The notes beneath the pieces were generated by a model. The model was not told where the DNA came from and did no database searches. It saw nothing but the letters and a program-made list of their open reading frames with translations. Positions 1 to 39,477 of a stretch of 39,477 bases of DNA are shown here, piece after piece. Within the stretch, counting starts at the first letter, position 1. Each line of letters begins with the position of its first letter. The position numbers and the translations under genes were made by a program. The DNA is from Thermoplasmatales archaeon (GTDB taxonomy: Archaea; Thermoplasmatota; E2; DHVEG-1). Location: the NCBI GenBank assembly GCA_020341795.1, contig CP070836.1, positions 1,749,722 to 1,789,198 on the forward strand, read 5' to 3'.

Positions 1-120
1 ACTCAAAAAGAAGATAATGTTACTCTCTATGAAAAGTATGGATTTTCTGTTAAGAAAAAAATAATTCTTCCAGAACCATTGAATTTACCAATGTGGCTTA
101 TGGTTCGAGATGCGAAATAA
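1..120 (+). CDS. 3' end of probable GNAT family N-acetyltransferase (partial)
   Basis: Frame 1 reads TQKEDNVTLYEKYGFSVKKKIILPEPLNLPMWLMVRDAK*, matching the GNAT C-terminal N..LYE..GF pattern; not in the ORF track. Confidence 0.65.
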   Translation, partial: TQKEDNVTLYEKYGFSVKKKIILPEPLNLPMWLMVRDAK

Positions 121-185
121 ATTTGCAAAACAGTACTCAACTCTTTTTTACTGGTAAAAAAAGAGTTCAAATCACCTGATCTAGT

Positions 186-1400
186 TTAAATTATTCTTTT
201 TTGACATGATATAGTACATATTTTACATTCCTTCCCGCAGGGTTCAAAATGGATATCCACATTGCAAGAATCATATATTTCTTCTAGGCTTGATTTTAAC
301 CTATGGCATAACTCATGTGAGTTCTTTATTGGCATATCTTTATCAACAATGAGATGCATTTTTATATCCTCACCATTAGATCCCCGAATAATCTGAATTT
401 TATGAAAAGAAATAATTTCTTTTTGTTTATTTAATATATTTTCTATGATTCGTCTCTTTGTTTTTAAATCATTTTGTATTACCTTTGGATCGAGATGAAT
501 AATAGTTGAATAGTGTGTTCTGGCACAAATCTTCATCTCTAAATTATCCGCTATCTTATGTGCTTGATTAAGTGAGAGATTACTATCAAACTCTGCATGA
601 ATTGTTAGAATTTTTGTGGTTCCGTAATCATGAATTGATATATCATGAATACCTAGCACATTGTCAGTTTTTTGTGCGATTTCCTTAATTTGTTTAATCA
701 AATCTGGGTCAGGGCTTTGACCTATTAAAAAATTTGATGTAGTTCTTACAAGATTAATACCAACATAGATAATTATTAAAGATACAATTATTCCAAATAT
801 TGGATCAAGAATTGGAAAACCATATCTAGCACCTAAAATTCCAAATGCAACACCAATCGATGAAATTGCATCACTTCTATGATGCCAAGCATCCGCTTTT
901 AAAACATCGCTTTTAATTTTTTTTGCTATAGAATTTGAATATCTAGCCATTAATTCTTTTAAAATTGCCGATATTATTACTATAATACTAATAATTATAG
1001 CATATTCTCCATGTTGTAGGGTTTCTAAATTGATAATACGCTCTATTGATTGTTGAATAAAACCAATACCCACTAAAATCAATAAAATTGCAATTATTAA
1101 GGATGCAATATATTCAGCTCTTCCATGACCATAAGGATGATCTTTATCGGGTTTTTTCTTAGCAATTCTAAATCCAAAAATAACAACACCTGATGTTGAA
1201 ACATCTGATAAAGAGTGTACCCCATCAGCGATGAGTGCAATGCTGTTAATTAAAATTCCTAAAAATAATTTTATAAAAAATATTATAATATTTCCAATAA
1301 TGCTAATTGTTGCTTCTAAATAACCGTATTTTGCTCTAATATTTGGATCATTTATATCACCATAATCTGGAATAATTCTAAATTCATTTGATTTTAACAT
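186..1400 (-). CDS. Cation diffusion facilitator (CDF/FieF-like) transporter with two C-terminal dimerisation domains
   Basis: SIALIADGVHSLSD, HPYGHGRAE and ADAWHHRSD motifs; 6 TM segments; the 'AH..A..LE...IH.DP' CTD pattern occurs twice. Confidence 0.92.
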   Translation of the reverse strand: MLKSNEFRIIPDYGDINDPNIRAKYGYLEATISIIGNIIIFFIKLFLGILINSIALIADGVHSLSDVSTSGVVIFGFRIAKKKPDKDHPYGHGRAEYIASLIIAILLILVGIGFIQQSIERIINLETLQHGEYAIIISIIVIISAILKELMARYSNSIAKKIKSDVLKADAWHHRSDAISSIGVAFGILGARYGFPILDPIFGIIVSLIIIYVGINLVRTTSNFLIGQSPDPDLIKQIKEIAQKTDNVLGIHDISIHDYGTTKILTIHAEFDSNLSLNQAHKIADNLEMKICARTHYSTIIHLDPKVIQNDLKTKRRIIENILNKQKEIISFHKIQIIRGSNGEDIKMHLIVDKDMPIKNSHELCHRLKSSLEEIYDSCNVDIHFEPCGKECKICTISCQKRII

Positions 1401-1513
1401 TCAAATCCTTGATTTATTAAGGCGATATATGTTTTTGCTTTTAATTATCATTTAAAAATTTCATTTAATAGAGTAATAATGCTATTATTTTATGTAAATG
1501 GAATTCTTCCTCT

Positions 1514-1548
1514 TATCGTCGTAAATATCGTCAAAATTTCGTCGAAAA
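1514..1548. repeat. Three imperfect 11-12 bp direct repeats with TCGTC core
   Basis: TATCGTCGTAAA / TATCGTCAAAA / TTTCGTCGAAAA in the intergenic region upstream of the CDF gene. Confidence 0.55.
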
Positions 1549-1689
1549 TCTAAAAGTTTTTTTCTTAAATCTTTCTTTTTTTTATTTTTTTGCTGAAAAT
1601 GAGCCGAAACAAAAGTAATTATTATAGATATTTAAAGGACTTTCTTTATAAATGGAAAAAAAATATTATTATTATGAATGTTAACTGAT

Positions 1690-2409
1690 TTACCAAATTC
1701 CAGGTAATATTCTATATTTTACCTCTTTTATATAATCCATATAACCGATTAATTCTTTTTGTAGTGTTTTATCTTCTAAATAAGTTCTTATAAAAATTAA
1801 AACAATAGTAAAAGGTAATGGAATTAATCCCAAAAATGAACCAAGAACAAAAGGAATAGCAATAGTAAATAGAATACCTCCAGCATAACCTGGATGCCTT
1901 ATAAATCGATATGGTCCATCTTTACAGACTTTCTGGTTTCTATCCGATTGAATTCTTACAACTGACGAAAAGAATTTATTCGTCTGTTTTGCCCATAGTA
2001 CAATAGTCTGTCCTATTATATACAATATAACTCCAAAAATTATTAAACCTATAGGAACTTGTAGTCCCCACTCAAAACGACCTGCATCTAAAATTGAAAT
2101 TATAAACATAATAAAAAATATTGGTGTTGAAGTTAAATAATAAATTTTATCCCATTTTTTCATCCCTTTTCCTGGTTTTAGCCTTTCTTTTATAAGATCT
2201 TTCGTATTCAATAATATAATATAAGTTAAAACAATGAAAAAGATATTCAATCCATTGAATACCCACCCTTGCCAATAGTCAATTCGACCTGCTGAGATAA
2301 AAGTAATCGCTAAAAAAACAATGAAAATAAGAATTGATTTTAAAATTAATTTTATGTCTAAAGATTTGTTTTTAAATTTATTTTTTTCTACCACTATAAT
2401 ATCATCCAC
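1690..2409 (-). CDS. Isoprenylcysteine carboxyl methyltransferase (ICMT/PEMT) family membrane protein
   Basis: NKFFS..VRIQ, GPYRFIRHPGY and RTYLED..L...L.GY..Y...V.YR.LPGIW motifs. Confidence 0.88.
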   Translation of the reverse strand: MDDIIVVEKNKFKNKSLDIKLILKSILIFIVFLAITFISAGRIDYWQGWVFNGLNIFFIVLTYIILLNTKDLIKERLKPGKGMKKWDKIYYLTSTPIFFIMFIISILDAGRFEWGLQVPIGLIIFGVILYIIGQTIVLWAKQTNKFFSSVVRIQSDRNQKVCKDGPYRFIRHPGYAGGILFTIAIPFVLGSFLGLIPLPFTIVLIFIRTYLEDKTLQKELIGYMDYIKEVKYRILPGIW

Positions 2410-2435
2410 CTATTTTAATCAAAAATAAACATCTA

Positions 2436-3149
2436 TTATTTTAGATTATTTTTTAACATTTTAAGTATAGGTATTTCATTAAATTTATCTCCTAAGATAT
2501 TCCATTTTATACCTAATGGTTTTTCGTAAATTTTTTCTATTTTTATTATTTCATCTTGAGTAACTATATAATCTAGTGGGACATCATGTTCCATCATAGG
2601 AATATCATCTCTCAATATCTGACAGGGATGTACTGTTGAAAGTGTTGGAGTTACTTCATTAACAATATTAAACTCTCTAACAATCGCATATTCAAGATCA
2701 GAAAAACCTCCACCTTTTCCCACTTTTGCCCCAATTCGATTAACTGCAACCGACCCTATTATTATAAGATCTACAGTATCCATCTCATCAGGATATATCA
2801 TCCTTCCATATCTAAACGCTCCTTTTATTGTTGAAGCATAACTAATATTATCAATATTTTTGGGTATCAGTTCTAAAAAACATTTTTTTTCCTTTAAACG
2901 TGGAATAGCTATATACACTTTTTTATTATGCTTTAATGCTTTTTCTCTAATCCATTTTTGAGGTGAATCTGGATTTGATTTAATAATTCTGGATTTTCTC
3001 CATATAGATAATTCTTTTAGTTTTTCAGCAGCAATATTTGCCCCAATAAAATTAGGAATACGATCATAAACAGGCCTTGGAAATGAAGCAATATTCCTTT
3101 CTTCTATCAAATCCCATATATATTTCCTAATTTCTTCTTTATTTTTAAT
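2436..3149 (-). CDS. 5-formyltetrahydrofolate cyclo-ligase-like protein (MTHFSD/COG0212 type)
   Basis: FPRPVYDRIPNF, NPDSPQ, GKGGGFSDLEY and HDVPLD motifs; conserved N-terminal helix (KEEIRKYIW) lies upstream of the TTG at 3110, so the start is placed tentatively at ATT 3149. Confidence 0.85.
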   Translation of the reverse strand: MKNKEEIRKYIWDLIEERNIASFPRPVYDRIPNFIGANIAAEKLKELSIWRKSRIIKSNPDSPQKWIREKALKHNKKVYIAIPRLKEKKCFLELIPKNIDNISYASTIKGAFRYGRMIYPDEMDTVDLIIIGSVAVNRIGAKVGKGGGFSDLEYAIVREFNIVNEVTPTLSTVHPCQILRDDIPMMEHDVPLDYIVTQDEIIKIEKIYEKPLGIKWNILGDKFNEIPILKMLKNNLK

Positions 3150-3455
3150 TAGACCACGTCCACAAGAATATAAATTTGAAATATATAAAATAATTATGAG
3201 CAGTCTAAATAAAAAATAATCGGGTTTTCTCTTGTTAAGGATTTTTTATTTTTGTGATAAAAAACAAACTATAAAGTCAATGTTGCTACTGCTATTATAA
3301 TTGTAGCTATAGCTATAAAACTTACTCTTTTACATATCAGAGGTTCGAGAGAGATTATTTTAATATCATAAATTATTCGAGCGATTAATAATGACATAAT
3401 TTTTTACTCTTTATATACGATATACAATATATTCGATGGAATCTAAGATAATAAT

Positions 3456-3600
3456 TTATTTCGAAATTAATTCCAATTGGATTAGACATTTTTCGTATGT
3501 TTCCTTTGCTTTTAATGCAATTTTTTCATCAATCTTTTTACCCTTGTGAATTATATCATTACTGATTTCATGCATTTTGTACACTCGGTTTGCTAAATTG
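3456..3600 (-). pseudogene. 3' remnant of an unknown, possibly HEPN-like gene
   Basis: Reads ...NLANRVYKMHEISNDIIHKGKKIDEKIALKAKETYEKCLIQLELISK*; SNDIIH resembles a degenerate RxxxxH motif; abuts the integrase fragment. Confidence 0.35.
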
Positions 3601-4035
3601 ACATCAAACGCACGAAAAGCTCTTTCCTTAAATAGTTTCGGTAAAAGAATTGGTGAACATTTTATCCGAAGTCATCTTAAAGAATGTGCAAGTGAAGCAG
3701 GTATACAAAAAAATGTCTATCCTCATATGTTTCGGGCATCCTGCATAACGCACCTTTTGAATAAAGATATAAATCTACTAACAGTTCAGCACCATGCAGG
3801 TCACAGAGATTTTAGAACAACAATGAAATATAATAGATCAACACAGCAACAAATGAAATCTCAAATTGAACGAGCCTTTGTTATAAAATCAGAGATGATA
3901 GCCGAGGATAGAGCTAAAGCAGTATTTGATAAGTATTTATGGGGAGAAATCACAATGAGCGAACTTAACAAGTTGCTTGAAGTTATGCAACCAAAAGATA
4001 TAAATCCAAATTCCGAATTTACTGGATACGTATAG
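3577..4035 (+). pseudogene. Tyrosine recombinase/integrase, C-terminal fragment (N-terminally truncated)
   Basis: HxxR (PHMFRAS), AGH and catalytic Tyr (TTMKY) present; only 152 aa, with no core-binding domain or first catalytic Arg. Confidence 0.85.
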
Positions 4036-4073
4036 GACGCATAGCTCCGTTTTGGCCACATAACTCCAAAATT

Positions 4074-4144
4074 GGGCGGGTAACAAAGTGGCTATGTGGC
4101 GGACTGCAGATCCGCATACGGGGGTTCAAATCCCTCCCCGCCCT
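4074..4144 (+). tRNA. tRNA-Cys (GCA), intronless, CCA not encoded
   Basis: Acceptor GGGCGGG/CCCGCCC, D-arm ACA/TGT, anticodon arm GCGGA-CTGCAGA-TCCGC, T-arm GGGGG-TTCAAAT-CCCTC, U73 discriminator. Confidence 0.96.
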
Positions 4145-4332
4145 TTAGTTCCAACAGGATAGAAGAGTGTCAATAGATCCTAAAATGGTTGTTTCTTAAA
4201 TTTCAATGTTATTTATCTGATGAATGTTAGGATGCTTGATTATGATAATTTGGTAATTAAAAAAAAGTAACCGTTTTATAAGCTGGAATTAATTCAAAAT
4301 ATGAAGATATTGTAAAAAAAGGAGGAAAAAAT

Positions 4333-4758
4333 ATGGTAATGATTCTGGAAGATGTGAAAGTAAATGTGAAAGTAAAGCTTGCATTATTATGGGTAGCTTT
4401 AATGTTTTTTTATATATATAACGATGTATTCTCATTGTTTCAACCATGGCATGTCGCAGAGTTAGTAGAGGGACATTTAGAAGGTATACAATTTACTCAA
4501 GAACTTTTGTTCGGAGCTGCAATTTTAATGGCACTTCCGAGTATTATGGTTTTTCTGTCCTTGACATTGAAGGCTAATGTGAATCGCATGGTAAATATCA
4601 TAGTAGGTATATTCCACATTATTGTTTTGGTCAGTACATTGCTTGTACCAGGGGATCTTTGGGCTTATTATGCATTATATATGGTTTTTGAAGCAGTATT
4701 TATTTTACTAATTATCTGGACTGCATGGAAGTGGCCTATACAAACAACAAAATCCTAA
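4333..4758 (+). CDS. DUF6326-like small 4-TM membrane protein
   Basis: KLALLW...MF.YIY.D and 'IIWTAWKWP' ending typical of this family; strong GGAGG SD at 4321. Confidence 0.7.
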   Translation: MVMILEDVKVNVKVKLALLWVALMFFYIYNDVFSLFQPWHVAELVEGHLEGIQFTQELLFGAAILMALPSIMVFLSLTLKANVNRMVNIIVGIFHIIVLVSTLLVPGDLWAYYALYMVFEAVFILLIIWTAWKWPIQTTKS

Positions 4759-4877
4759 TAGTGAATATTGCTTTAAGGAAATATGCCAGATCGATGCGAG
4801 TAGTTATTGAAGAAATAAAGTATTTTTTATCTGTAAAAACAAGTTCAAAACTTTTTCCCGCAAATATAAAGCACTGG

Positions 4878-5432
4878 CTAATTAAGTCCATGTCCAGATT
4901 CTAACAAATCAACAAGTCGTGTAACAAATCAACCGGTTTGAGCCCCATTTATAACATCGTGATCTAACAGAATAGTCAAATGTAAAATATCTTGTATCTA
5001 AATCTTTTTATTAACTACCCAAGTTTTTCCAATAATTGACCCTAAACGAAAACATAAATTATGCATATCTTTAGGTAGTACCCAACCAGGAAATCTACTA
5101 ATCATTCCAATTAAAGTTACAACAGTTCCCATGCTCTGTTTTTTTTTAAAGGATTACGTATAATAGAACGCCAAAATAGCATTCTTAACCATTGAGGCAT
5201 AGATTAAAAAGATTCATTTTAACCTTAGATTGTTTCACCCTAAAACAAAATCGCTTTCATCCTGAACAATTTTATTCTTTACAGATTGAATCTCTTGGTT
5301 TATTTCTTGAATTGATTTTGTATTTGTATTTTTTATCAATACTGGGAGTAATACTCTTTTGTTATCTAATCCCTTTTTAACTGGCATTGCAATAATTAAT
5401 ATTATCAAAGAGAAGAAGCTTGTTTGTTCCAT
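4878..5432 (-). pseudogene. Decayed 2-oxoacid dehydrogenase E2-like acyltransferase catalytic domain
   Basis: MGTVVTLIGM..GWVLP..MHNLCFRLGSI...KI*IQDILHLTILLDHDVINGAQTG*FVTRLVDLLESGHGLN*; internal stops at 4998-5000 and 4929-4931; ORF 5235..5432 is its upstream part. Confidence 0.8.
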
Positions 5433-5749
5433 AAAGAAATCTCCTAAAAATATAAAAATTATAGCATCATAAAAATTTTAATTTCCATTGATATTTATGT
5501 TTAATTTAAATAATTTCTAATTATAGTATATATTATATTTTGATATGATTGTAAAAGAATGTTAAGTTGTTAATAATGTGATAAAAAATGTTTTGCTAAT
5601 GTATTTTAGAATTAGTAAATAAAAGAACCAATAAATCCTGATAAAATATAAATTGGACTTAAAACAACAGATTATAAAAACACTATTTATATAGCAATAC
5701 TATACACAATGACTTTTATACTTATAGAACATAATTGGAGAAAAAGAAA

Positions 5750-6721
5750 ATGGAAATAGTTATTTTACCGTTATCTATTATATCAATATTTACAATTGTT
5801 TTTATTATTGCTGCACTCTTTTATGCAATTTACAAGAAATGGATGATGACATATGCAATTATAGCAATTAGTTTTGTTGTTTTTGTAATTAGTCTTATTT
5901 TTAGTGAAGAAATTGTTGGTGAGCTTGCTTTTAGGCCGATTTATTTAACGGTTGAATTTTTTCCACAACTTTATACATTGTTTTCTTCGATGTTTCTTCA
6001 TAGCATTGTCAATCCTTTGCATATTATTTTTAATATGTTTATTTTTCTTCTGATTGCTCCAAATTTCGAAGATAGAATTGGTGCAAAGAAGTTTTTAGCA
6101 ATATATATTATAACTGGTTTTTGTGCAGCTATTGCTCATTCATTGGTTGCACCATTTTTTTCAAATGATCCAAATATTTCAAAAATTGGTCTAGTTGGTG
6201 CATCAGGTGCAATTGCTGGTATTCTTGGTGCTTATGCATTCTCATATCCACGTGATATGGTGTTTTTCCCTGTGATTTTTATAATCAGAATGCCTGTTAT
6301 TTATGCTGGTATATTTTTCCTTGCGATGAACACTTTTTTTACAATCATGCCTGGGGAAACTAATGTTGCATATTCAGCCCATGTTGGTGGTTTCATAGCC
6401 GGTATAATAATGGGCGCTATTTTTATCAGACGAAAAGGTCCTGCTTTAAATGAACCAATAACTAAAGAACAAAGAATTTATGATTCCTATACGCAACAAA
6501 AACCTAGTAAGATTGATTTTTCAGAATTAAAAAAACTTGCAACAACTCGTGAACTTAAAGAAATGCTTGTAAAAATTAAGGATGAAAACGTTCCACAGGT
6601 AAGAGAAATTTGGCTTGAGCATTTCCTTGAAAAAACAATATGTCCAAAATGTGGAAGCCCACTTAATCACTTTGATGAAAAAATATGGTGTGAAAAGTGT
6701 GATTTTAAAAGTAAATATTAA
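5750..6721 (+). CDS. Rhomboid family intramembrane serine protease with C-terminal Zn-ribbon
   Basis: SMFLH...HIIFNM, catalytic GASG and AHVGG; CPKC..WCEKC tail; ATG 5750 follows GGAG. Confidence 0.92.
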   Translation: MEIVILPLSIISIFTIVFIIAALFYAIYKKWMMTYAIIAISFVVFVISLIFSEEIVGELAFRPIYLTVEFFPQLYTLFSSMFLHSIVNPLHIIFNMFIFLLIAPNFEDRIGAKKFLAIYIITGFCAAIAHSLVAPFFSNDPNISKIGLVGASGAIAGILGAYAFSYPRDMVFFPVIFIIRMPVIYAGIFFLAMNTFFTIMPGETNVAYSAHVGGFIAGIIMGAIFIRRKGPALNEPITKEQRIYDSYTQQKPSKIDFSELKKLATTRELKEMLVKIKDENVPQVREIWLEHFLEKTICPKCGSPLNHFDEKIWCEKCDFKSKY

Positions 6722-6729
6722 ACTACAAT

Positions 6730-7662
6730 TTAAATGCTCAAACCCACAATTTTACCATAAATAATAAAACTGGAAATCAAATAACCGCCTATTGCACCGC
6801 TACAAAGAAGAGGTAAACCTGCTTGTGGTTTCCCTTTCATTACCGATGTCATCAAAATGAGAAAACCTATGAGTGTACCAAGAATTACCGAAAGTGCAAT
6901 TGGAAGTCCATTTTCGATATGTGAATATGCTGCTGCAACAAGTATTCCTGGCATCACAATATCTCCTAGTCCCATGAAAAATGCGTCTCTTTCTTCTCCT
7001 TCTTCAATTTGTTCTTTCAGACGTCTTGTCTCTTTAATTAGTGAATATTTTCTTATCTTTGGCACAACAAGAAGTATCGGTAGTTTAAGATCCATTACAG
7101 TGTCTGCAAGATCAATCATATGCTTGGTTTTGTACACAGATATCGCATCATAAATCGCAAGACCAATAAGCAACAAAATTACAAGTAAAATGCCAAGCGA
7201 TATTCCAAAAATAATAATAGCTCCAACACCAATAATTATCCCTGATAAATCAATAACATACCACTCTGGATATTTATAAAGAATAATAACAAGTATTATC
7301 GCAAGTAAAATAGATAATCCAAGTACGATATATGGATAATTTGGAAATATAATATTTAAAACCGGTAAGAAAAACGCATAAAACGAGGTATAACCAACCG
7401 CGAACAATATTATAAATTGTATAATTTTATCTTTCCAATACCTTGCAATAAGCAATATTACAACTGTAATTGCAAGCATTATGACAATTATCTGAAGAAT
7501 ATTTATTGGATTGTTAATATCCTCACCCCAGACTTGCTCAACACCACCTCGAATTACAAAAGGTTCAATTAGAATAATCACTAGACCATAGATTAACAAA
7601 AATAATAGACCCATAATTGCTACTGCAAAATACTCTTTTTTATCTTTTTTAAACATAAACAT
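6730..7662 (-). CDS. Presenilin/SPP-like intramembrane aspartyl protease (PSH)
   Basis: YD (AIYDAISVY), GLGD and PQAGLP motifs; ~9 TM segments. Confidence 0.93.
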   Translation of the reverse strand: MFMFKKDKKEYFAVAIMGLLFLLIYGLVIILIEPFVIRGGVEQVWGEDINNPINILQIIVIMLAITVVILLIARYWKDKIIQFIILFAVGYTSFYAFFLPVLNIIFPNYPYIVLGLSILLAIILVIILYKYPEWYVIDLSGIIIGVGAIIIFGISLGILLVILLLIGLAIYDAISVYKTKHMIDLADTVMDLKLPILLVVPKIRKYSLIKETRRLKEQIEEGEERDAFFMGLGDIVMPGILVAAAYSHIENGLPIALSVILGTLIGFLILMTSVMKGKPQAGLPLLCSGAIGGYLISSFIIYGKIVGLSI

Positions 7663-7704
7663 TTGTGATATAAGTTTTTCACTATTTAACGGGTTTGATA
7701 TTTA

Positions 7705-8664
7705 TCATTTAGGAATTATATACCAGATGAAAATGGCATATATTATAAGCATTAATACCCCTTCTTTTCTGGAAATTATATTTCCTGTGAAACAAATAGG
7801 TATCATTAATAATGAAATTCCTGAAAGTATCAAAATGTTATCAATAGATTCCGCGGCATTTAATGGAATGAAAAGCGCAGCAAAACCTAAAATTAGTAAA
7901 ATATTAAACACATTTGAACCTAGTACATTACCAACTGCAACATCTGATTCACCCTTATAAGCAGCCATCGCTGATACAACTAACTCAGGAAGAGATGTTC
8001 CTATTGCAACCATTGAAATCGCTATTATAAATGTTGGTATACTGAGTATATTAGCAATAGTAACAGCTGATTCAATAAGTAGATATGAACCAATTACGAC
8101 TCCTACAATTCCAAGCATTATAAGAATTATGTTTTTCCAAGTTTTACCAGAGTTGTATTTTTTATTATTGAATCTTTCTTTTTTAGCGCAATAGACGAAA
8201 AATCCGACAAAAACAGTAAAAAGTACAAGAAATGATACTCCTCCTATAATATGATATGATCTATCTAATAGACCAAAATACGCCCAAATTAAAAGTATTA
8301 TTGTAGCAACTATCATTATAGGTACTTCACGTTTTATGATTCCTCCTTTTATTTTTATAGGTTTTATTATTGAAGCGATTCCAAGAACTAACAATAGATT
8401 TGCTATACATGATCCAATTATGTTTCCTAACGAGATACCAGCACTATCAATATTATTCTGAACAGCAGCACCAACAGATATTGCAAACTCTGGTGCACTT
8501 GTTCCAAAACCCACGAGCAAAACAGAGATAATTAAAGCAGAAACCCCCAACTGTACTGCAGTTTTTACAGTACCATCTACTAGAATGTCAGATCCTTTGT
8601 ATAATAATAATACTCCTCCAATAAATGCAGGTATTGCTAGAAACTCAAGACCATTGGTAAACAT
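7705..8664 (-). CDS. Ca2+/Na+ antiporter (CaCA, YrbG-like)
   Basis: Two alpha repeats GTSAPE...GNIIGS and GTSLPE...GNVLGSN. Confidence 0.93.
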   Translation of the reverse strand: MFTNGLEFLAIPAFIGGVLLLYKGSDILVDGTVKTAVQLGVSALIISVLLVGFGTSAPEFAISVGAAVQNNIDSAGISLGNIIGSCIANLLLVLGIASIIKPIKIKGGIIKREVPIMIVATIILLIWAYFGLLDRSYHIIGGVSFLVLFTVFVGFFVYCAKKERFNNKKYNSGKTWKNIILIMLGIVGVVIGSYLLIESAVTIANILSIPTFIIAISMVAIGTSLPELVVSAMAAYKGESDVAVGNVLGSNVFNILLILGFAALFIPLNAAESIDNILILSGISLLMIPICFTGNIISRKEGVLMLIIYAIFIWYIIPK

Positions 8665-8783
8665 TTTGAGGAGTAATAATAACCCTTATTTATATATCTA
8701 ACAGTTTTATTATAATATTGAAGATTTGTACAAGTGATAAAGTTTTTCTATAAAATAATATTAAGAATAATCAGTGAAAAAGT

Positions 8784-9593
8784 ATGCCAAAAGGAAAATT
8801 AACTTTTATTGGACTTGGACTTTATGATGAAAAAGACATATCAGTTAAAGGATTAGAAGAAATAAAAAAATCAGATAATGTATATGCAGAGTTTTATACA
8901 GCAAAACTAGTTGGTGCTAATTTTAAAAATTTAAATAAAATTACAGGTAAAAAAATTAATATATTAACTCGTGAACAAACTGAAAAAGGAGATATTATAT
9001 TAAGCTCTGCAAAAAATCAAAATGTTGTTTTTTTAACAGCTGGAGATCCAATGACAGCAACAACTCATATAGATATATGTTTAAGAGCAATAAAACAAGG
9101 TATTTTTACAAAAATAATTCATGGTGCAAGTATTGTAACAGCAGTACCTGGGTTACTTGGTCTTCAAAATTATAAGTTTGGACGGACAACAACTCTTGCG
9201 TATCCTGAAGGTGATTATTTCCCAACAAGTCCTTATGATGTTATTATGGATATTAAAAAAATGGGTCTACATACATTAGTTCTTCTTGATATACAAGCTG
9301 AAAAAGAAAAATATATGACTGCTGGAGAAGGAATAAAATATCTTTTAAAAATGGAAGAAAAAAAAGGTATGAAATTATTTAATAATAATAGTATCATATG
9401 TGTTGTAGCCAGTGCTGGTTCAGACAAACCAATTGTAAGAGCAGGAACTATGCAAGATATGCAACAAATGGATTTTGGCCCTCCCCTTCATAGTATTGTT
9501 ATCCCAGGAAAGCTTCATTTCATGGAAATAGAAACACTCATGGTACTTGCACAATTACCTGCACAACAGGGGGAAAAATTGCAAAAAGTATAA
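8784..9593 (+). CDS. dph5: Diphthine synthase
   Basis: FIGLGL, EFYT, GDPMTATTH, GLQNYKFG and GLHTLVLLDI motifs. Confidence 0.96.
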   Translation: MPKGKLTFIGLGLYDEKDISVKGLEEIKKSDNVYAEFYTAKLVGANFKNLNKITGKKINILTREQTEKGDIILSSAKNQNVVFLTAGDPMTATTHIDICLRAIKQGIFTKIIHGASIVTAVPGLLGLQNYKFGRTTTLAYPEGDYFPTSPYDVIMDIKKMGLHTLVLLDIQAEKEKYMTAGEGIKYLLKMEEKKGMKLFNNNSIICVVASAGSDKPIVRAGTMQDMQQMDFGPPLHSIVIPGKLHFMEIETLMVLAQLPAQQGEKLQKV

Positions 9594-9636
9594 TAAACCC
9601 AGGTTGTATATTGACGAATTAATAAGGGGATTTGAG

Positions 9637-11502
9637 ATGCCACAGAAAGAAAATGTTGTCGGTTATATTTATGGAGATGTAGGCAGTACAGATTTTAATT
9701 TTGCAGTAAATGGACAGAATTTACGTAAGTTTGACTATATTTATGCACCACATAAAGAAGGAAATATTCTTGCACAAATAATGGATATACGAGAAATATC
9801 TGATTTAAAATTTGAAGATGCAACCATGATGATGCATAGCGGTGAGATGCCTACTATTCGCACAAGTCTTTCTGCCTATGCTGATGTAATTGGATATCGT
9901 GATAAAAAAGGACTTCTTCAATCTCCAAAGTCTCCGTTTGGATCTGGGACTGCTATTATGCTAGCTAATGAAGACCTTATTCGTCATGTATTAGGTCTTA
10001 GTGCATCAAAAGAAAACGGTGCATACCTCGGTCTTCTAAAAGGACATAATCTTAAAGTTTTTTTAAATGTTGATTCTCTTGTTCAAAAACATATTTGCAT
10101 TTTAGCTAAAACTGGAGGAGGTAAGTCTTATGCTTGTGGAGTACTTGTTGAAGAAATGATGAAGCATAAGATTCCTATGGTTATAATTGATACTCATGGC
10201 GAGTATCATAGTCTTACTAAACCTAATAAAAATCGCAAAGATCTGAAAAATATGACTCGTTTTGATGTTAAAAACAAATCATACTCATCACAAATAAATG
10301 AATATTCGCCGATCGGTTCACGGGGAAATATTAAACATTTAACTTTGAAAGGAGTGAATTTGAAAGCAAGAGAAATTATTGATCTTTTATCAGCAAAATT
10401 ATCTGGACCACAAGTTGGAGTTCTATATCAAGCAATTAAAGAACTTAAAGAGTATAAAAATGTTTACAATCTTCGTGATATTATTGACTCTGTAAATAGG
10501 AGTAAAAGCAATGCACGTTGGAATGTTATTGCATCTCTTGAATCTCTAGATTCAATAGGTGTTTTTAATGATACAGGAACAAATACTTTAGATATCGTGC
10601 GAAATGGTAAATGTACTCTTATAAATATGAAAGGTGTACCACCTGATGTTCAAGAAGTTGTAGTTGCACGTCTCACCAAAGAGCTTTTTGATGATCGTAA
10701 AGCAGGAAAAATTCCACCATTTCTTATGATTGTTGAAGAAGCACATAATTATTGTCCAGAAAAAGGTGTAGGAAAAGCTGTATCATCAGGTATACTCAGA
10801 ACAGTAGCATCTGAAGGTCGTAAATTTGGAATGGGTCTATGTATTGTAAGTCAACGTCCTGCAAAAGTTGATAAAAACATAATTTCCCAATGTAACACTA
10901 ACATTATCTTAAAGGTCACAAATCCTAATGATCTCAAAGCAATTATTCAGAGCGTTGAGGGATTAACCACTCAGACTTATCGTGAAATACAACGTCTACC
11001 AATTGGTGTTGCACTAATTTCAGGTTCAGGACTTCAAATGCCTGTTATGACAGAAATACGGACTCGGGAAACCAACCATGGTGGTAAATCAGTAAGTATA
11101 TCTGGAAAAGGTGAACAACAGATATCACAGGAACCAAGAGTTCCAAAGGGTCCAGCACCACCTCCAAGGATAAATGCACCTCCAATTAAAACTGAACCAG
11201 ATACAAAAACAGAGCCAATTGTTAAAACAGAAACTGCTACTGATAAAGCAAAAACCGTAAATCGAGTTGCAAAAAGACTTGGATGGGTTGAATCAAATGA
11301 TCCAGATGAAGCAATTAAAATCCTTACTAAAGAAGCAGAGAAAATGAATGAAAACGTTTACAAATATCTTGAGTCATTAGCAAAGCTTGGTACAAAGTTC
11401 TGCTTTGTTGAAAATCCTAACTGCCCAAGTTGTCCAATGAGTCAAGGATGTCTATACAAGGCAACACATCAAACTCAAAAGAAAAGATTTTTTAAAAGAT
11501 AA
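9637..11502 (+). CDS. HerA/DUF87-family ATPase with Pro-rich linker and C-terminal EndoIII-type Fe-S domain
   Basis: HAS-barrel-like N-terminus, Walker A AKTGGGKS, IDTHGEY, VEEAH, EGRKFG and SQRP; C-X6-C-X2-C-X5-C tail; ATG 9637 follows AAGGGGA. Confidence 0.88.
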   Translation: MPQKENVVGYIYGDVGSTDFNFAVNGQNLRKFDYIYAPHKEGNILAQIMDIREISDLKFEDATMMMHSGEMPTIRTSLSAYADVIGYRDKKGLLQSPKSPFGSGTAIMLANEDLIRHVLGLSASKENGAYLGLLKGHNLKVFLNVDSLVQKHICILAKTGGGKSYACGVLVEEMMKHKIPMVIIDTHGEYHSLTKPNKNRKDLKNMTRFDVKNKSYSSQINEYSPIGSRGNIKHLTLKGVNLKAREIIDLLSAKLSGPQVGVLYQAIKELKEYKNVYNLRDIIDSVNRSKSNARWNVIASLESLDSIGVFNDTGTNTLDIVRNGKCTLINMKGVPPDVQEVVVARLTKELFDDRKAGKIPPFLMIVEEAHNYCPEKGVGKAVSSGILRTVASEGRKFGMGLCIVSQRPAKVDKNIISQCNTNIILKVTNPNDLKAIIQSVEGLTTQTYREIQRLPIGVALISGSGLQMPVMTEIRTRETNHGGKSVSISGKGEQQISQEPRVPKGPAPPPRINAPPIKTEPDTKTEPIVKTETATDKAKTVNRVAKRLGWVESNDPDEAIKILTKEAEKMNENVYKYLESLAKLGTKFCFVENPNCPSCPMSQGCLYKATHQTQKKRFFKR

Positions 11503-11515
11503 ATGAAAGAGTGAA

Positions 11516-12604
11516 ATGTATAAAAAAAACCTACCAAAATTCATAGTTTTAATCTTTATAGTTTTAATAATAACAGGATGTTTCTCAGAAAATAATCTTA
11601 TTATTTATGAATCCCATGCAACAAAAATAAGTTATAGAATAACCTATGGATACCAGATTAATTGTAGCGGAGAAGGTGAATTAACAATTCTTTACGATTG
11701 TGATACTCCTGAAGTTTTAAAAGGTACAACTGAGATTGAAAATATATTAGATAAAACCTATTTTTCAAAAACAATTGCAACACATAACGATATAATAAGC
11801 TGGAATATTACAACAACAAATTGTACAAATTACAAACTTGGTTTGACTGCTAATATTGTAGCTGAAAGCTCTGTAATCTCCGATTTAAATGGTGAAAACG
11901 CACTTAATATTCAACAGATAAAAGAAATACGTCCCGATTTAATAAACAAGTATTGTAACCTTCAAGCAAATGAGACAATAACGTTTATTAATCCAACTGA
12001 TTTAGATATAATTAACCTAGCTTATGAACAATATGAAAAAGCAAACTCAGATAATGCATTAATTGTTGCAAAAGAATTATTTAAATGGTTAAAGGAAAAA
12101 ACAATATATACAACACATATTGATAAAAATAATGTTCAAACATCATCATATACACTAGAAAAATGCACTGGTGACTGTGATGATTTATCATTTTTATATA
12201 TCTCATTATGTAGAGCTGTAAAAATACCAGCAAGATTTATAAGAGGTTTTTTAGTTGAAGATAATAACGCTATTCCACATGCATGGACTGAAGTATACGT
12301 AGGTGGAGGAATTGGCAACAACGGCTGGATCTCGGTTGAATGCGCAGGTACTGCTAAAGGAGATAATAAATTACAATATGAATTACATCAAAATTTTGGT
12401 ATAGAAAGTGCAAATTATCTCAGATTATTTATTGACGATGGATCAAATGAATCTCTCATTGAATCATTCAAAGGTATATCATATCTAGCAGATTCAACAC
12501 TTGATATTGACTCTCCAAGCTCATTAATAAAAGTTCAAAACTACATGGAACTTGAGTCACATGAACTACATGTAGATAAAAACAATATTAGAAAATATAG
12601 ATAG
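11516..12604 (+). CDS. Transglutaminase-like (cysteine protease fold) lipoprotein
   Basis: Lipobox-like LIITGC; GDCDD..LCRA..IPAR, HAWTEVY and GW motifs. Confidence 0.85.
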   Translation: MYKKNLPKFIVLIFIVLIITGCFSENNLIIYESHATKISYRITYGYQINCSGEGELTILYDCDTPEVLKGTTEIENILDKTYFSKTIATHNDIISWNITTTNCTNYKLGLTANIVAESSVISDLNGENALNIQQIKEIRPDLINKYCNLQANETITFINPTDLDIINLAYEQYEKANSDNALIVAKELFKWLKEKTIYTTHIDKNNVQTSSYTLEKCTGDCDDLSFLYISLCRAVKIPARFIRGFLVEDNNAIPHAWTEVYVGGGIGNNGWISVECAGTAKGDNKLQYELHQNFGIESANYLRLFIDDGSNESLIESFKGISYLADSTLDIDSPSSLIKVQNYMELESHELHVDKNNIRKYR

Positions 12605-12762
12605 ATAACCATTAGAGTTTTATAATATAAAAATATTAAAAAAAATAGTAGGGATGCACAAAGCAACAAATGATCTAGAATCAAATAGACAACCTATATT
12701 ATGCTAAAAATTCGACTAATTAATTATAAATTTGTTGTGGTTTAATAGATTAATTGAACATA

Positions 12763-12777
12763 ATAATTTAAATATAA
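12763..12777 (+). promoter_or_regulatory. Putative TATA-box promoter of the rps12 operon
   Basis: ATAATTTAAATATAA about 45-55 nt upstream of the rps12 start; AGGTGA SD follows. Confidence 0.5.
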
Positions 12778-12820
12778 GAAGTGCATACAGCCGTTACTCT
12801 ATACCAACAGGTGAAAGAAA

Positions 12821-13252
12821 TTGGGTAAAGGAATTAATGCTGCAAGAAAACTAAAAAAAGCAAGAAGAAAACAAAACTGGAATGATCGTTATTACAAAAA
12901 ACGAGTTTTACATTTAAAAGAAAAAGCAGATCCACTTGAGGGTACAGCACAAGCAAGAGGAATCGTAATAGAAAAAGTAGGTATAGAGGCAAAGCAACCA
13001 AATTCTGCAATACGTAAATGTGTTAAAGTACAACTAATTAAAAACGGTCGTCAGATAACAGCTTTTGCACCAGGAAATAACGCAATTAGCTTTATTGATG
13101 AACACGATGAAGTAATGGTTGAAGGTATAGGCGGACGTATGGGACGATCATACGGAGATATTCCAGGTGTACGATTTAAAGTAATAAAAGTAAACGATGT
13201 AAGCCTTAATGAAATGATTAAGGGCAAAGTCGAAAAAGCAATGAGACGATAA
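12821..13252 (+). CDS. rps12: 30S ribosomal protein S12 (uS12)
   Basis: [12 protein letters not shown] and [10 protein letters not shown] motifs; TTG start after AGGTGA. Confidence 0.98.
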
Positions 13253-13254
13253 AG

Positions 13255-13848
13255 ATGACAGCAAAAAAAACAAACACAGAAACAATAAATTTTTTCCCTG
13301 TTCTTTCAAAATACAACATGGAAGATGTTAAAATTGAAGATCAAGGTCTTGCAAGATACATCAACTTAGAAACAGAAAATATATACTTAGGTGGTGTATA
13401 TTCAAATAAACTTTTTGCAAAATCAAAAATACCGATAGTAGAGCGATTAATCAACAATTTGATGAGAACTGAAAATTATAATGGTAAAAAAAGCAAAGCA
13501 TACAAGGTTGTTAGAAATACTTTTGAATTTATTGATAAAAAAGCAAAAATAAATCCTGTTCAAGTTTTTGTTCAAGCATTACAAAACGCAGCTCCTAAAG
13601 AAGAAACCACTCGACTTCGTTTTGGAGGGATAAGTGTTCCAAAAGCAGTTGATGTAGCACCACAGAGACGTCTTGATATTGCTCTTAGAAACATATGCAA
13701 AGGAAGTGTTTCTGCAAGTCATAAAAATAAAAAAAGTATTGAAAAATGTCTTGCAGATGAGATTATAAAAGCAAGCAAAAATGATGTTGCATCTTTTGCA
13801 GTTGCTAAGAAAAACGATATTGAGCGTGTAGCTAAATCAGCTCGATAA
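13255..13848 (+). CDS. rps7: 30S ribosomal protein S7 (uS7)
   Basis: IVERLIN, NPVQV, AVDVAPQRR and ERVAKSAR motifs. Confidence 0.98.
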   Translation: MTAKKTNTETINFFPVLSKYNMEDVKIEDQGLARYINLETENIYLGGVYSNKLFAKSKIPIVERLINNLMRTENYNGKKSKAYKVVRNTFEFIDKKAKINPVQVFVQALQNAAPKEETTRLRFGGISVPKAVDVAPQRRLDIALRNICKGSVSASHKNKKSIEKCLADEIIKASKNDVASFAVAKKNDIERVAKSAR

Positions 13849-13904
13849 AAAAAGATGAAGAATGTAAAAATTTATTTTAATATTAATTAGAGGTGTTAAT
13901 TAGT

Positions 13905-16103
13905 ATGGGAAAAAAAGAAGACAACATCAAAAAAGCAAAAAACTTGATGAACAAACTAGATCAAATAAGAAACATAGGTATAGCAGCACATATTGATCAT
14001 GGAAAAACCACTCTTTCTGATAATCTACTTGCAGGTTGCGGAATGATGAGTGAAGATCTAGCTGGTAAACAACTTGTTCTTGATTATGATGAACAAGAAC
14101 AAAATCGTGGAATAACAATAAATACAGCATCAGCAAGTATGGTTCATGAATTCGAAGAAAAAGAATATCTTGTAAATCTTCTTGACACACCAGGCCACGT
14201 TGATTTCGGTGGTGATGTCACCCGTGCTATGAGAGCAGTTGATGGATGCGTCGTAGTAGTATGTGCAGTAGAAGGGGCAATGCCACAGACAGAAACTGTT
14301 GTCAGACAAGCACTACGAGAAAAAGTAAAACCAGTACTTTTTATAAACAAGGTTGACAGGCTCATTAATGAATTAAGAGTTACACCTGAAGAAATGCAAC
14401 AACGATTTGTTAAAATAATTGCAAAATTCAACGAACTTGTAAACAAAGTAGTACCAGATGAGTTCAAAGGAAAATGGAATGTTAAAGTGGAAGATGGTAG
14501 TGTTGCCTTTGGATCTGCATATTATAACTGGGCAATTTCTGCCCCATATATGCAAAAAAGCGGTCTCAGCTTTAAAGATATATATGACTATTGTCAAAAA
14601 GATGATCAAAAAACACTTGCTAAAAAATCATCTATACATGAAGTCTTGCTTGATATAGTAATAGATCATTTACCATCACCAAAAATTGCACAAAAATATA
14701 GAATTCCACATATTTGGCGTGGAGATGAAAATAACACACTTGGAAAAAGTATGATTGAAACAAATGAAAATGGTCCTCTTGCACTTATGATAACAAAAAT
14801 AATTATGGACCCACACGCTGGAGAAGTCGCAGTTGGTCGAATGTTTAGTGGCAAAATTGAAAGAGGACAAGAATTATATATAATAGGAATGCCTCGATCT
14901 AACCGTATACAGCAAGTAAATCTGATGGTAGGTGCCGATCGAATTCCAGTAGAATATGTAAGCGCCGGAAACATTGTCGCAGTAACAGGATTGCGAGACG
15001 CAATAGCTGGGAGTACAGTTACAGATGATCCTGAAGCAGAACCATTCGAAAGAATTGTACATGTTAGCGAACCAGTTGTAACAGTTGCAGTAGAAGCAAA
15101 AAACATGAAAGATCTTCCAAAACTAATTGAAGTACTAAGAACAGTTAGCAAAGCAGATCCAAGTATCACCATTGATATTAACCAGGAAACTGGTGAAAAC
15201 TTAATGAGTGGAATGGGAGAATTACACCTTGAAATCACGGAATACCGAATTATAAACGAATATGGAGTAGATATAGTAACAAGCGAACCAATTGTTGTTT
15301 ACCGTGAATCAGTTGGTAAAAAAAGTCAACAAAAGTTTGAAGGTAAATCACCAAATAAACATAATAGATTTTACATAGAAGTTGAACCTCTTCCTGAAAA
15401 CTTTACAAAAGCACTTTATAACAATGAAATACCACAAAATATAAAAAAATACAAAAACGAAGCAGTTAAAAAACTCCAAGAACTAGGCATGGAAAAAGAT
15501 ATGGCCAAAGGAGTTTTTGGAGTATATGGACAAAATATTTTAGCAGATACTACAAAGGGAATTCAATACTTATTTGAAACAAGAGAATTAATAAAAGAGG
15601 CCTTCGATGAAGTAATGAAAAGTGGACCCACAGCAGATGAACCATGTCAAGGATTGCTAGTAAAATTAGTGGATGCAAAATTACATGAAGATGCAATTCA
15701 TCGAGGACCCGCACAAGTAATACCAGCTGTAAGAATTGCAATTTATGGATCCATGACAATATCTGATCCGATTATTCTTGAACCAATGCAAAAAGTATTT
15801 ATCAGCACACCACAAGAATTAATGGGAGATGCCTCAAGAGAACTCAACCAAAGAAGAGCAGTAGTAAGAGACATGCAAACAGAAAAAGACATGGTAAATA
15901 TTGATGCTAAAGCACCTGTTGCAGAAATGTTTGGATTCGCAAGTGCAATTAGAAGTGCCACAGGTGGACGAGTACTATGGAATACAGAAAACATAGGATT
16001 CGAACCTCTTCCAAAACAATTACAACCCGATATAATAAAACAAATAAGGGAACGTAAAGGACTCAAACCAGACCCAAATCCAGCAAGCTATTATATGGAT
16101 TAA
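13905..16103 (+). CDS. fusA: Translation elongation factor EF-2
   Basis: AHIDHGKTT, DTPGH, NKVD; intact diphthamide loop LHEDAIHRGPAQ; ATG 13905 follows GAGGTG. Confidence 0.98.
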   Translation: MGKKEDNIKKAKNLMNKLDQIRNIGIAAHIDHGKTTLSDNLLAGCGMMSEDLAGKQLVLDYDEQEQNRGITINTASASMVHEFEEKEYLVNLLDTPGHVDFGGDVTRAMRAVDGCVVVVCAVEGAMPQTETVVRQALREKVKPVLFINKVDRLINELRVTPEEMQQRFVKIIAKFNELVNKVVPDEFKGKWNVKVEDGSVAFGSAYYNWAISAPYMQKSGLSFKDIYDYCQKDDQKTLAKKSSIHEVLLDIVIDHLPSPKIAQKYRIPHIWRGDENNTLGKSMIETNENGPLALMITKIIMDPHAGEVAVGRMFSGKIERGQELYIIGMPRSNRIQQVNLMVGADRIPVEYVSAGNIVAVTGLRDAIAGSTVTDDPEAEPFERIVHVSEPVVTVAVEAKNMKDLPKLIEVLRTVSKADPSITIDINQETGENLMSGMGELHLEITEYRIINEYGVDIVTSEPIVVYRESVGKKSQQKFEGKSPNKHNRFYIEVEPLPENFTKALYNNEIPQNIKKYKNEAVKKLQELGMEKDMAKGVFGVYGQNILADTTKGIQYLFETRELIKEAFDEVMKSGPTADEPCQGLLVKLVDAKLHEDAIHRGPAQVIPAVRIAIYGSMTISDPIILEPMQKVFISTPQELMGDASRELNQRRAVVRDMQTEKDMVNIDAKAPVAEMFGFASAIRSATGGRVLWNTENIGFEPLPKQLQPDIIKQIRERKGLKPDPNPASYYMD

Positions 16104-16160
16104 AAAAATTAAAAAATATTATATTCAATATCACTTTATCATATAAATGAGGATGCACCA

Positions 16161-16511
16161 ATGGATCAAGGTATAATTCCAATAGATAAGAATTTTGAAT
16201 TACAATATGTGTATTATGAAAAAAATCCAAAATATAAATATTTTAACAGAAAATTTGAAATTTTTATAGTTGAAAAAAAATCTTTTAAGAAAAAATATGT
16301 TATGCATATGGACAATGCAGATATAAGACAGATGATGCCTCGTATTTTCAAAGCATCAAGTGGTAGCAAACGTCATGATTTTGGCGTAACAACATTAAAC
16401 TGGAACGATATTAAAACCAAGTTTACAGATTATATAGTATCAGAACTTGGAGAAAAACAAAGAAATAATATTAAAAAAGCAGTAGGAAAGCTTAATTCAC
16501 CAAAAATATAA
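16161..16511 (+). CDS. Hypothetical basic protein
   Basis: 116-aa ORF with GAGG SD and normal composition; no recognised motif. Confidence 0.7.
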   Translation: MDQGIIPIDKNFELQYVYYEKNPKYKYFNRKFEIFIVEKKSFKKKYVMHMDNADIRQMMPRIFKASSGSKRHDFGVTTLNWNDIKTKFTDYIVSELGEKQRNNIKKAVGKLNSPKI

Positions 16512-16581
16512 AAATACATTTATAAATAATTACACCGCAACTCTTATAAATAAAAGACATTAACAACTGTTACGAAAGTTT

Positions 16582-17862
16582 ATGCAAGCAGTTAAGATAT
16601 TAGCAATTATAGTAATCATATCATTGTGTTCATCACAGGTTTTATCAATATCTCCAAAGATAGAATCAAATTTTTCAAACAAAGAGTTACCCGATAGTCA
16701 CGTTATAGAAAATGTACCATATTTCTCTCAAACAGAAGGATATTTCTGCTACTATGCATCAATTGCAATGATTTTTAGTCACATGGGACTTAACACTGAT
16801 CTTGAAGAAATAATATTTCTTGATGGTATTGGATATACACATTCTTATATTAGATCTGAAAAAATTATTAAATCAACACATTATGCTAGCTTAGATTTTG
16901 TTTTTAATTTATTTGGCGTTGAGGAAACCTGGTGGTATCCAAATAGAACATTATCAGATGAACAACGATGGAATTTATTTTTTTCAAATCTAAAAGAAAA
17001 TATATCAAATAACAAACCAGCAATTACAAGAGTTGATCCTTTTTCAATGGGCTCACTTCGAGATCAATTCATAATATCAGATAGTTTATGGAATGCACTA
17101 TTTCCACCTAGTCATCACCTTATTGTAATTGTTGGTTATGATGAAATTAATCAAAGTATCTGTTATCATGATCCAAATGCTGGATACTATGGTGATGGTT
17201 CCTTTGGTAATTATGCATGGATAGATATTACAGATTTTCAAAAAGCAGTTAAACTGGGAACATGGTCAGATTATCTTTTAACAACGTTCATTCAAACCTC
17301 AGATAGTTTTTCAAAAGAAGAAAGATTTGAGCAAGCATTTAAATTAAATATAGAAAAAATTAAAGGCAATTATCAATCTAATCAGAGTTTATTTGGTATA
17401 AATGCATCAAAAGAATTAAAGAAAGCATTTTCAGATGAACAACGTGTTAAAACAATTAAAATTTATAAAAAACTGGAAGATGCAGGATTTAGCTATATAT
17501 TATATGAAACATTGCAGAAACTTACAAAAATTTTATTTTCAAATAAAGCAAATATTTTTGATATCTTTATGGTGGGAAAAAGAATTCCCTTTGAAACAAC
17601 TAGTAATATAATCAAACAGATAGCAGAGTTTTTAGAAAACAACAATTTTCATCAAGATTTATGTACAAATCAATCCTCTTTTTTAAAACAAGAATCAGTA
17701 CTTTGGGCTAAATTTTCAAATTATTTCAAGGTTTTTAAGAGAAAAGGTAAACTAATATCAGATTTTCAAGCTAATATCATAATTAATAAAATGGAAAATG
17801 TGTTAGATGAAATTATTATTATTCAACAGCAAATTATAGATGATGGACAAGATTATTTTTAA
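16582..17862 (+). CDS. Secreted C39-like (BtrH-N / papain-fold) peptidase
   Basis: Signal peptide; VPYFSQ..FC..AS..M, HLIVIVGYD and YHDP give a Q/C/H/D catalytic set. Confidence 0.78.
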   Translation: MQAVKILAIIVIISLCSSQVLSISPKIESNFSNKELPDSHVIENVPYFSQTEGYFCYYASIAMIFSHMGLNTDLEEIIFLDGIGYTHSYIRSEKIIKSTHYASLDFVFNLFGVEETWWYPNRTLSDEQRWNLFFSNLKENISNNKPAITRVDPFSMGSLRDQFIISDSLWNALFPPSHHLIVIVGYDEINQSICYHDPNAGYYGDGSFGNYAWIDITDFQKAVKLGTWSDYLLTTFIQTSDSFSKEERFEQAFKLNIEKIKGNYQSNQSLFGINASKELKKAFSDEQRVKTIKIYKKLEDAGFSYILYETLQKLTKILFSNKANIFDIFMVGKRIPFETTSNIIKQIAEFLENNNFHQDLCTNQSSFLKQESVLWAKFSNYFKVFKRKGKLISDFQANIIINKMENVLDEIIIIQQQIIDDGQDYF

Positions 17863-19973
17863 TATTCAGTAATTTTGTATTTACCATGGACTGGTTCATA
17901 AATCTGACCTTGACGCTTAAGTCGGTCAAGTGCTTCTTCAACCTTGCTTGATTCAAGACCCTCGATTTCTGCTTCCTGTAAGATATCTCCACGAGTAGCA
18001 TTACCATCTTTTGATTCATTACCAAGTCGTTGAATAATATCCATAAGTGTTCGCATTCGGTCATGTTGGCTATGAGAGATACCAGTTGCAATAATATCAA
18101 TATCAAACCGTCCTGTTTCACGGTCCATCCCAACTCGTCGAAGATATTGGTCTATAATATAGATTGCACGTTTTGCATCATTAACGGTAACCTCTTGGCT
18201 AAGTCGAATCTTAGCACTAGCTTCAGAAAGTCTCACAAAAGCTTCTAGTTGACGTGGTGTAAAAGTAACTGACTCTTCTGATGAACTACGGAAATCAACA
18301 TAATAATTTTTAAGTATCTCAAGTGCTTCATCAGTCATAACTGGGAAAATTTTTCTTTTTGAATAAGCAATATATTTGCGCAGAAATTCTGGATTATATA
18401 TTGGTTCAACAATTTTCATAAACTCTTCTTGCTCTTTTTTCTTATGTTTTGATTTTTTAACACGCATAATTTGCTCGGTTAATTCTCCACCTTTATGTGT
18501 CCTTAGAATATGACTTGCTAGATCAGTGTCTCTTTCACGATTTGGTTTATCAAGAATTGAAAAAATAAGATCAAAACGAGAAAGAAGGGCAGGAGGCATA
18601 TTAATCTGTTCATGAATTGGTAGAAATTCATCAAAACGTCCAAGTTTCGGATTTGCAGCAGCAAGAATTGAGCATCGGGATTTAAGCGTTGCATTAATCC
18701 CTGCTTTAGCAACAGATATTTCTTGTTGCTCCATAGCTTGATGCATACTACTTCTATCACTTTCTTCCATCTTATCGATCTCGTCAATACATGCAATACC
18801 CATATCAGCAAGAACAAGTGCTCCTGCTTCTAGTGTCCATTGACCTTCACCAAATTCATCACGTACTGCAGCAGCTGTTAGTCCTGCTGCTGATGATGCT
18901 TTTCCAGAAGCATAAATACTTCGAGGGGCTAGTTTTGAAAGATAAACCAAGAGCTGTGATTTAGCAGTACCAGGATCTCCTACAAATAAAGTATGTATAT
19001 CACCACGCATACGAGTTCCATCTGGCATATTTTTTGCAAGACCTCCAAATAGTTGTAGAACAAGTGCTTCTTTTTCAATATCCATACCATAAATGGTTGG
19101 GGCAATACTTTTTTTCATTTTATTATATAAATCAGGATCTTTGCTTGTTTTTAGGATTTGTTTTTCATCTTCTGGTGTTATATCAACTTCTTCAAATGCT
19201 AGCTCTTGTGATTCAATACAATTTGCATCCATTGTCTTATCAAAACTTGTAAGTCTAAATGTACCACGACGTCTCTGCATACTATGCAGAATACCATTTA
19301 CAATTACTCTGTCACCAGGTGCTATTTCACCAACAAGGTCATCTTCAAGAAAAACACTTATACGTTCTGGTTGTGCACCACCACGTAATCCTTCAGGATT
19401 TTCCTGAATTTCAATTTTTTGTGAATCAATGAACTGTGAAAGAGTTGGTAGAAGCTTAAATGATGATAAACGTCCACATCCACCCTGATCTTCATAGCAT
19501 TCAGAGGGTTCTTTTAGAATATCTTCTTCTTGTTCAATTCGTATTATCGCTCCACATTTTGAACATTGGAAGGCACCAACTGTGAGTTTAGGTCTAACTT
19601 CTGTACGTTTCTTAACAAGTCCATCAATTGCCATAAATTTTCCAAGATGATTAGCACGAATATTACGTATTATAATTCGATTAGTATCAGGCAAGTTTTT
19701 AATACGAAAATGTAGAATAAGTTTAGATTCAGATGCAACATCTATATTTTTTAAAGCTTCTTCAGCATTATAAACAGCTTTATAAGGTTGATTTAGAAGA
19801 AGTTCTGCAAGTTTTGGATCAATCTCATCAATATCCCAATAATCAACATATAAACTTCGTTTATTAGGATATTCAAGTGCTACTGTTTCTATTTCGGATT
19901 TGTAATGTTCCTCTAAAAACTTCTGCCATTGAGCTACTAAACTCTCATCCTTCAATAACCGTACCAAAGTCAT
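17859..19973 (-). CDS. mcm: Replicative helicase MCM (no intein)
   Basis: Zn finger CSKC..C..GGC, GDPGTAKSQ, IDEIDKM, SRFD and winged-helix tail; start near ATG 19973 (TTG 19967 also possible). Confidence 0.98.
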   Translation of the reverse strand: MTLVRLLKDESLVAQWQKFLEEHYKSEIETVALEYPNKRSLYVDYWDIDEIDPKLAELLLNQPYKAVYNAEEALKNIDVASESKLILHFRIKNLPDTNRIIIRNIRANHLGKFMAIDGLVKKRTEVRPKLTVGAFQCSKCGAIIRIEQEEDILKEPSECYEDQGGCGRLSSFKLLPTLSQFIDSQKIEIQENPEGLRGGAQPERISVFLEDDLVGEIAPGDRVIVNGILHSMQRRRGTFRLTSFDKTMDANCIESQELAFEEVDITPEDEKQILKTSKDPDLYNKMKKSIAPTIYGMDIEKEALVLQLFGGLAKNMPDGTRMRGDIHTLFVGDPGTAKSQLLVYLSKLAPRSIYASGKASSAAGLTAAAVRDEFGEGQWTLEAGALVLADMGIACIDEIDKMEESDRSSMHQAMEQQEISVAKAGINATLKSRCSILAAANPKLGRFDEFLPIHEQINMPPALLSRFDLIFSILDKPNRERDTDLASHILRTHKGGELTEQIMRVKKSKHKKKEQEEFMKIVEPIYNPEFLRKYIAYSKRKIFPVMTDEALEILKNYYVDFRSSSEESVTFTPRQLEAFVRLSEASAKIRLSQEVTVNDAKRAIYIIDQYLRRVGMDRETGRFDIDIIATGISHSQHDRMRTLMDIIQRLGNESKDGNATRGDILQEAEIEGLESSKVEEALDRLKRQGQIYEPVHGKYKITEY

Positions 19974-20046
19974 TCCCCCCTCAAAAATCCGAAGGTAAAA
20001 AAATGATAACAAAATATTATTTATAAATATTTTTAGTAGGTCACTG

Positions 20047-20391
20047 AATGTTTTTTAGCGGGTGTGGAAACTCCGCGAGTGGTTGCACGTGGCAAAGATT
20101 GACTTCCCAGATGCATTCTCGACCCCGTTAACCCTTCGAGCATCAGCAGTTTGCGGTAAGGCTGCTCACTTCCGTGCCTCACCCGGTTCCCGCAACGAAG
20201 ATGTACATATAACCCTCCAGTTATATGTGGTCATCACCTCTAATCCCAAAGGACAAGGTCTCATAGTCAACAAATGGATCAATAAATGCTCGACGCATCG
20301 CCTCTTGGGTTCGACCTCAGCATGAAGGCGATTTCTGAAAACAGGGAACGCCTACCTCCCCAGTCTATTCCACACCTTTCGCCAAACCATT
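20047..20391 (-). other. Bulge-helix-bulge (BHB) processing stem enclosing the SRP RNA
   Basis: 5' arm AATGGTTT-GGCG-AAA-GGTGTGGAA pairs with 3' arm TTCCACACC-CGCT-AAA-AAACATT: a 4-bp central helix with a 3-nt bulge 3' of it on each strand. Confidence 0.8.
20061..20376 (-). ncRNA. ffs: Archaeal SRP RNA (7S)
   Basis: Helix 1 GGTGTGGAA/TTCCACACC; Alu-like GGGAGGTAGGCGTTCCCTGT...AAATCGCC; helix 6 ACATATAACT-GGAG-GGTTATATGT; helix 8 GGTGAGGCAC-GGAA-GTGAGCAGCC; ~316 nt, GC-rich. Confidence 0.95.
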
Positions 20392-20395
20392 TTGT

Positions 20396-20653
20396 TTACA
20401 GTGAACGTCGCATAATTGTGAACAAATTACGAAAGAATTGATAAAATATTAAAGCAAGGGCGATAGCAATAACAACCAGGTTAATACTTACGCTTATCCA
20501 AAGATCTCTGCTACTAGTATCAGGATTTACCAGAAATGATCTAACAAGTAGTCCTATGAAGAGTGCTACTATGAAAAATAGCACTATGTTAATGTACACT
20601 GACCACTTGTACCAAGTTTTTTTGCTAGTCTGACGAATTATGTTTTCAACCAT
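20396..20653 (-). CDS. Small 2-TM membrane protein, hypothetical
   Basis: 85 aa, two hydrophobic segments, AGGAG SD and an upstream TATA box. Confidence 0.8.
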   Translation of the reverse strand: MVENIIRQTSKKTWYKWSVYINIVLFFIVALFIGLLVRSFLVNPDTSSRDLWISVSINLVVIAIALALIFYQFFRNLFTIMRRSL

Positions 20654-20694
20654 AATTATTAACTCCTAATAAACACATTGCAATAAATAAAAGG

Positions 20695-20709
20695 TTATAT
20701 TTAAATTAT
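20695..20709 (-). promoter_or_regulatory. Putative TATA-box promoter of the small membrane gene / SRP RNA unit
   Basis: ATAATTTAAATATAA on the minus strand, identical to the 15-mer upstream of rps12. Confidence 0.5.
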
Positions 20710-20726
20710 GCTTAAATTACAAATAA

Positions 20727-23700
20727 TCAGAAGAAATCATCAAGTTTAGTGGTTTTTACTTTGTCACTAATAAATAATGAATCAATAGATTTTTCAACAA
20801 GAACAATACGTTGACGAGCATAAGGAGAAATATTATATCTTTGTGCAATTTCCTTTGAAATTTCAAGGTATTTTTTTACAGATTTCTCATGAACAGTAAG
20901 GGTGAGCTTACCGTTACATTTGTTACAAACACCTTGTAAAGGTGGACGTCTATAAGTAATATTACAAGTAGGACATCTAACTGATTGTTTACTAAAAGCT
21001 CTAAGATTTCCAAGAATATCAGGTAGAAAATGCTTTTCGATTACTTTATAGGCAACATCTGCTTCATCAACAGCTCTTATCTTTGCAGCAAGGCTAAGTT
21101 GTGCATTCATTTTATCCATCATTGTTTTGAGGGTTTTATAATTAGACATCTTTGGACCCTCAGATATATCATCTGTATCATGTGTAAAACCAAAATTTTC
21201 AAATTGTAGTGTTGTACCAAGATGAGAACCTACTAAACCCATAATTTGTTCAAGGTCTTTCGAATGTTCATGACGTAAAGTAGCCTCATAAAAATCCAAT
21301 GGATAACGAGAAAGTATATCCACATTATGTGCTTCCTTGTCTACCTCTGATGGATCAATACGCGTAGTAAGGATAAGTGGTAAATCCATTTTACCTCCCC
21401 GTTTTTCAGGGATGTAAGAATGAGAAAAATTCAAAAGAGCATCCATAAGAAGCATTAAACCATCTTCATCACCATCTGCATTCCGTCGTTTTGATGCATG
21501 ATAAAATGGATGTGCATAGCAAACTTGTGCATCTGTAAATCCAATAATTCGTGAAAGGGATCCTGCAGATGTATGAGGTGCAAGCCCAACAGTTAGATGA
21601 CCTGTTAGATTTTCTAGTTTTTTTAATTTATAAAACCGATTCATGTCATAGAATTTCCATAACAAATCGTCAATGAATTTAGTAACCTGTACAAAATATT
21701 CAGCACATGATTTTGATATTATTACATCTTGTACTTTCAACTCAACGATTTGATCATCAGATACAAGGTCATTATTCAGATAATCTTTTGTATATCCTAG
21801 CTCTTTAAGTCTTTCAATTGATACATTTATTTCTTTTGGTTTGAAATGAGTAAGTGGTGCATCTGTCATATCAAATCTTATTGTTCCATCTTTAAATACA
21901 TGTACTCCATGTTTTGCTCGAAGTATTCCTTTTTCAAGAGGTTCTGGTGTTTTATGTTTTGATATTGTTCCTATAACACCCTTAATTGTTTCTGGGAGAG
22001 TTCTTTCTTTTATGTTTTCTTGTGCAATTTTTAACTCTTCTGCAAGGTTTATTTCAAGTGTTTCTATGTATCCATTCCCCATATCTGTGTGATTTCCACA
22101 ATTGCAGAATAGCCGGTGAGTTTTTTTTCTACAATTTGAACAGTATCTTACACCTGCTTCAATTTCAATTTTTCCAAGTTCTGCAGCATTGCGTATTAGT
22201 CTTTGATTACCTCCATAGTTTCCAATTGGGAAAAGCACATGCGGTGGTGGTCTCATTTTTCGAGCTGCTGCTTTTTCTGGTCTTCCCATTCTGGTTCCAA
22301 TTCTAAAAGGTGCTCGTGGTTGAATACGTATTCCGGATTGTTTTGATACAAGATTTACTGGATTTTTTTCATTTGTTGTTTTTTGATAACGATTTGATTC
22401 AACAATTTTTCCATTTTTAACATCAAGTCCGCAACATTTGATTAATGGATATGAATATCTGTTAAGAATAAGAGTATCATATTTTTGACTATGGAGTGCT
22501 CCCAGGTTGATCAATATTTGTTTTATATCATCATTTTTTGGTAATAATAATGAATTATTTGTTAAGTTACCATTTTCTAAGATATATTTTGATAAATGTA
22601 TTATATCTTCAACCTTTATATCATGCCAAAATAAGTTATAATAAGGATGCAATGGGATTTTATATTTTTTAGAAAGCCCATATGCTTCATCCCAGAGTGG
22701 TTTATGTAAATCAATATCACTTCCAAAATCATTTATTATTTTAGTTAGAGTTTTTTCATCTGCTTGTTTGATATTTTTAAATGTATAATCTTTAGGTAAA
22801 AGATCTAATTTCTTTTGAAGATCTTGTATCCACCACTCATAAACATAACTTGAATCTGGAAGAAGAGCATTATTTTCAATAAATTCACCAAAAGGAATAA
22901 GTATTTCACCAAGATCTATTATTTTTTTAATTTCATTTTTTTTAATATCTTTAAGCGTGTTTAATTGTACAAGATTTCCATTTCGAAGAAGACATATCGG
23001 ACCTTCTATAGTGTTACATGGCGTTCCAATTGTCCCCTTTCCAGGTCTTTCAGTTTTTAACTGAGTTCCAACAGCAATAAAACCATCAAGTATGAACATG
23101 GATGCAGGATTAATCGCAGTAGATGCAAGACCTGCGGTTCTTGCACGACCATATCTGAGTCTAAAACCACCTTTTCTTGATGGATGAGAAAAAACAGGAC
23201 GTCCTGCAATTACATCTCCTATATATTTTGAAGAAGAATCAATTACTGGAATTTCATCTGTTTTTTTTTCATCACTTATAGTTTTAGATTTAAATATATC
23301 TAAAAAATCCCATTCTCTAAGTTTTAGTTTTTTTACATGTTTTAATATTTTTGGAGCCTTTAAACATAAACCTTCAGCGATAACTAGACAAGCTCCTCCA
23401 CGTAGACGGTTTGTACCAACACGAGGCAGATCTCTATATCCAGTTACTTCTTCATCTTCTGTACCTTCACCGTTTATACATATTGGGCAACCTCTAACGA
23501 TTTTATCTATTTCTTCAATACTTGGAGTATATTGTAGATGTTGTGCTCTCTTGTATAAAGGTATTTCTTCCTTATATCTTTCAATTTCTCCATCTGTTGG
23601 TATATATGGTCCGATTTTCATTTCACGACGTACTATATCTGCGATTAGAACACTCATTGCCTGTCCGGTTCCACCGGCTGATCTTATTGGTCCTGAAAAA

Positions 23701-24146
23701 TATAAGTCAATAAAATTAGTTCCATCATTATTGTTACCTAGTTTAACTTCAGCAATCCCCTCAAGTGGTGCAACAAGAACTCCTTCTGTTAGTATCGCAA
23801 GGCCTGTTCTAATTGCTTGGTCTAATGCTTCTTCTGATGTTTTGAAATTATATTTTTTTTCCTTTACAATTTCTTTTGCTATTTCAATAGATACTAATTC
23901 TCTATTTCCAATTTTTTTTGTTACTTGTCTGATTTTTGGAGCGATATTTTTTGGTCCGACAAGTTGTTCTACTCGTGCTGCAAGATCAAGTGCTTGAGGT
24001 ATTTCTACATTAAATTCAGGGTCAAGTCCTTTCTTTCTTGCTTCAATAGCTATTTCATAGCATAAATCAATGTTTTTTTGTAAATTTTGAAAATACTCAT
24101 GCATTTCTGAGCTAGCAACAATATTTTTCGAAAGGTCCCCACCCAT
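20727..24146 (-). CDS. polC: DNA polymerase D large subunit DP2 (no intein)
   Basis: GPIRSAGGT, GGFRLRYGR, RMGRPEKA, catalytic DGDED, C-terminal Zn finger and PIP-like KLDDFF. Confidence 0.98.
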   Translation of the reverse strand: MGGDLSKNIVASSEMHEYFQNLQKNIDLCYEIAIEARKKGLDPEFNVEIPQALDLAARVEQLVGPKNIAPKIRQVTKKIGNRELVSIEIAKEIVKEKKYNFKTSEEALDQAIRTGLAILTEGVLVAPLEGIAEVKLGNNNDGTNFIDLYFSGPIRSAGGTGQAMSVLIADIVRREMKIGPYIPTDGEIERYKEEIPLYKRAQHLQYTPSIEEIDKIVRGCPICINGEGTEDEEVTGYRDLPRVGTNRLRGGACLVIAEGLCLKAPKILKHVKKLKLREWDFLDIFKSKTISDEKKTDEIPVIDSSSKYIGDVIAGRPVFSHPSRKGGFRLRYGRARTAGLASTAINPASMFILDGFIAVGTQLKTERPGKGTIGTPCNTIEGPICLLRNGNLVQLNTLKDIKKNEIKKIIDLGEILIPFGEFIENNALLPDSSYVYEWWIQDLQKKLDLLPKDYTFKNIKQADEKTLTKIINDFGSDIDLHKPLWDEAYGLSKKYKIPLHPYYNLFWHDIKVEDIIHLSKYILENGNLTNNSLLLPKNDDIKQILINLGALHSQKYDTLILNRYSYPLIKCCGLDVKNGKIVESNRYQKTTNEKNPVNLVSKQSGIRIQPRAPFRIGTRMGRPEKAAARKMRPPPHVLFPIGNYGGNQRLIRNAAELGKIEIEAGVRYCSNCRKKTHRLFCNCGNHTDMGNGYIETLEINLAEELKIAQENIKERTLPETIKGVIGTISKHKTPEPLEKGILRAKHGVHVFKDGTIRFDMTDAPLTHFKPKEINVSIERLKELGYTKDYLNNDLVSDDQIVELKVQDVIISKSCAEYFVQVTKFIDDLLWKFYDMNRFYKLKKLENLTGHLTVGLAPHTSAGSLSRIIGFTDAQVCYAHPFYHASKRRNADGDEDGLMLLMDALLNFSHSYIPEKRGGKMDLPLILTTRIDPSEVDKEAHNVDILSRYPLDFYEATLRHEHSKDLEQIMGLVGSHLGTTLQFENFGFTHDTDDISEGPKMSNYKTLKTMMDKMNAQLSLAAKIRAVDEADVAYKVIEKHFLPDILGNLRAFSKQSVRCPTCNITYRRPPLQGVCNKCNGKLTLTVHEKSVKKYLEISKEIAQRYNISPYARQRIVLVEKSIDSLFISDKVKTTKLDDFF

Positions 24147-24240
24147 GTGTCTCCATCTCTAAAAAAGTAGGTAAAATTCTTAAATGCAAAAAAAACGTTT
24201 AAAGTTTTGTATATATTAAAAAATAAAAAATTTTGGATTT

Positions 24241-25905
24241 TTATCTAGCTGTAAAATCCATCATTGTGACATTACCAGTTTTGAGGTCAACAATTGGTAA
24301 TTTTGCAGAATCTGGTATAAAATTAAGCATTTTCTGATAAGAAGTTTGAGATAGCCAGCTTGATGCATTTATAAGTTTTACACCGCGGTAATCACTGAAT
24401 TGCGCAAGATGGACATGTCCGGTTACAAAAATATCAGGTATTCTATCGATAACCATATAATCAAGATGCTCTGGTGCAAGAGGTGTATAACCACCATAAG
24501 TCGGTGCAAGATGATGCTTTCGAAGCATTACCTTCATGATTTCCACCGGATCATTATATTTTAAATGTTGAATGTTTGTAGCAAAATCTAAAAGACTCTG
24601 ACCATGATATGATAAAACCTCAACACCATGTAGAGAAAAATAACAAGGATTTCCAACAAAGGTCATATTCATATCTGAAAATAATTCCTGAATTTCTTTT
24701 TCAAAAGTTGGCTGGGGTTCGGCAGGTCGGACAGCATCATGATTTCCAGGTTGAATAATCATTGAAATATGATCCGGGATTAACTTTAACTGCTCTGCAA
24801 GGGCTTCATATTGTCTATAAACATCAACAATTGAAAGTTCTTTATCTTGGTTAGGATAAATACCTATTCCATCAACAACATCTCCAGGTATAATAATATA
24901 CTTGATTTTTCCAGCGACATCACGCTGACGACTATTACCCATCTCACCATTTATCCATCTGAGAAATCCTTGCCATTCATCTTGCATAAATTGTTTACTT
25001 CCAACATGAATATCAGATAGAAAAGCTGCGTAAACAGGTATATCTGCTTTATGAGACTCATAATGAATACTAATATCTGGAAATACAACGCTTCGAATAA
25101 CTAATAGATCTCCATTTTTACTAAGCTGTCCACGAATACCTATTATTTCATCAAGTACAACTTCATTAGCCATCCGCAGAACATCTCTTTGTTTTTTAAG
25201 AGCGATACAAGTTATTGTATCAGATTCATCTTCAAGCTCTAGTAATCTATGACCATTAGTTGTATTCCTAACATCTTTTACAATACCTATTATTTGAATA
25301 TCCTTAAAACCACTTTTTTTAATTTTATTAATTGGTATTGCATTTGCAAGTTCTCTTCTTTGAAGTCTAAGAATTTTTCTTAAAGAGTTATAACGATTTA
25401 CAAAAAGTTTAGTAAAATCATTCGTGGTTCCTTCACAAATGGAATTACCTGTAATATCTTTGATAATATCAATTTCAGAGTTATATTCTCTAGCTTGCGG
25501 TTTCCATCCTTTCACTTTTTTAATCTCAATTACTTTTGGAAGTGTTTTTTCTGATTCTTCTTCTGGGATACTTATCTGATCCTCCTTATCAGGATCGTCA
25601 TAGTCAAGTTCAGTATCAGCACGTGGATTTATTACTGGTTCATTACCATATAGTGAAGATAGCATTTTAGTTTGTAGTTTTTTAATTTCTAAAGGATCAG
25701 CATCTATTTTTGATGGTTCTTTAGTTGGTATGTTTTGTTCAAGGTTTTTAACCAATTCAACTGTTAATACTAAAGGATATTCCTCTATATTTTTTGTTAT
25801 AAAAGAGACAAATTCATCAGGTTTTTCTTTTGATATTATGTATTCTAGAGTTTCTGGTTGTATAAATGTTCCATGCTCTGAGAATGTTTTGATAATGTGC
25901 TTCAT
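24241..25905 (-). CDS. polB: DNA polymerase D small (proofreading exonuclease) subunit DP1
   Basis: OB fold plus calcineurin-like motifs SDIHVGS, GDVVDG, PGNHD, YHG and GHVH. Confidence 0.97.
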   Translation of the reverse strand: MKHIIKTFSEHGTFIQPETLEYIISKEKPDEFVSFITKNIEEYPLVLTVELVKNLEQNIPTKEPSKIDADPLEIKKLQTKMLSSLYGNEPVINPRADTELDYDDPDKEDQISIPEEESEKTLPKVIEIKKVKGWKPQAREYNSEIDIIKDITGNSICEGTTNDFTKLFVNRYNSLRKILRLQRRELANAIPINKIKKSGFKDIQIIGIVKDVRNTTNGHRLLELEDESDTITCIALKKQRDVLRMANEVVLDEIIGIRGQLSKNGDLLVIRSVVFPDISIHYESHKADIPVYAAFLSDIHVGSKQFMQDEWQGFLRWINGEMGNSRQRDVAGKIKYIIIPGDVVDGIGIYPNQDKELSIVDVYRQYEALAEQLKLIPDHISMIIQPGNHDAVRPAEPQPTFEKEIQELFSDMNMTFVGNPCYFSLHGVEVLSYHGQSLLDFATNIQHLKYNDPVEIMKVMLRKHHLAPTYGGYTPLAPEHLDYMVIDRIPDIFVTGHVHLAQFSDYRGVKLINASSWLSQTSYQKMLNFIPDSAKLPIVDLKTGNVTMMDFTAR

Positions 25906-26180
25906 TTTCCCGTCCCATAAAAAATAAATATGTGTAAAAAGGTGTATGTAAAAACCTGGTTTTTATTATTACGGTTAAAAAAACATTTTTAAAAAAAACA
26001 AAACCTCGGTATTAAACTCTAGGTAATATATATATTTTTCTATAAATATAACATTTTATAGTTAAGAAAATACGTTATTTTACATATGAAAATTGAAGTT
26101 ATAAAATATTCATTTTTTTACTTAATTTTTCCAAAAATATATAAAAGAGAAAAATCTAACATTAGAGTGGGAACAAGAAA

Positions 26181-26477
26181 ATGATCAGCCTAAAAATCTA
26201 TAAACAAGGAAACGAACTACTCGTTGGTGCATGCGATGAAAATCTAATAGGAAAAAAAATTGAAGATGGGAAATTCCAATTAGAAATTAAGAAAGAATTT
26301 TATGATGGTGAAAGAGTATCACCAGATATACTAAAACAATTTTTAGCAGAAGCAACAATTGCAAATCTTGTAGGAGAAACAACAATTAAAGTAGCAATAA
26401 AAATGGGACTTATTGATCCTGATTGTATTATAAGAATTAAAGGTATTCCTCATGCTCAGATGGTAAGAATGCTATAA
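26181..26477 (+). CDS. DUF424 family protein
   Basis: LVGACDENLIGK, FYDG, ATIANLVG and IKGIPHAQ motifs. Confidence 0.9.
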   Translation: MISLKIYKQGNELLVGACDENLIGKKIEDGKFQLEIKKEFYDGERVSPDILKQFLAEATIANLVGETTIKVAIKMGLIDPDCIIRIKGIPHAQMVRML

Positions 26478-26924
26478 ACTGTTAATTTTTTGTATCATAT
26501 TTTTAAAATGACTTCCTTGCCAATAAATTTTGTCACATTTTTTACAATACCAAAAATTTTCATTATTTTTAAAAATTCTATTAGGTACTTTATTTTTAAT
26601 ATCATTTTTATTAATCTCGCTGACAAGAGAATTACATAATAAACATCTTGATAAAAAAAATTCTTTATCAATTTTAACTTTTTTTAAGACTTGATTTAAT
26701 TGCTCATCTATATTTTTTTCAGTAACTTTAATTGATTTAATATTTTCTCTTCTTGATTTATAAATAAGTTGTATATCACGAGTAATAAGTATACGGTTTT
26801 CTTTTTTTGCAATTTCTATTAACTTGTTATCATCTAAATCATCTGTAGCATAAAGAGTGTCTAAACCATATATACGCAACCATTTAGCAAGAGTACCAAG
26901 CATTTGATCGCATAGGAATTTCAT
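26472..26924 (-). CDS. Mut7-C RNase domain protein (PIN-like plus Zn ribbon, DUF82)
   Basis: KFLCDQMLGTLAKWLR..G.DT, RILITRD, RC..CN and C..C.KIYWQGSH motifs. Confidence 0.92.
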   Translation of the reverse strand: MKFLCDQMLGTLAKWLRIYGLDTLYATDDLDDNKLIEIAKKENRILITRDIQLIYKSRRENIKSIKVTEKNIDEQLNQVLKKVKIDKEFFLSRCLLCNSLVSEINKNDIKNKVPNRIFKNNENFWYCKKCDKIYWQGSHFKNMIQKINSL

Positions 26925-27574
26925 TTTATCAATCTATAATGAACTAATATACCATTACCTATTTTATTTACATCAACAACTTCAAGATTAACAATATTTT
27001 CATTTTTAGTTATACCTTCTCCATCGGCCATAGAAGGAGTGTATTTACCACCTATTATCACTGGACCAATAAATACAAATAAATCATCAACAAAACCCTG
27101 TTTTAAAAAATTCCATATAATTGTACTTCCACCTTCAACCATAAGTTTATTAATTTCATAATTAAGGAGTTTTTCAAGCATTTCTTCAAGATCTATTAAA
27201 CCCTCAGAATCAATCCCACATTGAATGATTTCAACATTATCCCCATATTTTTTATCACATTCTTCATTTGCAAAAATTAAGGTTTTTGCATTTTCATCAA
27301 CAGCGAGTGAATTAGGTTTTGTTCTACAATGGGTATCTAAAATAATTCTTATTGGATTCCTTGGATTTTTCACATATTGTTCTTTTACAGTTAATTTTGG
27401 ATTATCAGAAAGAATTGTACCAACACCAACGAGTACCGCATCGTTACTATTTCTTAGGTTATACATACTTTTAATATCTTCTTCATTTGAAATACGTAAT
27501 TGATGTCCGGTAGGGGATGCGATTTTTCCATCAGCACTCATTGCACAATTTATAATCACATATGGTCTTTTCAT
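26921..27574 (-). CDS. 2,5-diamino-6-ribosylamino-4(3H)-pyrimidinone 5'-phosphate reductase (RibD C-terminal/Rib7 type)
   Basis: RPYVIINCAMSADGKIA, DAVLVGVGT..DNPKLTV and LMVEGG motifs. Confidence 0.9.
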   Translation of the reverse strand: MKRPYVIINCAMSADGKIASPTGHQLRISNEEDIKSMYNLRNSNDAVLVGVGTILSDNPKLTVKEQYVKNPRNPIRIILDTHCRTKPNSLAVDENAKTLIFANEECDKKYGDNVEIIQCGIDSEGLIDLEEMLEKLLNYEINKLMVEGGSTIIWNFLKQGFVDDLFVFIGPVIIGGKYTPSMADGEGITKNENIVNLEVVDVNKIGNGILVHYRLIK

Positions 27575-27580
27575 AAAACA

Positions 27581-28243
27581 TCATTTTGGATAAAGTGGAC
27601 AATCTTTTTTATTTTCAGGACAAATTTTCTTTGTTTTACATGCTGGACCTGCTTTTTTGAATATAGTTGGAGCAATTTTCTTTACTTCTTTAAGCATCTT
27701 GTTTGCAAGTTGACGGATCTCCCATTGTGCATGTTGACAACAACGTAACTCAAAAAAATTCATCAAACTTCGAGCATTCATTGTTACAATAATATTTGTA
27801 CATGTAGCGTTTGGAAGAACAAATCTAGCATCCTCTGCAGGGATACCCATTTCAATCAGTTTATTATATTGGCTCCATATGTTTTCCATTGTCTGATCAT
27901 AGGCTTTTTTCATAATATTATTTTTAATAATTTTAGGAGGAGTAACATAGCAAGGATCATTTAAATTAACATATCGCTGGCTTTGCTGAGCGTAACTTGC
28001 TATACGATGGCGTACAAGTTGATGAGTAAGACTTCGGCTAACATCGCTTATGGCAAAAGTAAAACAAGTATGCTCAATTACACTTGTATGCCCTTGGTTT
28101 ACAACATGATCAAGAATAGCTTTAAGCTCCTTTTCAGATGATTTGTCAAGATCCTCTGGTTTAGTCTTACTATGTGTAAGTTTTGCTGCCATAGCTGGTA
28201 GTTTCTCAGGATTTGGAGTAAAACCTATCAGTTTAACATTCAT
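27581..28243 (-). CDS. thyX: Flavin-dependent thymidylate synthase
   Basis: GHTSVIEH, RHRIASYAQQSQRY, EDAR and AQWEIR; ATG 28243 follows GGAG. Confidence 0.96.
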   Translation of the reverse strand: MNVKLIGFTPNPEKLPAMAAKLTHSKTKPEDLDKSSEKELKAILDHVVNQGHTSVIEHTCFTFAISDVSRSLTHQLVRHRIASYAQQSQRYVNLNDPCYVTPPKIIKNNIMKKAYDQTMENIWSQYNKLIEMGIPAEDARFVLPNATCTNIIVTMNARSLMNFFELRCCQHAQWEIRQLANKMLKEVKKIAPTIFKKAGPACKTKKICPENKKDCPLYPK

Positions 28244-28404
28244 ATATATTTCTCCACAGATTTCAAAGGTATGCACTTCGCTTTTATTATTTTTAAGGTG
28301 AGTTAATTTAATAGTTATTAATGCTTAAAATAAAACCATAAGCTTTTAAAAACCATTGGAAATACACTCAGGCAATTACATTGAAAAAATAAGGGAGGAT
28401 ATAC

Positions 28405-28938
28405 ATGGTCGCATTTGTAATTACAACTATTGTATGTTTCATAACCTACCTGTTACTCACAACAGGAACAGCAAACAATTCATCCATGGTAAATTTATGG
28501 TTATGGAGTATTGAAGAAATCATTTTAGGACTAATTTTATCGATAATTGTTGGAATCATAGCAAGAAAAATATTTATTAAAAAAAGTATTAGGATGTTAA
28601 ATCCGGTTAGATGGTTTATTTTTATCGGGTATCTTTTTTATTTCTTTTATGAAATGGCAAAAGCAAATTTTGATGTTGCTTACCGTGTGATAACTGGTAA
28701 GATAAATCCTGGTATTGTTAAAATATCACCAGATCTTAAAACAGATCTTGGAACAACAATGCTCGCAAACTCAATTACCCTTACACCAGGGACATTAACT
28801 GTTGATGTAGATGAAGATTGTAACGATTTATATATACACTGGATAAACGTAAAAAAAGAAGCACTTGAGAAAAAACCAGTAGATTGTAAATATGTATGTG
28901 CAGGTTTCCCAAAATGGGTTAGGAGGATTGCGGAATGA
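28405..28938 (+). CDS. mbhA: Mrp/Mbh subunit E-like (MnhE/MbhA)
   Basis: KANFDVAYRV, INPGIV, LANSITLTPGTLT and LYIHW motifs. Confidence 0.88.
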   Translation: MVAFVITTIVCFITYLLLTTGTANNSSMVNLWLWSIEEIILGLILSIIVGIIARKIFIKKSIRMLNPVRWFIFIGYLFYFFYEMAKANFDVAYRVITGKINPGIVKISPDLKTDLGTTMLANSITLTPGTLTVDVDEDCNDLYIHWINVKKEALEKKPVDCKYVCAGFPKWVRRIAE

Positions 28939-29216
28939 TCGAGTTTTTTGGTTTAGATGTATCAATACTTCTAATTGTATTAACTCTTTTATTTTTATCA
29001 ATCACAATGGCAATCATAAGAGTTTTAAAAGGACCAACAGCACCAGATAGAGTAGTCGGACTTGATACAATAAATACAATTGTAATAGTAAGTATGATAA
29101 TATATGGTGTTATTAGTAAATCAATTATTTACATAGACGTAGCAATTGTTTATGCGTTTTTATCGTATATATCAACACTTTTTATCGCTAAATATCTAGA
29201 AGGAGGTGAATTCTAA
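28935..29216 (+). CDS. mbhB: Mrp/Mbh subunit F-like (MnhF/MbhB)
   Basis: GPTAPDRVVGLD motif; 3 TM segments. Confidence 0.88.
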   Translation: MIEFFGLDVSILLIVLTLLFLSITMAIIRVLKGPTAPDRVVGLDTINTIVIVSMIIYGVISKSIIYIDVAIVYAFLSYISTLFIAKYLEGGEF

Positions 29217-29218
29217 CC

Positions 29219-29596
29219 ATGTGGTTTGAAATAATAATGTATATCCTTCTTGCTATTGGAGTTTTTTTCAATTTACTTGCAGGAGCTGGTTTACTCAGAT
29301 TCCCAGATGTTTATACAAGGCTTCATGCCGGAACAAAATGTACAACCTTTGGATCTATATTCATATGCGGATCAGTTATACTCCTTGGATTGAAAGCATG
29401 GTTATTTAATGGTAATGATGGTGGTGCATCATTAGCATTGCATACAGGTGTTGCTCTTGCCGCAATATTACTTACAAATCCAACTGGTGCTCATGCGATT
29501 GCTAGAGCTGCACATAGAAGTGGTGTAAAACCTGCCCAAGCAGTTATTGATGAACTTGAAAAAAAACCTGAATCAAAGTATGAGGTGAAAAAATAA
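29219..29596 (+). CDS. mbhC: Mrp/Mbh subunit G-like (MnhG/MbhC)
   Basis: RFPDVYTRLHAGTK and PTGAHAIARAA motifs. Confidence 0.9.
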   Translation: MWFEIIMYILLAIGVFFNLLAGAGLLRFPDVYTRLHAGTKCTTFGSIFICGSVILLGLKAWLFNGNDGGASLALHTGVALAAILLTNPTGAHAIARAAHRSGVKPAQAVIDELEKKPESKYEVKK

Positions 29597-29859
29597 TGAC
29601 AGAAGATCTTCTAATAAGCTTAATTCACATTGTGGTTCCTATTCTAATCATAGCGGCTTCAATTGTTGCTATATATCTTAAAGATTTAATCGCTGCTGCA
29701 ATTGCAGTTGCAGCAATGAGTCTCTTATTATCTCTCGAATTTTTCATACTGCAAGCACCAGATGTTGCAATTGCAGAAGCTGGAGTGGGCGCTTGTCTTA
29801 CAACTGCTATTTTAATTATCGCAATTAAATCAACAAAACGAATGGAGGATGAAGCGTAA
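29596..29859 (+). CDS. mbhD: MbhD-like subunit (DUF4040)
   Basis: [11 protein letters not shown] motif. Confidence 0.85.
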
Positions 29860-30155
29860 TGACAATGAGAAACGCTGCTGGAGTAATCTTCTTTGCTATT
29901 GTTGCTGTATTTTTTATTTTCAGTATACTAAGTTTACATCCATTTGGTGATTTCGGCGAAGAAGGAGATAAATATTATTTAGAACCTAAAATGGATGATT
30001 ATATAATTGACAACGCTCAAAATGAAACAGGTGCAAACAATGCTGTTACATCTGTAGTATTTGATTATCGAGGTTTTGATACTCTTGGTGAAGCCACTGT
30101 TTTATTCACTGCAGTTGCAGGTGTCATCCTTATCTTTAGGAGGTTGGGTAAATGA
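29859..30155 (+). CDS. mbhE: MbhE-like subunit
   Basis: [18 protein letters not shown] motif. Confidence 0.87.
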
Positions 30156-30643
30156 GTGGTATGTCAAAAATTGTTAAAACAATTACAAGTATTGCATTTC
30201 CTTTTGTAATGATATACGGATTATATGTAATATTACATGGTCATCTTACTCCAGGTGGAGGATTTCAAGGAGGAGCTGTTGTGGCATCTGCATGTGCAAT
30301 GATCGTTGTTGCATTTGGCTCAATTTGGACAATGAAAAAAATAAAAGAAAATCAGCTTTCTATATTAGAAAGTATAGGTGCAATAGGTTTTATTGTATTT
30401 GCATTTTTAGGACTTATTATTCTATTTGATAACAGTGGGATTTTTTTCAAAAATGTATTTGCAAATTCAGTCTATTTATTTGGACAATCAGTTGAATATG
30501 CAAGTACTACAGCTAATATCAACACAGCTGGAACTCTACCTTTAATGAATATTGCTGTGGGATTAAAAGTAATAGCAGGTCTTTTTGTAATTGTATTAGT
30601 GATGGCTTATGCTTCTAATAAAATAAAGGAGAGGGGAGACTAA
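30152..30643 (+). CDS. mbhF: MnhB/MbhF-like subunit
   Basis: [13 protein letters not shown] motif. Confidence 0.88.
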
Positions 30644-30994
30644 ATGATGGCTTTTTACGTTCCATATATTGCAGTAGTAGCATTAATACTGATTGGGCTT
30701 TATGCTGTTGTTTTTAAACGTAATTTGATTAAGATTGTAATCGGTATTACATTTATCGAGTGTGGAGTAAATCTATTTTTAATAACACTTGGATATCGTG
30801 AAAAGAGTATTGCACCTATTTATACGAGTTCACCAGGGGGCATTATGAGTTTGCCAGTTCCTCAAGCATTGACTCTTACAAGTATTGTTATAGGTGTTGC
30901 AGTACTTGCTTTGATGCTATCTTTAGTTGTTCACATTTATCGTCATTATAAAACGTTGGATGCTAGAAAAATAATAGGAGGAGATGAAGAATGA
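30644..30994 (+). CDS. mbhG: MnhC/MbhG-like subunit (NuoK-like)
   Basis: NLIK and PVPQALTLTSIVIG motifs. Confidence 0.88.
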   Translation: MMAFYVPYIAVVALILIGLYAVVFKRNLIKIVIGITFIECGVNLFLITLGYREKSIAPIYTSSPGGIMSLPVPQALTLTSIVIGVAVLALMLSLVVHIYRHYKTLDARKIIGGDEE

Positions 30995-32577
30995 ACGGAG
31001 TTGTAGATTGGTTGATTTTACATTCTCCAGCACTTATTATTGCAATTCCATTATTAGGTGCATTTCTAACAATTTTAATAGGTAAGATTGGTCCAAGAAT
31101 TAGAAATGTTTTTGTGATAATAATCATGGCAATTACAAGCTTTTTAATTCTATTATTGGTAAATGATGTTTTTACAAATGGTATTAGAACCTATGTATTT
31201 GGTGGAGGTTCAACATCAATTGAATCCTCTTATGCAATAAGAATTCTATTTGAAATTGATGGACTGAATGCATTTATTGCAATAATTGCAGCTATACTTC
31301 CAATTGTAGCTATAATATATTCCTGGGCTTTTATGAAGGAACATACTGGTTTAGACAAATATTACACATTAATTCTTCTAATGACTGCAGGTATGCTTGG
31401 TATGATTCTTACTGGTGACTTGTTTAATTTCTTTGTGTTTTTAGAAATTACAAGTATTGCATCTGCCGCATTGATTGCTTTTTACTTAGATAAACAAAAT
31501 TCTATTCAAGCAGCATTTAAATACATTGTTATTAGTGCGATTGGTGCACTGTTTTTATTATTTGCAGTAGCTTTGTTCTATGGTCAATATAACGCTTTAA
31601 ATATGGCTGTCATTGCAAATAATATATCTTTTACATTCATAGATAAAATAGCTCTTGTAGTTTTATTTGCTGCTCTTGCAATGAAAGCTGGAATAGTTCC
31701 AATGCATATGTGGCTTCCTGATGCATATGGACGAGCCCCTGCATCTATAACAGTTATACTTATTGGAACTACACTAGCAAGTTTATATGGACTTTTCAGA
31801 GTGATATTCACAATTTATGGAAAATATTTATTCTCATTTGATTCAACACAAATGGCTTTGACCTTAGGAGTTTTAATCATAATTTTAGCAGTGGTTACAA
31901 TAGTAATTGGTGTTTTCATGGCTTTGAAGCAAAATGATTTCAAACGAATGATTGCATTTGCGGCTATAGCTGAAATAGGGTATATGTTTCTTGCTGTGGG
32001 TGCAGCTTTATCAACATATACTTTTGAAAGAGGCGCTGCAATAATATCTGCATCAGGTCAAATGGCACTTAAAGGAGGGATTTTCCATATATTTAATGAT
32101 GCGTTAGATGTTGGACTATTATTCCTTGTTGCTGGTGCTGTTTATTATGCTGCAAAAGAAACATCTTTAAACAAACTTGGAGGACTTGCAAGAAACATGA
32201 AATACACCACTGTTTTTTTCCTCATAGGTCTTGCAGCAGTATCGGGTCTACCACCTATGAATGGATTTGCATCTAAACTTATAATTTATCAATCTATGTT
32301 TCAGATAAATCCATTATTAACCATTGTAGCAATTTTATGTAGTATATTGCTTCTTGCAGTATTTGTAAAGGTTTTTTACTCTGTATTCCTAGGTCCAAAA
32401 CTCCCAAAATTTTCAGGTGTAAAAGAAGTTCCAAAAAGTATGCTTATTGCTATGGGGATAATTGCTAGCATAATAGTTTTCATTGGTCTATTTCCAAACA
32501 TTTTTGTTGAAAACATTGTAACACCAGCCACAAATGCACTTCAAAATGCAACTAGTTACATTGGAGGTGTTTTATAG
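30991..32577 (+). CDS. mbhH: MnhD/MbhH-like proton-translocating antiporter subunit
   Basis: TGDLFNFFVFLEI, KAGIVPMHMWLPDAY and GLPPMNGFASK motifs. Confidence 0.92.
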   Translation: MNGVVDWLILHSPALIIAIPLLGAFLTILIGKIGPRIRNVFVIIIMAITSFLILLLVNDVFTNGIRTYVFGGGSTSIESSYAIRILFEIDGLNAFIAIIAAILPIVAIIYSWAFMKEHTGLDKYYTLILLMTAGMLGMILTGDLFNFFVFLEITSIASAALIAFYLDKQNSIQAAFKYIVISAIGALFLLFAVALFYGQYNALNMAVIANNISFTFIDKIALVVLFAALAMKAGIVPMHMWLPDAYGRAPASITVILIGTTLASLYGLFRVIFTIYGKYLFSFDSTQMALTLGVLIIILAVVTIVIGVFMALKQNDFKRMIAFAAIAEIGYMFLAVGAALSTYTFERGAAIISASGQMALKGGIFHIFNDALDVGLLFLVAGAVYYAAKETSLNKLGGLARNMKYTTVFFLIGLAAVSGLPPMNGFASKLIIYQSMFQINPLLTIVAILCSILLLAVFVKVFYSVFLGPKLPKFSGVKEVPKSMLIAMGIIASIIVFIGLFPNIFVENIVTPATNALQNATSYIGGVL

Positions 32578-32937
32578 ATGCTTGAATGGATTGAGCCTTT
32601 AATAAAAACACTTACAACAGATAGCGGTTTTTGGAATCCATTAGTATGGGGTATAGTTTTCATAATATCATATCTAGTAATCTATATAGTCAGAGGAATG
32701 GGTAAAAAAGAATACAAAAAAGACACAGGTCAGACTCAAGTGTTTCTCTCAGGAAATCCAGAATACGATAAAGAAAAAATGCATGTACCTGGTGCAAATG
32801 TTTATTGGGGTTTTACAGAAGCATTAAAATGGCTTTATAACAAGTTTGATAAAATGCACACAGGTAATGTTAGCGACTATATTCTATGGTTTGTTTTAAT
32901 AATGGGACTATTTCTAGTTATTATGGTGGTGATCTAA
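32578..32937 (+). CDS. mbhI: MbhI-like subunit
   Basis: GFWNP, FLSG and HTGNVSDY motifs; position in operon. Confidence 0.8.
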   Translation: MLEWIEPLIKTLTTDSGFWNPLVWGIVFIISYLVIYIVRGMGKKEYKKDTGQTQVFLSGNPEYDKEKMHVPGANVYWGFTEALKWLYNKFDKMHTGNVSDYILWFVLIMGLFLVIMVVI

Positions 32938-32939
32938 AA

Positions 32940-34067
32940 ATGTTAGAAATAACAGATCTTTCATTTTTTATTCTTAAAATCATAATAGGAACAATCGGAC
33001 TTATTGCTTTTGGAATCGTATTCGGACTTATATACAAAGGTGTTGACAGGAAATTATCAGCACATATGCAAGGACGAATAGGACCCCCAGTACGCCAACC
33101 ATTTAGAGATATAGTTAAACTATTTACAAAAGAAAATATTGTTCCAGATAATGCAATACCATGGGTTTACAATCTCGCACCTTTGATAGGACTTATTGCT
33201 ACAATGACAATATTATTATACCTACCTATTGGAGGATTTAATCCCCTGCTATCAAATCAAGGAGACCTAATATTAATACTTTATTTATTGTTAATTCCTT
33301 CACTTGCAATGGTAATTGGAGGATTTGCATCAGGATCACCATATGCAACAGTTGGTGCACAAAGAGAAATGGCAACAATGATTGGATATGAGTTTCCACT
33401 TGCTATTGTAATAGTAACTTTTGCATGGGCACTAGGAAATCAATCACTTGCACCAACTGTTATTCAAGGTATATCAGGAGCAGCTGAGCCTGTAGTATTG
33501 CAAAATACATTTTCATTAGCAGTTATTTCAGGAATCCCTATATGGGGAACAGTTGGAATAATAGGTTTAATAGGTATAATAGTCCTGCTTCTTGCACTTC
33601 TTATTGTGACACCTGCTGAGCTTTCAAAAATACCCTTTGACACTCCAGAAGCTGAAACAGAAATCGCAGGAGGTTTATTAACAGAATACAGTGGTAGAAA
33701 CCTTGGTATTTTTTATCTCACTGACGCTGTAAAAACTGTGGTGATGGCATCTATAATTGTTGCATTGTTCTTTCCATGGAATCTAGCAGAATTACTATCT
33801 ATTGAAGATCCAATTTGGCTTGTATATGTACTAAATATCATTTTCTTCCTAATAAAAGTCCTAATCGTAATCATATTTTCAGTTACTCTTATAAGAGTTG
33901 CAATAGCACGTTTAAAAATCGATCAAATAGTATATACATACTGGCTATGGATAACTCTTCTTGCACTAGTTGGATTAATATGTATAATGTGGGATCAGCA
34001 AATGATTGTTAGCCAATGGAATTTCCTTGATGGCTATCAACCAATCGTTTCTTATCTGGGATTATAA
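32940..34067 (+). CDS. mbhM: NuoH/MbhM-like membrane subunit
   Basis: RKLSAHMQGRIGPP..QPF.D..KL and PFDTPEAETEIAGG..TEYSG motifs; ATG 32940 follows GGTGGTGA. Confidence 0.92.
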   Translation: MLEITDLSFFILKIIIGTIGLIAFGIVFGLIYKGVDRKLSAHMQGRIGPPVRQPFRDIVKLFTKENIVPDNAIPWVYNLAPLIGLIATMTILLYLPIGGFNPLLSNQGDLILILYLLLIPSLAMVIGGFASGSPYATVGAQREMATMIGYEFPLAIVIVTFAWALGNQSLAPTVIQGISGAAEPVVLQNTFSLAVISGIPIWGTVGIIGLIGIIVLLLALLIVTPAELSKIPFDTPEAETEIAGGLLTEYSGRNLGIFYLTDAVKTVVMASIIVALFFPWNLAELLSIEDPIWLVYVLNIIFFLIKVLIVIIFSVTLIRVAIARLKIDQIVYTYWLWITLLALVGLICIMWDQQMIVSQWNFLDGYQPIVSYLGL

Positions 34068-34074
34068 AATATCT

Positions 34075-35412
34075 CTATACCATATTTTTTTTCTTTTTCT
34101 TACTAATTTTTTCAAGATATTCTAAATAATCATAGTTTTGTCTGATAATTTTTTTGAATAAATACTTGACATAGAGAGTTTCTAAACCATAAAAAATCTC
34201 ACCATGTCCAAAATGACTAAAGACTTTTGAATTTGAGTAAAAACTTTGATAAGCATCAATTATTCCTTCTTGTAGCTCAAGAGGTGTCATATTTTTCGGG
34301 TAAAAAACAACATGTGTACCATCATAGTAATCCCAATTGTTTGAAAATATTCTATTTTCTGTTTCAAGTTCAGTTCTTATATCTGTTCCTACGTATGGCG
34401 TTAAAGCACTAAAAGTGGGAAAATCTATTTCAGTTTCTTGGCAAAAATCAACTGTTTTTTTATAAACTGATTTATCATCATGATCCGCACCAAAAATAAA
34501 TGATCCGAATACACGAATTCCATAATCTTTTATTTTCTTAATGTTATTTTTAATAATTTCTGGTGTCTGTATTTTATTATAAGAATCAAGTACTTTTTGA
34601 TCAATCGACTCAAGACCTATTGCAAAATGAAAGCTTGATACTTCACTGCACAATTTTAAAAGGACATCATCATTTGCTACATCTATACTAACACTAGGCC
34701 AAGCATATTTGGGTGTAATACTATTTTCTTTCATCTGCTTTAAAATATCAATTGCTCGTTTTTTATCAGCAGTAAAATTAGGCTCATCAAAACATAGAGT
34801 TCTAAGATGATTAAAACTTAATAGATAGTCAATAATCCTTTTTGTAGAAACTACTCTATACTTACGTCCAAACATAGCTTTAAGTGAGCAAAATTTACAG
34901 TTAAAAGGACAACCTCGACTGGTACAAACTGATACATTTTTAGGAGTTTTCATCCCTTCAACAAGATTGTAATCAGGCATGGGAATAGTGTTTAAATCAA
35001 CTACTGGAGAACCCTTTATAATATCTTTTTTTGACTTGTTATTCAGTAAGTTAAATAGAACATTTTCTCCTTCACCTAAAATAACATTATCACAATGATT
35101 TAATGCTTCTTCTGCTTGAAATGTAACATGCAATCCACCCATAAAAACCTTTGAACCTTTCTCTAGAAATAAATCTCCAAGTTCATAAGCACGGTTAACT
35201 GTTGCACTCATAGATGTGATAAGCACATAATCAGCATCTATATTATCATAATTAGGAGTTTTAAATGACTCGTCATACATTTTAACAGAATAACCTTTAT
35301 CACGAAGCATTGTACCAAGAATTAAAATACCAGATAAAGGAGTTTTAATAACAGAGATATCTGAAGCACTCTTATTTTTTGCTCGAGGAGCAACAAGTAG
35401 TACAGATTCCAC
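34075..35412 (-). CDS. B12-binding-domain radical SAM protein (class B-like)
   Basis: N-terminal B12-binding-like domain (MGGLHVT, GEGE), TSRGCPFNCKFC and TPYVGT. Confidence 0.9.
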   Translation of the reverse strand: MESVLLVAPRAKNKSASDISVIKTPLSGILILGTMLRDKGYSVKMYDESFKTPNYDNIDADYVLITSMSATVNRAYELGDLFLEKGSKVFMGGLHVTFQAEEALNHCDNVILGEGENVLFNLLNNKSKKDIIKGSPVVDLNTIPMPDYNLVEGMKTPKNVSVCTSRGCPFNCKFCSLKAMFGRKYRVVSTKRIIDYLLSFNHLRTLCFDEPNFTADKKRAIDILKQMKENSITPKYAWPSVSIDVANDDVLLKLCSEVSSFHFAIGLESIDQKVLDSYNKIQTPEIIKNNIKKIKDYGIRVFGSFIFGADHDDKSVYKKTVDFCQETEIDFPTFSALTPYVGTDIRTELETENRIFSNNWDYYDGTHVVFYPKNMTPLELQEGIIDAYQSFYSNSKVFSHFGHGEIFYGLETLYVKYLFKKIIRQNYDYLEYLEKISKKKKKNMV

Positions 35413-35517
35413 ATTAATCCTTTAATTAATATTTGATTTTAAATTTTTTCTAGACAATTTTCTATAATACTATAATAAGCCTATTAAATCAAATCCGTAT
35501 TTAGCAAACGAATTAAG

Positions 35518-36459
35518 ATGGATTCACCTTTAAAAAAAGCGGAGAGTAACAGTGTAGCGTTTCTATTTATATTAATTCCTACAATAATGTTAATTTTTGG
35601 TTATATTTTATTTCCGGAACCAACCTATTCTGAAGATCTATCAATAATATTATTGCAAATACCGATGTTTTTGGGATTAATTCTTCTGGGAATTGGTTTT
35701 TTTATAAAAAATTCTATTGGTAACATTGTAAAAATATTAGGATGGTTTGTCTTTGCAGCTTACTGGGCAACGCAACCAGCTATAATGTATTTGAGTGAAG
35801 ATGGGGATATTTTCAATGCAGTGGTTGGTATATTAGGTGTCTATATTCTTTGTTATATTGCATACCATGAATGGATCTCATTGGAAAGAAAAGAGAAAAT
35901 AAGCTGCTTAAATTGGATAGCTGGTGCATCAAGTATTGCAGGTATTGTTTATTTTGGAATTGAAAGAACAGCTATTGGCACTTGGCTTACTGAAAGAGTT
36001 GCTGAACAAAGCGAATGGGTTTTAAATTTAATAATTGGAAATTCAGAGATAAGTGGAACACATATATCATTAGATGGGAATTATGCAGTTACAATAATTT
36101 TTGCATGTACTGCGATACAAGCAATGGTTGTTTTCATTGGAATGATAGGTGCATTACCTAAAATAAATCTAAAAAGAAGAATAATCGGACTAATGATAAC
36201 TTTGATACCAATATATATTCTGAATCTTCTTCGCAATGCAATGGTTGCATTTCTTGTTGGACGAGACATCACTGATTTTTTTATAGCTCATAATGTAATT
36301 TCTAAACTTGGTGCTTTAATTACATTAATAATTTTACTTTTTATTGTCATTAAGTTAATACCTGAGATTTTTGATGAAATTATGTGTCTTGTTGATCTTC
36401 ATAAAAGAAATGGACCTATTGAAAAAGCGTTTAAAAAAATATTTGGGAGTAAAAAATAA
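35518..36459 (+). CDS. artA: Archaeosortase A
   Basis: Multi-TM protein with IIFACTAIQ (catalytic Cys), NLLRN (Arg) and AHN. Confidence 0.85.
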   Translation: MDSPLKKAESNSVAFLFILIPTIMLIFGYILFPEPTYSEDLSIILLQIPMFLGLILLGIGFFIKNSIGNIVKILGWFVFAAYWATQPAIMYLSEDGDIFNAVVGILGVYILCYIAYHEWISLERKEKISCLNWIAGASSIAGIVYFGIERTAIGTWLTERVAEQSEWVLNLIIGNSEISGTHISLDGNYAVTIIFACTAIQAMVVFIGMIGALPKINLKRRIIGLMITLIPIYILNLLRNAMVAFLVGRDITDFFIAHNVISKLGALITLIILLFIVIKLIPEIFDEIMCLVDLHKRNGPIEKAFKKIFGSKK

Positions 36460-36460
36460 A

Positions 36461-37114
36461 ATGAGAATTGCCCAAGATTCAAAATCATGGATCTATTTTT
36501 TCATTTTTCTATCAATTATTTTTTTAGTTTTATCCTTAGTTTTAATACAATTCAACATATTATTTATAATGTTATTGATTTTTTCGTTTATTTTTTTCTT
36601 GATTTTTTTGTTTTTACTCTTATTTTTCAGAGATCCTAACAGGAAAATCGGATCAGGAGTATTAGCCTGTGCCGATGGTAAAATTAGGAGTATTACGAAT
36701 TTAAAAGATGAAATAATAGGAGATTGCATATGTATTTCTACTTTTATGAATTTGCATAATGTGCATGTTAACCGCTCTCCTTTTGATGGAATTGTTGATA
36801 ACATCAAACATATTTCTGGAATTCATCTACCAGCTTTTAAGAAAGAATCCGAGAAAAATGAACGTGTTATTACCATTATTAACACCTCAATTGGAAATTT
36901 AAAAATAGTACAAATCGCAGGGACATTTGCAAGACGTATTGTACCATATATATCTAAAGGAGACAAGATAAAAAAAGGTGATCGAATTGGAATAATCAGG
37001 TTTGGTTCTCGTGTAGATTTGTATCTTCCAAAAAATAAAATAAATAAATTAAATATTAAAATAGGGGATATTGTATTAGCAGGGGAGGATAGTATTGCAG
37101 AGGTCAATGGTTAA
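36461..37114 (+). CDS. psd: Phosphatidylserine/archaetidylserine decarboxylase proenzyme
   Basis: FFRDP.R, ADG, FMN..NVHVNRSP, QIAG..ARRI and RFGSRVD (G-S autocleavage site). Confidence 0.93.
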   Translation: MRIAQDSKSWIYFFIFLSIIFLVLSLVLIQFNILFIMLLIFSFIFFLIFLFLLLFFRDPNRKIGSGVLACADGKIRSITNLKDEIIGDCICISTFMNLHNVHVNRSPFDGIVDNIKHISGIHLPAFKKESEKNERVITIINTSIGNLKIVQIAGTFARRIVPYISKGDKIKKGDRIGIIRFGSRVDLYLPKNKINKLNIKIGDIVLAGEDSIAEVNG

Positions 37115-37805
37115 ACTATTATCTCTAGCGGATATATTTTCAATTACAAACGCCATATTTGGATTTCTTGCAATTCTAATACTTTTTACAGATCTAATAG
37201 GTTCTTTTAATATAAAAGTACATATATCTTTATCGTTAATTCTACTCGGCCTTCTTGCAGATGGACTTGATGGAATAATTGCTCGTAAAGTAAAAAAAAG
37301 TCAGATAGGTGAATATCTTGAGACAATGGCTGATATGACTTCAATGTGTGTCGCACCTGCAGCATTCATATTTTTTGTATACTATTCATCAGAAATTATA
37401 ACATTTAGCATTTATAGACACATTTATTTAATTGTCGCTCTTGTATTATTTTTATCATTTGGTATAGTAAGGCTTGCAAGTTTTCATATTATAAAAGAGG
37501 AAAAAATCTACATAGGACTTCCTGCATCAGCTAGTGCCATTTTATTATTGATTCTTGCATATTTTGAAATATGGTTTATATTAATTTTACCTGTAGTAAT
37601 AATAATTGGTGCTTTCATGGCATCCAATATTGTTTTCCCAAAAACTAACTTAAAAATAAATGCAACTGCATTTATTTTGATTCTTTTAACAATAATTATT
37701 GGAAAAGAATTTTTTGGTATAGCCCCATTTCTTCTATTTCTAGCAATCCTTATTTATGTTATTGCTGGTCCAATTTATTTAAAAACATCAAAGAAAAATC
37801 GATAA
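37107..37805 (+). CDS. pssA: CDP-alcohol phosphatidyltransferase, probable archaetidylserine synthase
   Basis: AD..S..N, DGLDG..AR.......G...E...D, RLA.F and GLP motifs; adjacent to psd. Confidence 0.85.
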   Translation: MVKLLSLADIFSITNAIFGFLAILILFTDLIGSFNIKVHISLSLILLGLLADGLDGIIARKVKKSQIGEYLETMADMTSMCVAPAAFIFFVYYSSEIITFSIYRHIYLIVALVLFLSFGIVRLASFHIIKEEKIYIGLPASASAILLLILAYFEIWFILILPVVIIIGAFMASNIVFPKTNLKINATAFILILLTIIIGKEFFGIAPFLLFLAILIYVIAGPIYLKTSKKNR

Positions 37806-37844
37806 AAACATTTCTAAAGAGAAAACGCATTACCTCTTGCTATT

Positions 37845-38405
37845 ATGGATGATATACCAAAGATTGGTATTACAGGTATGCCAAGTGTGGGGAAGACAGA
37901 AACTCTTCTAAAAATAATTAAATCACTTGAAGACCATGGTTATGTTGTTCAGGGCATGATCACCGAACCTATTATTGAAAAGAAACATCGTGTAGGTTTT
38001 TATGTAACTAATTGGCGAACAAAAGAACACGAAGTCTTTGCCCATATTGAATATGAGCATAAAGAAAAAGTTGGAAAATATGGAGTAGATACAGGTGCTC
38101 TAGATAGAGTCGGTGTTCCTGCTATCGAAGAAGCAATAATTGATGAAGAAGTCAATATAATAGTAATTGATGAAATCGGTAAAATGGAGATGCTCTCTGA
38201 GAAATTCTGTGAAATGGTTATTGAAGCACTGGATTCAGATAAACCAATAATGGTGACACTACATAAGAAATCCCGTACACCATTGTTGCAGGATGTGAGA
38301 CGCCGTGATGACATACGCATTTTAGAGGTAACACCTGTAAACCGTAATCTTCTACCATATAAAATTGAAAAGATAATGGAAGAAAAACTACCTCCTTTGT
38401 TTTAG
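37845..38405 (+). CDS. Nucleoside-triphosphatase (THEP1/NTPCR family)
   Basis: ITGMPSVGKT, VGKYGVD and IDEIGKME motifs. Confidence 0.93.
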   Translation: MDDIPKIGITGMPSVGKTETLLKIIKSLEDHGYVVQGMITEPIIEKKHRVGFYVTNWRTKEHEVFAHIEYEHKEKVGKYGVDTGALDRVGVPAIEEAIIDEEVNIIVIDEIGKMEMLSEKFCEMVIEALDSDKPIMVTLHKKSRTPLLQDVRRRDDIRILEVTPVNRNLLPYKIEKIMEEKLPPLF

Positions 38406-38407
38406 TT

Positions 38408-39477
38408 ATGAAACTAAGATCTGTTTTTAAAAAAATAAAAGAAGGAAATACAATTTTTTATGTATTTAGTTATAAAAAAAAAGATAAAGGACCTGGGAAT
38501 AAGTCTGATGCTCCTTTTTATAATCCTGCGATGGAATTGAATCGTGATCTCTCTGTTATTTTATGTCAATGGTTTATTAATAATAATAAGAAAAATTTAA
38601 GATTTGTCGATGGTCTTGCAGCATCTGGCGTTAGAGGTTTTAGACTTGCAAATGAACTCGAGGGAGATTTTAAAATAATAATAAATGATTGGGATTTAAA
38701 TGCTTTTGATCTTATCAAAAAGAATTTTGAAAGTTATAATTATAATAATGTGTTAATTTCAAATGAAGACTTTAACGTCCTTTTATCGGGGGGCAATTTC
38801 GATTATATTGATATCGATCCTTTTGGAAGTCCAGTATATTATATTGATTCAGCAATGAGAAGTATTAAACATAATGGAATTGTTGCTTGTACTGCAACTG
38901 ATACTGCAACACTCTGTGGAGTCTATCCAAAGGTATGTTTTCGCCGATATGCAGCGGTACCTTTTCATTCAAATGCCATGAAAGAGGTAGGTCTTAGGAT
39001 TTTGCTTGGTTTTATTTGTAGAACTGCCGGAATATACGATAAAGCAATTGAACCAATAGTTACTTACACTTCTGATCATTATTTTCGAGTTTATGTTAAA
39101 ATTAGTAATAGCGTTGGACGAACTAATGAATCAATGAAAAACTTTCAGACTATCAAATCAGGAGAATTAATAGGATATGAAAAAACAAAAAAAGATACAG
39201 GGCCACTTTGGATGGGAAAACTTCAAAATGAAAGAATCATAAAAGAACTAATAACTATTCTTTTTAAAAAAGATATTGGAAAGAAAAATCAATTATGGAA
39301 GCTTCTTGATATGTTAGAAGAAGAATCTAACTCACCTGCTTTTTTTTTTACAACAGATGGCTTGGGATCTTACTTTAATAAATCACCTCCTAAAATGAGT
39401 ACATTATTTGAAAAAATTAAATCAAAAGATTATAATATAAGCCGAACACATTTTAGCCAAACAGGTTTTAAAACAAA
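38408..39477 (+). CDS. trm1: tRNA (guanine26-N2)-dimethyltransferase, runs off window end
   Basis: Manual translation gives FYNPAMELNRDLS, DGLAASGVRG, IDIDPFGSP, TATDTA, EVGLR and GPLW; not in the ORF track because there is no stop in the window. Confidence 0.95.
   Translation, partial: MKLRSVFKKIKEGNTIFYVFSYKKKDKGPGNKSDAPFYNPAMELNRDLSVILCQWFINNNKKNLRFVDGLAASGVRGFRLANELEGDFKIIINDWDLNAFDLIKKNFESYNYNNVLISNEDFNVLLSGGNFDYIDIDPFGSPVYYIDSAMRSIKHNGIVACTATDTATLCGVYPKVCFRRYAAVPFHSNAMKEVGLRILLGFICRTAGIYDKAIEPIVTYTSDHYFRVYVKISNSVGRTNESMKNFQTIKSGELIGYEKTKKDTGPLWMGKLQNERIIKELITILFKKDIGKKNQLWKLLDMLEEESNSPAFFFTTDGLGSYFNKSPPKMSTLFEKIKSKDYNISRTHFSQTGFKT

Follow-up and report, generated by a model that had tools for sequence, protein, structure and literature searches.

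The SRP RNA of a Thermoplasmatales archaeon very probably leaves its precursor as a closed circle, with EndA cutting both bulges of a motif of the bulge-helix-bulge (BHB) type at the ends of a collinear gene and RtcB closing a circle of 323 nt. We located the gene in a 39,477-nt stretch of contig CP070836.1 (here called the window, with position 1 as its first letter). In the mechanism that we propose, the collinear SRP gene would be transcribed with a short leader and a short trailer. Leader and trailer would base-pair together and also join up with the ends of SRP helix 1, giving a BHB. EndA would then cleave both three-nucleotide bulges, and RtcB would ligate the new ends into a 323-nt covalently closed SRP RNA that runs from 20377 to 20055, with helix 1 of the circle capped by the 7-nt loop CGCUAAA. 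We infer that EndA and RtcB are the acting enzymes, at which base each AAA is cut, and that the SRP RNA works as a circle. Circularization would probably shield the RNA ends and free the SRP RNA from transcription units that it has in common with its neighbors.

The SRP RNA gene and its flanks

The whole Rfam model of archaeal SRP RNA (RF01857, Archaea_SRP; model positions 1 to 317) matched the minus strand of the window at 20062 to 20375, and scored 185.5 bits (gathering score, 96.5; E value, 4.6e-44). This match was the sole one in the genome. Model positions 1 to 317 follow one another in order; the gene is thus collinear, without permutation. Reading of the minus strand confirmed the flank sequences and the layout of helices and bulges that had been described in the original prediction. 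The 5′ flank (20391 to 20368) reads AATGGTTT-GGCG-AAA-GGTGTGGAA, and the 3′ flank (20069 to 20047) reads TTCCACACC-CGCT-AAA-AAACATT. The two flanks pair in an inner helix of 9 bp and a GGCG/CGCT helix of 4 bp; the AAA bulges are staggered, and the outer helix is short (Table 1). This is the hBHBh′ geometry: two 3-nt bulges lie on opposite strands with a 4-bp helix between them, and on either side of this unit there are the 9-bp inner helix and an outer helix of 4 bp, one unpaired G, and 3 bp.

Table 1. Features of the SRP RNA locus (window coordinates)
Feature	Position	Strand	Basis
Outer helix, 5′ strand (AATGGTTT), in the cut-off leader	20384..20391	-	Sequence; partner 20047-20053
Central helix, 5′ strand (GGCG)	20380..20383	-	Sequence, fold, pair probabilities of at least 0.99, covariation
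5′ bulge AAA; predicted cut 20378/20377	20377..20379	-	Unpaired in MFE fold; RNA contigs end at 20379
Predicted excised SRP RNA, 323 nt; ends joined, loop CGCU-AAA	20055..20377	-	RF01857 and RNA contigs
Central helix, 3′ strand (CGCT)	20057..20060	-	Sequence, fold, covariation
3′ bulge AAA (canonical register); predicted cut 20055/20054	20054..20056	-	Sequence; AAA in relatives
Outer helix, 3′ strand (AAACATT), in the trailer	20047..20053	-	Sequence, comparison with relatives
Upstream 85-aa ORF	20396..20653	-	Open reading frame; without family match

We folded the locus and obtained both the MFE structure and the partition function. Pair probabilities reached at least 0.99 for the 9-bp inner helix, for GGCG/CGCU, and for the AAA bulge on the 5′ side. 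Of the bulge geometry originally predicted, the 5′ bulge therefore stood, but the register of the 3′ AAA was disfavored by the folding model. The energy model pairs the leader UUU with the first three of the six consecutive A in the 3′ flank (P, 0.957) and prefers a register in which the unpaired 3′ AAA lies three bases further out. The canonical BHB register had a P of 0.005 and was 4.0 to 4.9 kcal/mol costlier (−116.7/−115.8 versus −120.7). The folding model favors the shifted 3′ register because there are six A in a row on this flank. Retention of exactly three A in the RNA joint (see below) fits cuts in the canonical register.

The genome is a MAG in which 100-N spacers connect about 180 pieces; it is 83.9% complete and has a G+C content of 30.6%. 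A loose BHB scan of its 1.79 Mb returned 157 BHB-like pairs on the plus strand alone, and a stricter scan returned 42 on both strands, nearly all with AT-rich 5-bp inner helices. BHB geometry alone is thus common in this genome, and the case for the SRP RNA motif rests on its conservation, its covariation, and the RNA joint. The genome-wide scans yielded no second convincing BHB-framed RNA. One match, at genome positions 401562 to 405618, was dropped, as an N spacer lies inside it. The RNase P RNA of the same genome has a plain leader-trailer stem of 7 to 8 bp with no bulges. As BHB controls, we sought the SSU rRNA for its rRNA processing stem, which gave no match in the genome, and the tRNA-Trp intron, which was set aside because its register, judged by eye, was ambiguous.

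Conservation and covariation among relatives

Of 41 close relatives, 38 had a match to RF01857, as did 144 of the 151 genomes that we sampled phylum-wide. The flanks were read for 104 of about 174 different genomes with an SRP match, namely, 38 close relatives, 26 new phylum loci, and 40 genomes chosen at one to three per family. We used a flank test that does not select for pairing: helix 1 is extended maximally, a bulge of n nt follows, and the next 4 bases are scored for pairing with the four bases directly 3′ of helix 1. The test was applied to 103 genomes, one locus being excluded because its flank was too short. Of the 103, 72 had a 5′ bulge of 3 nt and then all four pairs; for bulges of 0, 1, 2, 4, 5, and 6 nt, the corresponding counts were 0, 0, 1, 1, 0, and 3. 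Judged by this comparison of sequences, the predicted motif at the ends of the SRP RNA is not due to chance.

All 48 genomes of families f1 to f7 passed the flank test. In family f9, one of four genomes passed, and the other three show, by eye, GGCT-AAA ... GGCT-AAA with an irregular helix 1. Passes were also obtained in f11, f14, f15, f17, f18, f20, f21, f24, f25, f29, f32, f33, f36, f37, f41, f42, and f45. Three further passes were doubtful (two in f23 and one in f39), having pyrimidine bulges and a T run. Families f12, f27, and f30 failed the strict test and show, by eye, relaxed forms in which the bulge has 4 nt or the central helix has 3 bp and the outer helices are long. The test also failed in f10, f13, f16, f19, f26, f28, f31, f34, f35, f38, f40, f43, f44, and f46. 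Most failing families have, by eye, a TATA-like box about 30 nt upstream of the RNA and a T run downstream of it, and the SRP 5′ regions of the families of the phylum that lack the motif look like those of the Aciduliprofundum, Thermoplasmata, and Thalassarchaeaceae loci (also by eye).

Among the loci that carry the motif are L223 and L206, the latter from an uncultured Thermoplasmatales archaeon whose SRP RNA is 88% identical to that of the window over its full length. A helix-8 pattern scan returned at least 120 loci, mostly bacterial, and provided a small sample of 18 usable archaeal SRP loci from other groups, with no Thermococcales among them. None of the 18 passed the flank test, and the positive control did. 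These loci came from Archaeoglobaceae, Methanosarcina, Methanobrevibacter (2 loci), Methanoperedens, Methanospirillum, Halobacteriales (2), Aciduliprofundum (2), a Thermoplasmata MAG, Thalassarchaeaceae, Sulfolobales, Ignisphaera, Bathyarchaeia, Nanoarchaeota (2), and Heimdallarchaeum. From the sequences compared, the motif appears to span a large clade, apparently Thermoplasmatota.

The central helix of the motif varies in sequence: we counted GGCG/CGCT 34 times, GGCG/CGCC 9 times, GACG/CGTC 5 times, and GGCY/GGCY 9 times, with GGTG/CACT, GAGG/CCTC, and GATG/CATC found once each. The letters of the 5′ bulge among relatives were AAA (32), ATA (20), and AGA (5), and the 3′ bulge was AAA in 57 of 69 motif-bearing relatives. 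For the outer helix, relatives had a mean of 2.8 contiguous bp, versus 0.76 when partners were swapped between families; the paired fraction at positions 1 to 4 was 0.86, 0.74, 0.72, and 0.61, versus 0.45 to 0.40 with swapped partners. In families f2 to f4, this helix has 0 to 4 bp, often 0 to 1 bp. The shortness and weakness of the outer helix, in the window as in the relatives, count against the model.

We then measured covariation in an alignment of 66 motif-bearing sequences. Since these sequences were preselected for a paired central helix, the 100% pairing of that helix in the alignment is by construction; the variety of its pair types is not. Paired cells amounted to 87.9%, versus 68.1 ± 0.9% in shuffled alignments (0 of 500 reached the observed value) and 35.7 to 47.9% with slid partners. 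The covariation score was 0.626, versus 0.261 for shuffles and 0.131 to 0.168 for slid partners. Two-sided changes were present in all 19 pairs tested. Across the 66 relatives, the numbers of cells with both sides changed at the four central pairs were 1, 7, 3, and 9. The first outer pair was UA in 32 sequences, CG in 13, AU in 7, GC in 3, UG in 2, and GU in 1, and it was unpaired in 8. The original prediction had proposed covariation of the SRP flanks across relatives as a check; each of the four central pairs shows it, and so does the first outer pair.

RNA contigs across the joint and the processing enzymes

Six RNA runs contain 17 to 25% of the words sampled from a 1,001-nt stretch around the gene, which is about the share of the SRP RNA. 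We mapped four RNA runs (X15 to X18) from four studies; they are labeled marine sediment, soil, and sediment. The data are assembled contigs rather than raw reads and as such give no proportions, ends, or strand. Contigs of all four runs were confined to 20054 to 20379, where the depth of the SRP RNA was 12 to 190. Contig pieces begin at 20054 in four of four runs, and among the pieces listed, those of X15 and X18 reach 20379. In none of the four runs did a contig cover the flanks or the 85-aa ORF, and no contig contained GGCG or anything else beyond 20379 or below 20054.

In three runs, the contigs continue from one end of the SRP RNA into the other. A contig of X15 that matches 20235 to 20379 with 0 mismatches runs into 9 letters identical to window positions 20057 to 20065, a match that is unique in the window (0.03 expected by chance). 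In X16, 8 loose letters at 20379 are the first eight of these nine. In X17, a 0-mismatch contig of 20054 to 20140 is preceded by 12 letters identical to 20365 to 20376, again a unique match (0.00 expected). The joint is thus seen from both sides, as ...CCACACC-CGCT-AAA-GGTGTGGAATAG..., with exactly three A. It reads CGCT-AAA-GGTGTGG and has sides of 8 to 12 letters. A circle junction had been predicted together with the proposal to search RNA for it, and the predicted joint is present in the contigs of X15, X16, and X17.

Contigs of relatives show the same end-to-end joining in X16 and X18. In X18, two contigs carry 30 loose letters that, by eye, correspond to the 3′ end of the SRP RNA in a relative (25 of 30 letters are like the window); they end in a CGTT variant of the central strand. 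In X16, a joint leading from 20379 back to 20098 (with a side of 39) belongs to a relative and is the only entry in the automatic joint table.

The canonical cut of EndA falls after the second base of the bulge. Two such cuts would leave two A on one side and one on the other, giving a product that runs from 20377 to 20055 and measures 323 nt. With AAA in both bulges, the joint shows how many A are retained in all (three) and not where each cut lies. The 323-nt product that had been predicted, 20377 to 20055, agrees with a joint in which three A stand between CGCT and GGTGTGG. A head-to-tail arrangement of the DNA in the sampled strains is unlikely, since the DNA runs contain 0.66 to 0.98 of the words of the linear locus.

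The sides of the joint are short and come from assembled contigs, and assembly or reverse transcription could have produced such joints from an unprocessed linear SRP RNA that starts at GGCG. However, the same joint occurs in runs of different studies and from both sides (9, 8, and 12 letters), and the two longer sides match the window uniquely. A linear RNA starting at GGCG is further contradicted by the contigs themselves, which lack GGCG and any cover past 20379 or below 20054. We regard an artifact of this kind as highly improbable.

The circle might also be a short-lived intermediate or a side product, as is circular pre-16S rRNA, with the working SRP RNA being linear after reopening or trimming. 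Circular pre-rRNAs that arise from BHB motifs are reported to be reopened in several archaea (PMC7038931, PMC12918454), and circular SRP joints of Thermococcus barophilus are described as far rarer than circular pre-rRNA joints (bioRxiv 10.64898/2026.03.23.713588). Contigs, which give neither ends nor proportions, are compatible with such an intermediate; nevertheless, the 0-mismatch contigs of three runs cross the joint unbranched, and there is no other continuation at 20054 or 20379, a weak hint against it. Precedents for lasting circles are the Thermoproteus SRP RNA, reported to be functional in its circular form (PMC4731332), and the stable circular 23S rRNA described in many archaea (PMC12918454). 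On balance, we consider a transient circle unlikely.

We searched the genome for the enzymes that circularization would require. EndA is encoded by one ORF of 346 aa, which has two N-terminal and two catalytic domain matches and aligns end to end with the 350-residue endonuclease model of NCBIfam. We take this two-repeat architecture to be the type called α′2. The (αβ)2 and ε2 endonucleases are described as the only types that cut noncanonical motifs (PMC5829648), which fits the canonical motif found here. RtcB is encoded as well (594.7 bits). The tRNA-Trp gene carries a 68-nt intron, the usual substrate of the splicing pathway.

A different route to a joined SRP RNA would be for other nucleases to make the ends and for an Rnl-type ATP-dependent RNA ligase to join them, the BHB-like shape being an extended, bulged helix 1. 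Rnl has been tied to circular C/D box RNAs (PMC9014305), and circular joints of SRP RNA and RNase P RNA have been reported from Thermococcales, Sulfolobus, and Haloferax in accounts whose relevant passages do not mention a BHB (PMC3326292, PMC12558985, bioRxiv 10.64898/2026.03.23.713588). In the present case, however, the limits of the RNA lie inside both bulges, and three A are kept, as after two canonical cuts. Moreover, bulge length (3 nt) and helix length (4 bp) are constant clade-wide, whereas the RNase P RNA of the same genome has its plain stem without a BHB. The sole match to the Rnl family PF09414 in this 83.9%-complete genome scored 25.4 bits, below the cutoff of 27. We consider joining by an Rnl-type ligase very unlikely. 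Excision and circularization of a nonpermuted SRP RNA, the core of the original prediction, are borne out by the conserved in-register motif, by the RNA joint, and by the presence of genes for both EndA and RtcB.

Origin of the precursor and relation to known systems

The SRP RNA had been predicted to begin about 20 nt after the stop of the 85-aa gene, and we measured 20 nt from the stop codon (20398 to 20396) to the start of the Rfam match; the stop codon lies 4 nt ahead of the outer helix. The 85-aa ORF encodes two hydrophobic stretches. It had no match in Pfam, and its matches in NCBIfam were all subthreshold. Upstream proteins were sought at 34 long-flanked loci, all of which belong to same-class relatives. 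Similar two-helix proteins of about 79 to 123 aa end 0 to 31 nt upstream of the SRP RNA in 14 f1 loci and in 5 of 7 f2 loci, which speaks for cotranscription. At one locus (L014), the stop codon of the upstream ORF falls within the 5′ bulge. In f17 and f30, a tRNA-Ala(CGC) ends 9 to 22 nt upstream of the SRP RNA match, which leaves no room for a promoter; cotranscription with an upstream gene thus occurs in the wider clade.

The 85-aa ORF may supply the precursor transcript, or it may hide a promoter of the SRP RNA. The odds that the SRP RNA precursor is part of the mRNA of the 85-aa gene are about even. We give somewhat less than an even chance to the alternative, in which excision and circularization hold but the promoter is hidden in the 3′ end of the ORF, the leader is a few to about 40 nt long, and the SRP RNA is not an mRNA intron. 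A promoter at such a place would agree with the families that lack the motif, in which a TATA-like 8-mer starts, by eye, 29 to 31 nt before the 5′ end of the SRP RNA. In f2 to f4, A/T-rich boxes lie 32 to 35 nt ahead of the central helix and would correspond to leaders of 2 to 5 nt, in keeping with the outer helices of 0 to 4 bp in those families. The window has ATTATG 33 nt before GGCG and AATATTTTA 67 nt before it, and the ORF is without RNA contig cover despite the depth of the SRP RNA. The boxes, however, are coding sequence in a genome of low G+C content and may be due to chance or driven by codons. The f2 box encodes a conserved FFRN/FFKN, and f1 has FFRN/FFKN at another distance. The tRNA-Ala genes just upstream in f17 and f30 and the stop codon inside the 5′ bulge of L014 also argue against a hidden promoter.

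Ligation of the leftover flanks to each other, also raised in the original prediction, is plausible by analogy with the pre-rRNA spacers of Haloferax, where leftover flanks are reported to be ligated too (PMC7038931). In f4 and f9, the predicted 3′ cut lies 0 to 3 nt upstream of the start codon of the gene for the DNA polymerase D small subunit (DP1), and cleavage there would yield a leaderless mRNA.

The closest known system is that of Thermoproteus tenax and Thermoproteus uzoniensis, which have a permuted SRP RNA with a BHB formed by leader and trailer (Plagens et al. 2015; PMC4731332). As reported there, the precursor is cleaved in vitro by the splicing endonuclease, the circular product is seen as joint reads, and the circular form is the functional one. 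In both systems, a BHB forms from the leader and trailer of the SRP precursor, and the SRP RNA is circular. In Thermoproteus, however, gene order is permuted, and circularization, with its joint in helix 8b, is needed to restore the molecule. The gene described here is collinear, the joint lies at the ends of helix 1, and the linear molecule would already be complete; the lineage is another one, and the motif extends across many families. Plagens et al. suggested an origin of permuted genes from ancestors that had simple BHB elements (PMC4731332), and the collinear arrangement found here resembles that proposed ancestor.

Likeness to three other systems is more limited. BHB stems of archaeal pre-16S and pre-23S rRNAs are reported to yield pre-rRNA circles and, in certain lineages, also circular 23S rRNA (PMC7038931, PMC12918454). 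There, too, a stable RNA is freed by cuts in a BHB of leader and trailer and is then circularized, but the processing stem is long; here the substrate is SRP RNA, and the outer helix has only a few base pairs. SRP is unmentioned in PMC12918454 and PMC9014305. Circular segments of 7S RNA were described for Sulfolobus and Halobacterium by Danan et al. in 2012 (PMC3326292), and circular SRP RNA joints have been reported in Haloferax, Sulfolobus, and Thermococcus (PMC12558985; bioRxiv 10.64898/2026.03.23.713588). These cases and ours have in common head-to-tail joints in or around the SRP RNA. The Sulfolobus and Halobacterium circles, however, are segments of the RNA, and the relevant passages of the reports describe no BHB at the gene ends; the Sulfolobales, Halobacteriales, and Methanosarcina loci were among the 18 in which the flank test found no motif. 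Finally, the cbf5 intron of Crenarchaeota is described as a BHB intron in a protein-coding transcript (PMC3326292), that is, a BHB-bounded element within a transcript that contains an mRNA. Ligation of the cbf5 exons restores a reading frame, whereas the element described here would lie in an untranslated part. A full-text literature search, with most subscription journals outside it, turned up no account of a BHB around a collinear SRP RNA gene.

What is new is BHB circularization on an intact, collinear SRP gene; it was known before only as the repair of a scrambled gene, in two hyperthermophilic species of Thermoproteus. The motif is fixed across dozens of genera in f1 to f9 and in many further families of the phylum, and public sediment and soil metatranscriptomes contain the joint. 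The organisms are probably not thermophiles, and a circular, nonpermuted SRP RNA in them would argue against heat protection as the only purpose of circularization. The arrangement is also a candidate ancestral state for permuted genes, of the kind postulated by Plagens et al. It would further place the SRP RNA beside rRNA and tRNA introns among the EndA substrates conserved in the phylum. More tentatively, the working SRP RNA could be a closed circle across a large sediment and soil clade, apparently Thermoplasmatota, with its gene a BHB-bounded insert in the transcripts of other genes: in the 3′ part of the mRNA of a small membrane protein (window, f1, and f2), behind tRNA-Ala (f17 and f30), or before the DP1 gene (f4 and f9). 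This raises the question of whether stable-RNA "introns" lie in untranslated parts of archaeal mRNAs and whether their excision shapes the expression of neighboring genes. If the SRP RNA gene is such an insert, EndA would couple SRP RNA production to host-gene expression.

Gene neighbors of the SRP RNA

The genome that contains the window (G000) is deposited as a single contig (C1) with a G+C content of 30.6%, in which 100-N spacers link about 180 pieces. No SSU rRNA match was found in the whole of this assembly. In the window, the stretch that separates the MCM helicase gene from the trailer of the SRP RNA contains a strong TATA-like run (TTTATAAATA).

Features of the window and RNA genes elsewhere in the same genome
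Feature	Location	Strand	Remark
tRNA-Cys(GCA)	window 4074-4144	plus	
MCM helicase	window 17859-20012	minus	Pfam match
~85-aa protein ORF	window 20396-20653	minus	counterparts in f1 and f2
1139-aa ORF	window 20727-24146	minus	by reading, presumably the DNA polymerase D large subunit
RNase P RNA	G000:C1:887506-887803	minus	beyond the window
tRNA-Trp	G000:C1:1216680-1216823		beyond the window

The ~85-aa protein is conserved; it has two hydrophobic stretches, and its C terminus is basic (...FFRN...RRSL). Its gene has kept its position immediately 5′ of the SRP RNA in two families (f1 and f2). It had no Pfam matches, and all its NCBIfam matches were below threshold. At one f2 locus (L014), the small upstream ORF extends across the outer- and central-helix strands of the SRP RNA 5′ flank. 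Its stop codon, TAG, reaches from the 5′ bulge into the first base of the inner helix, and the predicted cut is located within this codon. As read by eye from the sequence, joining of the flanks would restore the TAG.

Other structured RNAs of the genome

The terminal helix of RNase P RNA is lengthened by 7 to 8 bp through pairing of its leader (TTGTGTT) with its trailer (AACACAA). Bulges are absent from this leader-trailer stem, and it is therefore a processing stem of a different kind from that of the SRP RNA. The tRNA-Trp gene is interrupted at the canonical position by an intron of 68 nt. Box C/D-like motifs, a feature of tRNA-Trp introns in Euryarchaeota, were seen by eye within it.

Flank pairing at other SRP RNA loci

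For the flank test, helix 1 was extended as far as it paired, and a 3-nt bulge followed by four central pairs was then sought. Three loci, L077 and L078 (f23) and L098 (f39), had 4 of 4 "central" pairs after a bulge made up of three pyrimidines (TTC or CTT), in families that otherwise look motif-less. The helix sequences of the two f23 genomes are unlike each other. Pairing in f23 and f39 may be due to chance, or it may be a bulged extension of helix 1. Leader and trailer are complementary in part in Heimdallarchaeum (L197) and Ignisphaera (L227); the latter had a 10-bp extension of helix 1 in the flank test, without the spacing of a bulge-helix-bulge.

At L073 (f17) and at L087 and L088 (f30), a tRNA-Ala(CGC) gene on the same strand ends 9 to 22 nt upstream of the SRP RNA match. 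Because this gap is too small for a promoter, the tRNA and the SRP RNA appear to share one transcript. The outer, leader-trailer helix of L087 and L088 is about 13 bp long with one mismatch.

ORF downstream of the SRP RNA in f4 and f9

We examined the 12 loci that belong to f4 and f9 (L004, L008, L039, L040, L042, L044 to L048, L050, and L060). In all 12, an ORF starts 7 to 10 nt past the Rfam end of the SRP RNA, which is 0 to 3 nt beyond the predicted 3′ cut; at L004 and L044, the third bulge base is the first base of the ATG. The ORF is 470 to 492 aa long in 11 of 12 cases, the 12th being shortened by a contig end. Both of the ORFs scanned matched DNA polymerase small-subunit families (PF04042, OB fold, phosphoesterase). 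If the ORF is cotranscribed with the SRP RNA, cleavage by the splicing endonuclease EndA would free a leaderless mRNA for the small subunit of polymerase D.
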